Source: Spirochaetota bacterium (lineage in GTDB: Bacteria; Spirochaetota; UBA4802; JAFGDQ01). From it: a stretch of DNA of 64,000 nucleotides. Position 1 is the stretch's first letter, and each line of letters opens with the position of its first letter. The translations under genes and the position numbers were made by a program. Positions 1 to 64,000 of the stretch are shown here, one piece after another. Below the pieces are notes generated by a model that worked only from the letters and a program-made list of their open reading frames with translations, made no database searches and was not told the DNA's origin. The stretch spans positions 1-64,000 of the forward strand of contig JAZDKB010000004.1 of assembly GCA_043803405.1 (NCBI GenBank), written 5' to 3'.

Positions 1-75
1 TATCTGATTTACTGTTAAATTCTTAAAATCTATCTGCTTTAACAGTTCTTCTACTATTTCTTTTCCTTCAGCCAT
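1..75 (-). CDS. IS256-family transposase, N-terminal fragment (runs off the window)
   Basis: The minus strand reads MAEGKEIVEELLKQIDFKNLTVNQI..., resembling IS256-family transposase N-termini. A GAGGAG RBS lies upstream and an IS256-like terminal sequence is at 113-159. Confidence 0.7.
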   Translation of the reverse strand, partial: MAEGKEIVEELLKQIDFKNLTVNQI

Positions 76-159
76 TTTCTTCTCCTCTGTCTTCAATTAT
101 TTATTCTATGGCTGTTTACACAATCTTTTTTACACTCTCACAATCTTTTTTACACTCTC
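1..159 (-). mobile_element. Left end of an IS256-family element with its terminal 20 bp tandemly duplicated
   Basis: Minus strand GAGAGTGTAAAAAAGATTGT-GAGAGTGTAAAAAAGATTGT-GTAAA (units 120-139 and 140-159), upstream of the transposase ATG. Confidence 0.65.
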
Positions 160-485
160 GGAAAATGCCGTTCAGTACATGCAATTTTCCTTTAAATGCC
201 CCGATGAGCTGATCTGGAATGGGAAATTGCTGTACAGGGCAGGGAATTTCCTATGTCTGTGCCCTGAATTTGGGGTGCCGGATGGCAAATTGCCGCCTCA
301 ATATGGGAAATTCCTGTACTGATACCCCAAAATTGCCATTCGGAATGGCAATTTGCTATCAGGGAGAGGAAATTCGAGTCTTTTTACCCCCTTCTCTTGT
401 TTGTAAGAGAAGGGGGAAAGGGGGATGAGTTTAAAAATTGTTGTCGGGAATAAAAATTTCCTTACCTTAAATGGCAATTTGCCTA
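160..485. repeat. Degenerate 21-bp-period repeat array
   Basis: GGNAAWTKCC-like cores start at 221, 242, 263, 284, 305, 326, 347, 368, 431, 452 and 473, all in 21-bp register. Confidence 0.7.
385..430. repeat. REP-like palindrome (CCCCTTCTCTT...AAGAGAAGGGG) with a GGGGGATGAG tail
   Basis: Inverted repeat seen directly; same style as the element at 27.1-27.4 kb. Confidence 0.6.
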
Positions 486-599
486 TATCCGGATGCCGGA
501 TTCAACTTTTATAAATTTTGCTTGAAAATTGATCATAATCATTCATATCTACAAAATAATTATTTTTAAAATGCAGTCTAACCGGAAGGATAAAATAAT

Positions 600-2108
600 A
601 TGAAAAATAATATTAAATTTAACAGGATTTTACTGGCATTATCTTGTATTATAATTTTTACCTCTCCTTTTTTCGGAGCAGATAAACGCGCTGTGGTTTT
701 TCCTTTCAGCTATGCAGGCGATCCGGCAAAGGCTTACACCGTGCAGGCAATTAAGAATATGCTCGGCAAAAGGCTTTCCGGAAGCGGCATTGAAGTGATC
801 GCAGATGAGCAGTATAATTCAATTTTAAATGAAAAAGAGAAGTCCGGCAATATTTCTGCTGAAAGGATAAGAGAAGCGGGGATTAAGCTTAAAGCGGAAT
901 TTGCCGTATATGGAAGCGTTACCACTGCGGGAACGTCATCGAGCCTGGATTTTTTCATTCTGGATACAGCTAAAAAGGATTCCGTTCCAGTTAAGATTTC
1001 CGAGGTCGTAGCTGAGGATCAGCTGATTGCAAAGACTGCAGCAATTGCGGATCAGTTTAGAAATATTATGCAGGGCGGCCAGGCTAAAGCCGGCGAGGGT
1101 GCTGTAAAAGGCAGGCTTTTATCCTCTCTGGAAGTGACAGGGAGTTTTAAATTGAAAAAATCGCAGGTTATGTCCTTTGATATTGCTGATCTGAACAAGG
1201 ACGGGAACAATGAACTAATCCTGCTGGAACAGTCAATTATCAGGATATTTGTAAAAGAGAACAATGCATGGGTGCAGAAGGACAGCCTTGAGAGTTCTGC
1301 CGGAGAGATTTTTTTAAAAGTAAGCGTTGGCGATGCGGACGGAAACGATATTCCCGAAATTTATATTATGACTCTTTACGGGGCTACTATGCAGACTGGA
1401 GTATGGGAGTGGCAGGGAAAATTTAAAATACTGTTCCGCGAGAAGGGCAGTATAAGAGTTATTAAGGATGCGTCTGCAAATAAGCCAAAGCTGCTTTTCC
1501 AGGATACTAAATATGAAGAGCCGTTTATAGATATGATGTACTTTATGGAATATGACAAAAAGGGAAAACTGATCCGCGGGGAACCTTTAAAACAATTTAA
1601 TAAAGTTCAATTCAGTACGTTATTGTTGTTTGATCTTGATAAAGACGGCAAAATGGAATTTCTGGGACTGGACGATAAATCATATCTTCATGTCTGGGAC
1701 AGGGACGGTAAAAGCCTGTGGAAGAGCAAGGAAGAAATGGGCGGAACCAATAATGCTGTTTTTTTAGAATATGATAATTTTAATCCATCATCAACAAAAA
1801 AATATAGAAGCCCGCTAACCTGCAGTCCTGTTGTTATGGACATTGACAGGGACGGGCAGGAAGAGATAATTGTTGTTCAGAATTCTTCATCACTCAGCTT
1901 ATCGGAACGCACAAGAACCTATGAGAAAGGTTATTTTTATATTTATAAGATAGAGGGCAAAAAACTTACAAACCCATGGACTTCACAGGAAATGAACAAC
2001 TGCATTACCGAAATACAAAGCGACGGCCGGACTCTTTATTTAAGCACGGAAGACGGGCTGCCTGTAGGTATTTTTAAAGGCACCAGCGAAATTCTGTGGT
2101 TCGATTAA
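600..2108 (+). CDS. Exported FG-GAP/VCBS-repeat protein with an N-terminal TolB-N-like domain
   Basis: Signal peptide; repeated DxNxDG/DxDxDG motifs (DLNKDG, DADGND, DLDKDG, DIDRDG). Confidence 0.75.
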
Positions 2109-2755
2109 CTTTTTTTCTTAGATAAATAATAGTGCCGCAGAAACTCAAATACGCCCGGCATAACTGAAATTATTATAATAGCTAATATAACCAGGCTGAA
2201 ATTATTTTTAACTATAGCCAAATTGCCGAAGAAGTAACCTGCAAACATGCAGATCGCTACCCATGCAATTCCGCCTATGACATTGTAGCTGATAAACTTC
2301 CAGTATGTCATGCTGCCTATTCCTGCCACAAAGGGCGCGAATGTGCGGATGATCGGGATAAACCGCGCGATAATAATCGTTTTCCCGCCGTATCTCTCGT
2401 AGAACTGATGCGTGCGGTCAAGATGTTCTTTCTTTAAAAAACGTATTTTCTCCTGCTGGAATATTTTCGGGCCTATGTGATGCCCTATCCAGTAATTTGC
2501 AGTGTCGCCTGCTACAGCTGCAACGGCGAGAAGGATAAACAGTATCCGCACGTCCAGTGCCCCGTTAGCAGCAAAAGCCCCGGCTGCGAAAAGCAGCGAA
2601 TCTCCGGGCAGAAACGGAGTAACAACAAAGCCTGTTTCGCAGAAGATTATTATAAAGAGGATGAGATATGTCCATAGTCCGTAATTTTGAATAAGCTCGT
2701 TAAGGTGCACGTCTATGTGCATTATGAAGTCTATCAGCATTTTAATGAATTCCAT
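2105..2755 (-). CDS. dedA: DedA family membrane protein
   Basis: [15 protein letters not shown] and [16 protein letters not shown] motifs. Confidence 0.92.
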
Positions 2756-2939
2756 TATTTATCCCCGAATCAGCGAAAGGCTATATTGTTTTTTTTAAAA
2801 TTATGTTAAATTAAAGTAATGATATTTTTGAGTCAAGGCATAATCATGCAAGAAGGATGTTTCTTTATTGTAATATATTTCATATTATAGTTACTTAGTC
2901 ATATTAATTAATTTATTTAAGATGGATTCTGGTAATAAA

Positions 2940-4115
2940 ATGAGAAACTTCATCAATGATCGGGTTGGCTCTCTGCCTAAAGGTTTTTTGCAGTTTCTTG
3001 CAGCTGCATCTATCTTCGGATTTTCCATGGCTGTGGTTAACGCAGTATTCAATAACTTTTTAAGCGAAACATTCGCCATGGGCGATTTTAAGCGCGGAAT
3101 GATCGAGCTCCCGCGCGAGCTCCCGGGATTTCTTGTTATATTTATATCAGCACTGTTTTACTTCATGTGCAACCGCCGTTTCGCTGCCCTGGCGAATATT
3201 CTGGCCGCAGTCGGTATTTATCTTGTGGGCCATTTTTCGGTTACTTATGCGGTTATGCTTGCGTGGCTTTTTATCTTCAGCATTGGCCAGCATATATTTC
3301 TGCCGCTTACACAAAGTATAGGCATGGAGTTTGCCGAAAAAGGGAAAGTGGGCAAGCGCCTGGGCCAGCTTACTGGGGCATCAAATTTTGCCGCGATCAT
3401 AGGAAGCTTTCTTATATTTATCGGATTTAAATATTTAAATTTTTCGTTTTCAATTTCGTTCACAATCGCTGCTCTAGGTCTTGCTGTTTCTTCAATATTA
3501 TTATTTTTAATGCAGCCGGATAAGGCGCATCCGGACCATTCAAAATTCACGCTGCGCAGGGAATACAGCCTGTTTTACTGGCTCAACATTCTTTTCGGCA
3601 CACGAAAACAGATATTTCTTACTTTTGCACCGTGGGTGCTTGTTACCATTTTTAAACAGAACACAGCAATGGTAGCGACTTTGCTGACTGTCGGTGGCGT
3701 AATAGGCATTGTGTTTAATCCGGTACTCGGGCACGCGATCGACCGTTTCGGCGAGAGGCGCATTTTAATGACTGAGGCTGCCGTGCTCATAGTCGTTTGT
3801 ATAGGATACGGCTTTTCCCGAATGCTGTTTGATGAACAGACCGCGTTTTATATCGCAGCCGGCTGTTTTATTGCAGATCAGCTGTTGATGTCGGTCGGCA
3901 TGGCGCGCGCCACATATTTAAAGAAGATCGCAGTAAAGCCCGAAGATGTGAGCCAGACTCTCACCATGGGCATTACCATAGACCACTTTTTTTCTATTTC
4001 TATAGCTCTTATAAGCGGGACTATCTGGACAAGCTTCGGATACCAGTACGTATTTTTAATGGCAGCAGTGATTGCTGTAATGAATTTAATTTCCGCGTCG
4101 CGCATACGGGTGTAG
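2940..4115 (+). CDS. MFS transporter
   Basis: About 12 hydrophobic segments; G..IDRFGER motif. Alternative start at 2922. Confidence 0.85.
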   Translation: MRNFINDRVGSLPKGFLQFLAAASIFGFSMAVVNAVFNNFLSETFAMGDFKRGMIELPRELPGFLVIFISALFYFMCNRRFAALANILAAVGIYLVGHFSVTYAVMLAWLFIFSIGQHIFLPLTQSIGMEFAEKGKVGKRLGQLTGASNFAAIIGSFLIFIGFKYLNFSFSISFTIAALGLAVSSILLFLMQPDKAHPDHSKFTLRREYSLFYWLNILFGTRKQIFLTFAPWVLVTIFKQNTAMVATLLTVGGVIGIVFNPVLGHAIDRFGERRILMTEAAVLIVVCIGYGFSRMLFDEQTAFYIAAGCFIADQLLMSVGMARATYLKKIAVKPEDVSQTLTMGITIDHFFSISIALISGTIWTSFGYQYVFLMAAVIAVMNLISASRIRV

Positions 4116-4120
4116 CGCTT

Positions 4121-4375
4121 CTATACCTTTTTCATTGAAAAAAAAGTTCCAAGGCTGTTGCCGCCTGCAAATGCAATTATGTTGAACAATCCATCGTTTA
4201 AACTATCCTTTAGCAGAACAGTTAAAAAGGCAAAATTTACCAGGGTAATTAATCCGCTCAGAAAAGCAGCCCGCCCCATTTTTTTGGTAACGATAAAATT
4301 TGTATATTTGGCTGTCAGGAGATCGACAACAAATCCTGCGATAAAGATTAGTATAATATTAATAATGATAATCAT
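4121..4375 (-). CDS. Small membrane protein (DUF5698-like)
   Basis: 84 aa with 3 hydrophobic segments, FAGGNSLGT near the C-terminus, strong AGGAGG RBS. Confidence 0.6.
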   Translation of the reverse strand: MIIIINIILIFIAGFVVDLLTAKYTNFIVTKKMGRAAFLSGLITLVNFAFLTVLLKDSLNDGLFNIIAFAGGNSLGTFFSMKKV

Positions 4376-4838
4376 GGCTGCACCTCCTTTCTATCGGGTT
4401 CTAAAAATTCCGAACCCGTAGTTTAGACAAAACAGCGCTTACGTCATATTATCATTTTAAACAAAATATGATAAAACGACCTGCTTTGCAACAAATCAGA
4501 ATATTATTAAATTTATGCGTTAGATTATGGGGAAAGATTCAGAGTATTAAAAGGAAAGATAAATACGGAAGATAACCTGAATCTCTTTCATCCATAACCC
4601 AACGACCGTTTGCTTACATCCATTGAGTTCTCCACACTTTAATATTTAGCGAAACCTCATCTCTCGCTTTCACATATAATATACACCAGAACAGGCTTAA
4701 TTTCAAGGAAATTTCCTGTATACTTCCGCAGTTGCACTTGAGAGTATTTATGTATAATAAATAAAAAGTTGACACAGATGAGATTTTTTGAGAAAAAAAT
4801 GCCTATTGTATTAAGAAAAGACTCAATGGAGCTATATT

Positions 4839-5552
4839 TTGTCGACTCGTAAGCAGGAGTTTTTTTCCGGAGCACGTGATACATTTCCGCTGCTTTTAGG
4901 AGCTTTCCCGTTCGGGTTGATTTACGGAGCCCTTGCCGTCAACTCAGGACTGTCAATAACTGCATCGATGGCAATGTCCTTGTTTGTCTTTGCAGGATCC
5001 GCTCAGTTTATTGCTGTGGGATTGATCTCTGCCAGGGCTCCTGTAATAATCATAATTTTAACTACCTTTATCGTTAATCTGAGGCACATGCTTTACAGCG
5101 CTACGTTATTACCTTATTTAAAGCACCTGCCTCAAAACTGGCGGATTCCTTTAGCGTTCTGGCTGACTGATGAGACCTTTGCCGTGACAGTTCACCGTTT
5201 TCAGAAAGATGATCCTTCCGGATTGAAGCACTGGTATCAGCTGGGGTCATCCATTGCCATGTATTTGAACTGGCAATTCTGGTGTTTTCTCGGTTTGATT
5301 CTTGGTGATAGAATTCCGGATGCTTCGGGCTGGGGACTGGATGTTGCAATGCCGGTCACATTTATAGGAATGATAATTCCTTTTGTTAAAAATATGCCGG
5401 TTGCAGTCTGTGTTGCAACTGCGGGGGCATGTTCTTTGTTAACATTAGGTTTGCCGTACAAGCTGGGGATCATAGTTTCAGCATTTATAGGGATATTTGC
5501 CGGAGTAGTAACAGAGCGCATAAGAAAGACTGTTCAAAAAGAGGCAGTATGA
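4839..5552 (+). CDS. azlC: AzlC family branched-chain amino acid exporter permease
   Basis: [17 protein letters not shown] and LTDETFA motifs; TTG start with GGAG RBS. Confidence 0.92.
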
Positions 5553-5869
5553 CCGGGAATGAACTTTTGATGATTCTTGGCATGATGGGCGTTACTTTCG
5601 GAATTCGTTATTTTCTTTTTGCACTGGCTGACCGGATAAAAATGCCGGTTTTAATGGAAGCGTCTCTTAAATACATCCCTCCGGCTGTTTTGATCGCAAT
5701 TACTTTGCCGGCGGTTTTACTGCCAAATGGAGAATGGCACATTTCCTTTTCGAATTCGTACCTTGTCTCTGCGATAGTTACTGCAATTGCAGGCGTTATA
5801 ACCAGGAATTTGCTGGCAACGATTGCGATAGGTCTTTTGTCGTTTTTTGTGTATCGGATGTTAATGTAA
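5549..5869 (+). CDS. azlD: AzlD family protein
   Basis: ATGA overlap with azlC; VTFGIRY and LKYIPPAVL motifs. Confidence 0.88.
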
Positions 5870-5940
5870 TTAAATTTGAATAATTAAGTATGTTTTATAT
5901 TTGCTGCAAAAACGCGAAGACACAAAAAATAAAAAATTTT

Positions 5941-6012
5941 ACCACGGAGACTCAGAGACACAGAGTATTTATTTTGTTTTTAGCTACAACAAATTCTCTG
6001 TGCCTCAGTGGC
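5941..6012. repeat. Inverted arms of tandem CACAGAG(A)-type octamers
   Basis: CCACGGAGACTCAGAGACACAGAG ... CTCTGTGCCTCAGTGG; related copy at 45689-45787. Confidence 0.7.
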
Positions 6013-6086
6013 ATATTTAATTAAAATTGATTAAAGCGTAGTGCCGACGTGCCGAATTCCGCTAAATAATAATAGGATATTGTAAT

Positions 6087-7385
6087 TTGAAAAAAAAAGT
6101 AGGACTGATTTCACTCGGATGCCCCAAGAACCTTGTAGACAGCGAGATTATGCTTGGGCTATTGAGCAAGGCATCCTTTGAGTTCACAAACGATAAAAAA
6201 CAGGCTGATATACTCATTGTAAACACATGCGGCTTTATTGAGTCCGCAAAAAAAGAGTCGATAGATACGATCCTCGAAATGGCTGAATGTAAAAAAGGCA
6301 AATGCGAACTCTTGATTGTAACAGGCTGCCTTGCTGAAAGATACAGGCACGAGCTGGCGGACATCATCCCCGAAGTGGACGTACTTGTGGGCACTGGAGG
6401 GTACGGCGGCATTGTTAAAGTAATCAAACAGGCATACTCGTCCGGTAAAGCTGAATCGTTCCCGGAGCAGTGCGGCTTATCATACTTAAATAATAAAAGA
6501 ATATTAAGCTCGGATAAAGGCTACGCGTATTTAAAGATAGCCGAGGGATGCGACAACCGCTGCACGTACTGCGTTATTCCGTCCATACGCGGCCGGTACA
6601 GAAGCAGGCGTATGGAAGATATACTGAAGGAAGCAAAATCGCTTGCAGCTCTAGGCAAAAAAGAGATTATTCTTATTTCGCAGGACACAACGCGCTACGG
6701 CATCGACCTTTATAAAAAAAGAAGTCTGGTAAAATTGATAAAAAAGCTTTCCGCGATAAAGGGCATAGAATGGATAAGAGTGCTTTACTGCTATCCTGAA
6801 GAGATTGACGGGGATCTGATCGCGGAGTTGCGGAATAACCCGAAGCTGTGCAGATATCTCGATATCCCGGTGCAGCATATCAGTACCAGGATACTAAAGG
6901 CGATGGGTAGAAGGGGAACAGGAAAAGATATCGGGAGCCTCGTCCTGAAGCTGAGGAGCGAAGTGCCGGGTATTGTTCTGCGGACTTCTTTGATAACAGG
7001 GTTTCCGGGCGAAACAGAAGAGGACTTTAAAATGCTTTGTGATTTTGTTAAGAGTGCGGAGTTCGACAGGCTCGGGGTGTTTACGTATTCACAGGAAGAA
7101 GGCACAAAAGCTGCTCTTATGAAAGAACAGATACGTAAATCAATTAAAGATAAAAGATACAGGAGCATAATGAAGCTTCAGGATTCCATTAACAAAAAAA
7201 ATAACGCAAAAAGAATCGGCACAAAAAGCATGGTAATTGTTGATGGCAAAACCGAAGACGGCAGGCTTTATTTTGGAAGAACTTATGCCGAGGCTCCGGA
7301 TATTGACTGGGTTATATTTTTTGCAGACGATAAAGCGCTGAAGCCTGGCGATATTACAGAGGCATATATCCTGGCGATAGAATGA
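6087..7385 (+). CDS. rimO: Ribosomal protein S12 methylthiotransferase RimO
   Basis: SLGCPKNLVDSE, NTCGFI, and the radical-SAM motif CDNRCTYC. Confidence 0.93.
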   Translation: MKKKVGLISLGCPKNLVDSEIMLGLLSKASFEFTNDKKQADILIVNTCGFIESAKKESIDTILEMAECKKGKCELLIVTGCLAERYRHELADIIPEVDVLVGTGGYGGIVKVIKQAYSSGKAESFPEQCGLSYLNNKRILSSDKGYAYLKIAEGCDNRCTYCVIPSIRGRYRSRRMEDILKEAKSLAALGKKEIILISQDTTRYGIDLYKKRSLVKLIKKLSAIKGIEWIRVLYCYPEEIDGDLIAELRNNPKLCRYLDIPVQHISTRILKAMGRRGTGKDIGSLVLKLRSEVPGIVLRTSLITGFPGETEEDFKMLCDFVKSAEFDRLGVFTYSQEEGTKAALMKEQIRKSIKDKRYRSIMKLQDSINKKNNAKRIGTKSMVIVDGKTEDGRLYFGRTYAEAPDIDWVIFFADDKALKPGDITEAYILAIE

Positions 7386-7545
7386 GGGCTGTATGTCGGC
7401 ATATTTTCAGCTGAATTGGTATCTTACTATTAATTTTTTTTAAAATATAGAAGATCACTGATAAAATTTTATTGAATTCTATTGTGATTATTTTTATTCT
7501 AATCTTATAAAAAATTTGTCAGCATGAGCATCAATGGCGGTGAAT

Positions 7546-8292
7546 ATGAAAAAGATATATATTCTGTTAATGCTTATTATAGCCTCTGCTGTAATAACAT
7601 CATGTAAAAAAGAGGTCGATGCCCCGGAAGCGCTTAAAGAAAGCTGGAAAACTGCGCAGAACGCGCAGGTTAACCGGGAGATAAAAAAGCTGGAGGAAGG
7701 GATAAAAAGCGCGAAGGATAATTCCGAGAAGTCCAGGCTTTACAGCGAAAAGGCATCGATCGAAGTGGATAAAGGCGACCTTGAAAGCTCGCTTAAAAGC
7801 GCAAAGGCGTCTGTTAGCAGCGACCCACGACTTGCTGACGCTCATTACGCGCTTGGAAGGGCCTACCTGTGCGACGCTAAGTTCAAAGACGCGCTGGTAG
7901 AGCTGCTTTTAGCAGTTGAGTACAACGAAAAGCATGCTCCTGCGCACTTCGAACTCGGCAACTTATATTACAAGATTGGAAAGTTTAAAGAAGCGATCGG
8001 TGAATACACACTTGCCGTTAAATACGACAGCAAACACTTTATGGCATACAACAATCTCGGCGTAGTGTATTATCTCGCAAATGAGCCTTTAAGTTCCGTA
8101 ATTGCATTTGAAAAAGTAAGGGAGCTGAATCCGAAATATCCTTCAGTATACAAAAACCTGGGACTGGTTAACGAACTTAAATTAAAGAGAAGGCAGACAG
8201 CGGCTCAATATTACAGGAAATATCTGGAACTCAGTCCTAATGCGCCCGAACGCGCTGCGGTGAAGATGTGGATAACGGCGCTGGGAGGATAA
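7546..8292 (+). CDS. TPR-repeat lipoprotein
   Basis: Lipobox-like ITSC after a hydrophobic stretch; multiple TPRs. Alternative start at 7534. Confidence 0.8.
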   Translation: MKKIYILLMLIIASAVITSCKKEVDAPEALKESWKTAQNAQVNREIKKLEEGIKSAKDNSEKSRLYSEKASIEVDKGDLESSLKSAKASVSSDPRLADAHYALGRAYLCDAKFKDALVELLLAVEYNEKHAPAHFELGNLYYKIGKFKEAIGEYTLAVKYDSKHFMAYNNLGVVYYLANEPLSSVIAFEKVRELNPKYPSVYKNLGLVNELKLKRRQTAAQYYRKYLELSPNAPERAAVKMWITALGG

Positions 8293-8296
8293 GACA

Positions 8297-10324
8297 ATGA
8301 CAAACAGAAAGATAAAATACATTGTTGTTTTTGCTTTGCTGGCCGCGTTGTCCGGGATAATATATTCCCAGACGCAGAAGATAAGGCTGGCTGTTTCGCC
8401 CTTTGACTCATTGACAGTCGGAGCTGAGAAGGAGACTGCAGGTGTAAACGCGGCACGTATAGTTGAAGAAGGTTATAATAAACTACAGGGCTTTGAGGTC
8501 AGGAAGAGCGGGGCTGTAAATGACTACGTAAATAAACTCACAATGGCGCAGGCAGGCATAGGCGATCTTGACAGCCTTAAAGGCGCGGACAAGGATCTCA
8601 ATATTGATTATCTTACAGTCGGCTCTGTTTCCGTTTACGGGAATCAGTACGATGTTGATGCCAGGACAGTAAACTTAAACAACTGGCTGATCGTGCACTC
8701 AACTGGCATATCCTCGTTTGATCTTGATTCTGCATCCCAGGCAGTTTGCAGGGATGCTAAAATCACGCTTACTGCTCAGGATATAAAAGACAAAGAAAGC
8801 CTTGAGCGCACTTGCATATCTGTGTACAAATTTATCGGGTGCAATACGGCCGCGGAAGAAGCCGGCCTTGGGGGAGTTTTTGCCGAGCTTCTGAACAGCG
8901 AGTTAAGCACAATGCGCGGCATTTCCGTAATTGAACGTACGTATTCAAGAAAGCTTATCAACGAAAAAATCCTGGTGATGGCAGGAGTAATTGAAAACGA
9001 TACGACCGACGAAGGATTCAGGATAAGGGGCATTGATTATAAAGTAACTGGCAGGCTGACCATGTACGAAGGACTTATAGGGATCAGCTACAGCCTGGCA
9101 AGCACAATGGATAATAAAAGTGTATTTGCCGGTTACACGGAGATCGCTTCTTTAAAGGATATGAGACAGGCTGCCAGGTACATAGCGAAACTGATAGAGG
9201 CGTCCGTTAATGACAGGATCGGGTCGATCGAAATAGCGAGCGATCCGAACGGCGCTGATGTGGAGATAGACGGCAAGCCCTTCGGCAAAAAGACGCCGTT
9301 TGTAACTTCGCTGGGTAAAGGGCCGCATGCAATCAGGATTATGCTTGGGGAATACGAGGGTGAATACCAGGCTGATGTAAAATCAAAGGAAATTAATAAA
9401 ATACGAATCAAGCTGAAGTCGTCAAAGGGTTCGCTTAAGGTAACAACCAAACCGGACAAGGCCGATGTTGAGGTTGACGGCATTCGGATCGGCAAAACGC
9501 CTATTCTAAATGCTGCCATAACAAAGGGAAAGCATAAGGTAAATATTTACCTTGAAGGATATAAAAGCGAAGTGCGTGATATAGAGGTTAAGACAGCGGA
9601 GAAGATTGTCATTGACAGCGCTCTTATGAAAGATGACCGGACTGCGATTACTATTATCGGAGGCATTGCGTTTGTTTACGTAAAAGGCGGCGAGTTCGCG
9701 ATGGGTTCACCTGCCGGGCAGGGGGAGAATGACGAGCATCCTCAGCATAGAGTCGCTCTTGATCCTTTTTATATCGGCAAATACGAAATTACGCAGAAGC
9801 AGTACAGGGCAATAACCGAAGCAGTGCCGAGCCAGTTCTCGGGCGAGGATATGCCGGTAGATTCAGTAAGCTGGAATGATGCAATGGAGTTCTGCCGCAG
9901 GTTCAGCGAGAAATACAAGGTGGCTGTTCGCCTGCCTTATGAAGCTGAATGGGAGTACGCCTGCAAAGCCGGAAGCGTCACGAAATATTACTGGGGCGAG
10001 AACGTTAATCCGGAGTGTTGCTGGTATTACGAGAACTCAAATCAGCAGACCCGATTCGCCGGTTCAAGAAAGTGCAATGCGTGGGGCATACATGATATGA
10101 GCGGGAACGTGTCGGAATGGTGCATGGACTGGTACAGCGACAAGTATTACCAGGTATCATCTGCCCGGAACCCGAAAGGCCCGGATACTGGCAGGTACCG
10201 CGTTCTGCGCGGCGGCTCATGGTATGATGACGAATACACGGTTCGTTCCACACAGAGGATTTACGTGAAGCCGAAGTCCTATAACAGTTTATACGGATTC
10301 CGCGTGGCGTATTCCGTGCAGTAA
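8297..10324 (+). CDS. Exported protein: two CsgG/TolB-N-like domains, two PEGA domains and a C-terminal FGE-sulfatase (SUMF1-like) domain
   Basis: PEGA motifs SDPNGADVEIDG and TKPDKADVEVDG; FGE motifs GGEFAMGS, RLPYEAEWEYAC, DMSGNVSEW, RGGSW and GFRV. Confidence 0.85.
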   Translation: MTNRKIKYIVVFALLAALSGIIYSQTQKIRLAVSPFDSLTVGAEKETAGVNAARIVEEGYNKLQGFEVRKSGAVNDYVNKLTMAQAGIGDLDSLKGADKDLNIDYLTVGSVSVYGNQYDVDARTVNLNNWLIVHSTGISSFDLDSASQAVCRDAKITLTAQDIKDKESLERTCISVYKFIGCNTAAEEAGLGGVFAELLNSELSTMRGISVIERTYSRKLINEKILVMAGVIENDTTDEGFRIRGIDYKVTGRLTMYEGLIGISYSLASTMDNKSVFAGYTEIASLKDMRQAARYIAKLIEASVNDRIGSIEIASDPNGADVEIDGKPFGKKTPFVTSLGKGPHAIRIMLGEYEGEYQADVKSKEINKIRIKLKSSKGSLKVTTKPDKADVEVDGIRIGKTPILNAAITKGKHKVNIYLEGYKSEVRDIEVKTAEKIVIDSALMKDDRTAITIIGGIAFVYVKGGEFAMGSPAGQGENDEHPQHRVALDPFYIGKYEITQKQYRAITEAVPSQFSGEDMPVDSVSWNDAMEFCRRFSEKYKVAVRLPYEAEWEYACKAGSVTKYYWGENVNPECCWYYENSNQQTRFAGSRKCNAWGIHDMSGNVSEWCMDWYSDKYYQVSSARNPKGPDTGRYRVLRGGSWYDDEYTVRSTQRIYVKPKSYNSLYGFRVAYSVQ

Positions 10325-10408
10325 GAATTTATATAAGAAGATCAATTGTTTTGTTTGTTTTATCGTTTGAACATAAATAATTAAAATAATACCGCAGGAC
10401 TGTTTTTG

Positions 10409-10434
10409 CAGGGGCGAATAATTATTCGCCCCTG
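10409..10434. repeat. Perfect 26-bp REP-like palindrome CAGGGGCGAATAATTATTCGCCCCTG
   Basis: Perfect inverted repeat; resembles GTAG-type REP sequences. Confidence 0.7.
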
Positions 10435-10480
10435 TACGGTCTAGTCATACAAAAATTTTCTAAATCTAAACGTTTTATTC

Positions 10481-10509
10481 TTGACTGATGTAACCTATAT
10501 GGTTACATT
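10481..10509 (+). promoter_or_regulatory. Sigma70-type promoter of higBA with an overlapping palindromic operator
   Basis: TTGACT-N17-TACATT; ATGTAACC-N5-GGTTACAT palindrome at 10488-10508. Confidence 0.7.
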
Positions 10510-10515
10510 CGGAAT

Positions 10516-10794
10516 ATGATCAAATCATTCAGGCATAAAGGTATCGAAGAATTTTTTTTTACCGGGAGCAAAAAAGGCATTAAGCCTGAACATGCCGGAA
10601 GGCTTGAACTTATTCTCGATAGACTTAATGCCGCCAATGACATAAAAGATATGAATTATCCCGGTTCAAATCTTCATAAATTAACAGGAGATAAAAAAGG
10701 ACAATTTACAGTTAAAGTATCAGGCAATTGGAGAATCTTTTTTGAATTTTTCAATGGTGATGCTTACATTGTTGATTATGATGATTATCACTAG
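10516..10794 (+). CDS. higB: HigB (RelE-like) toxin
   Basis: MIKSFRHKG...LHKLTGD...VKVSGNWRIFF...DYH is typical of this family. Confidence 0.92.
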   Translation: MIKSFRHKGIEEFFFTGSKKGIKPEHAGRLELILDRLNAANDIKDMNYPGSNLHKLTGDKKGQFTVKVSGNWRIFFEFFNGDAYIVDYDDYH

Positions 10795-10806
10795 TGAGGT
10801 AAAATT

Positions 10807-11121
10807 ATGAATAAAATAAGACGTAAACCGATACATCCTGGAAAAATTATTCAGGAAGATTATTTAAAGCCTTTAAGTATAACAATTACAGAAATGGCAT
10901 CACTGCTTGATGTTTCAAGGAAAACATTATCAAAAATTATAAATGAAAAAGCATCTATTACGCCGGACATGTCTCTTCGTCTTGCTAGAGCTTTTAATAC
11001 TACCCCGGAATTATGGATGAATTTACAAAAGAATTATGATTTGTGGGAAGCTGAATATATGTCAAAGGATTGGCAGAGAGTTAAGCAGCTCCCTGAAAAG
11101 CAGTTACATGCTAATTTATAA
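10807..11121 (+). CDS. higA: HigA antitoxin (HTH)
   Basis: HPGKII, ITPDMSLRL and TPELWMNLQ motifs. Confidence 0.92.
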   Translation: MNKIRRKPIHPGKIIQEDYLKPLSITITEMASLLDVSRKTLSKIINEKASITPDMSLRLARAFNTTPELWMNLQKNYDLWEAEYMSKDWQRVKQLPEKQLHANL

Positions 11122-11144
11122 AAATAGATTAAAAACTCTTTTTA

Positions 11145-12755
11145 CTAGCCATGGCCTATTTTATGTTTCTGCAGCTTCTTCTCCTGCCTTATTTCCGTCA
11201 TCCGTGAAATCCTTTGCTGCAGAATGTCTTTTCCGGCACTCTTCATCCCGGGATCGCGGTAAGGCGCAGACTTAACATCAGCCTTCAGTTTGCCGATTTC
11301 TTCTTCGCTTAAAAGCGGAATAGCGGTTAACTTTGATGCAACCGTGCCCTCTCTCTTCTTTCCCACAGAAGGGCCCTTGCCAATAAGAAAGCATGCTTCG
11401 AGCATTGCCGACCGGATCTGGGGCGCGCTTGAGTAGGTGGTAAGCACTGCGTCAGCTTTCATTATCCTGTAAAGCTCTCCGAAAAATTCCAGTGACCATA
11501 GCTCCGGGTTCTTTGCAGGACTGAACGGGTCGTGGAACACAGCGTTAAAATAATCATCCTCTAAAGCGCTTATCGTTTTTCTCGCATCCCCGAAAAGCAT
11601 CTGTATGGAATACTTTCCAAAATCATTTTGCGCGCCTGTAAACGCTTTCTTTATATTCCCGTATATTTCGTCTTTATCGTCGTTAAAGGAAACGGAATTT
11701 ATGCCGGATAAAAACGAACTGTCTTTCTCAAGGGAAAAGACGTAAAGCTTCCGGTCTGTATTCTTTTTCAGAAACTCTATAACAAGCGCAAGTATGTTAT
11801 AACCTAAACCGAATCCTACATCCAGAACGCGCAATTCTGCGGAATTATTTTCCAGGATTTTTGAAGGATGAACATGCTTATAAAGCGCTTCATTATACGC
11901 GCCTGATAAAGAATGCATTGCCTGGTTATATTCGTCCGAATAGAGCGAATCTGTCCCGTCTTCGGTTTTGATAATATGAAACGACGGCTTATTATTTTTT
12001 GAACGGATTGAGTGCCGCAGCAGCAATGATCCGAGAATGAGGAATACAATGGATCCCCATTGTCCAGGCGTGAGCCCTAAATATGTTGCGTCAATGATGC
12101 GCAGAAAGTCGAGAGCAAAGCGCACGGGCGCGTAAAGGACGCACAATAACCCTAAATAAAATCCACCAGGCCGGTTTTTGTTTCGACCAAGCGCAAGGAA
12201 AAGGATGAGTACAGGTATAATGTAAAGGGCTTCCAGTAGCCCAAGGTTGTGGCGGACTATACCGTCCGAATACATCTGGCCGAGAAAAAATGAGGTCGGT
12301 ATTCCGGGATGATCGTAGGAAATAAAGCAGCCGGTGCGTCCAAGAAGCCAGCTGACCGGGAACACGTAAGCAGCAATGTCGAGATACTTCCAGCGTTCGC
12401 TTTCCAGCTTTCTCTGCCGGAAGAATATCATTGCTGCTGCCAAAGCTCCGATGAATCCACCGAACGAACTTATCCCGTCCCATAACCGCAACAGGCTAAG
12501 CGGATCGGCCAGTGTTTCAGCAGGGAAATATACTATACGGTCAAATAAATGCGAGGTCACCAGCACGCCTATCGCCAGCCACAGCACCATGTGTTCGGCT
12601 ACGGACGCGTCCAGGCCGAGCGCTATTGCACGGCGGCGTATCCTCAGGAAAAAAACAAATATGGCTGCGCCAACCAGCGCCCCGAAGCTGTAAATTGTTA
12701 CAGTCCCTATTTGCAGTACAGGCTGATCGAAATAAGGTATCATAATTTTACTCAT
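11145..12755 (-). CDS. Fusion of an Lgt-family membrane domain (about aa 1-250) and an MnmC/MnmD-type tRNA methyltransferase domain
   Basis: Lgt-like GISSFGG, GRTGCF, RHNLGLLE and RFALDFLR; MnmD-like TEDG..L....HS..GA, LDVGFGLGYN, HDPFSPAKNPELW and GKKREGT. Confidence 0.8.
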   Translation of the reverse strand: MSKIMIPYFDQPVLQIGTVTIYSFGALVGAAIFVFFLRIRRRAIALGLDASVAEHMVLWLAIGVLVTSHLFDRIVYFPAETLADPLSLLRLWDGISSFGGFIGALAAAMIFFRQRKLESERWKYLDIAAYVFPVSWLLGRTGCFISYDHPGIPTSFFLGQMYSDGIVRHNLGLLEALYIIPVLILFLALGRNKNRPGGFYLGLLCVLYAPVRFALDFLRIIDATYLGLTPGQWGSIVFLILGSLLLRHSIRSKNNKPSFHIIKTEDGTDSLYSDEYNQAMHSLSGAYNEALYKHVHPSKILENNSAELRVLDVGFGLGYNILALVIEFLKKNTDRKLYVFSLEKDSSFLSGINSVSFNDDKDEIYGNIKKAFTGAQNDFGKYSIQMLFGDARKTISALEDDYFNAVFHDPFSPAKNPELWSLEFFGELYRIMKADAVLTTYSSAPQIRSAMLEACFLIGKGPSVGKKREGTVASKLTAIPLLSEEEIGKLKADVKSAPYRDPGMKSAGKDILQQRISRMTEIRQEKKLQKHKIGHG

Positions 12756-12966
12756 TAAACCTTTACAAATTATTCAAAACGGATTATAAATAGAACGATA
12801 TTTTGTCTATCAGATTCTTTGCTAAACCCCGGAAAATTTATTTGACTTTTAAATGTACGATGTTCAATTCGAGTGTATTTCAACAAGTCAATTCAGCAGG
12901 ATTTTAATACAGGGATTATTGGGATCAAGGGGTGAGGGCATTACTATATTTCCAGGGCTATATCAA

Positions 12967-13443
12967 ATGACAAAACGTAAACTGATTATAATAATTTTTG
13001 CTTTTATGTTTATCTGCTATGCAGGTTCGGGTAGCGCTGCAACCAAAGCAGGCGTGGGATTTATACTGGGAGACCCTTCGGGGTTTACAGCAAAGGTATT
13101 TCCGGATGATATTTATGCCCTCGATTTCGGGATAGGCCCGAGCGCGCACGACGGCTTTTACTTATATGCCGATTTTCTGCGTCATTTCGGGAGCCTGTTC
13201 CCGGTTAAAGAGCTTGTTTTTTATGTTGGAGGCGGCGCCGGATTCCATAACCATGAGGAGCATCGCAAAGGAAATGAGAGCGATCATGAAAACAGCCTTG
13301 AGGCAAGGATGCCCTTCGGGATAGAATATACCTTTAAGGATGTCCCCGTAGGCATATTTGGTGAAATTGTTCCTGCCATGGAAATTGCACCGGATTTCGA
13401 TTTCAATATAAGGGGCGGAGCAGGCGCAAGGTATTATTTCTAA
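12967..13443 (+). CDS. Small outer-membrane beta-barrel protein (DUF3996-like)
   Basis: Signal peptide, GVGFILGDPSG motif, C-terminal GARYYF. The ORF track starts at 12853. Confidence 0.7.
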   Translation: MTKRKLIIIIFAFMFICYAGSGSAATKAGVGFILGDPSGFTAKVFPDDIYALDFGIGPSAHDGFYLYADFLRHFGSLFPVKELVFYVGGGAGFHNHEEHRKGNESDHENSLEARMPFGIEYTFKDVPVGIFGEIVPAMEIAPDFDFNIRGGAGARYYF

Positions 13444-13574
13444 GGAAAACATGTTGTTTTTAAAGCAAACCAGCCTGATTTTAACAAAAACATGTAAGAT
13501 ATTATAATAAACTGGATTTGCTGCAAAACGAAGGGGGATGCTATAAGACAAAGGGATTTCCTTCAAATCGAAAA

Positions 13575-14531
13575 TTAGCGAACTTTTCTTCTTGGCATTT
13601 TTTTGGTTCCATTACCCATCCTTTTTAAGAAAACAGCTGTCATCCATCCAATTATAATAATACCTAACACAAATAATGAGTAAGATAATTGCCAGGGCAA
13701 ATTTTTTGTCATTGCGGTGAATTCCGACATACCTCCGATGCTTGCCAGCAGGTTCAAAGGAAGAAAGATGACATTTATTATAGTAAGCTTTCTTAAAAGA
13801 ATGTTCATATTATTGTTTATGAGGCTGCCTCTTGCATCCATTAATCCCGCGAGAATTGTCGAGTGTATTTCCGCCTGTTTATAGCACTGATCGCTTTCAA
13901 TTATCAGGTCGTCAAGCAGCTCAACTTCATCGGGCGTAAAACCTATTTTCTGGGCATTGTTTTTTAACTTTATAAGAACAGTGTTATTTGCATTTATAGC
14001 ATTTATATAATAGACAAGGCTTTCGCTCAGGCTGAACATCTGAACCAGGTACTGATTTTCAAGCGAGGCGGCAATTTTATCCTGAAGATCCTTTGACATC
14101 ATGTTTATTGCTTTTATATGGTCAACATAATGGCGGACCGTATTAAACAGTATTTTCAGAAAGCAGTCGAACACGGAATTGACTTTTCTGTAGTCTCTCC
14201 TGTCATATAACTCGTAATCATCCTTTAATATTACAATAACCTTTTTGCTTGATAAAACAATACCGATGGATGAAACATTAAAATGAAGCTGATTTTCAAA
14301 TGAATAATTGTTGGGACGTTTCCATATAATAAATGTATAGTCTTTCTCAAACTCTACGCGCGAAACCTCGTCCGGGTCCAGTGCGGACAATAAAGTATGT
14401 TCATCAAAATCCAGATTGGCTAAAATGATCTGCTTTTCTTTTTCATCCGGATTTATATAGAAATCTATTACATTATCAGTTCTATCCGAAGGGACAATTG
14501 TTCTATCTATAATATCAAATTTTTTATTCAT
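13575..14531 (-). CDS. corA: CorA-family divalent cation transporter
   Basis: LDPDEVSRVE, N..L..LT...IFLP and two C-terminal TM helices; the signature reads GGMSE. Confidence 0.85.
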   Translation of the reverse strand: MNKKFDIIDRTIVPSDRTDNVIDFYINPDEKEKQIILANLDFDEHTLLSALDPDEVSRVEFEKDYTFIIWKRPNNYSFENQLHFNVSSIGIVLSSKKVIVILKDDYELYDRRDYRKVNSVFDCFLKILFNTVRHYVDHIKAINMMSKDLQDKIAASLENQYLVQMFSLSESLVYYINAINANNTVLIKLKNNAQKIGFTPDEVELLDDLIIESDQCYKQAEIHSTILAGLMDARGSLINNNMNILLRKLTIINVIFLPLNLLASIGGMSEFTAMTKNLPWQLSYSLFVLGIIIIGWMTAVFLKRMGNGTKKMPRRKVR

Positions 14532-14617
14532 ATTGTACTGCCTCTATATATTCAAACCGACACCAGCCATGCATTTAATGTATATAATCGGCCAGATGCG
14601 GTCAATAGAATTAGATT

Positions 14618-15487
14618 TTAAGCCTGCTTTTTTCTCCCCTCGATAATCCCGCTTACGCCTGTAAGTGATACTGTAATTAGAACGCCGCCTGCTATTATCT
14701 TCAAAGTAAGCGGATCGGAGAAGATTGTCACTCCTAAAAGCGCAGCAATCAGAATTCTGCTGCACGAGATTAGCGAACCTGCCGCAGCATTGATTGATTT
14801 ATAGCCGAGCGTTATAAATACCTGTCCTGCAACAGATGTGATTACAGTTAGAATTACATATATAAGCACAATCCCGTGCGGGATCATAAAACCACGAAAA
14901 GCCAGCGCCAGCGTGATCAATGTGCCTATGCCCATGTGATAAAAAAGTATAACAAATGTTGAATCATATTTTCTTGCTTCGCGCAGGTACGCGACTGCAA
15001 ATCCCGCAAGGAGACCGGAAAGAAAACCGTAAATATCCCCCTTATTAATATTACTCAGGTAAAATTCGGATACATCCGGCATAACAACGAAATAAATCCC
15101 TGCCATGCCCAGCACAAGAAAAAAATAATGCAGCACGGGAACCTTCTCTTTGTTTACATAAGGAGCAAGGAGAAACACGAATATCGGGTAAGTCATGTTA
15201 AGGATATTGGATTTAGTGACAGTGGAATATTCCACAGCCAGGAAGAAAAATATCGCGGCGCCCACGTTGAAGATGGAGCGCATGCCGACATTCTTAACGC
15301 TTTGCGGTTTAAGGGATAGTTTTTTCACTGCAACATAAACTGCTGCCAGCGCGAACCCGGCAAAGAACCGTAAAAAAGTCAGCTCCATCGCGGAAATATC
15401 TGAAGCGTCCATTACCAGTTTGGCGAATACTGTTGACAGCGCAAATGACAGAGCTGACAATAAAATATATAATACGTCTTTAATCAT
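14618..15487 (-). CDS. DMT/EamA family transporter
   Basis: About 10 TM segments in two EamA repeats. Confidence 0.85.
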   Translation of the reverse strand: MIKDVLYILLSALSFALSTVFAKLVMDASDISAMELTFLRFFAGFALAAVYVAVKKLSLKPQSVKNVGMRSIFNVGAAIFFFLAVEYSTVTKSNILNMTYPIFVFLLAPYVNKEKVPVLHYFFLVLGMAGIYFVVMPDVSEFYLSNINKGDIYGFLSGLLAGFAVAYLREARKYDSTFVILFYHMGIGTLITLALAFRGFMIPHGIVLIYVILTVITSVAGQVFITLGYKSINAAAGSLISCSRILIAALLGVTIFSDPLTLKIIAGGVLITVSLTGVSGIIEGRKKQA

Positions 15488-15663
15488 TGTAATATGTTTT
15501 TTTTATAATTCCGGGATTTTTTGTTTGTTCGGACGGCAATTCCTTTTTGTCAAGGAGAATAAACATATATTAATTTTTATTTATTCGCTTGACTTTTACC
15601 TGAAATTTTAAAATAAATCAGATGAAATTTATAATGATTATTTTTACGAACGCGATGGCAAAG

Positions 15664-15703
15664 GGTTCTGGAAGGCATACTGTGCCCCGGAGCCTTTTTT
15701 TTT
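15664..15703 (+). terminator. Intrinsic terminator/attenuator hairpin in the cob operon leader
   Basis: GGTTCTGG..GGCA-loop-TGCC-CCGGAGCC stem followed by a run of 9 T. Confidence 0.6.
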
Positions 15704-15709
15704 GACTTA

Positions 15710-15885
15710 GAGTGCGTCCCAAAACCTATTGGGATATCGTAAACGAGACAATAATAATCAATTTTCAGGCAACACGGATGTTGCCGTACGCCGCTTCTTA
15801 CAGGATGTAAGCATTAGCGGCGAGAAAATTGATTATTATTGTCTCGATAAACAACATAGCGATATATAGGTTTTGGGACGCACTC
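15710..15885. mobile_element. 176-bp MITE with 20-bp TIRs, TTA direct repeats and a nested palindromic core
   Basis: TIR GAGTGCGTCCCAAAACCTAT / ATAGGTTTTGGGACGCACTC; TTA at 15707-15709 and 15886-15888; related copies at 31896 and 52830. Confidence 0.8.
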
Positions 15886-15912
15886 TTAAGTAAATTATAT
15901 AGGAGAATTATT

Positions 15913-16980
15913 ATGCAAGTTTTAAAAAGCACAATTACGGAAATAAAAGCGCCTGATAAGGCAAAATATAAAGAAGCTCTCAAACGTTTGTCTCTACAGG
16001 CAAGGCCTGCCGGTAGCCTGGGGGTGCTGGAAAATATTTCCGCAAGGCTTGCGTCGATAGCAGGCACATTAGACGTAAAATTAAAAAATAAAGTAATCGT
16101 TGTTTGCGCAGGCGACCATGGAATAGTTGAAGAAGGAGTTAGCCTTTTCCCTCAGGAAGTCACTTCGCAGATGGTGTTTAACTTTGTTAAGGGAGGGGCC
16201 TCGATCAATGTGCTGGCGCGTCATGCAGGCGCAAAAGTCCTTGTCGCGGATTTCGGAGTAAATTACGACTTTGCGCGCAGTCTCATGATCTTTGATAAAA
16301 AAGTAAGAAAGGCTACTTCCAATTTTACAAAGGGTCCGGCTATGACAAGAGAAGAGGCGGTGCGGTCAGTAGAGGGAGGCATATCGATCGTTGAGGAGCT
16401 TCTGATGAAAGGACGCATTGATTTGCTGGGCACAGGCGACATGGGCATAGGCAACACTACGCCTTCGAGTGCCGTCATAGCTGTTCTGTCCGGCGTTTCT
16501 GTTGAGGAAGTTACTGGCAGGGGCACAGGCCTTGACGACAAGGCATTGCAGAATAAAATTAAAGTGATAAAAAACGGAATCAAGATAAACAAGCCGAACA
16601 AAAAGGACGCTCTTGATGTTCTAAGAAAAGTGGGCGGGTTCGAAATAGGCGGGCTTGCCGGGCTTTTGCTTGGCGCAGCTGCGCACAAAATACCTGTAGT
16701 GTGCGACGGCCTCATTTCCACAGCAGGGGCGCTGATCGCGTGCGAGCTTGCGCCTCTTGCGAAGGAGTACCTGTTTACCAGCCACCGCTCAGTGGAGGCC
16801 GGGCACAAGTATATGCACGGGCATCTGGGACTTGAGCCGCTGCTCGATCTTAAGCTGCGGCTGGGGGAGGGCACGGGCGCTGCGCTTGCAATGGAGCTAC
16901 TGGATGCCGCAACAAGAGTTCTTGCGGAAATAAAAACATTCTCGGAAGTAAATATTGCGGATGTTCAGAGACACAGCTAA
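15913..16980 (+). CDS. cobT: Nicotinate-nucleotide--dimethylbenzimidazole phosphoribosyltransferase
   Basis: GSLG.LE, AGDHG, GDMGIGNTT and LRLGEGTGA motifs; AGGAG RBS before the ATG at 15913. Confidence 0.95.
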   Translation: MQVLKSTITEIKAPDKAKYKEALKRLSLQARPAGSLGVLENISARLASIAGTLDVKLKNKVIVVCAGDHGIVEEGVSLFPQEVTSQMVFNFVKGGASINVLARHAGAKVLVADFGVNYDFARSLMIFDKKVRKATSNFTKGPAMTREEAVRSVEGGISIVEELLMKGRIDLLGTGDMGIGNTTPSSAVIAVLSGVSVEEVTGRGTGLDDKALQNKIKVIKNGIKINKPNKKDALDVLRKVGGFEIGGLAGLLLGAAAHKIPVVCDGLISTAGALIACELAPLAKEYLFTSHRSVEAGHKYMHGHLGLEPLLDLKLRLGEGTGAALAMELLDAATRVLAEIKTFSEVNIADVQRHS

Positions 16981-17014
16981 TTATTATTCTTAACTTGATC
17001 CGGGGAGATGCTGA

Positions 17015-17575
17015 ATGGGGAAAATTATTTTCATAACAGGCGGGGCAAGGAGCGGCAAAAGCACCTTTGCCGAAAAGCTATTAAAGAACGAAGACAGCGT
17101 GGTTTACATTGCCGCAGGTATTGCCTTCGATAGCGAAATGAAGGACAGGATAGCAAGGCACAAAGAAAAACGCAATCCTGCATGGATAACGGTTGAAAAA
17201 TACAAAGACCTTGATATAATCTTAAAAGAGATCATAAAAGATAAAAAATTTATATTAATAGATTGTCTTACAATAATGGTTTCAAATTTAATGATACTTG
17301 AAAATGATATTGATTGGGATACAATTGACATTAAAACGGTTAATATTATAGAAGAAAATATTCTGGCGGAAATAAACAAGCTGCTTATTACGGTAAATGA
17401 TTTTCCCGGAGAATCTATAATAGTATCAAATGAAACCGGTATGGGCGTTGTCCCGCCCGCTCCGCTAGGACGCTATTACAGGGACATTGCAGGAAGAATA
17501 AACCAGGTTGTTGCCGCAGCAGCACATACGGCATATTTTATTGTTTCCGGAATACCCATGAAAATAAAGGGATGA
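17015..17575 (+). CDS. cobU: Adenosylcobinamide kinase / cobinamide-phosphate guanylyltransferase
   Basis: ITGGARSGKS, IDCLT and VSNETGMGVVP motifs. Confidence 0.95.
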   Translation: MGKIIFITGGARSGKSTFAEKLLKNEDSVVYIAAGIAFDSEMKDRIARHKEKRNPAWITVEKYKDLDIILKEIIKDKKFILIDCLTIMVSNLMILENDIDWDTIDIKTVNIIEENILAEINKLLITVNDFPGESIIVSNETGMGVVPPAPLGRYYRDIAGRINQVVAAAAHTAYFIVSGIPMKIKG

Positions 17576-17578
17576 TTT

Positions 17579-18322
17579 ATGCTTAAAATGTTTTTATTGC
17601 AGTTAAAGTTTTTAACCACAATTCCATTGCCGGTTAAGATTGAGTTCGATGAAAATAAATTCGCAAAGGGTGTAATATTTTCTCCGGTAGTCGGACTCAT
17701 AATCGGCCTTATCCTTGGCGGGACATTTATCCTTGTTAATCTGGCCGGGAAGCAGATTATTGCCGTGGTCTCAGTAGTTTTTGTCGGGATAATAATTACA
17801 GGCGGGCTTCATCTGGACGGCCTTGCAGATACATTTGACGGAATCTTCAGCAACCAGCCGAAAGAAAAGATACTTAAGATAATGAAGGATTCCAGGATAG
17901 GAACGAACGGCACTCTTGCACTAATAATGGATGTGATATTCAGGATAAGCCTGCTTTATTCGTTAAGCGAGCAGAATATGTTCGCGTATTTATGCATTAC
18001 GCCTGTTATATCAAGAATGAGTATTGCGTGGACTGCAGGGCTGGCATCCGGCACAAGAAAGGGGAGCATGGCCGGCGCGCTGGTTAAGCATACAGGATAC
18101 AGGGAGATTATTATTGCATCAGCAATTACGGCTTTCCTGAGCATTGCGTTTATCAGACAATTAACCTTAGTTGTCATTCCGGCAGTAATTCTTTTTGCAG
18201 TAATTTGCGAAAGATACGCCGAGAAAAAAATCGGCTGCATCTCGGGGGACATCATAGGCGCGGTTATCGAGATGACGGAAATCACAGTGCTTTTTGCACT
18301 ATTTATTTATGAATTGTTTTAA
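17579..18322 (+). CDS. cobS: Adenosylcobinamide-GDP ribazoletransferase
   Basis: TGGLHLDGLADTFDG, IMKDSRIG and GDIIGA motifs. Confidence 0.95.
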   Translation: MLKMFLLQLKFLTTIPLPVKIEFDENKFAKGVIFSPVVGLIIGLILGGTFILVNLAGKQIIAVVSVVFVGIIITGGLHLDGLADTFDGIFSNQPKEKILKIMKDSRIGTNGTLALIMDVIFRISLLYSLSEQNMFAYLCITPVISRMSIAWTAGLASGTRKGSMAGALVKHTGYREIIIASAITAFLSIAFIRQLTLVVIPAVILFAVICERYAEKKIGCISGDIIGAVIEMTEITVLFALFIYELF

Positions 18323-18387
18323 CACAGGTGTATTACCGATATGCTGCCTGTACATATTTAATTTATATGATATCAAGGTGATACGGT

Positions 18388-18981
18388 ATGTTTGAAATCG
18401 TACTGATACGTCATGCCGAGACAGACAATAACACTATGCACAAATTCTCAGGTATAACCGATGTGGGCCTGAACGATAATGGAAGGCAGCAGGCATTAAA
18501 ACTGGCTGATGCTCTTAAAGATGAAATTATCGATCACATATTTTCCAGCGATATGCGCAGATGCGTTGAGACTGGCAACGGCCTCAGGTGCGCGAACGAA
18601 AGAATCTTCACAAAAGAACTCCGTGAGATGAATTTCGGCAGATGGGAAAACCTTACTTACAAAGAGATCAAAGAAAGGTATCCTGACGATATTGAAATGT
18701 GGGAGCGCGACTGGACGGATTACGAAATCCCGGAAGGCGAAAGCTTTACCCGAATGAGCGCAAGAGTGATAAAAGAATTTGAGGATATTGTAAAAGTTAA
18801 AAGCAACGGAGCAAAAAAAATTGCCGTTGTGTCGCACAGCGGATGCATAAGAACGATACTCGGCCATTACATAATCGGATCAATAAAAGACAGCTGGAGA
18901 TTCCGCGTTGAGAATGCCGCTGTTACGAGACTCTCTGTAGATAAAGGATACTATTTCTTAAAATCCCTTAATGAAAAATAA
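18388..18981 (+). CDS. cobC: Alpha-ribazole phosphatase (histidine phosphatase family)
   Basis: LIRHAET, LREMNFG.WE, PEGES and SHSG motifs; follows cobS. Confidence 0.85.
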   Translation: MFEIVLIRHAETDNNTMHKFSGITDVGLNDNGRQQALKLADALKDEIIDHIFSSDMRRCVETGNGLRCANERIFTKELREMNFGRWENLTYKEIKERYPDDIEMWERDWTDYEIPEGESFTRMSARVIKEFEDIVKVKSNGAKKIAVVSHSGCIRTILGHYIIGSIKDSWRFRVENAAVTRLSVDKGYYFLKSLNEK

Positions 18982-19121
18982 TATTCCGGTATTTATTTAT
19001 GGCCAGGTACATTTGGGTTTATTGAATTGTCATGCGGATGTAAAATTATATTACAATATATTATTGAAAAAAAGTCAGTGTTGACGGTATTGTTTGTTGA
19101 TTATATCAGGAGTAATTAACC

Positions 19122-19697
19122 ATGTTCAAATTTATTAGGGAAAAAATATTTATAGACGATGTGGTTTGCCCATGGTGGCTCGCATATACATTTGATAACC
19201 GCATTCGAAAGTTTTTTCATAATCCGGATAAAATGTTCAGTAAATATATCAGGAAAGGGATGACAGTGCTGGATATCGGTTGCGGGATGGGCTACTTCTC
19301 TATTGGGATGGCTGCGTTTGTAGGCGACAAAGGCAAAGTCATTGCTCTCGATATTCAGGAAAAAATGCTTGAGGTAATGAAGAAACGGGCTGAAAAAGCC
19401 GGCATGCTGAAGCGAATAACTCCGCATCTAAGCACAAAGAAAGATCTTAAACTAAAGAAAAAAGTCGATTTTGCATTAAGTTTCTGGATGGTGCACGAAG
19501 TACCGGACATAAATATTTTTTTAAAGAATGTTTACAATACATTAAATAAACATGGAAGATATTTTATCGCTGAGCCTAAAATGCACACGTCTGAAAAATA
19601 TTTCAGCAATCTCGAAAGCCTTTGCCTGGCGACAGGTTTTCGCATAATAGACCGTCCGGAAGTATCATTAAGCCGTGCTGTGCTTCTGGAGAGATAA
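19122..19697 (+). CDS. Class I SAM-dependent methyltransferase
   Basis: VLDIGCGMGYF; VCPWW N-terminal motif. Confidence 0.85.
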   Translation: MFKFIREKIFIDDVVCPWWLAYTFDNRIRKFFHNPDKMFSKYIRKGMTVLDIGCGMGYFSIGMAAFVGDKGKVIALDIQEKMLEVMKKRAEKAGMLKRITPHLSTKKDLKLKKKVDFALSFWMVHEVPDINIFLKNVYNTLNKHGRYFIAEPKMHTSEKYFSNLESLCLATGFRIIDRPEVSLSRAVLLER

Positions 19698-19698
19698 A

Positions 19699-20934
19699 TT
19701 AATACAGATACAGCGGATGAGAGTCCGGGTTCTTGCCGAAGAATGTGACATCATCAACAATCTTTATTTTTTCCCCGCGGAGAAGCGCGTATAGCGTGCG
19801 TTCTATGCCAATGCCTCCGCCGAAAGTATCCGGGAAAAGTTGCCCGCCGTCCCGGCCTTTCATTGAAGCAAACTGAAGAAACGGCCCATACCCTCCAAGG
19901 TCGTTGATATTTGCGATATTACCGTCTTCTATTATCGGCCGCGCCGGAAGGACCTTGTTGTCAAGTATCCTTTCAACTATCGGCTCATAAAGCCATTCTC
20001 TTATGGCGCCTGATAATATTTCTTTTGCAGTCGACTGCTTCCCGGTTTTTGCATCAATGCTTTTTGCAAGCATATCATAGTTAAATACATTCTGCGATTG
20101 CACTTTTAGCGGGTCGGCTTTTTTCCCTTCAGTGAATAAGTACGGATAGACCAGGTCATAGTTTTCCCTTAGAAGGCCGGTAATCCAGAAGAACTGCGAG
20201 TCTGTAGACTGTCCTGCTTTTTCTTCGTGACTTTTCTGGCCGTATTTTTTTACGCATTCGTCCTTTTGAAAGCTCGGGAAAGGTGTTTTGGGTATTTCTA
20301 TCACAATGCCAAGATCCTTCAAATTCTGTGAGTTGATTTTATTGATCTCCTCACATGCATAAACGAGCATCCTTTCAAAAAAGTTTTTTATCTTTGTCAT
20401 GTCTTCGTTAAGGATGTCGGTTACATATTTTACTTTGCTATAATATTCGTCAAGAGTGACGTTCCTGTTGCGCTTAAGTTCAATATCCATCTGAGAAAAA
20501 TCGGCGAGGTATTTCCCGCGCTGGGCGCCGGTGGGGCTTTCTATCTCGAGCCTGATGTTTGGCGAATCTACGAATATGCCTTTTATGCGCGGGTTTGAGC
20601 ATGCAAGAAATTTGCTGTAAATCATGCTGTGCGTTGTAAGGTATGTGTGTCCTTTGTAGTCGATGGACGGCGTGTGTTCAATGTCGTGAGCAAGCGGGTC
20701 TGTTATTATGCTGAGCATTACTTTTTCTAAATTAAACAGGCCTTCTTTAACAAGGAACTGGTTCATGGAATTAACAAAGGTTGTCCGGATTGCCATCGCA
20801 TTGTAAAGATCATCCGATATCCATTTGCCGGAGTAATTTGATTTTATGTAGTCTTCGAAGGTTTCCCCGCCTTCATTTATTGCAGCCTGAAATCTGTAAA
20901 GGCTTTCGCCGATTATTTTAATTTTATCTTCCAT
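19699..20934 (-). CDS. Class II aaRS paralog without an anticodon domain, archaeal-type asparagine synthetase (AS-AR)-like
   Basis: SIITDPL, THSMIYSK, SPNIRLE...FSQMDIE (motif 2), EILSGAIREW and GGGIGIER (motif 3) resemble archaeal AS-AR/AsnRS2. Confidence 0.75.
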   Translation of the reverse strand: MEDKIKIIGESLYRFQAAINEGGETFEDYIKSNYSGKWISDDLYNAMAIRTTFVNSMNQFLVKEGLFNLEKVMLSIITDPLAHDIEHTPSIDYKGHTYLTTHSMIYSKFLACSNPRIKGIFVDSPNIRLEIESPTGAQRGKYLADFSQMDIELKRNRNVTLDEYYSKVKYVTDILNEDMTKIKNFFERMLVYACEEINKINSQNLKDLGIVIEIPKTPFPSFQKDECVKKYGQKSHEEKAGQSTDSQFFWITGLLRENYDLVYPYLFTEGKKADPLKVQSQNVFNYDMLAKSIDAKTGKQSTAKEILSGAIREWLYEPIVERILDNKVLPARPIIEDGNIANINDLGGYGPFLQFASMKGRDGGQLFPDTFGGGIGIERTLYALLRGEKIKIVDDVTFFGKNPDSHPLYLY

Positions 20935-21153
20935 ATATTTATCCCGATAGATTGCTTTTTGTCCGGCACATAATATTTTTCTTCTGGAATAATGTCAAAT
21001 AAAAGAATGACTAAAATTTACAATACTGTAATATTTGTTGTTTATTTTATATTGAACTTTATTATTGTGTTTGTAAAAAATGCTAAAATTATCCCTAAAT
21101 AGCTCTTGATATTAAATCATTTTACATTTATGGCTTTGTAATATTATTAGAAC

Positions 21154-21198
21154 TCAATTTTTAGCACTATTAACCGTTAAAAATGAATGTGACAGTGT
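21154..21198 (+). repeat. 45-bp element also present at 33123-33167 (39/45 identical)
   Basis: Direct alignment by eye; internal TTTTTAG/YTAAAAA stem. Confidence 0.75.
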
Positions 21199-21265
21199 AT
21201 TTGCAATACTTATTTGTTAAATAAATATTCGTCTTATGTATAATATTTAAGGATTTCTTTATATA

Positions 21266-24157
21266 ATGAAAGATATTACCGAAAAAAATTCCCGTGAGAT
21301 TTTAAACCTTATAAACAACAGAGAAATTTCCTGTGAAGAGCTGATGAGGGCTACTCTTGATCAGATCGCCAAATATGATCCGATTCTCGAAGCGTTCATT
21401 TCCATGTATGATGAGTCTTTGCTGCTGGAGCAGGCGAGGTCTAGCGACAGAAGGCGCAGCAACGGATCTCCGCTTAGCCCGATTGACGGCATTCCGGTTG
21501 CAGTAAAGGATAATATGCATTCGATCGGCATTCCGACAACATGCGCTTCGAGGATACTCGAAAACTATAATCCGCCTTATGATTCAACTGCCGTGAGGCT
21601 GATAAAAGAAAGCGGCGGCATTATTGTCGGCAAAACGAACATGGATGAGTTCGCGATGGGATCGACATGCGAGACTTCGGCATTTAATCATACGCGTAAT
21701 CCGTGGGACATACATCGTGTGCCGGGAGGCTCATCCGGCGGCTCCGCAGTAGCTGTCGCGTCCGGTATGGTTCCGCTTGCGCTCGGGAGCGACACAGGCG
21801 GATCGATACGCCAGCCTGCCGCGTTCTGCGGGATAACCGGGCTTAAGCCGACATACGGGCTTGTGTCGCGCTACGGTCTTGCCGCGTACGCGTCTTCGCT
21901 TGACCAGATAGGGCCTATGTCGCGCGATGTTTACGGGAACGCGGCGCTTCTCGGCATTATAAGCGGCCATGACACGAAAGACTCCACTTCACTTGAAGCT
22001 GCAAAGGCCGGTTATACGGCAGAGCTTGACGGGAACATTAAGGGCGTTCGGGTTGCCGTAGTCCGGGAGCTTGCCGGCGAAGGGGTGTCGCGTCCGGTCC
22101 AGGAACAATTCTCCAAAGCAATAAAAACCATGGAAGGGCTGGGCGCTGCCGTGAGCGAGATTTCATTATCCTGCATAAAATATGTTATTTCTGCTTATTA
22201 CTTAATTGCGACTGCAGAGGCATGCTCCAATTTGTCGCGCTACGACGGAGTGAAGTACGGGTTCAGGAGCGGCAAGCAGAGCGACTTCCAGGAAATGCTT
22301 TTTACGACGCGCTCTTACGGGTTCGGCAAGGAAGTGAAGAAACGGATTTTGCTCGGAAATTTTGTGCTTTCATCCGGGTACTATGATGAGTATTACAGAA
22401 AGGCACTTAAAGTCAGGGCATTCATAAGAGAAGAAATGAAGGATGTTTTTAAATCGTTCGATGTGATCGTAATGCCGGCTGCTCCGGACATCGCGTTCCT
22501 TCACGGCGAGAGCCAGAGAGATGTCATGAAAATGTATCTTTCGGATATTACAACTGTACTCGCAAACCTGGCCGGGCTTCCGGCAATTTCTGTTCCGTGC
22601 GGCATTGCTTCCGGTATGCCGTCGGGCTTCCAGCTTATGGGAAGGCCCCTTGACGAGCAGACGCTTTTACGGATCGCATCCGCGTTCGAGGCCGGGCAGG
22701 AAAGGCATATTCCGGACCTTAAAAAGATTCTGGAAGCGCATGCGCATATTGTCGGCGCTGTAAGCAAAGACAACACTGAGGCCGCGACAGATGCGACGCA
22801 TGTTTATACTAAGGATAACATCAGAAAGATTTCGCATTTATATAATGCAAGGACGAAAACACTAACAGAACGCGTTTTCTGCAATGAGCTTGAAGCAATG
22901 GTAGGCAGGAATGTTTTGCTTGCAGGCTGGATACACAGAAAGAAAAACCTGGGTGGTATAGAGTTCTACGACCTCAGGGACAGGACAGGCTTTACCCAGC
23001 TTGTTATTGAAGGTGAAAAGCCTGTTGAGCGCATCACGGCAGAGAGCGTAGTTGAAGTAAGGGGCAAGGTGACAAAAGAGGAACGGAGCCCTTATGGAAA
23101 CATTGAAATAAAAGTAGAGAGCATTAATGTAATTACTCATGCTGAAAGCAGTATACCGGTAAGCATAAACAATCCGGCGGACAATGTGAACCTGTCGACC
23201 ATACTAGACAACAGAAATGTTTCAATCCGGAACCCCGGTATTTTGTCTGCGTTCAGGGTACAGTCCGAAATTGTGAAACTATTTGCCGAATACTTAAGGC
23301 AGCAGAGTTTCACTGAGATAAAAAGCCCCAAGATCATATCTTCCGGTACTGAAGGCGGCACGAATATTTTTGAAGTAAAATATTTCGACCGTGTTGCATA
23401 CCTGGCGCAATCGCCGCAATTTTATAAACAGATAATGGTAGGCAGCGGACTGGAAAGAGTGTTCGAGATTGGCCCTGTGTTCAGGGCAGAGCATCACGAC
23501 ACCATCAGGCATTTGAACGAATATATAAGCCTGGACTTTGAGATGGGATTCATACGCGATGAACAGGATGTCATTGACATGCAGGAAAACCTGATTAAAT
23601 ATATCTTCCAAAATATTAAAATTAAATTTAAGGATGATGTGAACATGCCTGCTTTGTTCCTGGAAGTGCCTGATAAAATTCCGCGCGTGCATTTCCTTGA
23701 AGCTATGGACATAGTGCAGTCGATGGGAGTCAGGGATATGGAAGAGGGCGATATTTCGCCTGCTGGCGAAAAGGCGCTCTGCGATTATTTTGAGAAAAAG
23801 AAGAATTCTTCTTTTGTATACGTGATCGGGTACCCTGTTAAAAAAAGACCCATGTACACAATGCCGGACGAACGGCTGCCCGGGTACACGAGGAGCTTCG
23901 ACCTTATTTACAGGGGGATAGAGATAACCACAGGCGGACAGCGTATCCATGACTATCACCAGTTAAGGGAAAATATCGTGGAGTTCGGTTTTAATCCGGG
24001 CGAGTACAGGGATTATCTTTCCATATTTAAATACGGAATGCCGCCTCACGGCGGGCTCGGCATGGGGCTGGAGCGGCTTACTATGAAGATATGCAATCTG
24101 AAAAATATTCGCGAGGCGTCATTGTTCCCGAGGGATATTAACAGGATTTCACCGTAG
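21266..24157 (+). CDS. gatA-aspS: GatA (about aa 1-476) fused through a ~58-aa linker to an archaeal-type non-discriminating aspartyl-tRNA synthetase (about aa 535-963)
   Basis: Amidase motifs [38 protein letters not shown] and SNLSRYDG; AspRS OB fold [35 protein letters not shown] and [15 protein letters not shown]. One open frame throughout. Confidence 0.93.
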
Positions 24158-24199
24158 GTAAATATTGATTGACGGATTTATTTTTAATGATTATTAAAA

Positions 24200-24472
24200 A
24201 TGATGCGATTCGAATGGGATAAATAAAAAGCAAAAGATAATCATACGAAACATCGTATATCTTTTGATGAAGCAGTTACAGTGTTTTATGATCCGTTATC
24301 GGCAACTTTTGATGATCCGGATCATTCAATTAATGAGCATAGATGGATAATTATAGGTTTTTCATCCCGTGGACGCCTGGTTGTAGTATCCTTTACCGAA
24401 AGAAGGGAAATAATTCGAATTATAAGCGCCCGTCCTGCGACGGCGCACGAAAGGAAACGACATGAAAATTAA
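24200..24472 (+). pseudogene. brnT: BrnT toxin with an in-frame TAA at codon 9 (24224-24226)
   Basis: Translates as MMRFEWDK*KAKDNHTKHRISFDEAVTVFYDP...DPDHS..EHRW..IG...IRIISARPAT..ERKRHE. Confidence 0.85.
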
Positions 24473-24722
24473 AGCAAAAAGGAATGTTGATGATTTACGG
24501 CCGGAGTATAATTTTGATTATTCAAAAGCTGTTCGCGGTAAATACGTAAAACGTTTACTGGATGAAGGGGCAAATGTTGTTGTGCTTGATCCGGATATAG
24601 CTAAGGCTTTCGGCAACTCGGCTGATGTAAATGACGCATTAAGATTGCTGCTTGATATTACAAGTTCAACACGCAGGATAACAATTCGTTCAAATATAAG
24701 CCATAATAAACGTCGTCGTTAA
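24462..24722 (+). CDS. brnA: BrnA-type antitoxin
   Basis: DLRPEYNFDYSKAVRGKY and VVLDPDIAKAF..S..VNDALR motifs; overlaps the brnT 3' end. Confidence 0.8.
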   Translation: MKIKAKRNVDDLRPEYNFDYSKAVRGKYVKRLLDEGANVVVLDPDIAKAFGNSADVNDALRLLLDITSSTRRITIRSNISHNKRRR

Positions 24723-24739
24723 TTAATATTTTGTCAGAG
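24676..24739 (+). other. Possible degenerate integron attC site
   Basis: TAACAATTCGTTCAA at 24679-24693 matches the start of the aadA-type attC as recalled; distal CGTTAAT and GTCAGAG sit at plausible L' and R' positions. Confidence 0.4.
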
Positions 24740-24788
24740 CTTGTACAAAATATAAAGCTGATCATGAAGAACTCCTGAACAATATATT

Positions 24789-26561
24789 ATGCTGAAAAAA
24801 CCAAAGATTAACATAGACAACCTGATCGAGCTTGCTTCGTTTGAAGTAAAGCCCGAAGAAAAACAGCAGTTCGTGAAAGAACTGGACGATTTTCTGGAAT
24901 ACGCCCGCGTAATAAACGAGGCATCTGTCGCGGATGTAAATCCCGCAAGCCATGCTGTGGACAGGAAAGCATATATGCGCGACGATACAAACAGCGCGTG
25001 GGATAAGCTTGACCTTTTACTCGGGAACGGGCCTGCTCTTCAGGGTACAAGCTACCTGGTGCCGCCGCAGGGAAGGAGCGGCGCAGGCACGGCTTCAGAA
25101 GAGAACGGGAACAGGGCCGCGGTTGCGGAAGCGGATTATGAGGCAGTGATCGGGCTCGAAGTGCACGCCCAGTTAAGAACGCGCACTAAGCTGTTCTGCG
25201 CATGTTCAACGCAGTTCGGCCGGGAGCCGAACGCGAACACGTGCCCCGTGTGCTCCGGGCATCCGGGCGTCCTGCCTGTGCTTAACAAAGAAGCAGTCAG
25301 CATGGCGATTCTCGCAGGGCTTGCGGCAGGATCAACTATAAACAAGCGTTCAGTCTTTGCGCGCAAGAATTATTTTTATCCCGACCTGCCGAAAGGCTAC
25401 CAGATATCCCAGTTCGAGGAACCCATCTGCTCCGGAGGGTTTATCGAGATAGAGATAAACGGTTCTGTAAAGAAAGTAAGGCTTAACCGCATACACATGG
25501 AAGAAGACGCCGGCAAGATGGTACACGTCGGTGCGCCCGGTATATGGGGATCGAAGGCGAGCGCCGTAGACTTTAACCGTTCGAGTGTGCCTCTCATAGA
25601 GATCGTAACAGAGCCGGACATGTCATCGGCCGAAGAAGCGCGCGAATACGTTGTAATGCTGCGCGCCATGCTTGTGTCGCTCGGGATATGCGACGGCAAC
25701 ATGGAAGAGGGAAGCCTGCGCTGCGACGCGAACGTTTCAATACGCCCAAAGGGAGCAAAGAAGCTCGGAACAAAGGTCGAGATTAAAAACATGAACTCGT
25801 TTAAGGCAATCGAAAGAGCTCTCGATTATGAAATCACACGGCTAAATAAAATGGTGAAGGCAGGCGCAAGAATAGGGCAGGAGACAAGGCTGTGGGACGA
25901 AAGCGGCCAGAAAACATATTCCATGAGGAGCAAAGAAGAATCGCACGACTACAGGTATTTCCCAGATCCCGATCTTTTGCCCATTGAACTAAGCGACGAA
26001 TGGATAGAAAAAGTCCGGGGAAAACTGACACATTCTCCGCTTACAAGAAAGCGTAAATATATTTCGGAATATTCTTTCTCAGGGAAGGAAGCGCGCCTCT
26101 TTATGATAAATCCTTCGTATGCAGATTTCTTTGAGGCTGTCCTTGCCGGTTATGATAATCCAAGGGCATTAGCGAACCTGTTTTTTACTGAGATATTGTC
26201 TTTAACCGGCAACATAGAAGAACTCAATATTAAGCCAGACGATCTGGCCATGCTTCTTAAAAAGATAGATTCCGGCGAGATCAGCGGTAAGATAGCAAAG
26301 AATGTTATCAAGAAAGCATTCTCTTCCGGTAAAGGACTGATCCAGATCATCGGTGAAGAGAACATAAAGCAGGAAACCGATCCTAAAGTAATTGAAGATA
26401 TAATAGATAAAATTATCGCCGACAATCAGTCCCAGGTCAATGATTACCGGAGCGGCAAGACAAAGATTTTCGGATTCTTTGTGGGCGAAGCAATGAAGGC
26501 AGCAAAAGGAAAGGCGAGCCCCGCGCTGGTAAATGAGATTTTGAAGAAGAAGCTCGGTTGA
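24789..26561 (+). CDS. gatC-gatB: GatC (about aa 1-94) fused through a Gly/Ala-rich linker to GatB (about aa 116-590)
   Basis: GatC-like N-terminus (LIELA...MRDD...LLGNGP...YLVP); GatB motifs VIGLEVHAQL, RKNYFYPDLPKGYQISQ, HMEEDAGK, LRCDANVS, YRYFPDPDL and FFVGEAMK. Confidence 0.93.
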   Translation: MLKKPKINIDNLIELASFEVKPEEKQQFVKELDDFLEYARVINEASVADVNPASHAVDRKAYMRDDTNSAWDKLDLLLGNGPALQGTSYLVPPQGRSGAGTASEENGNRAAVAEADYEAVIGLEVHAQLRTRTKLFCACSTQFGREPNANTCPVCSGHPGVLPVLNKEAVSMAILAGLAAGSTINKRSVFARKNYFYPDLPKGYQISQFEEPICSGGFIEIEINGSVKKVRLNRIHMEEDAGKMVHVGAPGIWGSKASAVDFNRSSVPLIEIVTEPDMSSAEEAREYVVMLRAMLVSLGICDGNMEEGSLRCDANVSIRPKGAKKLGTKVEIKNMNSFKAIERALDYEITRLNKMVKAGARIGQETRLWDESGQKTYSMRSKEESHDYRYFPDPDLLPIELSDEWIEKVRGKLTHSPLTRKRKYISEYSFSGKEARLFMINPSYADFFEAVLAGYDNPRALANLFFTEILSLTGNIEELNIKPDDLAMLLKKIDSGEISGKIAKNVIKKAFSSGKGLIQIIGEENIKQETDPKVIEDIIDKIIADNQSQVNDYRSGKTKIFGFFVGEAMKAAKGKASPALVNEILKKKLG

Positions 26562-26580
26562 TATATTTTGCCGTTCGCAG

Positions 26581-27102
26581 TTATTTCAATTTTTTTACTT
26601 CCGGTTTTTTGTCCTTTAATACAAATGCCGGTTTTATTGATTCGATTTTGCCAGCCAGGTCTTCCTTAAATATCCTGTAAACAAGAACAGCTGAATAATT
26701 TTCCTTATAATATTCGAAAGCGATCTGTCCGTATCGAAGGAATTCCCGCATCTCCTGTATCAGGTTCTTTTTTATTTCGTCGGAATTCTGAATGTCATTC
26801 GCATTCTTAATGTTTGATAGTTTGTAATTATAATTAAGATTATACTTTATAAGGTTAGTGATTACTTTGTTGTCCATCTCCGCTTTTGCGTTTTTAAGCG
26901 CACTCTCACGCGAAGCTACGAGCCCTCTAGCCTCTTTATCCGGCATCCCTGTAATGATCACCTGGTAATGATCCCTGTCGAGAAAACCTTCGGTAGTGTA
27001 ATCGTTTAAAAGCCTGTTGGTATCGTAATATTTTATTGTGCAGTTAAGAGATGCTGAAAGAATAACTGCAGCGAAAAGAAGCATTGTATAAAAATATTTC
27101 AT
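26581..27102 (-). CDS. Hypothetical lipoprotein
   Basis: Hydrophobic signal ending SLNC; TEGFLDRDHYQVIITG motif. Confidence 0.65.
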   Translation of the reverse strand: MKYFYTMLLFAAVILSASLNCTIKYYDTNRLLNDYTTEGFLDRDHYQVIITGMPDKEARGLVASRESALKNAKAEMDNKVITNLIKYNLNYNYKLSNIKNANDIQNSDEIKKNLIQEMREFLRYGQIAFEYYKENYSAVLVYRIFKEDLAGKIESIKPAFVLKDKKPEVKKLK

Positions 27103-27126
27103 ATTGTAATTTCCATTGACCTAATC

Positions 27127-27356
27127 TCTCCCTCTCCTTTCGGGCTGACTTCTACTCACATTTTTATTATTAACAAATATTTTGCCGTCTCGGCCCCCTA
27201 TCCCCCGGCGGGGGCACCGGCTTGGAATAAAACAACCAAATATTACTTCATTATTTTTCCCGATCTTGCCCCCTTTGGGGGTTAGGGGGCTGGGAGCATA
27301 CCCGATTTACAACTAAAATAATCAGCATGAGACAGCCCTGGGCCGGGGGTGAGGGC
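27127..27356. repeat. Nested palindromic repeat cluster
   Basis: Inverted 24-bp units GCCCCCTAWCCCCC-NNN-GGGGGCA at 27193-27216 and 27267-27290, inside GGGCTG...CAGCCC ends (27142/27338), inside CCCTCTCC...GGGGTGAGGG. Confidence 0.65.
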
Positions 27357-27420
27357 ATAAGGAGCTACCTTCTCCGCAATAATTTAAGTATTAATGACGA
27401 TATGTTTATTCTGCCCGCCC

Positions 27421-29820
27421 TTATTTCCCCTTCAGCATATTAATTATATCCTGAACCTTGTCGCGGTTTGCGTGATCGGGTTTCAGGGATAACAGCTTTT
27501 CATAATTGTAAACCGCTTTGTCCTTATCCTTTAAATTCCTGTAATAAATAGTACCGAGTTCCTCATAAGCTTCCCAGTACCTGCTTTCAATCTTGGTAGC
27601 TCTTTCGAACGATTTTACCGCGTCACTATACATTTGCTTGTCCCTGTATGTCAATCCCAGAAAAAAATGCGCCTTTGCGTCAACGGGATTAATATTGAGA
27701 GATGTGTTGTATTCTTCCACAGCTTCATCGTACATTTTGGTTTCCCTGAAAGCTTTGGCAAGATTAAAATGAGCATCGAAGGATTTAGGGTCATTCTGCG
27801 TGGCGCTTTTATATTGTTGAATGGCCTTATCATTAAGGCCGTTGTTGAGGTAAAGATTACCCAGGTTAATATAGGCTTTCGTGTAATGAGGATTTGCTGT
27901 TATCGATTTCTGATAAAAGGCAATTGCCTTATCCTGGTTGTTGCTCGCTTCGTAAGTCTTTCCAAGTTCGTATAATGTAGGCGCATCATCTGCCTTTAGT
28001 TCCAGAGCCCTGTTGAACAGGCCTACAGCTTCGGTATAATTTTTCTGTATCGACTGGATAAGCCCCAGGTTGAAATACGCCTGGAAATACTCGCGGTCCA
28101 GCTCAATTGCTTTCTGATAGAACTGAGATGCGTTGTTATATGACTTCATCTCGTGATATGTTTCCGCAACTTTAAAAACAGTGTCAGGATTATCCGGTCT
28201 CAGCTTTAAATCTTCAGTAAAATGGCTGAGCGCTTCGTTGTAATTTTTACTTTTTAAATAAATATCTCCGAGATTAAAGTGCGCCCTGTCAAGTTTCGGA
28301 TCCTGTTGCAGCGATGTGTTCAGATCCTTGATCGCCTGCCTGTTATCGTTAAGCTTAATGTTTGCAAGCCCTCTTGAATAGTATGCCTTCGGGAAAACAG
28401 GCTGCTCCTTAACCGCCCTGTCGAACGCCTTTACCGCTTCGCCGTATTTGCTTTCCACATAATAGAGGAGCCCCAGCCTGTAAAATGCATCCGCGTTTTT
28501 CGGGTTAGCAATGATCGCGCTCTGATACGATTTTTTTGCTTCATCGGTTATCCCGCCATGGTCGTATATTCTACCGCGCCAGTAATGGGAATGGTCGTCG
28601 TTGCTGTCTATATCCACAGCTTTCTTGTAAGCGTTAAGCGCTGCATCGTATTTCTTTTCTGCTCTGAGCTTGTCGCCAAGCTCTCTCCATTTCGTAGCTT
28701 CGGACTTGTCATCCTTAGGAGGCTTTGGCGGGATCTTGGGCCCTGTATCGTCTGTAAGGTCGTCCTTTTTAGGAAGCTGCTTATCAACCTTGGGCAGCTT
28801 ATTTTCGGGCGGAGCAACTTTATCCGTTTCCGGCAGCGCGGGTTTGTCATTCACTGCAACTTTGTTAGCGCTGTTCAGCATTTTTAACGCAAGCGCGTAT
28901 TTGTCGCGCAGATTTTTATCCTTGCTGTTGTAGCCCAGAGCCTTTCTGTAATAGTCAGCAGCCTTTGCCCAGTCGCCAAGCTTTGCGTAAACATCGCCCA
29001 GCCTTTCGAGAGCTGCCGCATCATTCGGATCCACTTTAAGCGCTTTTTCAAAAGAAGCGATCGCGTCGTCGGTTTTATCCATCCTTAAGTTTGCATTACC
29101 CTGACCCACGTAATATTTTGACTTATTAGGATTTAAGGCAATGGCTTTATCAAAGGCCTGTTTTGCTTTATTAAATTCGCCTGTCTCCATATATACGCGG
29201 CCAAGATTATAATAGCCTTCCGGATCTTTCGGGTTCGCCTTAATCCCTTCCATGATAATAGCAACAGCCCCTTTCTTGTCCCCTTTTCTTAAGCGTTGTT
29301 TTGCTATGTTCCAGTAGCTCTCCGGATCTCTAGGAGCTAACTTTCTTGCTTTATTATATTCATCAAGCGCCTTCTTTAACTTTTCCTGATCGTCGAATAC
29401 ATTGCCTAGCCTGTTATATGCCTTCGGGTATTTGGGAAAATATTTTTTTGCAAGCTCAAGCGTGGCGATCGCATTATCATAGTCGCCTTTCAGGGCGTAC
29501 GCGTGCCCAAGCTCGTTCAATGCCTCGTAGTTCTGCGGATCGATCGCAAGCGCCTTTTTAAAGTACTCAATTGCTTTGTCAAGGTCGCCCATGTCCTTAT
29601 AAAGGCTGCCTATCTTGACCAGTATGCCGGTATTCCTCGGATCAGTCTCCAGGATCTTTTTATAAAGCTCAATCTGTTGCAGTCGCAGGTCCCGTATGTC
29701 GCCTGTGCTGTCTCCGGTGCCGCCTCTGAAAAGAAAATATCCGCCTCCCAGAAGAAGAGCCAGAATAAGCACCCCGGCAGCTCCCCATTTAAGTCCTTTA
29801 TATCTGTCGTAGTATGTCAT
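27421..29820 (-). CDS. Membrane-anchored multi-TPR protein
   Basis: N-terminal TM helix; two long TPR arrays separated by a Pro/Lys-rich linker. Confidence 0.85.
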   Translation of the reverse strand: MTYYDRYKGLKWGAAGVLILALLLGGGYFLFRGGTGDSTGDIRDLRLQQIELYKKILETDPRNTGILVKIGSLYKDMGDLDKAIEYFKKALAIDPQNYEALNELGHAYALKGDYDNAIATLELAKKYFPKYPKAYNRLGNVFDDQEKLKKALDEYNKARKLAPRDPESYWNIAKQRLRKGDKKGAVAIIMEGIKANPKDPEGYYNLGRVYMETGEFNKAKQAFDKAIALNPNKSKYYVGQGNANLRMDKTDDAIASFEKALKVDPNDAAALERLGDVYAKLGDWAKAADYYRKALGYNSKDKNLRDKYALALKMLNSANKVAVNDKPALPETDKVAPPENKLPKVDKQLPKKDDLTDDTGPKIPPKPPKDDKSEATKWRELGDKLRAEKKYDAALNAYKKAVDIDSNDDHSHYWRGRIYDHGGITDEAKKSYQSAIIANPKNADAFYRLGLLYYVESKYGEAVKAFDRAVKEQPVFPKAYYSRGLANIKLNDNRQAIKDLNTSLQQDPKLDRAHFNLGDIYLKSKNYNEALSHFTEDLKLRPDNPDTVFKVAETYHEMKSYNNASQFYQKAIELDREYFQAYFNLGLIQSIQKNYTEAVGLFNRALELKADDAPTLYELGKTYEASNNQDKAIAFYQKSITANPHYTKAYINLGNLYLNNGLNDKAIQQYKSATQNDPKSFDAHFNLAKAFRETKMYDEAVEEYNTSLNINPVDAKAHFFLGLTYRDKQMYSDAVKSFERATKIESRYWEAYEELGTIYYRNLKDKDKAVYNYEKLLSLKPDHANRDKVQDIINMLKGK

Positions 29821-30050
29821 ATTGTTTCTCCTTATTATATCCTGTCCCTGCTTGTCCCGGTACAGAGAATGAGCATCTGCCCATCTTCAAATCAGGTTTT
29901 ATACTTTGATCAATCGGAATACATTTCTAACTTTACTCCGGAATCAGGCCTGAAAGGCGTCATCAAAAATTTTGTAATGTATTTCGATTGATTGTCATTC
30001 ATCAAAACTAATATTTTTGAGCTGAATTCTAATTTATAACCGTATTGCTG

Positions 30051-30776
30051 TTATGGCAAATCGTCCTTGTAAATTCCCTCAAGCTTGGTCTTGGTTTTTT
30101 TGTCCTCGTGGCCTGCTTTCTGTTCCTTTGCTTTTCTGTCAGCGGATTCCAGCGTTGATCCGCCAAGGTGCAGCGCTTCCTCTATTGAAATGTCGCTGCC
30201 GAGCGGAGGCAGAACAAAGTTCGGATCTTTTAGAAGCTCAATCGCTCTTTTTATCTTTTCGTACTGTACGTCTTCGGGTGCTATCTTTAAAAATTTTTCC
30301 CAGTATTGTATCGTGTTCTCTTTATCGCGTTTAAGCATCAGATAACTCAGACCAATATGATAATATGAGAACGTGAGTTTGTTATCGATCTTGTATGCAA
30401 GCTTATAATTGTCGATTGACTGATCCGCTTCTTTTTTGTAATAGTGAATTTGTCCTATCCTGAAATAATTATCAGCTATATTCGGATCAATGTCCAGGGC
30501 TTTTTTGTACAGGCTTAGCGCACCGTCGAACCTTTTTTTCTCAAGGAAAATGTCGCCCAGATAAGAGTAGGCAAACGCATTTTCAGGATTTTTCTTAATC
30601 TCTTCCTGCAGAAGAATCTCAGCCATCTCAAGCTTTTTCTGGTAAAAATATTTTACAGCCTTTTTAAATGTATCTTCTTCTTTTTCTTTTTTAGCGGTAA
30701 AAGCGGTAGCCGGTAAAAATATCAAAAAAATAAGGAAATATATGATATATCTTTTGCGGTTCATTTCGTCCCTCAT
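30051..30776 (-). CDS. Exported TPR protein
   Basis: Signal peptide and several TPRs. Confidence 0.8.
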   Translation of the reverse strand: MRDEMNRKRYIIYFLIFLIFLPATAFTAKKEKEEDTFKKAVKYFYQKKLEMAEILLQEEIKKNPENAFAYSYLGDIFLEKKRFDGALSLYKKALDIDPNIADNYFRIGQIHYYKKEADQSIDNYKLAYKIDNKLTFSYYHIGLSYLMLKRDKENTIQYWEKFLKIAPEDVQYEKIKRAIELLKDPNFVLPPLGSDISIEEALHLGGSTLESADRKAKEQKAGHEDKKTKTKLEGIYKDDLP

Positions 30777-30849
30777 AATAATATCGTCAGGTGATTATCT
30801 CTAATTAAAGATATTATTTATTTCCCGAAAGGCAAGATAAATTCCGATT

Positions 30850-31770
30850 TCATTTTTTTTTACGCGACCAGACGGCAGCTAATATGGCAGCGCTTATAAT
30901 GCACCATGTTGCGAAAAGCGCGTTAGGAATAGCTGCCTCCGGAGAAATATGCTTAATCGCCAGCACAGCGCCCATGCCCGCGTTCTGCATCCCTACATTG
31001 ATAGCGAGTGTGCGGCGCTGCATCAGGTTAAAACCGAATCCCTTGCCGGCAAGATATCCGAAAACAAGGCCGAGGACATTCAGGCTTACCACAGCAATCA
31101 GTATAACAACCGTAACATTGCCAAGCGCATTCTTATTAAGCGCAACAACCAGGCCGCAAATAAAAGCGATAAAGAGCGTAGAGAACGCCGGGAACACAGG
31201 CTTTATGCCTGTGATGAATTTGTTAAAATAATGCTGAACAAGCAATCCCAGAAAAAGCGGCACAATAACCATCAGCATAATGCTCTGCATCATAGGCCAG
31301 AACTGTATCCGGATATATTCCTGTCCCAAAAAATAAGTCAGGGCAGGCGTCACAACAGGAGAGACAAGAGTCGTGGCCGTAGTCAGGGCAACTGAAAGCG
31401 CAACATCCGCCTCTGCAAGGTACGACATTACGCCAGCTGCCATAGCATCCGGCACTGCGGCCGCAAGTATAAGCCCCACTGCCAAAGCCGGAGGCAAATC
31501 AAGAACTTTAATGATGCAAAAAGCAAGAAGCGGCATAATCACAAATTGAGCAAGAGTGCCAAGAAGAACAATTCGCGGCTTTTCAATAATAGGTTTAAAA
31601 TCATTAAATGAAAGCAGGCACCCAATGCCGAACATGGTAAACGCGAACAGCCAGTCAGTGAAAGGCGCAAGCGGAACCAGAACATGGGGGAAAAGATAAC
31701 CTACCCCGGCAGATAAAACCACCCATACCACCAGCAATTGTGAAAACTTTTCCAGTATCTTAATAAGCAT
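30850..31770 (-). CDS. Bile acid:sodium symporter (BASS) family protein
   Basis: MFGIG, AQFVIMPL and NVGMQNAG motifs. Confidence 0.88.
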   Translation of the reverse strand: MLIKILEKFSQLLVVWVVLSAGVGYLFPHVLVPLAPFTDWLFAFTMFGIGCLLSFNDFKPIIEKPRIVLLGTLAQFVIMPLLAFCIIKVLDLPPALAVGLILAAAVPDAMAAGVMSYLAEADVALSVALTTATTLVSPVVTPALTYFLGQEYIRIQFWPMMQSIMLMVIVPLFLGLLVQHYFNKFITGIKPVFPAFSTLFIAFICGLVVALNKNALGNVTVVILIAVVSLNVLGLVFGYLAGKGFGFNLMQRRTLAINVGMQNAGMGAVLAIKHISPEAAIPNALFATWCIISAAILAAVWSRKKK

Positions 31771-31895
31771 AAATATCTTCTTTTACTATTGTAATTTTAA
31801 GTTCGATCTAAAGACTAAGACTATTCCTGCTGATTTCAATAATATTTAATTACTCATCTTGAATGGCTCTTCCGCATTATTATAGTTCAATTATG

Positions 31896-32009
31896 GATAA
31901 ATGTCATAGTAATCATCAATTTTCTCGCCGCTAATGTATACATCCTGTAAGAAGCGGCTTGCGGTGGCATCCTGCCACCTTAAAATTGATGATTACTATG
32001 ACATTTATC
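31896..32009. repeat. Palindromic element with perfect 28-bp arms around two CATCC-loop hairpins; its core matches the 15.7-kb MITE
   Basis: GATAAATGTCATAGTAATCATCAATTTT and its exact reverse complement at 31982-32009; core TTCTCGCCGCTAATG..TACATCCTGTAAGAAGCGGC is shared. Confidence 0.8.
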
Positions 32010-32065
32010 TTACATGCATAATAAAAAAATCAGTTAAATGAGTAATAATTAATAATAATTTTTTT

Positions 32066-32773
32066 CTATTTTAAACGTCTGTATGTCATCTCAGCTTGTG
32101 ATCCCTGTTTTATTTTTACACAGATAATTCTGCCTGTGGCGGCATCGACATACACAGTCTTTATTACAGGGCCCATTTTACCTTCAAAAACAGCACAGAC
32201 TATGCCGTCCACTATTTCTTCTTTTATCCGTGTTATAACCCACATGTCTGATTTTTCGCTTTTTCCTACGGCAAGTGGTTTATCCGGAATGAGATATGAA
32301 TCCATGGGTTCAGAATTTATTTTGATAAAATCATCAATGGATTTTGATTTTAACAGGAGATCTATCTCGTCAGTAAACCCGAATTCCTTTGAGGCTGCAG
32401 CTTCTTCCGGATTATCAAACTGCGGTTTTGGCCTTGGAATAAATATTTTTCCGTCCGGCGTAATTAATTTATATTGCTCCTTGTTTAAAAGCGGCGATTT
32501 ATCAAAGTTAGCAAGCTTATCGAGGGATAGCCCGGCCTCAGCTTTAAATGCTTTTGATTTAATAAGCGCAGAACCGTCCGGGAAAACTTTAACAACTTTA
32601 TTTTCGCTTTCTATACGGGACGCAGGCGGCTCTAATCCTTTCATTATTATGGTCTCTTCAGATTTCCATGTTTCATCCGAAAGAAATTTCAGGGCGATTT
32701 TATTTTCAGCTGTTAGTTGAAAACAAAAAGTAAATAAGTAAATGGCGATGCTGAACAAAATAAACTTTTTCAT
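32066..32773 (-). CDS. Hypothetical exported protein
   Basis: Signal peptide and AGGAG RBS; no family recognised. Confidence 0.65.
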   Translation of the reverse strand: MKKFILFSIAIYLFTFCFQLTAENKIALKFLSDETWKSEETIIMKGLEPPASRIESENKVVKVFPDGSALIKSKAFKAEAGLSLDKLANFDKSPLLNKEQYKLITPDGKIFIPRPKPQFDNPEEAAASKEFGFTDEIDLLLKSKSIDDFIKINSEPMDSYLIPDKPLAVGKSEKSDMWVITRIKEEIVDGIVCAVFEGKMGPVIKTVYVDAATGRIICVKIKQGSQAEMTYRRLK

Positions 32774-32838
32774 ATAATATTTTCTCCTTTTGATTAAATA
32801 TTAGTCGGATAATATCCCGCTGACACCGAAGGCGGAAG

Positions 32839-32880
32839 CCGGTGCGAAAGCACCGGGGGCTTGCCCCGGGGAATTTTATT
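32839..32880. repeat. Hairpins CCGGTGC-GAAA-GCACCGG and GGGGC-TT-GCCCC followed by GGAATTTTATT
   Basis: Related to 63898-63924. Confidence 0.55.
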
Positions 32881-33122
32881 AGTTGCAATATTGTATTATT
32901 TTTATTTAAAAAATCCAGTACTTTTGTAAAATTCTTTTTTCTTGTATTAGAAAGCCAATGCACTCTTTGATAATAACTTTATTAAATATTAAAGGCAATT
33001 TATAAATCCCGGTCATTAAATTAATTATAAGTTTATTGCAAAATATATTGCATTCTTTATAAAGCGTAATAAATAATAAATCATCGCGATTTAATAAATG
33101 ATTTCCAGTTCACTGCCGTATT

Positions 33123-33167
33123 TCAATTTTTAGCATTATTAACGACTAAAAACGAATGGGACAGTGT
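33123..33167 (+). repeat. 45-bp element, second copy
   Basis: 39/45 identical to 21154-21198. Confidence 0.75.
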
Positions 33168-33206
33168 GGTAGAATATATTTAAGCTAAGTCCGGAGAACG
33201 AGACAA

Positions 33207-34247
33207 ATGACTAACAAAGAAAAACTGATTAATCAAAAATGCAAATCAACAGGCATAGGAAGCGTACCACATACCGACATTAATGCTATTGCCGATCTTA
33301 TCATAAACAAATGCCCAAGCCTGCCTTACTGGCCGCAGATCGTAAACGCAGATCCGAGAGAAGGTATGCTGACGCAATATACTGAGAATCTTCCCTGCCT
33401 CAAACTGAATAAGAATAACGAAGTAATATTTGACGGCACCCTTAAGGACGAGCAGGTACTTAAATTTTATGAACACTTAACCTCCAGCGATTACGATTAC
33501 TTTAAAATAAGCAGGGAATATGCGCACGGATTTTATACTTTAATCGAAAAATTAAAAAGCAGCAAAATTGACTTTGTAAAAGGCCAGGTTGTTGGCCCGG
33601 TAACATTATTGTATTCGTTAAAAGGCGATGACGGCAAGCCGTTATTGTTCGACGATATGCTGAGCGACGCGGTCATTCGCGGGCTCGCAATGAAAGCCGT
33701 GTGGCAGGCAAAGGAAATAAAGAAGATCGGTAAAGCACCCGTTATATTCTTTGATGAGCCAGCCATGTCGGGTTTCGGTTCTGCTTTTATGCCGCTTAGT
33801 AAAGAGCAGGCAACGAATATATTCGATAAACTTATTGATACTGTAAAGGAACACGAAGACGTAATTACAGGAATGCACTGCTGCGGCAATTCCGACTGGG
33901 AAATGCTATTGCAGACAAAGATCGATATTATTAACTTCGACTCATTTGCCTTCTCGGAGAACTTCGTATTATTTTCAGAAAGCATAAAGAAGTTCCTTAA
34001 CAGGGGCGGCATAATTGCATGGGGAGCAGTGCCTACTTCGGATTACAGGAAAGGTATAACGCTTGATATAATAATAAATAAAGTAAACAACGCAGCAGAT
34101 AAATTAGCCGGCAAGGGAATAGACCGCAATATGCTGTTTAAGCAGTCCGTATTCACGCCCGCCTGCGGCATGGGCACACTGAGCAAGGAAATAGCAGAGA
34201 AGATACTGGATTTAACAAATAAACTCGCGCTGCATTTTACAAATTAG
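33207..34247 (+). CDS. Core (catalytic-domain-only) cobalamin-independent methionine synthase, MesB-like
   Basis: TGIGSVPH, KGQVVGPVT, FFDEP, Zn-site GMHCC, IAWGAVPT and TPACGMG; only 346 aa. Confidence 0.7.
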   Translation: MTNKEKLINQKCKSTGIGSVPHTDINAIADLIINKCPSLPYWPQIVNADPREGMLTQYTENLPCLKLNKNNEVIFDGTLKDEQVLKFYEHLTSSDYDYFKISREYAHGFYTLIEKLKSSKIDFVKGQVVGPVTLLYSLKGDDGKPLLFDDMLSDAVIRGLAMKAVWQAKEIKKIGKAPVIFFDEPAMSGFGSAFMPLSKEQATNIFDKLIDTVKEHEDVITGMHCCGNSDWEMLLQTKIDIINFDSFAFSENFVLFSESIKKFLNRGGIIAWGAVPTSDYRKGITLDIIINKVNNAADKLAGKGIDRNMLFKQSVFTPACGMGTLSKEIAEKILDLTNKLALHFTN

Positions 34248-34794
34248 TTTTAATTGCTTTTTCCAGGTCTTTTAAATTGCTTTCGTTATAGCCGATTGCA
34301 GAAAATAATATATCCTTATTTTTATTTACAAGAAAAAGAAGCGGTAGTGTCGCATTTTTAATATTATTTACTTTTCTGTAATTATTAAATGTCATGCCGT
34401 AAATATCCAGCAAACATGTTTCTTTAATATTTAGCTTTTGCAAAACCTCAGATGCTTTTTCTCTGGAAGGCCTTTCGGCTGTTCCTTCTTTTGTCTTTTC
34501 GGTAGTGGATTCAACATAGATAAATACGAGTTTAACTTTTTTATCTTTGAATATTTGCGAAGTGGCCATTTGCTGGAGTTCGGGCATTTCTTTTCTGCAT
34601 GGAAGGCAGTCGTACGACCAGAATGATATAACAAGATTGCTGCCGGTTAATAACGAGCTAAGCATTGTGATCTTTCCGTTTGTGTCTTCAAGCGCTATAC
34701 CCGGCGCTTTCGGCAGAGGCTGTTTTGCATCGGTAATTAGATAAAATGAACAGATCAGAAATGCTAACAGTGACAGTATAAATATTTTTTTCAT
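34237..34794 (-). CDS. TlpA/ResA-family thioredoxin-like protein
   Basis: FWSYDCLPCRKEMP (CxxC) after a signal peptide. Confidence 0.85.
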   Translation of the reverse strand: MKKIFILSLLAFLICSFYLITDAKQPLPKAPGIALEDTNGKITMLSSLLTGSNLVISFWSYDCLPCRKEMPELQQMATSQIFKDKKVKLVFIYVESTTEKTKEGTAERPSREKASEVLQKLNIKETCLLDIYGMTFNNYRKVNNIKNATLPLLFLVNKNKDILFSAIGYNESNLKDLEKAIKTNL

Positions 34795-35188
34795 AAATAA
34801 AAGTTCTCCCTTTAAAGCAGCATTGATTATGAAAGAATATAAATATCGAATATTACAGTAAATATTGCAATGTTCAAGTGTTTATTTTTTATATATCGGT
34901 TTCAGAGACATCTATGGAGCCTGCTTTATTAATATTATCCGATCAGATTTTGAATGGAATATCTTACAGAATAGGTTTTTTTCAGATTAGTGTCAATGTC
35001 GTTTTGTTAACTTTTGAGGTTTTTATTTTTAGCGGATTATAGTGTTCATTTTGCAGGTACTATCTTTCTATTTAAACCGTAAATTGCCTGAATTATCCAT
35101 TAATCCGTTAATTAAATTGCTTGACTTCATTCAGTATTTTCAACAATTTGATGATGCTATAAATAATATATATTATAGGAGATTTTAA

Positions 35189-35785
35189 GTGGCAGAAGTA
35201 ACAAGTGCATTAATAAAAGAACTGCGGGAAAGGACTCAGGTAGGCATAACTGAGTGTAAAAAAGCCCTTGTCGAATGCGGCGGCGATATTGAAAAGTCGA
35301 TCGATTATTTAAGGAAGAAAGGCATTGCATCGGCAGCTAAAAAAGAAAGCAGGGCGACTAAGGAAGGCATAGTAGCGACCTATATACATGGGAATTCCAA
35401 GCTGGGTGTAATGCTTGAACTTAACTGCGAAACAGACTTTGTAGCCAAGAACGAAGATTTCAGGGAATTCGGAAAAGAGCTGTGCATGCAGGTGGCTGCA
35501 AGTTCGCCTTTGTGCGTCAACATTGAGGATATACCGGCCGAAGAACTTGAGCGTGAAAAAGATATACACAGGGAGCAAATGAAGGATTCGGGGAAGCCTG
35601 CAAATGTCCTGGAGAAGATAGTCGAGGGTAAACTGAAAAAATATTACTCCCAGGTCTGCCTTATGGAGCAGGAATATATGCGCGATCCCAAAGTCATTAT
35701 AAAGGATCTTATTAAAGAAAAAATCGCAAAATTCGGAGAAAATATTTCGGTTTCCAGATTTGCCCGTTATAAGATCGGGAAATAA
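35189..35785 (+). CDS. tsf: Elongation factor Ts (short form)
   Basis: IKELRERT, ECKKAL and ELNCETDFVA motifs; GTG start with AGGAG RBS. Confidence 0.96.
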   Translation: MAEVTSALIKELRERTQVGITECKKALVECGGDIEKSIDYLRKKGIASAAKKESRATKEGIVATYIHGNSKLGVMLELNCETDFVAKNEDFREFGKELCMQVAASSPLCVNIEDIPAEELEREKDIHREQMKDSGKPANVLEKIVEGKLKKYYSQVCLMEQEYMRDPKVIIKDLIKEKIAKFGENISVSRFARYKIGK

Positions 35786-36523
<738 letters not shown>

Positions 36524-36607
36524 GGAATTTTATATTTCGTAGAAAGTCAGATAATTTAAAAAAACAGGCTTTTGGTTAAGACTGCTAATTAAAGTTAGAG
36601 GTTATTT

Positions 36608-37165
36608 ATGACAGAGGAAATTATTTCCGATCTTGAAGAAAGAATGAAGAAGAGCGTAAAAAATCTTCAAAAGGAATTCGCTGCCATAAGAACAGGCAGG
36701 GCAACTCCTTCAATTTTCGATAATGTCAGGGTTGATGTTTATGGAACGCAAATGCCGATAAACCAGGTTGCTACTATTTCGTGTCCCGAACCGAAACTGA
36801 TCGTAATTAATCCATGGGATAAGGGGAACATGTCATCAATTGAAAAATCCATCCTTAAGTCTGATCTCTCCTTAAACCCTTCAAGCGACGGCAACCTGAT
36901 AAGAATACAGATACCTGACCTGACCGAAGAAAGAAGAAAGGAATACGTGAAGCATGCGAAACAGAAAGCGGAAGAATGCAGGGTTGCGATCAGGAACATA
37001 AGAAGAGACGGCAATGAAATGATCAAGGAACTGGAAAAAGAAAAGGAAATATCTGAGGATGATTCCAAGGTCGCTATTGCTAAAATCCAGAAAATTACGG
37101 ACACGTTTACACAAGATGTTCAGAGTATTACGGATAATAAAGAAAAAGAAATATTGAATGTCTGA
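36608..37165 (+). CDS. frr: Ribosome recycling factor
   Basis: IRTGRA, LTEERRKE and RVAIRNIRRD motifs. Confidence 0.97.
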   Translation: MTEEIISDLEERMKKSVKNLQKEFAAIRTGRATPSIFDNVRVDVYGTQMPINQVATISCPEPKLIVINPWDKGNMSSIEKSILKSDLSLNPSSDGNLIRIQIPDLTEERRKEYVKHAKQKAEECRVAIRNIRRDGNEMIKELEKEKEISEDDSKVAIAKIQKITDTFTQDVQSITDNKEKEILNV

Positions 37166-37170
37166 TTTTA

Positions 37171-37887
37171 ATGAAAGACTATAAAAGCTTAATTGATCTG
37201 AAAAGGGTTCCCAGGCACATAGCGGTTATAATGGACGGGAACAGGCGATGGGCCGAAATGCATTCATTGCAAAGGCTGGAAGGGCACGCGAAAGGCGCTG
37301 ACGTTATCGATTCCATTACCGAATGCGCCAGTTCTCTCGGCGTCAAAGTATTATCCTTATATGCATTTTCCACTGAAAACTGGTCAAGATCAAAAACAGA
37401 AATAAAAGGTCTGTGGGATATTCTTCACCTGTATGTTAAATTAAAAAGAAATGACCTGATGAAAAACGGCGTGAGGATCAGGTTTTGCGGATTATATGAT
37501 AAGCTCCCTAAATCTGTAGTAAACAGCATTAACGACATAATTGCATTAACGAAAAATAATAAAAAGATAACTTTAAATATGTGTTTTAATTACGGCGGCA
37601 GGCAGGATATAGTTAACGCCGTAAATAAATGGATAGGTGCAAGGAAGCCGGACGAAGAACTGAACGAAAAAAAACTGGAGAAATACCTTTTAACGGCCGG
37701 CCTTCCCGGAATCGACTTAATGATAAGGACAAGCGGAGAATACAGGATAAGTAATTTTTTGATATGGCAGATAGCTTATTCGGAGCTTGTTTTTCTTGAT
37801 GTTCTGTGGCCGGATTTTAAGCCCGCGCATCTCCAGAAAGCTATTTACGAATACCAGAACAGGGAAAGGAGATACGGCGGATGGTAA
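37171..37887 (+). CDS. uppS: Undecaprenyl diphosphate synthase
   Basis: HIAVIMDGNRRWA, YAFSTENW and IRTSGEYRISNF motifs. Confidence 0.96.
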   Translation: MKDYKSLIDLKRVPRHIAVIMDGNRRWAEMHSLQRLEGHAKGADVIDSITECASSLGVKVLSLYAFSTENWSRSKTEIKGLWDILHLYVKLKRNDLMKNGVRIRFCGLYDKLPKSVVNSINDIIALTKNNKKITLNMCFNYGGRQDIVNAVNKWIGARKPDEELNEKKLEKYLLTAGLPGIDLMIRTSGEYRISNFLIWQIAYSELVFLDVLWPDFKPAHLQKAIYEYQNRERRYGGW

Positions 37888-38768
37888 AGGACTTTAAAAC
37901 AGGCACACTTTACAGAGTGGCAACAGGAGTGATCGGACTGCCTGTTTACTTTCTCGCACTTGCTTTTGATTATTTTAATTCTATAGGCGTGCTAATCGTC
38001 TCCCTTGCGGTCAGCCTGTTATCTCTATATGAATATTATAAGATCAGCGATAAGGAAAAAGACGGCAAACCGTTTGTTGTATTTGGAATTATTGCTGGCG
38101 CTGCTGTAAATTTAATAATGTACTATTACGCGTTCGGAAACAGGCTCGGTTTTTACTGCCCGGCCGATCTTGATGCGCGGATGATCTTTATTTTAATGAC
38201 GCTTTTCCTTTCAGTAATACTGGTCATTCAATTATTCGGCAGGCCGATAAAAGGCGGAATATATTCATTGTCGGCGACCGTATTCGGTGTTGTATATATT
38301 GTCTTTTTCTTCTCGCATATAATATTGCTCAAGGCTTTACAGAACGGTTTTTTATATATACTTATTTTAAATATTGTTGTTATGATAAATGATACGATGG
38401 CGTATTTCGGAGGGAGTTTATTCGGCAGGCATAAACTGAATTTTCCAGTATCGCCGAATAAATCGTGGGAGGGATATTTCTCCGGCCTGATTTTTAGCGT
38501 TATTTTCATGGCTGCGACAAATGAAATTTATGATGTATTCCTGAATATCCGCCTGTTTTCCTTTGCGGAATCTATTGTTCTGGGTATTGTTTTCAGCATG
38601 CTTGGGCATATTGGCGACCTGGTAGAATCCGCTGTTAAAAGAGACGGCCTTAAAAAAGATTCGGGCAGCCTGCTTCCCGGGCACGGAGGAATGTGGGATG
38701 TCTTTGACGCTTTGATATTTTCTCTGCCTTTCTTCTATTATTATTTGATACTCAAAGGCGTTAATTGA
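37881..38768 (+). CDS. cdsA: Phosphatidate cytidylyltransferase
   Basis: SPNKSWEG and GDLVESAVKR...KDSG.LLPGHGG..D motifs. Confidence 0.95.
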   Translation: MVKDFKTGTLYRVATGVIGLPVYFLALAFDYFNSIGVLIVSLAVSLLSLYEYYKISDKEKDGKPFVVFGIIAGAAVNLIMYYYAFGNRLGFYCPADLDARMIFILMTLFLSVILVIQLFGRPIKGGIYSLSATVFGVVYIVFFFSHIILLKALQNGFLYILILNIVVMINDTMAYFGGSLFGRHKLNFPVSPNKSWEGYFSGLIFSVIFMAATNEIYDVFLNIRLFSFAESIVLGIVFSMLGHIGDLVESAVKRDGLKKDSGSLLPGHGGMWDVFDALIFSLPFFYYYLILKGVN

Positions 38769-38834
38769 TCAGGATGTGTTTATTAAAACAGAGTATTAAC
38801 ATACCGTCCTGCCTTATTAAATCTGGATTTGCAA

Positions 38835-39995
38835 ATGTCCTTTAAAAAAATTACCATACTGGGATCAACCGGATCAATCGGGCTATCCGCGTTAAGGGTG
38901 CTCAGATCAATCGATCATGATTTTGAAATATACGGATTAAGCTGTAACAGCAATATAAAATTATTCGAAGAACAATTGAGCGAGTTCAGGCCGGCCGCCG
39001 CCGCTGTTGCTTCTGCCGATGCGTTAAAGTCGGCAGAGTATGCCGGGCTTAAGAAGAAGTTCCCGGGCACGGTTTTCTTTGAAGGCAATGAAGGCGTTGT
39101 GGAGCTTGCCAGGCAGAAGGTTGATATCCTTGTGTCGGCAATTGTGGGAGCTGCAGGGCTTATGCCCACGCTCGCTTCACTTCCAAACATTAAACGCCTG
39201 GCCCTTGCAAATAAAGAGACCCTTGTAACAGCGGGCGGGATCGTCACCAGGAAGGCAAAGGAAAACGGTGTTGAACTGATCCCTGTGGACAGCGAACACA
39301 GCGCGATATTTTCAATGATATGCAACATAGATCCGTCTGCCGTAAGCAGGCTCATCCTTACTGCTTCGGGCGGCAGTTTGCGCAATAGATCAATTGAAGA
39401 GATGGAAAGGATTACGCCCGAAGAAGCACTGAAGCATCCCACATGGGATATGGGCAGCAAGATAACTATTGACTCCGCCACGCTGTTCAATAAAGGATTC
39501 GAAGTAATAGAGTCGCATCATCTGTTTAATGTCGGTTATGATTCTATAAGCGTTATAATCCATCCTGAGAGCATTATACATTCAATGGTGGAAACAAGGG
39601 ACGGCGTGATATACGCTTACATGAGCGTGCCGGATATGGCCTTCCCGATTCACAACGCGCTTGTTTATCCGGAAATAAAAGCAAACCCGTTCGGCAGGCT
39701 GGACCTTGCCAGAGTGGGAAAACTCGAGTTTTACGAATACGACAGAAAAAGATTCCCTGGGCTGGAATTGTGTTATTCCGCGGGCAGGGCAGGCGGTACA
39801 ATGCCTGCCGTTCTTAACGCTGCAAACGAAGTGGCTGTAAACGCTTTTCTTGGGAAGAAAATATTATTTACAGATATAGTAAAAATAGTTGAAAAGACAA
39901 TGGGTAAGCATAAGATGATAAATGATCCGGATATATCGGATATATTTGAGTCTGATAAATGGGCGAGGGAGATTGCAAACAGCTTAATAGCATGA
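38835..39995 (+). CDS. dxr: 1-deoxy-D-xylulose-5-phosphate reductoisomerase
   Basis: ILGSTGSIG, LANKE, PVDSEH and HPTWDMGSKITIDSAT motifs. Confidence 0.97.
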   Translation: MSFKKITILGSTGSIGLSALRVLRSIDHDFEIYGLSCNSNIKLFEEQLSEFRPAAAAVASADALKSAEYAGLKKKFPGTVFFEGNEGVVELARQKVDILVSAIVGAAGLMPTLASLPNIKRLALANKETLVTAGGIVTRKAKENGVELIPVDSEHSAIFSMICNIDPSAVSRLILTASGGSLRNRSIEEMERITPEEALKHPTWDMGSKITIDSATLFNKGFEVIESHHLFNVGYDSISVIIHPESIIHSMVETRDGVIYAYMSVPDMAFPIHNALVYPEIKANPFGRLDLARVGKLEFYEYDRKRFPGLELCYSAGRAGGTMPAVLNAANEVAVNAFLGKKILFTDIVKIVEKTMGKHKMINDPDISDIFESDKWAREIANSLIA

Positions 39996-40036
39996 CATAT
40001 TTTAACAATTTTCGAAAATCAATTTAAGGAAAAAAA

Positions 40037-41605
40037 ATGATAACATTAACTTATATTTTAGCCGCAGTCATTCTTCTGGGGCTTTGTATTTTTATTCATG
40101 AACTGGGACATCTTCTGGGCGGCAAAATGGTAGGAATTAAAGCCAAGGTCTTTTCGATCGGCTACGGCAAAGGCGTATTAAAAAAGAAGATCGGAGAAAC
40201 AACATACCAGGTAACCCTTATCCCGTTCGGAGGGTTCTGCCAGTTCTACGGCGAGGATCCGTCCGAGAAGAGAGAGGGAAAGGGGTATGAATTCCTGAGC
40301 GCAAGCCCTTTGCGCAGGGTCGTTACTGTGCTTATGGGGCCTCTTTTTAACCTGTTCTTCGGCATTCTGCTATTCTTTGCAATGAATCTTATCGGGTACT
40401 CGACAGAAACAAACCAGGTAACCATACCAACATACCTGAGAGAAGGTTCATATATCTCGCCTGCCTATAAAGCGGGAATACAGGATAAGGACAGAATAAT
40501 CGAAATAAACGGGTATAAAATAGTAAATTTTTTCGACATCCGCAGCAGGATAATGTTTTCTGAAGGAAAGCAAACTGCCATAAAGGTGGAAAGAGACGGG
40601 AAGACGCTCAGTTATAATATAACTCCGCAGAAATACGGGGAAAAGGATCATTATACCATAGGTGTTATGCCTTACGGTGAGCGAATACTGGTAGTAGGCG
40701 CTCTTAAGGAGGATGTCGCAGCCAGGGCCGGGATTGAACAGTATGATGAGATCAAATCGGTAAACGGCACAAAAGTTACTTCCGCGAAAGAATTTACTGA
40801 GGTAGTAAGGGCAAATCCCGGGAAAGAGCTGAACCTGGAAATAATCCGCGCCAATAAGCAAATGAATGTTTCAGTTACGCCCAGGGTCAGGGAAATCCTT
40901 TCAATCCGCCAGTTCGAAGACGGCCGCTTTAAAAATGAAAAATTCGAAGTTGTTATAGACAAGATGGATATAGTAAAAAAAGCAATCAATAAAAAGAAAT
41001 TAAAGATTAATGATAAAGCCGTCGCTTCATTCGACCAGTTTAAAAAAATGCTGTCGGATAATAAAGATAAGGTCATCAGGCTCTCGAACAGCGGCGGGAA
41101 CTATAATGGAGTTATAAGCTACGATTCATTCGGATTTATCGGCGTGGAGACTGCAGTATCCCCGGATATGAAAGAAGTAAAATACGGCGTAATAAGCGGT
41201 TTCTGGAGAGCGCTGGTTGAACCGTATTACTTTGTCGTTATGAATATAAAGGGAATGGGGATGATGTTCTCCGGCCAACTTGATGTAAGGGAAAACCTGT
41301 CCGGGCCGCTTAAGATCGCAAAGATCGCGGGCGATGTTGCCTATTACAAAGGAGTATCCGCGTTTATACTGCTAATGGCACAGATATCCATTATACTTAT
41401 GGTAATGAATCTGCTTCCTATTCCTGTAGTTGACGGCAGCTTTATATTGTTCTTTCTTTATGAAGCTATTCGAGGAAAGCCAATAAATGAAAAGATAATG
41501 CAGAAGATACAGTATGTGGGCATGGGCTTGCTTATTGCGATGGGAGTTTTTGTCATATTCAACGATCTCTCGTTTTTCCCATTCTTCCAGAAGCTGTTTA
41601 ATTAA
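40037..41605 (+). CDS. rseP: RIP metalloprotease RseP with PDZ domains
   Basis: HELGH and NLLPIPVVDG motifs; canonical position after dxr. Confidence 0.93.
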   Translation: MITLTYILAAVILLGLCIFIHELGHLLGGKMVGIKAKVFSIGYGKGVLKKKIGETTYQVTLIPFGGFCQFYGEDPSEKREGKGYEFLSASPLRRVVTVLMGPLFNLFFGILLFFAMNLIGYSTETNQVTIPTYLREGSYISPAYKAGIQDKDRIIEINGYKIVNFFDIRSRIMFSEGKQTAIKVERDGKTLSYNITPQKYGEKDHYTIGVMPYGERILVVGALKEDVAARAGIEQYDEIKSVNGTKVTSAKEFTEVVRANPGKELNLEIIRANKQMNVSVTPRVREILSIRQFEDGRFKNEKFEVVIDKMDIVKKAINKKKLKINDKAVASFDQFKKMLSDNKDKVIRLSNSGGNYNGVISYDSFGFIGVETAVSPDMKEVKYGVISGFWRALVEPYYFVVMNIKGMGMMFSGQLDVRENLSGPLKIAKIAGDVAYYKGVSAFILLMAQISIILMVMNLLPIPVVDGSFILFFLYEAIRGKPINEKIMQKIQYVGMGLLIAMGVFVIFNDLSFFPFFQKLFN

Positions 41606-41617
41606 ACTTTTGGCAGG

Positions 41618-42367
41618 GTGATTATGCGTGTACTGATTATTAACGGAAGCGCAAGGGGCATTGAAGGCGTAACAGCCAGGATGGCAATTAGCATGACTAA
41701 CGGCCTTTCGGAAAGCGGTGCTGAAGTAAAACATATTTTTGTGAACGGCATGGATATTTCGCCATGCAGGGCGTGTATGTCGTGCATGCACGATAGTCCG
41801 GGCATTTGCACAGTAAAGGATGACATGACCGGCATCTACGACGACTTTCAGCATTCCGATGTATTTGTAATGGCGACTCCGGTATATGCAGACAGCATGC
41901 CTGCACAGCTTAAAATGATAATCGACCGCAGCACCTGCTGCATGAATCCGTATTTAACTAAGGATGAATGGGGCAGGGTGAGGCATTTTTATACGTGGCG
42001 CATGCCTGCTAAGTTTCTCCTTCTCTCAACTTCGGGCTTTCCGGAAACCGAAACCTTTGCTCCTCTGGTCGCGACCTTCAGGGCACAGGCAAACAGTTTC
42101 GGCTCGGAGGCAATTGGCGAGATTTGCATTCCCGGCGCCATTGCTTTTCAAATGGAGCCGTCGGTCATGGAAGGGCATCTTGCGCTCCTAAAGGAGGCGG
42201 GTAGAATGCTCGGCAAAACCGGGAGCATATCCGGCGAGCTGTTGAATGTCCTGAATACACCGCCTTTAAATACAGACCAATATTTGGCTATAGCGAAAAA
42301 ATATGAGGAATGGATCTCGAAACAGCTAAACAAATGCAGGGCAAACGCCCGCGGCTTTGCGGGCTGA
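41618..42367 (+). CDS. Flavodoxin-fold iron-sulfur flavoprotein family protein
   Basis: INGSAR, CRACMSC....C, DDM and ATPVY motifs. Confidence 0.85.
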   Translation: MIMRVLIINGSARGIEGVTARMAISMTNGLSESGAEVKHIFVNGMDISPCRACMSCMHDSPGICTVKDDMTGIYDDFQHSDVFVMATPVYADSMPAQLKMIIDRSTCCMNPYLTKDEWGRVRHFYTWRMPAKFLLLSTSGFPETETFAPLVATFRAQANSFGSEAIGEICIPGAIAFQMEPSVMEGHLALLKEAGRMLGKTGSISGELLNVLNTPPLNTDQYLAIAKKYEEWISKQLNKCRANARGFAG

Positions 42368-42369
42368 GG

Positions 42370-43203
42370 CTACTCAAACGCCTTAAGCCTGTCTTTCCAG
42401 TCAAGCCCCAGGAACTTTGCAATGTGAACGGTGCTGCCGCGCATCCGGTTCGCGAAGTTTTCTGCCGAAAGCAGTTTACGCTTCAGGAAATAATCGTTTC
42501 GTATCCGCATGGCATTTATTGAGTAATAGAAATATCCTTTTGATTCCTTATCATAAATAAAAAAAGAAACAAGCTGATATTCTTCCTTATTATTTATCAA
42601 AATAAAATATTTTTCCATCGGCTGAATACATACGTTTTTTAAAATAAAGTTATCTCCGTCGTTATATATTTCGCTTCTAAAGAGCAGGCTGCCGAACCTG
42701 TTGTCCGTTGTTTTAAAGTAAAGAACGGTTTTTGGGGATATTGCAGTGTATACAGTATCTTTTAAAGGCTTTTTCATATCTGTTGAATCGATATGCTGCG
42801 AACCTGTAATCAGTTTGCCGGTTTTTCCGCTTGTTTTGGAATAGTAGCGCATGCCGGATAATTTTGATGGTGCTGCAAGCGTATTATAGATAGACAGTTT
42901 TGTTTTATCGTTTAATGCGAAGGGGAAAAACGCTTTTTCGATGCAGATCATTTCATATTCCGCGGTTTCTTTTCCGATGAAGCCGGTTGCGGGAAAACTG
43001 ATTTGCGCGTCCGTGCCGGAAGTGTGAACAATTCCGTTATATTTAAGGTAACTCTTTGTGATTATATTGCCCTTCCTTAGTGTTTCTTTCTCTGTTTTAC
43101 TGAAAAATTTATCGGCAGATATGCGTTCTTCTGCAAATGCGAAGGCAGCAATTATCAGAAAAAGATACGTTATAAATATTGTTTGCTTGCAGTATCTGCT
43201 CAT
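42370..43203 (-). CDS. Exported hypothetical protein (DUF6675-like)
   Basis: Signal peptide; YNTL...SKLSGMRYYS and TDNRFG motifs. The ORF track starts at 43290. Confidence 0.6.
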   Translation of the reverse strand: MSRYCKQTIFITYLFLIIAAFAFAEERISADKFFSKTEKETLRKGNIITKSYLKYNGIVHTSGTDAQISFPATGFIGKETAEYEMICIEKAFFPFALNDKTKLSIYNTLAAPSKLSGMRYYSKTSGKTGKLITGSQHIDSTDMKKPLKDTVYTAISPKTVLYFKTTDNRFGSLLFRSEIYNDGDNFILKNVCIQPMEKYFILINNKEEYQLVSFFIYDKESKGYFYYSINAMRIRNDYFLKRKLLSAENFANRMRGSTVHIAKFLGLDWKDRLKAFE

Positions 43204-43489
43204 TTTATATAATCCCGATTTCTTAAATTGTGCATTATTTGACGGAATAGTCACTCGATTTACCTGGTAAAATAGATTCTTTGTATTCAAATTATATCCT
43301 GAAAAACATTTTCCAAGTAAACCACAAATTAATAATTATATGCTAAAATATGATTTTCACTGCTAAAAACACGTTTTATGTTACTAAATTGTTAAATTAT
43401 TTGAATATTTAGTAGTAAAAAGCAACAAATATTGACAGATTTTGCGTATATCTTGTATCTTAACATTAATAAATGATTTGGAGGAATTC

Positions 43490-45661
43490 ATGAGAAATAC
43501 TAAACCAACAATTACAGCAGAAAGGAGTGATATGGAATTTAATGAGATTGACAAGCCGGTATCGTTATATTTCGGCGAGAATACGTTTAATGAAAAAGTT
43601 ATGAAAGCAAAGCTGCCCAAGGATGTGTTTAAAAGGCTGACTGAAATTATAGAAAAAAACAAGAAGCTGGATATTGACACGGCGAACACGATCGCTCACG
43701 CCATGAAGGAATGGGCAATGGAGAACGGCGCTACGCACTTTGCGCACTGGTTCCAGCCCATGACGGGCATTACAGCGGAAAAGCACGATGCCTTTATTGA
43801 GCCTGTCGGCGGAGGCGAAGTGATAGAAAGATTTTCCGGGAAACAACTCGTCCAGGGCGAGCCGGACGCGTCAAGTTTCCCGAGCGGCGGCATACGCGCC
43901 ACATTCGAAGCAAGGGGATATACCGCATGGGATATGTCGAGCCCGGCTTTTTTAAGAAAGAACGGTTCGGGAGCGACGCTCTGCATCCCGACTGCGTTTA
44001 TTTCCTATACCGGAGAGGCGCTCGATAAAAAGACTCCGCTGCTGCGCTCAATCAGCGCTGTTAATAAAAGCGCGCTTAGAATATTAAGACTTCTCGGCAA
44101 CAGGAAATCAAAAAAGATAATATCCAACCTGGGTCCCGAGCAGGAATATTTCTTAATAGATAAGGATTATTTTTATAGAAGACAGGACCTTGTGCTTACA
44201 GGCAGAACGCTTATAGGCGCGCCGCCGGCAAAAGGACAGGAACTCGAGGATCAATATTTCGGAAGCATAAAAGAAAGGATACAAGTGTACATGCATGATA
44301 TTGAGAAAGAACTTTACAAGCTTGGAATCCCGGCGAAGACGCGTCACAATGAGGTGGCGCCCAGCCAGTTTGAGCTGGCTCCCATTTTTGAAGAAGCCAA
44401 TTTAGCCGTGGATCACAATCAGCTTGTTATGGATACAATGCACAGGATCGCGAAGCATCATAATCTTGCATGCCTGCTTCACGAGAAGCCGTTTGCAAGG
44501 ATAAACGGCTCGGGGAAACACCTGAACTGGTCTTTGGCAGATACGGACGGCAACAATATGTTTGAACCGGGTAAAACGCCTCATGATAACATGCAGTTTC
44601 TCGTGTTCCTGATCGCAGCTATCAAGGCTGTATATGAGTACAGCGACATTCTCCGCTCATCAGTCGCTTACGCTGCTAACGATCACAGGCTGGGAGCGAA
44701 TGAAGCTCCGCCTGCAATCATTTCGGTTTTCCTGGGAGATCAGCTTACCAAGATTCTTGATGATATTGAGAAAGGATGTGTGAGCGATGTTTGCGACGAT
44801 GCAATTATCGATCTCGGGTTATCTTCGCTTCCTCTGGTGAGCAAGGATACTACGGACAGGAACAGGACATCGCCGTTCGCGTTTACGGGAAACAAGTTCG
44901 AGTTCAGGGCGGTCGGGTCATCGCAGTCAATATCTTTCCCTGCCACTACGTTGAATACAATTGTGGCAGCGGCTCTGGATGAACTGGCCGACAAGCTGGA
45001 GGCGAAAAAGGATACGGATATTAAACAGGCTATCTTTGATCTAATCAGGGAAGAATTAAAGAAGATAAAAGCGGTTCTCTTTATGGGAGATAATTACTCC
45101 GAAGAATGGCACAAAGAAGCGGAGAGAAGAGGTCTTCCAAATTTAAAGACTACCCCGGAGGCTCTAATGGCGCTTAATAAAGAAAAAGCTATGAACCTTT
45201 TCGACAAGTATGGAGTTTTATCCAAGGTCGAATTGAAATCCAGATACCATATCTGGCTGGAGAAATACTCTAAGGAAATCGAGATAGAAGCAAAGGCACT
45301 CTACGATATGGTAATTACGCAGGTCATACCTTCAGGGCTGAAATATCAGAAAGAGCTGGCTGAGTCAATTGCCAGCACCTCGAATGCGGTCGGAAGCGGA
45401 GCAGATTTATCCGTACAGAAGGATTTCCTGATAGGCATAGTAATGCTTATAAGCAGCATCAAATCGGCTGCGTCGAAATTAAAAGTGAGCTATGAAAAGG
45501 GCGGATCAATCAAAGATGAGCAGGAAAAGGCCGACTATTACTGCCGTGAAGTAAAAGCAAAGATGGATGCTATAAGAGAAGATGTGGATAAGCTTGAATC
45601 AATGGTTGATGATGAATCGTGGGCACTCCCGAAATTCTGGGAAATGCTTTTCATAAGCTAG
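43490..45661 (+). CDS. glnN: Glutamine synthetase type III
   Basis: HWFQPMTG.TAEKHD, GEPDASSFP.GG.R.TFEARGYTAWD, NGSGKH, HRLGANEAPP and DRNRTSPFAFTGNKFEFRAVG motifs. Alternative start at 43532. Confidence 0.95.
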   Translation: MRNTKPTITAERSDMEFNEIDKPVSLYFGENTFNEKVMKAKLPKDVFKRLTEIIEKNKKLDIDTANTIAHAMKEWAMENGATHFAHWFQPMTGITAEKHDAFIEPVGGGEVIERFSGKQLVQGEPDASSFPSGGIRATFEARGYTAWDMSSPAFLRKNGSGATLCIPTAFISYTGEALDKKTPLLRSISAVNKSALRILRLLGNRKSKKIISNLGPEQEYFLIDKDYFYRRQDLVLTGRTLIGAPPAKGQELEDQYFGSIKERIQVYMHDIEKELYKLGIPAKTRHNEVAPSQFELAPIFEEANLAVDHNQLVMDTMHRIAKHHNLACLLHEKPFARINGSGKHLNWSLADTDGNNMFEPGKTPHDNMQFLVFLIAAIKAVYEYSDILRSSVAYAANDHRLGANEAPPAIISVFLGDQLTKILDDIEKGCVSDVCDDAIIDLGLSSLPLVSKDTTDRNRTSPFAFTGNKFEFRAVGSSQSISFPATTLNTIVAAALDELADKLEAKKDTDIKQAIFDLIREELKKIKAVLFMGDNYSEEWHKEAERRGLPNLKTTPEALMALNKEKAMNLFDKYGVLSKVELKSRYHIWLEKYSKEIEIEAKALYDMVITQVIPSGLKYQKELAESIASTSNAVGSGADLSVQKDFLIGIVMLISSIKSAASKLKVSYEKGGSIKDEQEKADYYCREVKAKMDAIREDVDKLESMVDDESWALPKFWEMLFIS

Positions 45662-45688
45662 CGTCTTAACTGTATAAATTCAAATTTA

Positions 45689-45787
45689 TTTTGCCACAGA
45701 GACACGGAGTCACAGAGAAGACAAATTAATTATTTTTATAATAAAAACTAAGAAAAAACTCAGTGTCTCTGTGACTCTGTGGCAAAA
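45689..45787. repeat. Inverted 29-bp arms of CACAGAG-type octamers (25/29 complementary)
   Basis: TTTTGCCACAGAGACACGGAGTCACAGAG ... CTCAGTGTCTCTGTGACTCTGTGGCAAAA. Confidence 0.8.
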
Positions 45788-45792
45788 ACAGC

Positions 45793-45826
45793 AAAGCCCG
45801 CGGAATGCAAAACCGCGGGCTTTTTT
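45793..45826 (+). terminator. Rho-independent terminator between convergent glnN and coaB
   Basis: AAA-GCCCGCGG-loop-CCGCGGGC-TTTTTT. Confidence 0.85.
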
Positions 45827-45828
45827 AT

Positions 45829-46524
45829 TTAATTCAATTCACCTTCTATCTCGTTCAGTATTCTGTTTGCTGCTTCCGGTTTTGTGAGCAGCGGCAGATC
45901 AATTTTGTTTGCTGAATCATTCCCCTTTTTGTTCCTGATAAATATGGTGATCAGGTTGGTATCTGTGCCGAAACCCGCGTCCTTTTGCGTAACGTCGTTA
46001 AGGCATATCATGTCAAGGTTCTTCGCAATGAGCTTTTTAAGAGCATTGTTTTCAGTATTGTCTGTCTCTGCCGCAAAGCCGGCTACGAAAATTCCGCTTA
46101 GCGAAGCGTCCCTCGTTTTTTTTTCTGCAATAAACTTTAGTATGTCCGGATTTTTTGTCAGCTTAAGGATAAGCTCGTCATTGCCGTCTTCTTTTTTTAT
46201 TTTTGTAGACGATCTTTCTGCAGGCCTGTAATCGGCAGGTGCCGCAGCCATAATGATTATGCAATCCGGAGTAAGCTCGTTTATTACGGCATTGAGCAGG
46301 TCGTTTGTGGTTTCAACCTGAACCGATCTGAATCTTTTATCCGTTAACAGGCTGTTGTCAATTGGCCCGTGTATAAAAACAGTTTGTTTTGACCTCGCGG
46401 CAGCCGCCTCTGCAAGAGCAATGCCCATCTTGCCGGATGACGCGTTAGAGATATAGCGCACAGGATCGATCCATTCGCGCGTAGGCCCGCCTGTGACGAT
46501 TATCTTTCTATTCTTTAAGGGCAT
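45829..46524 (-). CDS. coaB: Phosphopantothenate--cysteine ligase (stand-alone CoaB)
   Basis: VTGGPTRE.IDPVRYISN.SSGKMG, AAAPADY and GFAAET motifs. Confidence 0.92.
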   Translation of the reverse strand: MPLKNRKIIVTGGPTREWIDPVRYISNASSGKMGIALAEAAAARSKQTVFIHGPIDNSLLTDKRFRSVQVETTNDLLNAVINELTPDCIIIMAAAPADYRPAERSSTKIKKEDGNDELILKLTKNPDILKFIAEKKTRDASLSGIFVAGFAAETDNTENNALKKLIAKNLDMICLNDVTQKDAGFGTDTNLITIFIRNKKGNDSANKIDLPLLTKPEAANRILNEIEGELN

Positions 46525-47041
46525 TTTCGGCTGCCTCGAATATTTTTTCAATATCTGCGAGCCTGCCTTCGCCTTCATCGCCGCACGCGACTTTGCCTTT
46601 TTCAGGGCTTATGAACCGGACTCCCCATGATTTTAGCTGTTTGATGTTTGCCTGAACGGCCGGGTGAGCCCACATGTTCGGGTTCATCGCAGGTGCTATA
46701 AGCACAGGGCATTTTACAGAGAGGAACGTTGTGCTTACCAGATCGTCCGCGATCCCGTTCGCGAATTTGCCCATTATGTTCGCGGTTGCCGGCGCAACAA
46801 GAAAAAGCGAAGCGTCTTTCTTGAGCTCAATGTGTCCCATCTCTCTCATGTTTTTTACGAAGCTGTCCGAGTATACAGGATTGCCCGAAAGCGTTTCAAG
46901 CGTAAGAGGAGTAATAAGCTCCTTCGAGTTTTCGGTCATTGCAATATAGACCGAATATCCGGATTTCACAAACAGTCTTGTTAAGTCGCAGGCCTTGTAA
47001 GCCGAGATCGAAGAAGTTATTCCAAGAATTATTTTTTTCAT
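46508..47041 (-). CDS. coaC: Phosphopantothenoylcysteine decarboxylase (stand-alone CoaC)
   Basis: ISAYKA, APATAN, APAMN and ACGDEGEGRL motifs. Confidence 0.92.
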   Translation of the reverse strand: MKKIILGITSSISAYKACDLTRLFVKSGYSVYIAMTENSKELITPLTLETLSGNPVYSDSFVKNMREMGHIELKKDASLFLVAPATANIMGKFANGIADDLVSTTFLSVKCPVLIAPAMNPNMWAHPAVQANIKQLKSWGVRFISPEKGKVACGDEGEGRLADIEKIFEAAENALKE

Positions 47042-48804
47042 ATTCGCTTAAACACCTTTTCCAGATCGTTTTTTTCGAGCCTGTACATATAAGGCCGACC
47101 GTGCGGGCATCTCTTGTCGTACTCTCCGCTCAGGGCGCGTGTCGTTATGAGCTCCGCGTCTTCAGCAGTAAGGTCGTCGCCTGAGCGCTTTGCCGAACGG
47201 CATGCGGCCTTTTCTGCAATCGCTTTTTTTACATCGAGTATATGATCCGCGTCGTTCCTTAACGCCTCTATTATATCAGCGAAAAAGCCCTCAATGTCAA
47301 GGTCTTTTGCAATTGCCGGTATGCCGCGTACTACAATTGAGTTATCGGAAAAAATATCTGCATCGAATGCACAATCAATAAAATAATCTTTTTTATCAAG
47401 AAATATTTGGTAATCTTCAATAGATAGTTCAATTATAATCGGGAATATCAGGTTTTGTGTTTCCTGCTGTTGCCCGGCATTTAAAAGCCGGTCATATAAA
47501 TAGCGTTCATGAGCCGCGTGAAAGTCGATAAAAACCAGGGCAATATCATACTCAATTACAATATAAGTCCCGAAAATAATTCCTAAATATTTAAAGTCAT
47601 GCGGTTCGCTCACAGCCCTGTATAGCATCTCTGCTTCCTTAATTAGCGATCCGGGCGATTGAAAAAATTTATATGCTTCAGTCTTTGGGCCGGTATGTGT
47701 GCGGCGCGGCAATGTGTCGTAATTAAAATCGAATCTGCCCGGAGAATAATTTGCCTCCGCGTGCGGTAAAACATTTCCGATAGCCTGTCTTTGTGCGTCT
47801 ATATGCCCAATGTCCAGCCTATGCTCTTTGCTTAGCGCTTTTTCCCCAAGCCGCATTATGAGACTGTTGATGTAATTCTGGTCAAAGAACCTGATTTCTT
47901 TTTTCGCAGGATGGATGTTCACGTCGATCAGCTCGGGATCGATATTTATAAATATGATGGCAGCCGGATGGCTTCCCCTTGGAGCTATTGCATCGTAAGT
48001 TTTCGATAACAGAAAACCGAGGTATTTATATTCAACAGGCCTGCCGTTGACGTACAGAGCCTGCATTGAGCGGGATGACTTTAAAAAACCGGGCTTTGAA
48101 AAGAAGCCAGATATCCCGGCTTTGTCTTTTAGCGTTTCAAAGTTTAAAGAATCCAGCGCGGATTTCCCATAAACCTGCCCGATCCTTTCTTCCAGTTTGT
48201 CCGTTTTCGCAAGCGTGATGACGCGCTTGCCTTCAATGCTGAGCGTAAAGCTTATATCCGGTTTAGAAAGAGCCGTTCTCAAAAATGCTTCCCGGATCTT
48301 TCTTACTTCCGCGCTTTTTGATTTAAGGAATTTTTTTCTTGCTGGAATATTGTAAAAAAGATTTTCAATGATAATAGCTGTGCCTGCTGAACCCGCGTAA
48401 TCGGAAATTTCAGTGCTGTCGTTTGTGCTCACAAGCTTTGCGCCCATTTCCTCTTCTGTAGAGCGGCTGATTATTGTGAGTTTCGAAATAGATGATATGC
48501 TCGCGAGCGCTTCGCCTCTGAAACCGAAAGAGCCTATCATTTCAATATCCGAAATATCCCTGATCTTACTTGTAGCGTGATTCTGCACCGCAAGCGGAAG
48601 ATCGTCCCTGTAAATGCCTTTGCCGTTATCCTTAACTATGATCTTTTTGAGGCCGCTGTCGAATACCTCGACATCTATTTCAGTTGCTTCCGCGTCAATC
48701 GAGTTCTCCAGCAGCTCCTTTACTACGGAGAAGGGGCCTTCCACCACTTCGCCTGCTGCGATCTTGTTTTTAACGGATTCCGGGAGTATCTGTATTCTTG
48801 GCAT
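47038..48804 (-). CDS. mutL: DNA mismatch repair endonuclease MutL
   Basis: IAAGEVVE, GFRGEAL, DVNIHPAK, DFHAAHER and CPHGRP motifs. Confidence 0.96.
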   Translation of the reverse strand: MPRIQILPESVKNKIAAGEVVEGPFSVVKELLENSIDAEATEIDVEVFDSGLKKIIVKDNGKGIYRDDLPLAVQNHATSKIRDISDIEMIGSFGFRGEALASISSISKLTIISRSTEEEMGAKLVSTNDSTEISDYAGSAGTAIIIENLFYNIPARKKFLKSKSAEVRKIREAFLRTALSKPDISFTLSIEGKRVITLAKTDKLEERIGQVYGKSALDSLNFETLKDKAGISGFFSKPGFLKSSRSMQALYVNGRPVEYKYLGFLLSKTYDAIAPRGSHPAAIIFINIDPELIDVNIHPAKKEIRFFDQNYINSLIMRLGEKALSKEHRLDIGHIDAQRQAIGNVLPHAEANYSPGRFDFNYDTLPRRTHTGPKTEAYKFFQSPGSLIKEAEMLYRAVSEPHDFKYLGIIFGTYIVIEYDIALVFIDFHAAHERYLYDRLLNAGQQQETQNLIFPIIIELSIEDYQIFLDKKDYFIDCAFDADIFSDNSIVVRGIPAIAKDLDIEGFFADIIEALRNDADHILDVKKAIAEKAACRSAKRSGDDLTAEDAELITTRALSGEYDKRCPHGRPYMYRLEKNDLEKVFKRI

Positions 48805-48887
48805 GTTTAAATTGTCAGGCGGAAATATATTAGTGTCAACAATATTAAGTCCTGATTTTGGCAGTAACGGAGGCTGAATTTAATTAT

Positions 48888-49634
48888 TTATTTGCTTTCG
48901 ACATGCCGCAAAAGTTCAGGCAATGTTTTTCCAAGAAGACCTTCAATAAAAATATCCGTGATCGAATCTGTAAGGGCGGTCTTTTCGAGGTTCATTTCAA
49001 TTATAGTGGCGCCGTTTTCCTTGGCCTTATATGGAATGGAAGCGGCAGGGAAAACCTGCGCCGATGTACCTATTACCATAACGGCATCCGCAATATCTGC
49101 AAGCCGCATTGATTCCATCAGGGCATTATGAGGAATATTCTCGCCGAAAAAAATAACAGTAGGTTTTAGTATGCTGCCGCATTCTTTGCATCTCGGCGGA
49201 GCGCATTTCTCAATACGGAACTGTTCTGCGGAAAAGGTCATTCCGCAATCAAGGCATTTTAAATTCCTGCTGTTACCGTGAAATTCAATGACGTGTTTGC
49301 TCCCGGCCGCCTGGTGCAGATTATCGATATTTTGCGTAATGACAGCCTTTAAAATGCCGATCTCCTCCAGCCTTGCGAGTGCAATATGCCCTGCGTTTGG
49401 TTTTGCCTTTCCTGTAAGCTCCTGCATCTCGGCAAGCATTTCCCATGTTTTTTCCGGATGCATACGGAACATTTCAATATGAGCATATATGGCCGGATCG
49501 TATTTTGTCCATAGCCCGTCCTTGCCCCGAAAGTCTGGGATACCGCTTTCAACCGAGTGACCGGCTCCCGAAAGAGCGATAAGGTTTTTTGATTTCTTTA
49601 TTATTTCCGCAGCTTCGCGGTAATTGTTTTCCAT
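48888..49634 (-). CDS. cobB: NAD-dependent protein deacylase (Sir2 family)
   Basis: GAG.S.ESGIPDFRG, TQNIDNLH, HG, two CxxC motifs and GTS. Confidence 0.93.
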   Translation of the reverse strand: MENNYREAAEIIKKSKNLIALSGAGHSVESGIPDFRGKDGLWTKYDPAIYAHIEMFRMHPEKTWEMLAEMQELTGKAKPNAGHIALARLEEIGILKAVITQNIDNLHQAAGSKHVIEFHGNSRNLKCLDCGMTFSAEQFRIEKCAPPRCKECGSILKPTVIFFGENIPHNALMESMRLADIADAVMVIGTSAQVFPAASIPYKAKENGATIIEMNLEKTALTDSITDIFIEGLLGKTLPELLRHVESK

Positions 49635-49771
49635 GGTTTTGATTCCCGCTGTTTTAATTGTGTTTTTAGTTAATGGTTTTTCATTATGGAGAGAAGCTAA
49701 AAAGAAATATAAATTGCATTTCTATAATATTAAACTAAAATATAACCGCTGTGTCAAGTATTTCGCTTATC

Positions 49772-51901
49772 TTACCATAATTTAAAATCGGTTTTCAGAT
49801 CTGCGGAAATGAGAGTCTGATTATTTTCGTACTTGTCATCAAATTCGCCTGAATAATAATAGAACCATCGGTATTTTAATGAAATGCTGAGGAATTGATT
49901 AACAGATGCAGAAAGGCTGTTTTGTATTTCATTCCTGATATGCCTCTTTGATTTCTCGTGAGATTTAGCCGAGATGAATGAATCGATATTTAAGCCGTAT
50001 GTGAAATAATTAAAAAATACAAGCTTGTACCCGATAAGCGTCTCAATGCCGTAAACGGTTCTTTGTACAGGATCGTGCACATTTTTTTCAAAGCCCAGGC
50101 CAAGTTTAACCTGAAGGCTGTCGGTAATTGCGTTTATTCCTGCTGTTTCGCGGATAAGTACAGGACGAAGTCCATCTGTGCTTTTAATTACGGATTCCGC
50201 CTGGGATTTCTGATATGGTTTTATAGTGTCATAAAAATTCAGATTATAAGTAAATGTACCGCGCAGAAGGTTGTTGAGATATTCTTCATCCTGACGCTCA
50301 TAAAACATATACGGCGAAAAGATGAACTGGTGATACCTGTTGTATATTGTTAAATCGATTTTGTTTTCCATCCCCCATCGTTTATAGCTTTCGTCAGCCT
50401 GCCCTACAGGAGTCTCAATGTTATCGCTACGCTTAACTTTGTTGTTTTCAAAAAAATTTGAAAGATAAAAATCTACTGTTGCCCTGAATGACCTGTTCAA
50501 ATAACTGAAATCGTGTTTAAAGATAATTTGTTTTTCTTTGATATCCGAAAGGACTGCATCAGTAACATTTGTCCACGTGTTTTGATATGGAATGTTTTTT
50601 TCCAGGATCTGCTCAATCTTTTCAAAAGCCGGCTGTGTTGCTGCTATGCGGTATGCGCGTGTGTTGTTTATCTGGTAGCCCTGTATCTTTCCGTCTTTAA
50701 CGCCTTCGATTATTATATTATCATCTTTTCCGATAATGTTTTTAATATCAATGCCGTTTAAATTGAAGATAAATATATTATAATCGGAATTTACGGCGCG
50801 AAGCAAATCAGGGTATTTAATATCGCCGTTAAATGAGGATTCCAGTATAGTGTTCCTGTCAATTGCCGAGAGTTCTGTATTGAATCTGTCCCTGAGCAAC
50901 CCGGCAAGTTTAGTGTCATTGATCAGTAATTTTTTATCATCCAGATGAAGAATTACAGACTCATTATCCGCTGCAAACATTTTTTTCCATAGAGCAAGAC
51001 GGCTTTTAAATTCCGAATATTCGTATGAATTTAACGCGACCGGCGCAGGGGTTATCTGCCGCATTCCAGTCACTGAAATATTCGCATCAAGCCGGAGGCT
51101 GAGCGAATAGAATGCATCACCTCCCGGAAGCAGCAGAACCGTTCTTCCATCCGCGAGATCAATCCGCGACGCCTTGTCCGAAAACAGATCGCCGGTGTTG
51201 TCGCCGCCGCAGAGCGCGAGCTGTACCTGTTTATGCTGAGTGAGAAGCGATATCGTATCCTTTATGCTTAAACCTGAAAGCAGCACAATATGCCGCACTC
51301 CAAGGCTTTCGAGCGCTTTTATATTTTCGTTTAAAGTTTCGCTTTCGTTTCTCAACCGGATTTTATACAGATTTTTTTCCGCTATATCGAAATATATCTT
51401 TTTTGATGATATGGCTGTGAAGGCTACGGGTCTATTTCCCTTCTTGCGGATGATGTACGGCGAAAACAGATTTTTTTTCTTCTTTGTGATGTTAGCAGAC
51501 AGAAGCTCGGTATTTTTCCCAGAACTCAAGAACTGGAGATTGTCGATGCCAATGCGCAAATCATTAGAAGATATTAGAACAGCGTCGCATGAAAAGAAAT
51601 TAAAAAAATCCATCATTACTGAACCGTAGCTGAATTTGGAAAGCAGCCCGGGATAAAATGCGTTTCCCATGTCAATATAGATATCAGCTTTACGGGCTTT
51701 ACGTTCAGCAAGGATACTTTGCGCAAGCACGAGCATCGGATCTTCTTCATTATCCGATCCGTTTAGTGAAAATTTTCCGCCCAGATTGGATGTGACAATG
51801 ATAGAGACCTCTTCTTCGGCGTGTAGAGGAAAAATCAAAAAGAAAGCCGCAGTATTTATGACAAATAAAAATGTTAAAAGCCTTAAGATATTTCTCATCA
51901 T
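49772..51901 (-). CDS. Exported protein: degenerate 5'-nucleotidase-like domain plus a probable C-terminal outer-membrane beta-barrel
   Basis: TSNLGG, IDMGNAF, LLSANI and LCGGD follow the 5'-nucleotidase layout; the C-terminal third has aromatic-rich amphipathic strands and ends DFKLW. Confidence 0.55.
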   Translation of the reverse strand: MMRNILRLLTFLFVINTAAFFLIFPLHAEEEVSIIVTSNLGGKFSLNGSDNEEDPMLVLAQSILAERKARKADIYIDMGNAFYPGLLSKFSYGSVMMDFFNFFSCDAVLISSNDLRIGIDNLQFLSSGKNTELLSANITKKKKNLFSPYIIRKKGNRPVAFTAISSKKIYFDIAEKNLYKIRLRNESETLNENIKALESLGVRHIVLLSGLSIKDTISLLTQHKQVQLALCGGDNTGDLFSDKASRIDLADGRTVLLLPGGDAFYSLSLRLDANISVTGMRQITPAPVALNSYEYSEFKSRLALWKKMFAADNESVILHLDDKKLLINDTKLAGLLRDRFNTELSAIDRNTILESSFNGDIKYPDLLRAVNSDYNIFIFNLNGIDIKNIIGKDDNIIIEGVKDGKIQGYQINNTRAYRIAATQPAFEKIEQILEKNIPYQNTWTNVTDAVLSDIKEKQIIFKHDFSYLNRSFRATVDFYLSNFFENNKVKRSDNIETPVGQADESYKRWGMENKIDLTIYNRYHQFIFSPYMFYERQDEEYLNNLLRGTFTYNLNFYDTIKPYQKSQAESVIKSTDGLRPVLIRETAGINAITDSLQVKLGLGFEKNVHDPVQRTVYGIETLIGYKLVFFNYFTYGLNIDSFISAKSHEKSKRHIRNEIQNSLSASVNQFLSISLKYRWFYYYSGEFDDKYENNQTLISADLKTDFKLW

Positions 51902-51916
51902 AATGGTATGATTATT

Positions 51917-52630
51917 TTAGGGAGCATTGTTTGTTTTATCGGGTGCGGATTCTGCAGACTTGATTTTCTCTTTAAGATTTGTATATTCTTTTTCAAGAAC
52001 CTGCATGGCTTTTTCTTTATCGGCAAGCGACTTCCCGGATTCATGGATCTTAACCGAGAGCTCGCTGTTCCCGATCTTTAATGAGGCAATATCCGATTCC
52101 TTTTCAAGCATGATTTTCTTCAGCTCTTCGATTTGCCTGGATAAAGCAAGTTCTTTCTGCAGGTTTTCATTGCGCAGTATTTCACGTTCTTTGCTGAACG
52201 CGTCCTGCTGGATTTTTATCGCGTTATTCAGCTGTTTTATTTCGAACGTAAGTTTTGTTTCTATATTTTTATTAAGTGTTGCTAATTCATGAATTTTGGC
52301 AGCGCTCTCCTTTCCCATTTTTTCGGCCTTCATCTCCAGATTTTTATACTGGCTTTCGCGGAGCGTAATATCCTTCTGATATTTATCTTTAGAGGAATGC
52401 ATATCCGATGCGAGCTTTTCTATTTTCGCGTTAAGCTGCTGTACCTCTTTTTTTGTCTGTAAATTTTCCTCTTTTAATACTGAATTTTCTCTCTGAAGCA
52501 AAGCGAGCCGGTTTTTCATCAGGCTGTTTTCCGCGCGAAGCTGCTCATTAAGATCCTGATATTTGGAAACGTTTATTGTTGTGCAGGAGAGCGAGCAAAC
52601 TATGAAAAATAAGAAAATTTTTTTATACAT
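51917..52630 (-). CDS. Coiled-coil lipoprotein
   Basis: Lipobox-like SLSC followed by long heptad-rich helices. Confidence 0.7.
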   Translation of the reverse strand: MYKKIFLFFIVCSLSCTTINVSKYQDLNEQLRAENSLMKNRLALLQRENSVLKEENLQTKKEVQQLNAKIEKLASDMHSSKDKYQKDITLRESQYKNLEMKAEKMGKESAAKIHELATLNKNIETKLTFEIKQLNNAIKIQQDAFSKEREILRNENLQKELALSRQIEELKKIMLEKESDIASLKIGNSELSVKIHESGKSLADKEKAMQVLEKEYTNLKEKIKSAESAPDKTNNAP

Positions 52631-52829
52631 AGGACATTACCATCTGAGTAAATAATATTTTGATTATTGCTTTAAGAGTTGATCCTATCTAAGTTACCTG
52701 TTGGGAAAATAAATTCAAGAAGATTTTAATATTTACTGGAAAATTGGACCTTTATAAAAAATTCCGATTTAAGAGTTGCAATTTTAAAATTCTGAATTAA
52801 ATATAGAGCAATAATGAGAACATCATTAA

Positions 52830-52905
52830 GAGTGCGTCCCAAAACTTATATATCGCTTATTATTGTCTCCTTTTACAATATCACAATAGGTTTTGGGACG
52901 CACCC
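52830..52905. mobile_element. Internally deleted, inverted copy of the 15710-15885 MITE
   Basis: GAGTGCGTCCCAAAAC... and ...ATAGGTTTTGGGACGCACCC ends; TAA/AAA flanks. Confidence 0.8.
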
Positions 52906-52953
52906 AAAGTAATATTTTTTCATATTTAAAACAAAAACAATTGGGGGATATTT

Positions 52954-54291
52954 ATGCTTAATTTTTTACTTACACCTGAACAGGAAAAACTTAGAGAAGA
53001 AGCCCGGCAGTTTGCGATAAATGTAGTATTGCCTGTAGCTTCTTATTATGATGAAATAGATGAAATTCCCATGCCTGTAATTAAAAAAGCAATTGAAGCA
53101 GGAATTATGAACGCGGATATTCCGAAAGAATACGGCGGGAAAGGTTACGGGCTTATTGAAGCTGCAATTATGACTGAGGAAATTGCAGCTGCTTGTCCCG
53201 GGATTGCAACATCGATTTTTGACAATTCGCTTGGCATGGAGCCGGTTTTGCTGTGCGGAAACGAACAGGCAAAGAAAAAGTATCTCCCAAAAATTTCAAA
53301 AGAGGGTAAGATGATTTGCTTTGCAACATCCGAACCGACCATGGGGTCCGATGTAGCAGGTATAAGATGCAACGCGAAACAGGACGGGGATGATTTTATA
53401 ATTAACGGCACAAAATACTGGATCACGAACGGCGGCATTGCGGATTACATGAGCGTGTTCGCAACCGTTGATCCTAAAGCCGGACATAGCGGCATTTGCG
53501 CGTTCCTTATAGAGAGAGACCAGGAAGGCGTTTCAGTAGGCAAAGCAATACCCAAGATGGGGCAGAGATGCTCCAACACTGTGGGGCTGAATTTTAGAAA
53601 TGTTAGAGTGCACAAAGAAAACATACTGGCGCTCCCCGGGCAGGGTTTTGTTCTGGCAATGAAGACGTTCTCAAGAACAAGGCCGATCATAGGCGCATTC
53701 GCAGTCGGAGCTGCAAGGGCTGCAATGGAATACGCTATCGAATACACTAAGAAAAGAAAAGCATTCGGCATGCCTTTAATGGGACATGAAGCGATCCAGT
53801 TTAAGCTCGCTGAGATGTATCAGAAGATTGAGACATCCAGGCTTATAAGCTGGAAAGCGGCGTGGGAAGCGGATAATAATATCGATCCCACGATCAACGC
53901 ATCTATAGCAAAGTTTTATGCAAGTGAATGCGCGCTTGAAGTCATTAATGAAGCAATGCAGATCTTCGGCGGATACGGGTACACGAAGATGTTCCCTGTG
54001 GAAAAGCTGCTGCGCGATGTGCGGCTTCTCAGGATATATGAAGGCACCAGCGAGGTTCAGCGTTTAATAGTGGCGGAGTATCTGCTGTCGAAATACAAAC
54101 CGGCAATGCCTTCCCTGGAAAATTTTCCTATGCACAGGACAATGGATCCCTTGTCCGACGGATTCGGCCAAGGAAGCAAAACAGCATGGAGATGCACTAT
54201 GTGCGGGCACGTACATTACGGCGATGAAGCGCCGGATCACTGTCCGTATTGCTTTTTCCCTGCAGGCGCCTTTAAAAAAGTCGGCGGATAA
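52954..54291 (+). CDS. Acyl-CoA dehydrogenase with a C-terminal rubredoxin-like domain
   Basis: SEPTMGSDV, INGTKYWITNG, FGGYGY and IYEGTSEVQR motifs; tail WRCTMCG...APDHCPYC. Confidence 0.9.
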   Translation: MLNFLLTPEQEKLREEARQFAINVVLPVASYYDEIDEIPMPVIKKAIEAGIMNADIPKEYGGKGYGLIEAAIMTEEIAAACPGIATSIFDNSLGMEPVLLCGNEQAKKKYLPKISKEGKMICFATSEPTMGSDVAGIRCNAKQDGDDFIINGTKYWITNGGIADYMSVFATVDPKAGHSGICAFLIERDQEGVSVGKAIPKMGQRCSNTVGLNFRNVRVHKENILALPGQGFVLAMKTFSRTRPIIGAFAVGAARAAMEYAIEYTKKRKAFGMPLMGHEAIQFKLAEMYQKIETSRLISWKAAWEADNNIDPTINASIAKFYASECALEVINEAMQIFGGYGYTKMFPVEKLLRDVRLLRIYEGTSEVQRLIVAEYLLSKYKPAMPSLENFPMHRTMDPLSDGFGQGSKTAWRCTMCGHVHYGDEAPDHCPYCFFPAGAFKKVGG

Positions 54292-54464
54292 GTATTCGCC
54301 GATCGGTTCTATGAAAAGTAAGTCGGAATAACTCTCAATACTCCTGGGGGATTACTTGACAAATAGAATTTACTAATGTAATAATTATTATTATTTCTAT
54401 ACACAACTCTGAGATATATAGATTTTAGGACGTACTTTTCAAAATAACAAGGGGAGAGGAAATT

Positions 54465-54884
54465 ATGAAACTGGCACAGGATTATATAAAAAAAATAGAA
54501 AAGCAACTTGCGGAATTTGGGAAAAAGATTGATGAACTAAACTTAAAAGATAAAGCAGAAGTTAAATCTAAATTAAATGAAAATAAGGATGTGCTGTTTG
54601 CCAGGCTGGATGAATCTTTAAAGAAAGTCAGTCAGAATATTGATTCACATCTAAATGAATGGGAAACAAAAATAGGAAAACTTAAGGGTAAGGGGAAAGA
54701 AGAGGCAAAGAAGGAGTATGAAGATATAATTAAAAATATAGGGCCGAGAGTTGATGAATTCAATTCCAGGCTTCAGGATCTGAAAAAGTCGGGTGGCAGT
54801 GCATGGAATGAACTGAAGACCGGCGGTGTAGCAGCGTGGAAAGTACTGAAGGATTCAATTAAAAAAGCTAAAGACAAATTTTAA
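54465..54884 (+). CDS. Hypothetical helical protein
   Basis: Lys/Glu-rich helices, AWNELKTG..AW near the C-terminus, good RBS. Confidence 0.7.
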   Translation: MKLAQDYIKKIEKQLAEFGKKIDELNLKDKAEVKSKLNENKDVLFARLDESLKKVSQNIDSHLNEWETKIGKLKGKGKEEAKKEYEDIIKNIGPRVDEFNSRLQDLKKSGGSAWNELKTGGVAAWKVLKDSIKKAKDKF

Positions 54885-55042
54885 AAATTATTAATATTGT
54901 TATCAGGAAAACTGGCATCCCTGACTGTCAAATTTATCCGATATGTAGAAGTTCTCCGAAATTACATTGGGCTTCTTTCTTAAAGGAATTCGATATTTTC
55001 TGTAAGAATTAGTCTATTAAATATTAGCTTTAAGTTTTTGTA

Positions 55043-56803
55043 TCAGAAAAGTCCTGTTATCTTTCCTGTGTTTACATCCACGTCAATTTTTCTGAAAGCA
55101 GGATCTGAGCTTGTTCCGGGCATCAGGCTTATGTTGCCTGTTACAGGGCACAAAAATTTTGCTCCGTCATAAACCAGTATGTCCCTCACAGGCAGTATCC
55201 ATCCTTTGGGAACCCCTTTTATTTCAGGTTCATGCGATAAACTCAAATGCGTTTTTACCATCATTGTATAATAATCTTTTTTAGCAGGGTCTGCTTCAAG
55301 CTTTTTAAGCTTAGCTTCAGCCTCAGGTATCCATAGAACGCCTTCAGCTCCGTATATTTTTTTTGCTATAAGTTCAACCCTTTCCTTTAGAGGCATATCC
55401 ATCGGATAAAGGAATTTAAAGTCTGTTTTTTCATTGCATGCATCTATTACTGCATCTGCAAGCTCCAGTGCGCCTTCTCCGCCCTTAAGCCAGTGCTCGG
55501 AAAACGCGACGCGCGCTCCTGCTCTTTCCGCTTCCCTGCGCACCATAGCGATCTCTTCTTTAGTGTCAGTAGCAAAAGCATTTATACATACAACCGGCTT
55601 CATGCCGGAAAGCTTAACAATGTTAATATGATGAAGCAGGTTCGGTATACCTTTTTCCAGCAGTCCCAGGTTCTCTTTTTTATATTCATCCGGAAGATGC
55701 AGACCCGGAGCTACCCTTGGCCCGCCGCCGTGCATCTTGAGCGCCCTGATCGTTGTTGTGATGACTGCCACGTGCGGATTTTTGCCGCTTATCCTGCACT
55801 TTACGTTCCAGAATTTTTCGAACCCGATATCCGCGGCAAACCCGCTCTCTGTAACATGATAGTCAAAAAGCTTGAGCCCCAGCCTGTCGGCAATTATGGA
55901 CGACTGTCCAATGGCGATATTGGCAAACGGCCCTGCGTGTATCATTACAGGCTGTCCCTCAACAGTCTGAAGCAGGGTCGGATTTATGCTGCTCCTCATA
56001 AAGGCGCACATCGCTCCTGCCACTTCAAGATCTTCGGTTGTAATGCGCTGCCCGTATTTTGAATACGCTACAGTCATGTTGCCTATCCTGTCGCGCATGT
56101 CCTTTAGATCTTTTGCGATTGATAGTATCGCCATTATCTCGGAGCTTACGGCAATGTCAAAACGGGATTCTACCATGTACCCGTCCATTTTGCCGCCAAG
56201 TCCTATTATGATATTACGCAGACTCTGTGCGCAGAAATCCATTACCCATCCTATCTTAATGTTCTTCGGATCAATATCGAGCCGCCTTAAATAGCGTTTC
56301 GCAAGCTCGTCATCCCCGTAATTTCTTTCATGCTGCATTCTCGCGGTAAGGGCGACCATTGCCAGGTTGTGCGCGTTCATAACAGCGTTAATGTCGCCGG
56401 TAAGCCCAAGCGAGAATTCGCTTAGCGGAATTACCTGCGCGTTTCCTCCGCCGGACGCGCTGCCCTTTACATTCATAGTTGGCCCCGTAGACGGCTGCCT
56501 GATAGCACCCCCTACATTTTTCCCTCTCTTTCCAAGCCCTTCAATTAAACCGATAGTTGTTGTTGTCTTGCCTTCGCCCAAAGGAGTCGGAGTAATTGCC
56601 GTAATATCTATATAGTTACCGTCTTCGTTACCGCTTACTTTTTCCAGAGCCCTGGCGAAGTCGATTCTTCCAAGCCTGCCAGAGGGAAGCATGTCCTCTT
56701 TGTCGAGCCCAAGTTCCTCCTGAAGCTGCCACAGGGACTTCATTTTTTCTTCGGCAAATTCGGATATCTGCCAGTCCGTTATTTTCGTTGGATCGTAATA
56801 CAT
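55043..56803 (-). CDS. fhs: Formate--tetrahydrofolate ligase
   Basis: [34 protein letters not shown] and ALKMHGG motifs. Confidence 0.96.
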
Positions 56804-57283
56804 AAATACTCCTTAGTTCAGACAAAACACTGACATTGTAAGAGATTTGATAAACATCTTCGTATGTAATAGTACATTTGTAAAAAGTTCAGTTAAGTAT
56901 TAATATTTAAAATGTCGGTAAAATAATGGATAAAATGATACAGACATTTAGTCCCGTCATCTTTTTTTTATTTTGATTGTAAAATATTCGCGCCTGTATT
57001 GAATTAAAAAGCTGATGTGTTCAGGACAAACAAATCGAATATCCTGCCGAAACCGTTTTTAATAGTTTTATACATGATTATATAAGTCACTTGACTAAAC
57101 TAAATAATTGTAAAAAAAATGCTGTAAAATAAAAGGATGATTAATTATACCAGATATTTATTAATTATTTGCAGTTATTAAAATAACGATTTATAATATG
57201 CTTGCCGCATTTTTCGGAAATTATAATATCGTAAAACCGTTTTCGCAGCAAATCGGATTATTATATTTATAAAAGAGCGGGCT

Positions 57284-57667
57284 ATGATAGAATTGAATTT
57301 CAGGAAAATGAACGGGCTGGTCCCTGCAATTGCACAGGATGAAAAAACAGGCGAAGTCCTCATGATGGCCTATATGAATAAGGAATCATGGGAGCTTACA
57401 ATAGAAACAGGCATTGTGCATTACTGGAGCAGATCAAGAAACGAACTATGGAAAAAAGGAGAAACATCCGGCAACATACAGAAGGTAAAGGAAATCAGAG
57501 TCGATTGCGACGACGATACAGTCCTTCTGAAAGTTGAGCAGGTAGGAGGAGCCGCCTGCCACACCGGATACAGGAGCTGTTTTTACAGGGTCGTTAATAA
57601 CGGCGGGCTTAAAATTGACGGAGAAAAGATTTTTGACCCGGATAAAGTCTACGGAGACCATAAATGA
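57284..57667 (+). CDS. hisI: Phosphoribosyl-AMP cyclohydrolase
   Basis: YWSRSR..LW.KGETSG, DCDDD and ACHTG..SCF motifs. Confidence 0.96.
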
Positions 57668-58545
57668 AAGAGAAACTCAAGCTTGGAATTCCAAAGGGAA
57701 GCCTGGAAAAGCCTACTATAGAATTATTTAAAAATGCAGGATGGCGGATTTCCGTGTCATCTAGAAATTATTATCCTTCAATAGACGATGATGAAATATC
57801 GTGCTCGCTTATCAGGGCGCAGGAAATGGCCAGGTACATTGAAAGCGGCGTGCTCGACGTTGGCCTTACAGGGCTTGACTGGATTCTTGAGAATGAATCC
57901 GATGTCGAGTATATATGCGACCTCATCTATTCAAAGGTTAGTACAGAGAAAGCGAAATGGGTGCTGGCCGTTCCCGAAAGATCGGACATCCGGTCTATTG
58001 AGGACTGCGCAGGGAAAGTCATTTCAACCGAACTTGTAAATTTTACAAAACGCTATTTTAAAGAACGGAATATTCCTGTTGATGTGGAATTTTCATGGGG
58101 AGCCACGGAAGCAAAAGTAGTCGAAGGCCTGGTGGACGCAATAGTCGAAGTAACCGAGACAGGCTCTACCATAAAGGCGCACGGCTTAAAGATAATTCAT
58201 ACTTTTCTTGAAACAAATACCAAGCTGATCGCAAACCGCAAAAGTCTTGCGGACCCGGATAAAAAAAGGAAAATTCAGCAAATATCGCTTCTACTTAAAG
58301 GCGCCCTGAACGCGGATACTCTTGTAGGATTAAAAATGAATGTCCCGAAAGACAGCATTGGGTCTATCGTAAAGATATTGCCCAGCATTACAGCGCCTAC
58401 TGTATCGGAGTTATACAATGCAAAATGGTTCTCCGTAGAAACAGTTATAAGCGAAAAACTGGTCAGGGAACTAATCCCGCTTTTAATAAATGAAGGAGCT
58501 GACGGTATAATAGAATACCCGCTTAACAAGGTCGTTAATAAATAA
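57664..58545 (+). CDS. hisG: ATP phosphoribosyltransferase (long form)
   Basis: [21 protein letters not shown] and a C-terminal regulatory domain. Confidence 0.96.
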
Positions 58546-58569
58546 TATTATATTATTAAGGAACAACTT

Positions 58570-60195
58570 TTGAGCTACCAAACAGTACCCGACAAACAAC
58601 AAAAAATTCTTCTGGTTGACGATGAGCCCCTTGTAAGGAACACGCTGTCGAAATACCTGGAAAGGATGGGTTATTTAATCGATACTGCGGAAGACGGGGG
58701 AGTTGCCATTGTTAAACTTGGAACAAGTGTCTTTGATCTTGTATTAACCGATCTTAAAATGCCCAATGTCGACGGGCGCGAACTTTTGCAGTATATGGCT
58801 GAAAAATTCCCGGATACTCCTAAAATCGTTTTAACCGGATTCGGAGAGGAAAAAGATATAATCATTGCTCTTAAAGCAGGCGCGAACGACTTTCTGTTCA
58901 AACCTATCGGCGATTTCGGTATTCTTAATCACTCGGTGCAAAAGGCGCTTGAAATAAAAAAGCTGCATGATGAAAAGGACAGATATTTTGAACAGGTAAA
59001 ACAGATTAATGAAATAATTTCTCTGCTCAATAAAGGCAAAACCGTTGAAGAAATATTTCGTTATTTAAGTGTATCATTAAGAAGAGTTATACCTTTTAAC
59101 AAAATATCGCTTGTACAGATCGATAAAATAAACAGTACAATTGTTACAAAGCTGACAAATTTAGACGGGGAAAAAGTTAAGCATGAAGGGCCTGTCATTC
59201 CGGTAAATATACAAAGGCTGGAAAAGGATACTGTATTCAGGAACAAGCTGATAATTAATAATTTAAACGAATATGTTTTTGCGGATGAAGAATTAGAACG
59301 CACGTTTTCAGGTTTAATTAAGTTACTGAAAGAGGAAAAGATTGAGTCGATGCTGGTTCTTCCGTTGATTGTTAATGATGAGATCAAAGGCTTTTTAAAT
59401 TTATTTTCTAAGATACCCGGTTTTTTCCGGAATGAGCATGTGACATTAATGGAATCCATGGCAGGGCATATCGCCCTTAGTATACAAAGGGCAGGGCTTC
59501 TCGACGATCTGGAAATTCATACAAAAAAACTTGAGCATCTTGTGGAACTTCGCACGAACGAGATACTGAAAACGCAGAGAACAACGCTATTTGCGCTCAG
59601 TAAACTGGCAGAAGTCAGGGACCGCGAAACAGGGGAACATCTGGAAAGAATCAGACGATACTCCATATTGACGGCTCAGATCTATAAATATACGAATAAT
59701 AAGTACAATATAACCAATATCTTCTTAAGAGACCTTTACGATTCTTCTATATTGCATGATATCGGGAAAGTCGGTATACCTGACGCTATTCTCAGGAAAG
59801 ACGGTCCATTGACTCGCGAGGAGTTTGAGGTTATAAAAACTCATATATATGTCGGGTACAATGCTTTAAAGACAGCTTCTAAAGAACTTGGGGAAAACTC
59901 TTTCCTTAAAATGGCTATGGATATTATTCTTTACCATCATGAGCGCTGGGACGGTACAGGATATCCCGAAGGATTAAAGGGTGAGGAAATACCTCTTGCA
60001 GCCCGAATAGTTACCATAAGTGATATATACGACGCTCTTGTTTCCAAAAGACCTTACAAAGATGCACTTTCACATGAAGCCGCAATGGAAATCATGAAGG
60101 CGCAGGAGTCTTTTTTTGATCCTGATCTTTTTAAAATTTTTATTGAAAATGCTTTGGAATATGATTTAATCAGAAAACACTTTATAGATAGATAG
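58570..60195 (+). CDS. REC-GAF-HD-GYP c-di-GMP phosphodiesterase
   Basis: LVDDE and DLKMP (receiver); ETGEHLERI, LHDIGK, HHERWDGTGYP and RPYK. Confidence 0.92.
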   Translation: MSYQTVPDKQQKILLVDDEPLVRNTLSKYLERMGYLIDTAEDGGVAIVKLGTSVFDLVLTDLKMPNVDGRELLQYMAEKFPDTPKIVLTGFGEEKDIIIALKAGANDFLFKPIGDFGILNHSVQKALEIKKLHDEKDRYFEQVKQINEIISLLNKGKTVEEIFRYLSVSLRRVIPFNKISLVQIDKINSTIVTKLTNLDGEKVKHEGPVIPVNIQRLEKDTVFRNKLIINNLNEYVFADEELERTFSGLIKLLKEEKIESMLVLPLIVNDEIKGFLNLFSKIPGFFRNEHVTLMESMAGHIALSIQRAGLLDDLEIHTKKLEHLVELRTNEILKTQRTTLFALSKLAEVRDRETGEHLERIRRYSILTAQIYKYTNNKYNITNIFLRDLYDSSILHDIGKVGIPDAILRKDGPLTREEFEVIKTHIYVGYNALKTASKELGENSFLKMAMDIILYHHERWDGTGYPEGLKGEEIPLAARIVTISDIYDALVSKRPYKDALSHEAAMEIMKAQESFFDPDLFKIFIENALEYDLIRKHFIDR

Positions 60196-60214
60196 AAGAA
60201 GAGGATTTGTAACA

Positions 60215-61117
60215 ATGTTAAGACAGAATGTGAGTTTCAGGTTCGGAGGCCCGATTACTGAAGCTGTAAAGAAATTAATGATAATAAATGCGGGAATATT
60301 TTTAATTCAGAAAATTTTATATCTTGTTTACCCGGGTATTTTTGAGCACATTTTCGGCCTTAACCACATTGGCCTGTTTTATGAGTTTAAAATCTGGCAG
60401 CCTTTTACATACATGTTTCTTCATGGAAGCATTTTGCATATATTTTTTAATCTGCTTACGCTATGGATGTTCGGAGGCGAACTGGAGCAGAGATGGGGTA
60501 AAAAGTTATTTATTCAGTATTATTTTTTTTCCGGCATAGGCGCAGGATTTTTTATTTCCATAATGAATTTTATTATTTTTGCAAATTACGGATATTCTCC
60601 GGTCACAATCGGGGCTTCAGGGGCTATTTACGGAATTCTTCTGGCTTACGGGATGACCTGGCCGAACAGGGAAGTGCTTCTTTATTTTGTAATACCGATA
60701 AAAATTAAATATCTGGTTATAGGTTTCGGATTGATCGAGTTTCTGGGCACAATAACAAGCGCAACCGGTTCCGGCGGGACTATCAGCCATATCGGTCATT
60801 TAGGCGGATTAATTTCAGGATTCCTTTTTTTGCTTTTCAGAAGAAAAAAATCCGTTAAAACGGACAAAAATCCTTCTGCGCAGAGTAGTGCGTCAACACC
60901 CGGTTCAAACGGAAAAATCTATCAGTTTTTAAGCCAGGATAAATTAAAACGCAAACAGGAAGAAACAGACAGCAGAATAAAAGCAAAAAAAATTATAGAC
61001 TCGCTTCTTGAAAAGATTGCAAGAGAAGGCATGAGCGCTCTCTCTCATAAAGAGAAAAGCGAACTGGAATGGGCAAGGAAGCATTATTATCCCAACGAAG
61101 AGGATATACTGCATTAA
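60215..61117 (+). CDS. Rhomboid family intramembrane serine protease
   Basis: HIFFN, GASG and HLGG motifs. Confidence 0.92.
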   Translation: MLRQNVSFRFGGPITEAVKKLMIINAGIFLIQKILYLVYPGIFEHIFGLNHIGLFYEFKIWQPFTYMFLHGSILHIFFNLLTLWMFGGELEQRWGKKLFIQYYFFSGIGAGFFISIMNFIIFANYGYSPVTIGASGAIYGILLAYGMTWPNREVLLYFVIPIKIKYLVIGFGLIEFLGTITSATGSGGTISHIGHLGGLISGFLFLLFRRKKSVKTDKNPSAQSSASTPGSNGKIYQFLSQDKLKRKQEETDSRIKAKKIIDSLLEKIAREGMSALSHKEKSELEWARKHYYPNEEDILH

Positions 61118-61234
61118 AATATATATAAATTAATAAACACAAGCTTCCCTGTAATCTCATAAAACTGCAAATTGTTTTAAAAGTTTAGGTGTTGAAATAA
61201 AAATAATTTTTCCTTTTATTATGGAGGTTTTTAA

Positions 61235-61579
61235 ATGAAAAAGTTGATCCCATTTATATTAATCCTGCCTCTTGTCGCATGGTTTTTCGATGACGACGAA
61301 AAGAAAGAAATGGTAGAAAAAAAATGGTTTAAGAACGATAATACTTTTGTAATTATTTGCAAAGGGTGGCCAAAGGAAAGCCTGACCGGCCAGGCGAGAA
61401 TTGATTCGGCCAAGGAAGCTGCATTAATGAACGCACAGTTTACAACAAAAGATTTATTCAGTAAACCGGTTGATGTTGTAAAGTTCGGTACAATTGAAAA
61501 TTATAAAATTTATGATAAATATGTGACAATTCAGTATGTAATAACCTATACTGGTTTACGCAGGTATTATAAAGGATAA
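61235..61579 (+). CDS. Hypothetical exported protein
   Basis: Signal peptide and GGAGG RBS. Confidence 0.7.
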   Translation: MKKLIPFILILPLVAWFFDDDEKKEMVEKKWFKNDNTFVIICKGWPKESLTGQARIDSAKEAALMNAQFTTKDLFSKPVDVVKFGTIENYKIYDKYVTIQYVITYTGLRRYYKG

Positions 61580-61589
61580 ATATAATTTT

Positions 61590-62051
61590 TTACTTTTCCT
61601 TGTAATAAAGATCTACATCAAACCCGCCGAATCTCGATTCAAAAGATATGTTGATATTTTCGTATAATGTCTTCATGGTTATCGGGTCGCTGTTGAATTC
61701 CGGCGGAGACAGCCGTATGTCTTTTTCCACGAACTGGAGCTGGTTGGCAAACGTGCCGGTTATCATGTTTGCGAGCTCTCCTGCAACGTCCGCATAATGT
61801 TTCTGCAATGATTTGAGGTTAGGTTTTGCATCCGGTATCATTTTTTGTATCAGAAGGTTCAGCGTGCCGGGAGGAATATTAAGAATAATCTCGCCCAGCA
61901 AGGATCCGTCAATTTCAATTGATACCTTTGCGTCTTTTCCGGATGATTGGGATTTATAAACTTCTTTGATTGTATTATCATTAAAAAAGTTTTTAAATAT
62001 ATGATCAACAGATCTTATTATGCAATTGTAATATCTGTCGTAACTGTTCAT
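61590..62051 (-). CDS. cheX: CheX/CheC-family phosphatase
   Basis: IDGSLLGEII, DVAGELANMITG (ExxN) and LSPP motifs. Confidence 0.8.
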   Translation of the reverse strand: MNSYDRYYNCIIRSVDHIFKNFFNDNTIKEVYKSQSSGKDAKVSIEIDGSLLGEIILNIPPGTLNLLIQKMIPDAKPNLKSLQKHYADVAGELANMITGTFANQLQFVEKDIRLSPPEFNSDPITMKTLYENINISFESRFGGFDVDLYYKEK

Positions 62052-62244
62052 GCCTGCCTCATTTTTTCTGAATATATCTTTCAGCAGATTTGATTTTCCG
62101 AATGGCGCAATATCAGGATTTTAATACATTGAATTATGCTGAAAAGATGCTCTTTATTCACGTCATATTAAAAGATGTTTTAGTCAAGTTTTATTTTTTG
62201 AGATATGTCGGGAATAGATATTATGCTTTTAGTGTATTCAGTAT

Positions 62245-63204
62245 CTACCCGGCGGCATCAATTGCCGCTTTCGCCGCTCCGAGAGCGGGAATTTTTTCTT
62301 CATCTTTGACAATTAAATATTTAATATTTTCTTTTAATCCTTTCTGGACTCTTTCCTGTACCATTTTTTTTACAACCGGCAGTATTAATTTACCGGCGCG
62401 TGACAAGCCTCCGCCGAATATAACTGCTTCAGGATTAAAAATTGATATGAGGTTCGATACCCCAATGCCGAGGAATTCCGATATTTCATTAATTTGTCTC
62501 ATGGCAAAGACATCGCCTTTAACCGCTTCTTCAAAAATAATTTTTGCGGATAATTTTTCGTTTTGAATTCTTCTGTTAACAGATGATGCAGCATTGCTCC
62601 GTAATCCCTTCCTGGCAGATTTAACGAGCGCTGTCGCAGAAGCGTACATTTCGAGACATCCCCTGTTCCCGCAATTGCATTTTCTGCCTTTGTAATCTAT
62701 AGTTGTATGCCCGGCTTCCATTGCGCTTCCGGAGCGTCCGGCATAAAGTTTTCCATCTATTACAACTCCGCCGCCTATGCCTGTACCAAGAGTAAGCATG
62801 ATCCAGTTAGAGAAATTTTTTCCGCTTCCTTTCCATTGCTCGCCGATTACGGCAGCAGTCGCGTCGTTCTCAAGAAATGTTTTTATACCAGTTCTTTTTT
62901 CAATTATTCTAACAAGCGGATAATTCTTCCATGCCTGTATATTCGCGCTTGTCAGTATAAGTCCTTTCTCTTTATCAATGGCACCTGCCGCGCCTATGCC
63001 TATAGCTTTTATTTTTGTTTTTAAAACATCTTTAGTGCCGGAATAATTTTTATTGCTAAATGTTTCCGCAATAGAACAAATACCTTTTTCAATATCAAGT
63101 GCATTTTTTTGTGTAGAAATTTTTTTAAAATTTAGAATATTCCCCTCTTTATCCGTAAGAATGCCTTTTATATTAGTGCCGCCTATATCTATACCTATAT
63201 ACAT
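62245..63204 (-). CDS. ROK family sugar kinase (glucokinase-like)
   Basis: IGIDIGGT, ENDA, TLGTGIGGG, EAGH and CNCGNRGCLE motifs. Confidence 0.92.
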   Translation of the reverse strand: MYIGIDIGGTNIKGILTDKEGNILNFKKISTQKNALDIEKGICSIAETFSNKNYSGTKDVLKTKIKAIGIGAAGAIDKEKGLILTSANIQAWKNYPLVRIIEKRTGIKTFLENDATAAVIGEQWKGSGKNFSNWIMLTLGTGIGGGVVIDGKLYAGRSGSAMEAGHTTIDYKGRKCNCGNRGCLEMYASATALVKSARKGLRSNAASSVNRRIQNEKLSAKIIFEEAVKGDVFAMRQINEISEFLGIGVSNLISIFNPEAVIFGGGLSRAGKLILPVVKKMVQERVQKGLKENIKYLIVKDEEKIPALGAAKAAIDAAG

Positions 63205-63310
63205 AAAAAACCTCGTAGAAATATCATTAAATGCCTTAATGATGATAATACAATTAAGTGATGCATAAAATCAAGCAGCTAAAAAAATTTTTGTAAAATA
63301 TGAAAAATTC

Positions 63311-63339
63311 TTGACAATAATTAGATATCTAAGTATTTT
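63311..63339 (+). promoter_or_regulatory. marR promoter with the palindromic operator TTAGATATCTAA
   Basis: TTGACA-N17-TATTTT; palindrome at 63321-63332. Confidence 0.75.
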
Positions 63340-63345
63340 TCATTT

Positions 63346-63771
63346 GTGAAGATAAAAAACACACTTTCAAATATCAGCAGAATAAAAGAAGCTGCTGATA
63401 ATTTTATTATGCGGGAGCTTGAGAAAAAAGGAATAAAAGGCATTGTTACTTCCCATGGAGGGATTCTGCATCATCTTTATCTGAGTCAAAGTCCTTTGAC
63501 AATGACCGACTTATCCGGTAAAATCAATAAAACACAGCCGACCATCACTGTTTTAATTAATAAGCTTGTAGCTCTAGGGTATGTTAAAAAAGAAAAATCC
63601 CAGAATGACGGACGGATCTTTTATATATCGCTGACAAAGAAAGGAGAAAGTTTCAGAAAAATTTTTTATGAAATATCACAGGAGCTGAATAAAAAAATTC
63701 ATAGCGTTCTTACGGAAACGGAATCTGATACTATTGATGAATTACTGGGAAAAATAGCGAAAAATTTTTAA
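63346..63771 (+). CDS. MarR family transcriptional regulator
   Basis: wHTH PTITVLINKL...GYV...DGRIFYISLT.KG. Confidence 0.9.
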   Translation: MKIKNTLSNISRIKEAADNFIMRELEKKGIKGIVTSHGGILHHLYLSQSPLTMTDLSGKINKTQPTITVLINKLVALGYVKKEKSQNDGRIFYISLTKKGESFRKIFYEISQELNKKIHSVLTETESDTIDELLGKIAKNF

Positions 63772-63786
63772 TTTTTTTTATATTTA

Positions 63787-63804
63787 TACTTAGATATCTA
63801 AGTA
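63787..63804. promoter_or_regulatory. Second MarR-type operator, perfect 18-bp palindrome TACTTAGATATCTAAGTA
   Basis: Same core as 63321-63332; lies upstream of the next gene. Confidence 0.75.
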
Positions 63805-63897
63805 CTTAGTATTTTGGTTTTATTTCAAGGCCTTGAAACATAATACCTTTGCTTTCGCGACGACCTGCATCGCAGGTGGCGGTTGGTATGTTAATAA

Positions 63898-63924
63898 CAG
63901 GGGCAAGCCCCTGGGAATTTTATT
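63898..63924. repeat. CAGGGGCAAGCCCCTG hairpin followed by GGAATTTTATT
   Basis: Related to 32853-32880. Confidence 0.55.
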
Positions 63925-63951
63925 TAAAAATAAATAACAGGAGTGTATTTT

Positions 63952-64000
63952 ATGGAAGAAGTAATTAGATTTTTAAAAGAAAATCCCATAGGATTTTTAG
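63952..64000 (+). CDS. Partial CDS, possibly pyridoxamine 5'-phosphate oxidase-like family
   Basis: AGGAG RBS then MEEVIRFLKENPIGFL; runs off the window. Confidence 0.45.
   Translation, partial: MEEVIRFLKENPIGFL

Follow-up and report, generated by a model that had tools for sequence, protein, structure and literature searches.

Natural GatA-AspRS and GatC-GatB fusions of Spirochaetota: a likely two-chain, covalently pre-assembled asparagine transamidosome

Introduction

Transamidosomes are thought to keep mischarged Asp-tRNA-Asn from reaching the ribosome, and in those studied so far the complex is either transient or held together by tRNA. The Asn-transamidosome of Thermus is scaffolded by tRNA, and to our knowledge this organism possesses no asparagine synthetase. 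The complex of Thermus thermophilus (3KFU) is non-covalent, its proteins being encoded by four separate genes. In the accessible portion of PMC4206432, binding of GatCAB to the Thermus AspRS is described to stabilise the amidotransferase, AsnRS and GlnRS are both assigned to the Thermus genome, and a lack of AsnA/AsnB is stated for Bdellovibrio only. Clostridial operons combine the gene for an archaeal-type AspRS2 with gatCAB; in the one compared here (L024), aspS2, gatC, gatA and gatB follow one another as four individual ORFs.

Covalent arrangements are also on record. NCBIfam model NF009460 (PRK12820; 723 positions), which we compared by name and length, denotes a fusion of AspRS with amidotransferase subunit C. 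As it catalogues a natural fusion of AspRS to a GatCAB subunit, the locus described below is not alone in coupling the two steps covalently; a paper naming this fusion was not found in the literature searched. Mycobacterium smegmatis is viable with a laboratory GatC-GatA fusion, which was obtained by selection and increases mistranslation; according to its authors, ~500 gatCAB sets contain no natural gatC-gatA fusion (accessible portion of PMC7541841).

Here we analyse a locus within a 64,000-nucleotide stretch of DNA (the window) from a Spirochaetota bacterium, in which the four protein modules of the Thermus complex are joined at the gene level, GatA with AspRS and GatC with GatB. By the name of NF009460, the partners there are AspRS and GatC in that order, so that both partner and order differ from the present case; compared with the M. 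smegmatis mutant, the present fusions are natural, conserved and involve other partners. No description of this architecture was found in the literature searched, in line with the suspicion of the initial annotation. NCBIfam lists a model for an AspRS-GatC fusion, as mentioned above. The locus is apparently an undescribed, but real and conserved, variant of a known system.

Results

Four proteins in two open reading frames

The initial annotation had proposed that the four proteins of the indirect Asn-tRNA route are encoded by two ORFs, gatA-aspS followed by gatC-gatB, with a class II aaRS paralog transcribed divergently. The genes lie where it had placed them, the divergent paralog is real, and the domains are supported by Pfam and, in the case of GatA, AspRS and GatB, by NCBIfam (Table 1).

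Table 1. Features of the fused locus and its surroundings (window positions).
Feature	Position	Strand	Description
AS-A-like gene	19699-20934	-	411 aa; class II aaRS catalytic-core paralog, anticodon-binding domain absent
Divergent intergenic region, AS-A-like gene/gatA-aspS	20935-21265	.	331 bp, AT-rich
gatA-aspS fusion ORF	21266-24157	+	963 aa; GatA, ~55-residue linker, archaeal-type, putatively non-discriminating AspRS
GatA (glutaminase) domain	21266-22705	+	residues 1-480 of 963-aa fusion
GatA/AspRS inter-domain linker	22706-22867	+	residues 481-534
AspRS domain	22868-24157	+	residues 535-963 plus stop codon; archaeal-type, no GAD domain
Insert between fused genes	24158-24788	+	631 bp; BrnT-type toxin remnant and small ORF
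BrnT-type toxin gene	24200-24472	+	in-frame TAA at 24224-24226 (codon 9), sequence read directly
ORF overlapping BrnT-type gene	24462-24722	+	86 aa; antitoxin candidate
gatC-gatB fusion ORF	24789-26561	+	590 aa
GatC domain	24789-25073	+	residues 1-95 of 590-aa fusion
GatC/GatB linker	25074-25133	+	residues 96-115, ~20 residues, Gly/Ala/Ser-rich; between the GatC and GatB matches
GatB domain	25134-26561	+	residues 116-590 plus stop codon; catalytic part and YqeY-like tRNA-binding tail

The Pfam matches of the longer chain are Amidase (residues 25-468, 495 bits), tRNA_anti-codon (550-623) and tRNA-synt_2 (644-957, 286 bits). The GatA domain passes the NCBIfam equivalog gatA (TIGR00132; 591.5 bits, cut-off 481.1) and the AspRS domain the aspartate--tRNA(Asn) ligase model NF003483 (549.5 bits, cut-off 353), while a second aspartate--tRNA(Asn) ligase model is also passed by this chain (435.9, cut-off 368.4). 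The shorter chain comprises Pfam GatC at residues 21-91 (33.4 bits, cut-off 23), GatB_N at 120-407 (410 bits) and GatB_Yqey at 446-589 (137 bits), and reaches 649 bits with the GatB equivalog NF004014 (cut-off 414). Its GatC domain scores 38-41 bits with TIGR00135 (gatC), below the cut-off of 47.1, and is the only gatC match of the genome. Neither fused frame contains an internal stop codon. The locus thereby departs from GatCAB as a set of three separate subunits, GatA being joined to AspRS and GatC to GatB.

Residues K81, S156 and S180 of the GatA domain, presumably the Lys/cis-Ser/Ser triad of the amidase, are kept in 15 of 16 aligned fused homologs. The AspRS domain has the AspRS2 architecture, i.e. 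~430 residues with an N-terminal OB fold and a class II core from which the GAD insertion is absent. Its best solved relative is the Thermus AspRS2 of the 3KFU transamidosome, a 422-aa protein (1N9W/3KFU) with which residues 536-963 align end to end (E 5.8e-105). His557 and Pro609 occupy the positions of W26 and K85 of the T. kodakarensis enzyme; Thermus AspRS2 carries the same residues, and each is found in 14 of 16 fused sequences. At these anticodon-loop positions, His and Pro presumably relax tRNA specificity. We infer from these features that the AspRS domain is of the non-discriminating type and would aspartylate tRNA-Asn. According to the accessible portion of PMC4206432, the GAD domain is the marker that separates the bacterial from the archaeal type of AspRS.

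The GatA/AspRS linker begins with a variable part, which is followed at residues 512-526 by the motif Y-[ST]-K-x-x-[IV]-x-x-[IV]-S-x-x-Y, conserved in the alignment of fused homologs. An AF2 model of the fusion, poor overall (mean pLDDT 65, pTM 0.51) and unreliable in its placement of the domains, assigns pLDDT values below 50 to residues 494-513 and predicts helices at 486-498 and 516-527.

DNA around and between the fused genes

The divergent intergenic region falls into a stretch of low GC content (0.32 in the 21000-21499 bin). It contains one sigma-70-like site on the minus strand (20998-20970; 11/12 matches), the number of such sites not exceeding that in shuffled sequences, and an Rfam search of the region, T-box included, gave no match at E<=1. 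The initial annotation had overlooked that gatA-aspS and gatC-gatB are not contiguous. The 631-bp insert carries a BrnT-type gene matching Pfam BrnT_toxin with 89 bits over 24227-24469, its ORF being interrupted at codon 9. The overlapping 86-aa ORF, which had zero matches in family searches, may encode the BrnT antitoxin. The insert is missing from relatives L013 and L014, where 2 and 12 bp, respectively, separate the fused genes.

Conservation and origin of the fusions

The initial annotation had suggested that the architecture be sought across genomes. Among the 120 matches listed, at least 67 clusters are full-length GatA-AspRS fusions and at least seven are truncated ones, with 44-83% identity; among the 120 GatB matches listed, 92 are GatC-GatB forms (581-630 aa). 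At least 30 GatA-AspRS/GatC-GatB pairs reside on contigs of identical size. Within the phylum, the fusion occurs in 30 of the 301 genomes sampled; relatives do not always have separate genes. gatA-aspS adjoins gatC-gatB in L013, L014, G067, G083 and G044, and the two fused genes are located on different contigs in G056.

These data also bear on how literally the fusions are to be taken. The host genome assembly is a 54-contig draft, which might raise the suspicion of assembly or frameshift artefacts, but this reading has next to no probability, as the full-length clusters stem from assemblies of NCBI, JGI, ENA and Logan, some of them from contigs 4.8 and 9.5 Mb in length, and as the fusion recurs in the genomes of the phylum; conservation of the architecture already refutes it. 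Alternatively, the fusion could exist at the gene level only, with polypeptides that are cleaved or separately translated into GatA, AspRS, GatC and GatB. The variable and, by prediction, partly disordered linkers would be compatible with such a scenario. Yet we consider it very improbable: in none of 16 aligned fused sequences does the AspRS domain begin with Met, nor is there any conserved internal start, the open frame is kept across three phyla and down to 44% identity, and a conserved motif lies inside the linker. Covalent tethering of the synthetase to the amidotransferase, as proposed initially, holds at the gene level and is conserved across many independent assemblies.

In a FastTree phylogeny, all 42 rows of fused AspRS group in a single clade with SH-like support of 100, to the exclusion of the 78 unfused rows; judged from this tree, the fused AspRS domains have a single origin. 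Their sister group consists of unfused Spirochaetota AspRS2 sequences (weak support, 68), followed as next-nearest outgroup by sequences of the clostridial aspS2-gatC-gatA-gatB operons (support 86). As the fused genes are ordered A-S and then C-B, they are not derivable by simple loss of stop codons in an operon of clostridial order. In Spirochaetales, the unfused locus L029 is arranged as gatA-gatB-aspS2.

Genome inventory points to a dedication to asparagine

A survey of asnS, glnS, aspS and gatCAB genes, likewise suggested at the outset, detected AsnRS (649 bits), GlnRS (785 bits, above cut-off) and a bacterial AspRS in the host genome (G000). In this profile search gatA, gatB and gatC yielded one match each, all within the fusions, and a second copy of any of the three was not found. 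The separate housekeeping GatCAB that the initial annotation had envisaged is thus not seen in the host, which has GlnRS, whereas the idea fits other fusion lineages. Among 13 fusion genomes, many of which are close kin (five of one genus) and several only 71-87% complete, so that a missing GlnRS is no proof of its absence, five possess GlnRS and have the fused GatA as the only one above cut-off (G000, G083, G056, G067, G175), and the eight in which GlnRS was not found (G044, G002, G147, G112, G161, G096, G168, G087) each carry an additional, unfused GatA. This pattern supports a machine dedicated to asparagine, as had been proposed. The presumed substrate fits as well: the single-copy tRNA-Asn(GUU) of the host (C24:1627-1701; 5' strand UCCCCUG paired with CGGGGGA, then G73) has the U1-A72 pair, which the accessible portion of PMC4206432 describes as required for the two-step pathway.

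It is conceivable that the fused enzyme instead acts as a general GatCAB for both Asn-tRNA and Gln-tRNA, to which the AspRS domain is merely attached. It is, after all, the only GatCAB of the host genome, bacterial GatCABs in general act on either substrate in vitro (accessible portion of PMC4206432), and the tRNA-Gln genes also appear to start with U1. However, GlnRS exceeds the cut-off not only in the host but across most of its order (57 of 61 genomes), and the second, ordinary GatA of all eight fusion genomes without detected GlnRS would be needless if the fused enzyme handled Gln. We therefore regard a general GatCAB as improbable. The inventories support a fused module that serves asparagine only, the Gln-tRNA of the host being made by GlnRS. 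As GlnRS would make Gln-tRNA and AsnRS would provide a parallel, direct route to Asn-tRNA, the fused machine would represent a tRNA-dependent route to asparagine or Asn-tRNA, like that of Thermus and Deinococcus.

The AS-A-like gene and other potential sources of asparagine

For the divergently transcribed 411-aa protein, the initial annotation had noted a likeness to archaeal asparagine synthetase A (AS-AR). This stands as a distant likeness, strengthened by the gene neighbourhood, but does not amount to family membership. Pfam recognises tRNA-synt_2 only (38 bits), and the scores with two NCBIfam asparagine synthetase A models (128.7 bits, cut-off 309; 58.8, cut-off 368) are, like those with every other AS-A model of this collection, below cut-off, for which reason we file the protein as AS-A-like rather than as an AS-A member. 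Its best solved relatives are 1NNH (E 3.5e-14) and 3P8T (E 6.4e-13), which identify it as a distant relative of AS-AR. Both share with it a class II core devoid of the anticodon-binding domain and conserved substrate and ATP motifs, but the 411-aa protein is ~115 residues longer, owing to family-specific inserts and an N-terminal extension. R128 and R379, the arginines of class II motifs 2 and 3, are invariant in all 12 aligned family sequences, as are the TDPL, SMI..K, Q148/D150/E152 and R312 columns.

The family occurs mainly in Spirochaetota, and databases name its members only 'hypothetical' or 'amino acid--tRNA ligase-related'. Among the 16 genomic sites listed, the gene adjoins asnS at eight and the fused gene at four (12/16 together); it also adjoins asnS in G067 and L014. 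In G044, asnS itself immediately precedes the fused operon; in L014 it lies close by. A supply of free Asn is the best explanation for the close association of the 411-aa family with asnS. Judged from motifs and gene neighbourhood, the gene product is most likely a tRNA-independent asparagine synthetase of the AS-A type that feeds AsnRS.

With this protein and an AsnB-family protein, the host has two asparagine synthetase candidates, a difference from Thermus. Could the fused machine nevertheless be the sole asparagine route, as in Thermus and Deinococcus, the two candidates doing other things? The combination of AsnRS, GlnRS, GatCAB and archaeal AspRS2 is common to these organisms (accessible portion of PMC4206432), AsnA (TIGR00669) was not found in the host genome, the AS-A-like protein misses the AS-A cut-offs, and the AsnB-family protein stays below the cut-off of the AsnB equivalog (NF006949; 341 versus 499) and also resembles exopolysaccharide-type amidotransferases. 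On the other hand, the latter protein passes TIGR01536 with 506 bits, and the AS-A-like protein retains all class II catalytic motifs and is linked to asnS in the manner described. A sole route is accordingly unlikely, and the fused machine is probably one of several redundant asparagine routes. As AsnRS, the AsnB-family protein and the AS-A-like gene are also present in the genome, a need for the fused machine is not demonstrable.

Discussion

Taken together, we favour, with a probability of about 0.72, the view that the locus encodes a two-chain, covalently pre-assembled transamidosome that serves asparagine only. In this machine, AspRS, the C-terminal domain of the 963-aa chain, would attach aspartate to tRNA-Asn, and the mischarged acceptor end would then pass to GatB to be activated with ATP, by analogy to the established chemistry of the family. 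GatA at the N-terminus of the same chain as AspRS would hydrolyse glutamine and supply ammonia to GatB, generating Asn-tRNA-Asn, and GatC, normally the belt of GatA to GatB, is fused to the N-terminus of GatB. Since AspRS is a class II homodimer, the likely particle would be (GatA-AspRS)2(GatC-GatB)2 with ~3100 residues. Tethering would impose a 1:1 ratio and hold Asp-tRNA-Asn off the ribosome.

As to the history of this machine, the balance is even for a scenario in which the covalent asparagine-only transamidosome arose once in Spirochaetota and was transferred to Planctomycetota (Ca. Uabimicrobium) and Chrysiogenales. The Gln-tRNA function would have been lost or never performed, which would oblige lineages lacking GlnRS to keep a second, conventional GatCAB, and the catalytic triad of the fused GatA would be gone in one sublineage. 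Loss of the triad suggests a further shift in this sublineage to a scaffold-only or ammonia-dependent role.

A hard-wired natural transamidosome would show that selection can favour permanent coupling, and the fused lineage would show that GatCAB can specialise on one of its two substrates. It would also represent a compact two-gene module for tRNA-dependent asparagine formation, potentially suited to transfer into other hosts or to structural studies. With the 411-aa family, a so far unstudied branch of aaRS-derived amino-acid synthetases centred on Spirochaetota comes into view, for which the gene neighbourhood suggests a testable function. The two-chain arrangement is common to many uncultured spirochaetes, and, if true, a covalent transamidosome devoted to asparagine would constitute a natural experiment on why transamidosomes exist, be it for channelling or for fidelity.

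The fused genes and their surroundings

The initial annotation had proposed two fusions, GatA-AspRS and GatC-GatB, and both open reading frames were indeed found at the coordinates given, as was that of the divergent 411-aa protein (see table). The GatA part of the first is complete (Amidase, residues 25–468; TIGR00132, 591.5 bits versus a cut-off of 481.1) and is joined through a linker of ~55 residues to a complete AspRS of the archaeal type, with an OB fold at residues 550–623 and a class II core at 644–957, which scores 549.5 bits with NF003483 ‘aspartate--tRNA(Asn) ligase’ (cut-off 353). In the second, a GatC domain match (residues 21–91) is followed by a linker of ~20 residues rich in Gly, Ala and Ser and by a complete GatB including its YqeY-like tail (NF004014, 649 bits versus 414). 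The start of the AspRS domain lacks a Met in all 16 aligned fused proteins, and the linker in this alignment ends in the conserved pattern Y-[ST]-K..[IV]..[IV]S..Y. An AF2 model of the 963-aa chain, based on the 16-row alignment, was too poor for judging domain packing (mean pLDDT 65, pTM 0.51).

Features of the fused locus and its flanks (positions in the window)
Feature	Position	Strand	Remarks
cobU (adenosylcobinamide kinase), cobS, cobC-like alpha-ribazole phosphatase, SAM methyltransferase	17015–19697	+	upstream genes
AS-A-like protein, 411 aa	19699–20934	-	weak tRNA-synt_2 match; asparagine synthetase A match below cut-off
GatA-AspRS, 963 aa	21266–24157	+	GatA, linker, archaeal-type AspRS
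BrnT-type toxin gene	within 24158–24788		Pfam 89 bits; in-frame TAA at codon 9
86-aa ORF	within 24158–24788		overlaps BrnT-type gene; no family match
GatC-GatB, 590 aa	24789–26561	+	GatC, linker, GatB
173-aa ORF	26581–27102	-	downstream of gatC-gatB; no family match
799-aa protein	27421–29820	-	downstream of gatC-gatB; almost wholly TPR repeats

The fused genes are not contiguous in the window, as 631 bp carrying the BrnT-type gene lie between them. This insert is absent from two compared loci of relatives, L013 and L014, where the gaps are 2 and 12 bp. Most likely it interrupts what was ancestrally an operon of two genes, so gatC-gatB may need its own promoter here. A scan for promoters and terminators returned no more sites than in shuffled sequence. 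Rfam had no match in the whole window at gathering thresholds and none in the leader (20850–21350) at E≤1; thus, no T-box was detected, unlike in the Clostridium acetobutylicum operon, which has one. The window contains no tRNA genes. The upstream cob genes, whose phosphatase match lies slightly under its cut-off, form a cobalamin lower-ligand attachment cluster that bears no relation to the fused locus.

Conservation and origin of the fusions

A protein search recovered the same fusion repeatedly. Among the 120 matches listed from 5.8 billion proteins, 67 are full-length (935–1011 aa, coverage at least 97%, 44–83% identity) and carry the Amidase, OB and class II domains, and seven more are truncated forms. 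GatC-GatB forms (581–630 aa) make up 92 among the 120 GatB matches listed, and at least 30 pairs of both fusions could be matched by shared contig size. The fused proteins stem from NCBI, JGI, ENA and Logan assemblies, and their hosts, where named, are Spirochaetota/Spirochaetes MAGs, Candidatus Uabimicrobium amorphum (on a 9.5-Mb contig) and Chrysiogenales. The sequencing runs listed for the window comprise two DNA runs of one study (6–7% of sampled words) and no RNA; the question of whether the junctions are genuine is answered by conservation of the fusion across assemblies.

Among 301 species genomes sampled evenly across the phylum, the complete fusion is encoded as a single open frame in 27 and interrupted by contig ends in three more; the remainder have an ordinary GatA of ~480–500 aa. 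By sampled family, it occurs in 4/4 genomes of f1, 8/8 of f8, 4/6 of f22 and 4/4 of f37, and within f4 in genera g8 and g22 only. The two fused genes adjoin at five sites in relatives (L013, L014, G067, G083 and G044) and lie on separate contigs in genome G056.

One divergent fused branch, at 44–46% identity (P0073; G087:C30:131424-134225), has lost the catalytic signature of GatA: Ala stands in place of the Lys, GGSSGGS is missing and GKN replaces GGS. This domain scores 301.7 bits against the gatA cut-off of 481.1 and may serve as a scaffold only. Genome G087 (87% complete) also encodes a separate intact GatA and GatB; GlnRS and AsnRS were not found in it.

To trace the origin of the fusion we relied on one quick FastTree tree of the AspRS domain alone, with 120 rows (38 fused, i.e. 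every second one plus outliers from 70 available, 4 truncated fused and 78 unfused). The 42 rows with the fusion together form a single clade (SH-like support 100) that contains no unfused row. Its sister, with a weak support of 68, is the unfused AspRS2, the archaeal-type non-discriminating AspRS, of Spirochaetales, Treponema and Spirochaetaceae, followed by clostridial AspRS2 as next outgroup (support 86). A Clostridium locus (L024) has the separate genes aspS2-gatC-gatA-gatB and a Spirochaetales locus (L029) the order gatA-gatB-aspS2, both unlike the fused order gatA-aspS followed by gatC-gatB. Thus, the fused order required rearrangement rather than mere loss of stop codons.

Probable dedication to asparagine

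Over its whole length, the AspRS domain can be aligned with the full non-discriminating AspRS2 of Thermus thermophilus (1N9W, also contained in the transamidosome structure 3KFU; E 5.8e-105) and therefore lacks a GAD insertion. Residues His557 and Pro609 occupy the positions of W26 and K85 in the T. kodakarensis enzyme, which in Thermus AspRS2 are likewise His and Pro; substitution by His or Pro at these sites presumably relaxes discrimination, and no relevant paper on the W26H and K85P mutations was found in open full text (PMC, bioRxiv). The single tRNA-Asn(GUU) gene of the genome has G73 and the U1-A72 pair, which is needed for the two-step pathway according to PMC4206432.

The window's genome, a 3.98-Mb draft in 54 contigs with 94% completeness, yields one match each for gatA, gatB and gatC, all within the fusions. 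A weak standalone gatC candidate (C19:233706-233948; tblastn, E 0.02–0.5) had no match to the gatC model and was dismissed. Of the genes whose inventory the initial annotation had called for, asnS (649 bits), glnS (785 bits) and a bacterial-type aspS farther along the window's contig are present, and a further gatCAB copy is not. Consequently, the separate housekeeping GatCAB for glutamine that had been envisaged is absent from this genome, where GlnRS takes over that job. AsnRS and GlnRS each exceed their cut-offs in 57 of the 61 sampled genomes of the order, irrespective of the fusion.

A comparison of 13 fusion-bearing genomes extends this picture. In five (G000, which is the window's own, G083, G056, G067 and G175), GlnRS is present and the fused GatA is the only one over the cut-off, whereas the other eight (G044, G002, G147, G112, G161, G096, G168 and G087) gave no GlnRS match and each have an extra unfused GatA of ~450–550 aa, accompanied by an unfused GatB in the two inspected for it (G044 and G087). 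This contrast recurs within families f8 (G175 versus seven others) and f22 (G056 versus G087); the 13 genomes are related, five belonging to one genus, and several are 71–87% complete, so that GlnRS may still be encoded where no match was obtained. Most simply read, this pattern means that Gln-tRNA is not a product of the fused enzyme.

The AS-A-like neighbour

The divergent 411-aa protein has as best solved relatives the archaeal asparagine synthetases A 1NNH (E 3.5e-14) and 3P8T (6.4e-13). When 1.84 billion representatives were searched exhaustively without a profile, no more than 118 matched at E≤0.001, 23 of them at E≤1e-30. Clustered at 90%, the family members form a compact group, nearly all of 411 aa with 66–84% identity and mostly from Spirochaetota, annotated as ‘hypothetical’ or ‘amino acid--tRNA ligase-related’. 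The class II core motifs are all invariant in the family and its ~300-aa relatives. Of 16 sites in 15 of the 61 genomes of the order, the gene lies directly upstream of asnS at eight and adjoins the fused gene divergently at four, all in f1 and including the window; coordinates gave no placement for the remaining four. Two further pairings with asnS occur in G067 and L014, the latter having the order asnS, AS-A-like gene, 200-aa ORF and divergent fused operon, and in G044 asnS lies directly upstream of the fused operon. Relatives, motifs and neighbourhood thus support an AS-A-type role, i.e. a putative asparagine synthetase feeding AsnRS.

Genome G164 has two copies of this gene (C1:111852-113084 and C41:8650-9882), only the latter adjoining asnS; its best match to the fused protein is weak (E 1.4e-25), with no GatA-sized match evident. 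A 418-aa divergent ORF at L013, considered as a homolog, is instead a LuxR-type regulator.

AsnA was not found in the window's genome. An AsnB-family protein passes TIGR01536 (506 bits) and falls below the AsnB equivalog cut-off (341 versus 499). In locus L010 (C18:207449-212140), its gene (640 aa) lies between those for a YbaK-type Cys-tRNA(Pro) deacylase and an M90 peptidase. Since the protein also scores 468 bits against the XrtA/PEP-CTERM amidotransferase model (cut-off 817), it is uncertain whether it acts as a true asparagine synthetase.

Proposed mechanism and relation to known fusions

Drawing on established knowledge of these families, we propose that the AspRS domain would mischarge tRNA-Asn, and that GatB would activate the mischarged product and then amidate it with ammonia supplied by the GatA domain on the same chain as AspRS. 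Dimerisation of AspRS would yield a 2:2 particle. Assembly of the Thermus transamidosome is tRNA-dependent, and the covalent tether would stand in for this non-covalent assembly.

Searches of open full text (~8.1 million papers in PMC and 0.36 million preprints in bioRxiv) found no description of either fusion and no true occurrence of their compound names; an earlier description in subscription journals may exist. The accessible part of PMC7541841 describes a laboratory GatC-GatA fusion and no natural one among ~500 gatCAB sets; those of PMC9437257 and PMC4206432 show no relevant fusion. Three metagenomic proteins of ~590 aa (P0095, P0099 and P0113) combine Amidase and GatC Pfam domains, which suggests that fusions of GatC and GatA do occur in nature despite that count. 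NCBIfam already catalogues a different covalent link between AspRS and GatCAB, the curated model NF009460, known here by its size of 723 positions and its name, ‘bifunctional aspartyl-tRNA synthetase/aspartyl/glutamyl-tRNA amidotransferase subunit C’; no paper on such a fusion was found in the same open full text.

Taken together, the locus is a real, conserved asparagine transamidosome variant, set within an asparagine gene neighbourhood and probably dedicated to asparagine. The sequences themselves can be found in public databases, labelled simply GatA and GatB; what appears to be new is the architecture and the specialisation that it implies.

Follow-up and report, generated by a model that had tools for sequence, protein, structure and literature searches.

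When a synthetase of the type that may put aspartate on tRNA(Asn) is encoded in one frame with GatA, it can be asked whether the product is an evolved part of the tRNA-dependent route to asparagine, the result of a simple lost stop codon, or an error of assembly. This question is raised by a gene in a 64,000-nucleotide stretch of DNA from a Spirochaetota bacterium (the window, by which the whole analysed stretch is meant).

The GatA–AspRS gene and its linker

The reading frame is, as judged from its sequence, an intact GatA joined to an archaeal-type AspRS (Table 1). Pfam matches to the amidase, OB-fold and class II core domains lie at aa 25–468, 550–623 and 644–957, respectively. The GatA model TIGR00132 gives 591.5 bits over aa 14–476 (cut-off 481.1), and the predicted structure of this half matches solved GatA chains with a target TM of 0.94–0.96. 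The triad motifs, which the original prediction had described as intact, are indeed found at the expected places (VKDN from aa 80, GGSSGGS from aa 154 and GSDTGGSIR from aa 174). The same prediction had called the synthetase half archaeal-type and devoid of the bacterial GAD insertion, and this is borne out by 549.5 bits for PRK05159 over aa 535–963 (cut-off 353), whereas the bacterial aspS profile matches in two pieces and below its cut-off, as expected from a missing GAD insert.

Table 1 Features of the locus, in positions of the window
Feature	Position	Strand	Remarks
Divergent archaeal-type AsnA-like gene	19699..20934	-	411 aa; putative function, below family cut-off
GatA–AspRS fusion gene	21266..24157	+	963 aa, no internal stop; domain and family profile matches
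GatA glutaminase half	21266..22735	+	aa 1 to ~490; triad K81/S156/S180 intact
Variable linker, probably disordered	22736..22801	+	aa 491–512; low conservation, low pLDDT, high pN
Conserved fusion-specific helix	22802..22855	+	aa 513–530; alignment consensus and model
Archaeal-type AspRS	22868..24157	+	aa 535–963; profile match, structure alignment
AspRS signature codons	His557, 22934–22936; Pro609, 23090–23092	+	
BrnT-type toxin pseudogene (stop at codon 9) and probable antitoxin ORF	24200..24722	+	between the two fusion genes
GatC–GatB fusion gene	24789..26561	+	590 aa; GatC 1–94, disordered linker ~95–113, GatB 115–590
Trp-containing GatB loop	25524..25565	+	aa 246–259; near-invariant, fusion-clade-specific

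In archaeal-type AspRSs, His and Pro at two signature positions of the anticodon domain mark non-discriminating enzymes, and Trp and Lys mark discriminating ones. The predicted His557 (in GWIH, from aa 554) and Pro609 (in ERSPYG, from aa 606) are both present, and the proposed check of residue equivalence paired them with the signature H and P of 1N9W, which is T. thermophilus AspRS2 and is labelled a non-discriminating archaeal-type AspRS2, as well as with those of 1WYD. They align with W and K of 3NEL/1B8A, which we take to be the discriminating T. kodakarensis enzyme. Among solved structures, the AspRS half is matched best by 1N9W/3KFU. Furthermore, the genome's tRNA(Asn), with U1–A72, and tRNA(Asp), with G1–C72 and an extra D-loop U, match the determinants given for these tRNAs in PMC9976931. 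A non-discriminating type, which would charge tRNA(Asn), is supported for the AspRS half. In the open literature, no paper was found that states the functional role of the His/Pro residues. The PRK05159 match is not a discriminating label, since free paralogues with Gln at the His position pass it too. In an alignment of the query with 67 full-length homologues (68 rows, 7 partial ones being left out), the signature is not absolute: His occurs in 60 rows, with Tyr in the other eight, and Pro likewise in 60, being absent in eight. The AspRS motif residues R740, E742, R893 and R937 are found in 68/68 rows, and the K, S and S of the GatA triad in 67, 68 and 67, respectively.

A linker of about 58 aa had been proposed between the two halves. 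A linker exists, of a length closer to 45 aa (about aa 490–534), because many free GatA proteins align to about aa 481–489. Its stretch 491–512 is poorly conserved, has a pLDDT below 50 at 497–513 in the model, and shows the highest pN in 5/7 pairs. The conserved segment that follows contains a predicted helix (aa 516–527), of which no counterpart was seen by eye before 78 free archaeal-type AspRS frames; the apparent starts of these frames lie near the position of Arg536. The span aa 475–536 measures 55–69 residues, and 59–64 in 62/68 rows. Thus, the suggested comparison of linkers between homologues revealed a conserved length and a constrained helical segment. An internal start yielding free AspRS was considered and rejected: a Shine-Dalgarno-like start occurs in the linker region of 1/21 genes, with no position in common, and the only nearby internal starts of this genome, at aa 545 and 551, fall within the AspRS core.

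A GatC–GatB fusion gene next door

The original reading was incomplete in that it overlooked a second fusion gene adjacent to the first, so that the whole Asn-transamidosome would consist of two chains. In the second gene product, the GatC Pfam domain is found at aa 21–91 (33.4 against a threshold of 23), the GatC model TIGR00135 gives 38.1, under its cut-off of 47.1, and the GatB model TIGR00133 gives 556.8 against 314.8 bits. The structure model contains the GatC helices, a disordered linker (95–111) and GatB, and the motif columns are invariant in the alignment. The fused GatA, GatC and GatB are the only GatA/GatB/GatC matches in the genome, and GatCAB is here not made of three separate chains, as GatC is joined to GatB and GatA to AspRS. 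The GatC part is covered by 78 of the 120 GatC–GatB matches listed, the window's own included.

The 14-residue Trp-containing loop of GatB fits one pattern in 77/78 fused rows, and is found in 0/21 free GatB proteins of the order and at 0/22 outsider loci. It also occurs in 3/42 short database rows, which look like truncated members of the clade. A GatC–GatB fusion outside the clade, P0201, lacks the conserved loop and is probably an independent fusion.

When GatA plus its linker (aa 1–545) and GatC–GatB (aa 1–430) were modelled as a complex, an ipSAE of 0.94 was obtained (best control 0.01), with a contact agreement of at least 97% and a partner pLDDT of 84; the score may reflect likeness to solved GatCAB, and the mark applied is reached by 116/157 solved pairs and 2/215 mismatched pairs. 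The model suggests that fusion does not prevent GatC from wrapping GatA. The linker helix is absent from the interface residues named for this model, and a docking role for this helix and for the GatB loop may be envisaged.

Regarding the surroundings, the antitoxin ORF between the two fusion genes has no Pfam hit and owes its label to its position; relatives have a shorter gap between these genes. No Rfam match for a T-box or other RNA control was found at E up to 1 in window positions 18000–28000, and promoter and terminator counts were no higher than shuffle level. Elsewhere in the window (11145–12755, minus strand), an ORF resembles, by eye, an Lgt-type membrane domain together with an MnmD-like methyltransferase domain.

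Distribution, origin and genome context

All three Pfam domains occur in 73 of the 120 homologues listed, and the fusion is not a sequencing artefact. The named carriers among those listed are Spirochaetota metagenome-assembled genomes, one partial Chrysiogenales record, and Ca. Uabimicrobium amorphum, in which the fusion is intact in a complete genome record under the UniRef name 'Multifunctional fusion protein' only. Within the class, the archaeal-type AspRS is present in 23/121 genomes, in 22 of them in one frame with GatA; in the remaining one GatA–AspRS is split across two overlapping contigs, and all 23 count as fused. Full-length GatC–GatB accompanies it in 21 of these, the other two being an N-gap and a contig end. 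In a sample of 401 from the phylum, 32 hits were obtained, 13 of them in three families outside the class; in 7/13 of these genomes GatC–GatB is not adjacent to GatA–AspRS. Both halves are under purifying selection, with pN far below pS in 7/7 pairs.

Several candidates for other architectures were dismissed. An apparent GatA–AspRS–GatC triple fusion in one genome (G040) is an N-gap in the assembly, and no four-domain single chain was found among the 120 homologues listed. No independent family of GatA–AspRS fusions was found within the best 150 of the 50% representatives; P0345 proved to be a tandem eukaryote-like AspRS, and P0313 is a GatA protein whose tail is of low complexity.

Trees were quick, unrooted and made on subsets of rows. 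In these, the fused AspRS rows form a single clade (20/20, SH-aLRT 100), with free spirochaete archaeal-type AspRSs as its sister (SH-aLRT 89), which points to one origin of the GatA–AspRS fusion. The fused GatA and GatB are separate from the free GatA and GatB of the order, which form clades of their own (100). Since the fusion label needs 6 changes, in two separate parts, on a tree of the housekeeping AspRS (89 rows), the cassette either moved horizontally or represents an ancestral second copy that was lost many times; the trees would fit both.

The original reading also overlooked that the genome has direct routes. It is 94% complete and encodes a bacterial AspRS, AsnRS, GlnRS, GluRS, an AsnB homologue and, in divergent orientation upstream of the first fusion gene, an AsnA-like gene. 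The 23 fusion genomes of the class have AsnRS in 21, GlnRS in 21 and bacterial AspRS in 22. The AsnA-like protein scores 128.7 bits with the archaeal AsnA model PRK06462, below its cut-off of 309; its best solved matches are 1NNH (E 3.5e-14) and 3P8T (E 6.4e-13). It is conserved at 69–84% identity across 34/121 class genomes, where it adjoins asnS in 25/34, and it is found in 19/23 fusion genomes of the class (interrupted in one) versus 15/98 others. Its presence in all 4 checked genomes without a GatB hit (G071, G032, G018 and G055) fits the predicted role of an asparagine synthetase. In G160 (L318:4240-10439), asnS immediately precedes the cassette in the same orientation, so that both routes, direct and indirect, may be encoded in one operon.

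In G071, a genome of the same genus, the flanking genes are 340 bp apart at the syntenic site, with no N in between, and no GatB is detected. The cassette thus appears dispensable in that organism, and for this reason it looks auxiliary. A clue to its use comes from GlnRS. A second, free GatB is present in 7/10 fusion genomes without detectable GlnRS versus 0/26 with it, a contrast in which class and outside genomes are pooled and in which the genomes are incomplete and related, so that the counts are not independent. Outside the class, GlnRS occurs in 5/13 fusion genomes, each with one GatB, and 8/13 lack a GlnRS hit, of which 7/8 have a second GatB; free GatA was found in 5/5 tested. Three second GatBs that were inspected are unfused, without the Trp loop, and in a separate clade. 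The contrast repeats in two families (G254 versus five relatives; G171 versus G198 and G212), and the exceptions are three genomes of 86–92% completeness (G094, G037 and G248), which have no GlnRS hit and the fused GatB alone. Because the second free GatB tracks the missing GlnRS, it is suggested that the fused enzyme is reserved for Asn.

A division of labour by a discriminating housekeeping AspRS in fusion genomes and a non-discriminating one in relatives was also considered, and no pattern emerged: at the diagnostic position, where His or Leu presumably marks discrimination, Leu is found in 22/22 fusion rows, in 57/64 rows with free GatCAB and in 4/4 without Gat. At five outside loci (L331, L334, L338, L341 and L343), a second archaeal-type AspRS is encoded as a free protein; it has Gln in place of the signature His, its loop is longer by four residues, and it is probably the discriminating housekeeping enzyme of those families. 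A LysRS of ~700 aa with a ~200-aa C-terminal extension occurs at L327, L330, L333, L337 and L340 (families f9, f23 and f38). In one fusion homologue (L314:7422-10229 of G198, a genome 87% complete, and protein P0070), the GatA triad motifs are lost and the AspRS half is intact; no AsnRS was detected in G198, and besides the fusion this genome carries a second, free GatA that passes the cut-off.

Explanations and known systems

We consider it likely that the two genes encode a natural, covalently tethered two-chain Asn-transamidosome, reserved for Asn and serving an auxiliary, glutamine-driven route. Its activity, stoichiometry, dedication and physiological role may be pictured as follows. GatA–AspRS would bind GatC–GatB by way of the usual interface among GatA, GatC and GatB. 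Since AspRS normally dimerises, (GatA–AspRS)2(GatC–GatB)2 is the likely particle. Judging from family knowledge, the AspRS half would put Asp on tRNA(Asn), after which the tRNA 3' end would move to GatB, where phosphorylation and then amidation would take place with ammonia that GatA frees from glutamine; the catalytic steps are those of established GatCAB chemistry (PMC2330236). The tether would make assembly independent of tRNA and keep the amidotransferase for Asn. The route would operate alongside AsnRS and the ammonia-type AsnA-like enzyme, while tRNA(Asp) would be charged by the separate AspRS, and Gln-tRNA would come from GlnRS or from a second, free GatCAB. It may be speculated that the complex provides Asn-tRNA at the expense of glutamine under ammonia levels that do not suffice for the AsnA-like enzyme.

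The fusions could also be tolerated products of operon compaction, which would serve co-expression and stoichiometry, with domains that work as free ones, exchange of tRNA in trans, and neither channelling nor dedication. The variable, disordered centre of the linker agrees with this, the second fusion in the same operon suggests a general fusing tendency, P0201 is an apparently independent GatC–GatB fusion, and a laboratory gatC–gatA fusion in M. smegmatis is viable, if more error-prone (PMC7541841). However, against compaction stand the 55–69-residue span, the constraint on a fusion-specific helix, the near-invariance of the GatB loop in the fusion clade alone, and the retention of a second GatCAB mainly where GlnRS is missing, and we regard it as unlikely. 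The claim of an evolved fusion rather than a simple lost stop codon is upheld by a conserved, monophyletic protein under purifying selection, with its linker length kept and without a conserved internal start.

If the AspRS half were specific for tRNA(Asn), the particle would amount to an AsnRS in which Asn is built in place, and it would never charge tRNA(Asp). This would agree with the separate bacterial-type AspRS in 22/23 class genomes and with the free archaeal-type paralogue in the 5 outside genomes aligned, but the anticodon-domain residues are of the ordinary dual-specificity His/Pro type, and T. thermophilus also has two AspRSs, of which AspRS2 is still non-discriminating (PMC4206432); a specialised enzyme is therefore rather improbable. 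That the genes are an artefact of assembly or gene calling, or that the cassette is decaying, is hardly credible: redundancy with AsnRS, the empty syntenic site in G071 and the loss of the triad in one homologue could be taken that way, but the cassette is intact in dozens of independent assemblies and in the complete Ca. Uabimicrobium amorphum record, and purifying selection acts on it.

Beyond the two-chain, Asn-reserved transamidosome that we favour, a bolder scenario can be sketched, about which we are rather doubtful. It pictures a mobile, single-origin, permanently assembled Asn-tRNA machine, in which the helix and the GatB loop would lock synthetase to amidotransferase without tRNA and exclude the Gln pathway. 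The machine would have been passed among Spirochaetota families and have reached a planctomycete, displacing native gatCAB wherever GlnRS made it dispensable, and in one lineage a GatA without catalytic activity would be retained solely as a tether.

This chemistry is known, and the novelty to which the gene structure points lies in the architecture of an established pathway. Neither natural fusion was found described in the open literature; a survey of aminoacyl-tRNA synthetase domains published elsewhere could mention the fusion. The Asn-transamidosomes of T. thermophilus and M. tuberculosis need tRNA for assembly, and that of H. pylori relies on a helper protein (PMC2943598; PMC8406222). 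It was proposed that a stable complex is affordable only for single-purpose amidotransferases, and that dual-function GatCAB must stay loosely bound (PMC3241645); retention of a second GatCAB mainly where GlnRS is missing is what this proposal predicts. A natural covalent version tests the single-purpose idea and the role of channelling directly, and a two-chain complex is a ready-made stable particle for structural work. As to the combination of routes, genomes with AsnA were described in 2008 to use AsnRS rather than GatCAB (PMC2330236). A 2014 count (PMC4206432) gives AsnA, AsnRS, GlnRS and GatCAB together in 8/547 genera, and their coexistence is thus uncommon, not unprecedented.

Among known systems, unfused aspS2–gatCAB neighbourhoods in Clostridia and Treponema/Spirochaetaceae likewise have an archaeal-type AspRS near gatA and gatB, but as separate genes, without the linker helix and without the Trp loop in GatB, and the fused GatA and GatB have their closest relatives elsewhere. 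The M. smegmatis gatC–gatA mutant is also a fusion within GatCAB; it differs in being a selected mutation that raises mistranslation, in joining C to A instead of C to B, and in involving no synthetase (PMC7541841). The T. thermophilus Asn-transamidosome (PDB 3KFU, 1N9W) has the same four components, since it combines an archaeal-type non-discriminating AspRS2 with GatCAB and tRNA(Asn), and, like this genome, T. thermophilus keeps it beside AsnRS, GlnRS and a second AspRS (PMC4206432). In Thermus, however, four separate chains assemble only on tRNA(Asn) (PMC2943598; PMC3241645), whereas two chains are encoded here, and Thermus is described in PMC2330236 as having neither AsnA nor AsnB, in contrast to the AsnA-like gene and AsnB homologue of this genome. 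The nearest precedent is the engineered T. maritima GatC–linker–GluRS2 protein (PDB 3AL0, chain C), in which a tRNA synthetase is likewise covalently tethered to a subunit of an amidotransferase; it differs in being man-made for crystallography, in belonging to the Gln pathway, and in being joined via GatC instead of GatA.
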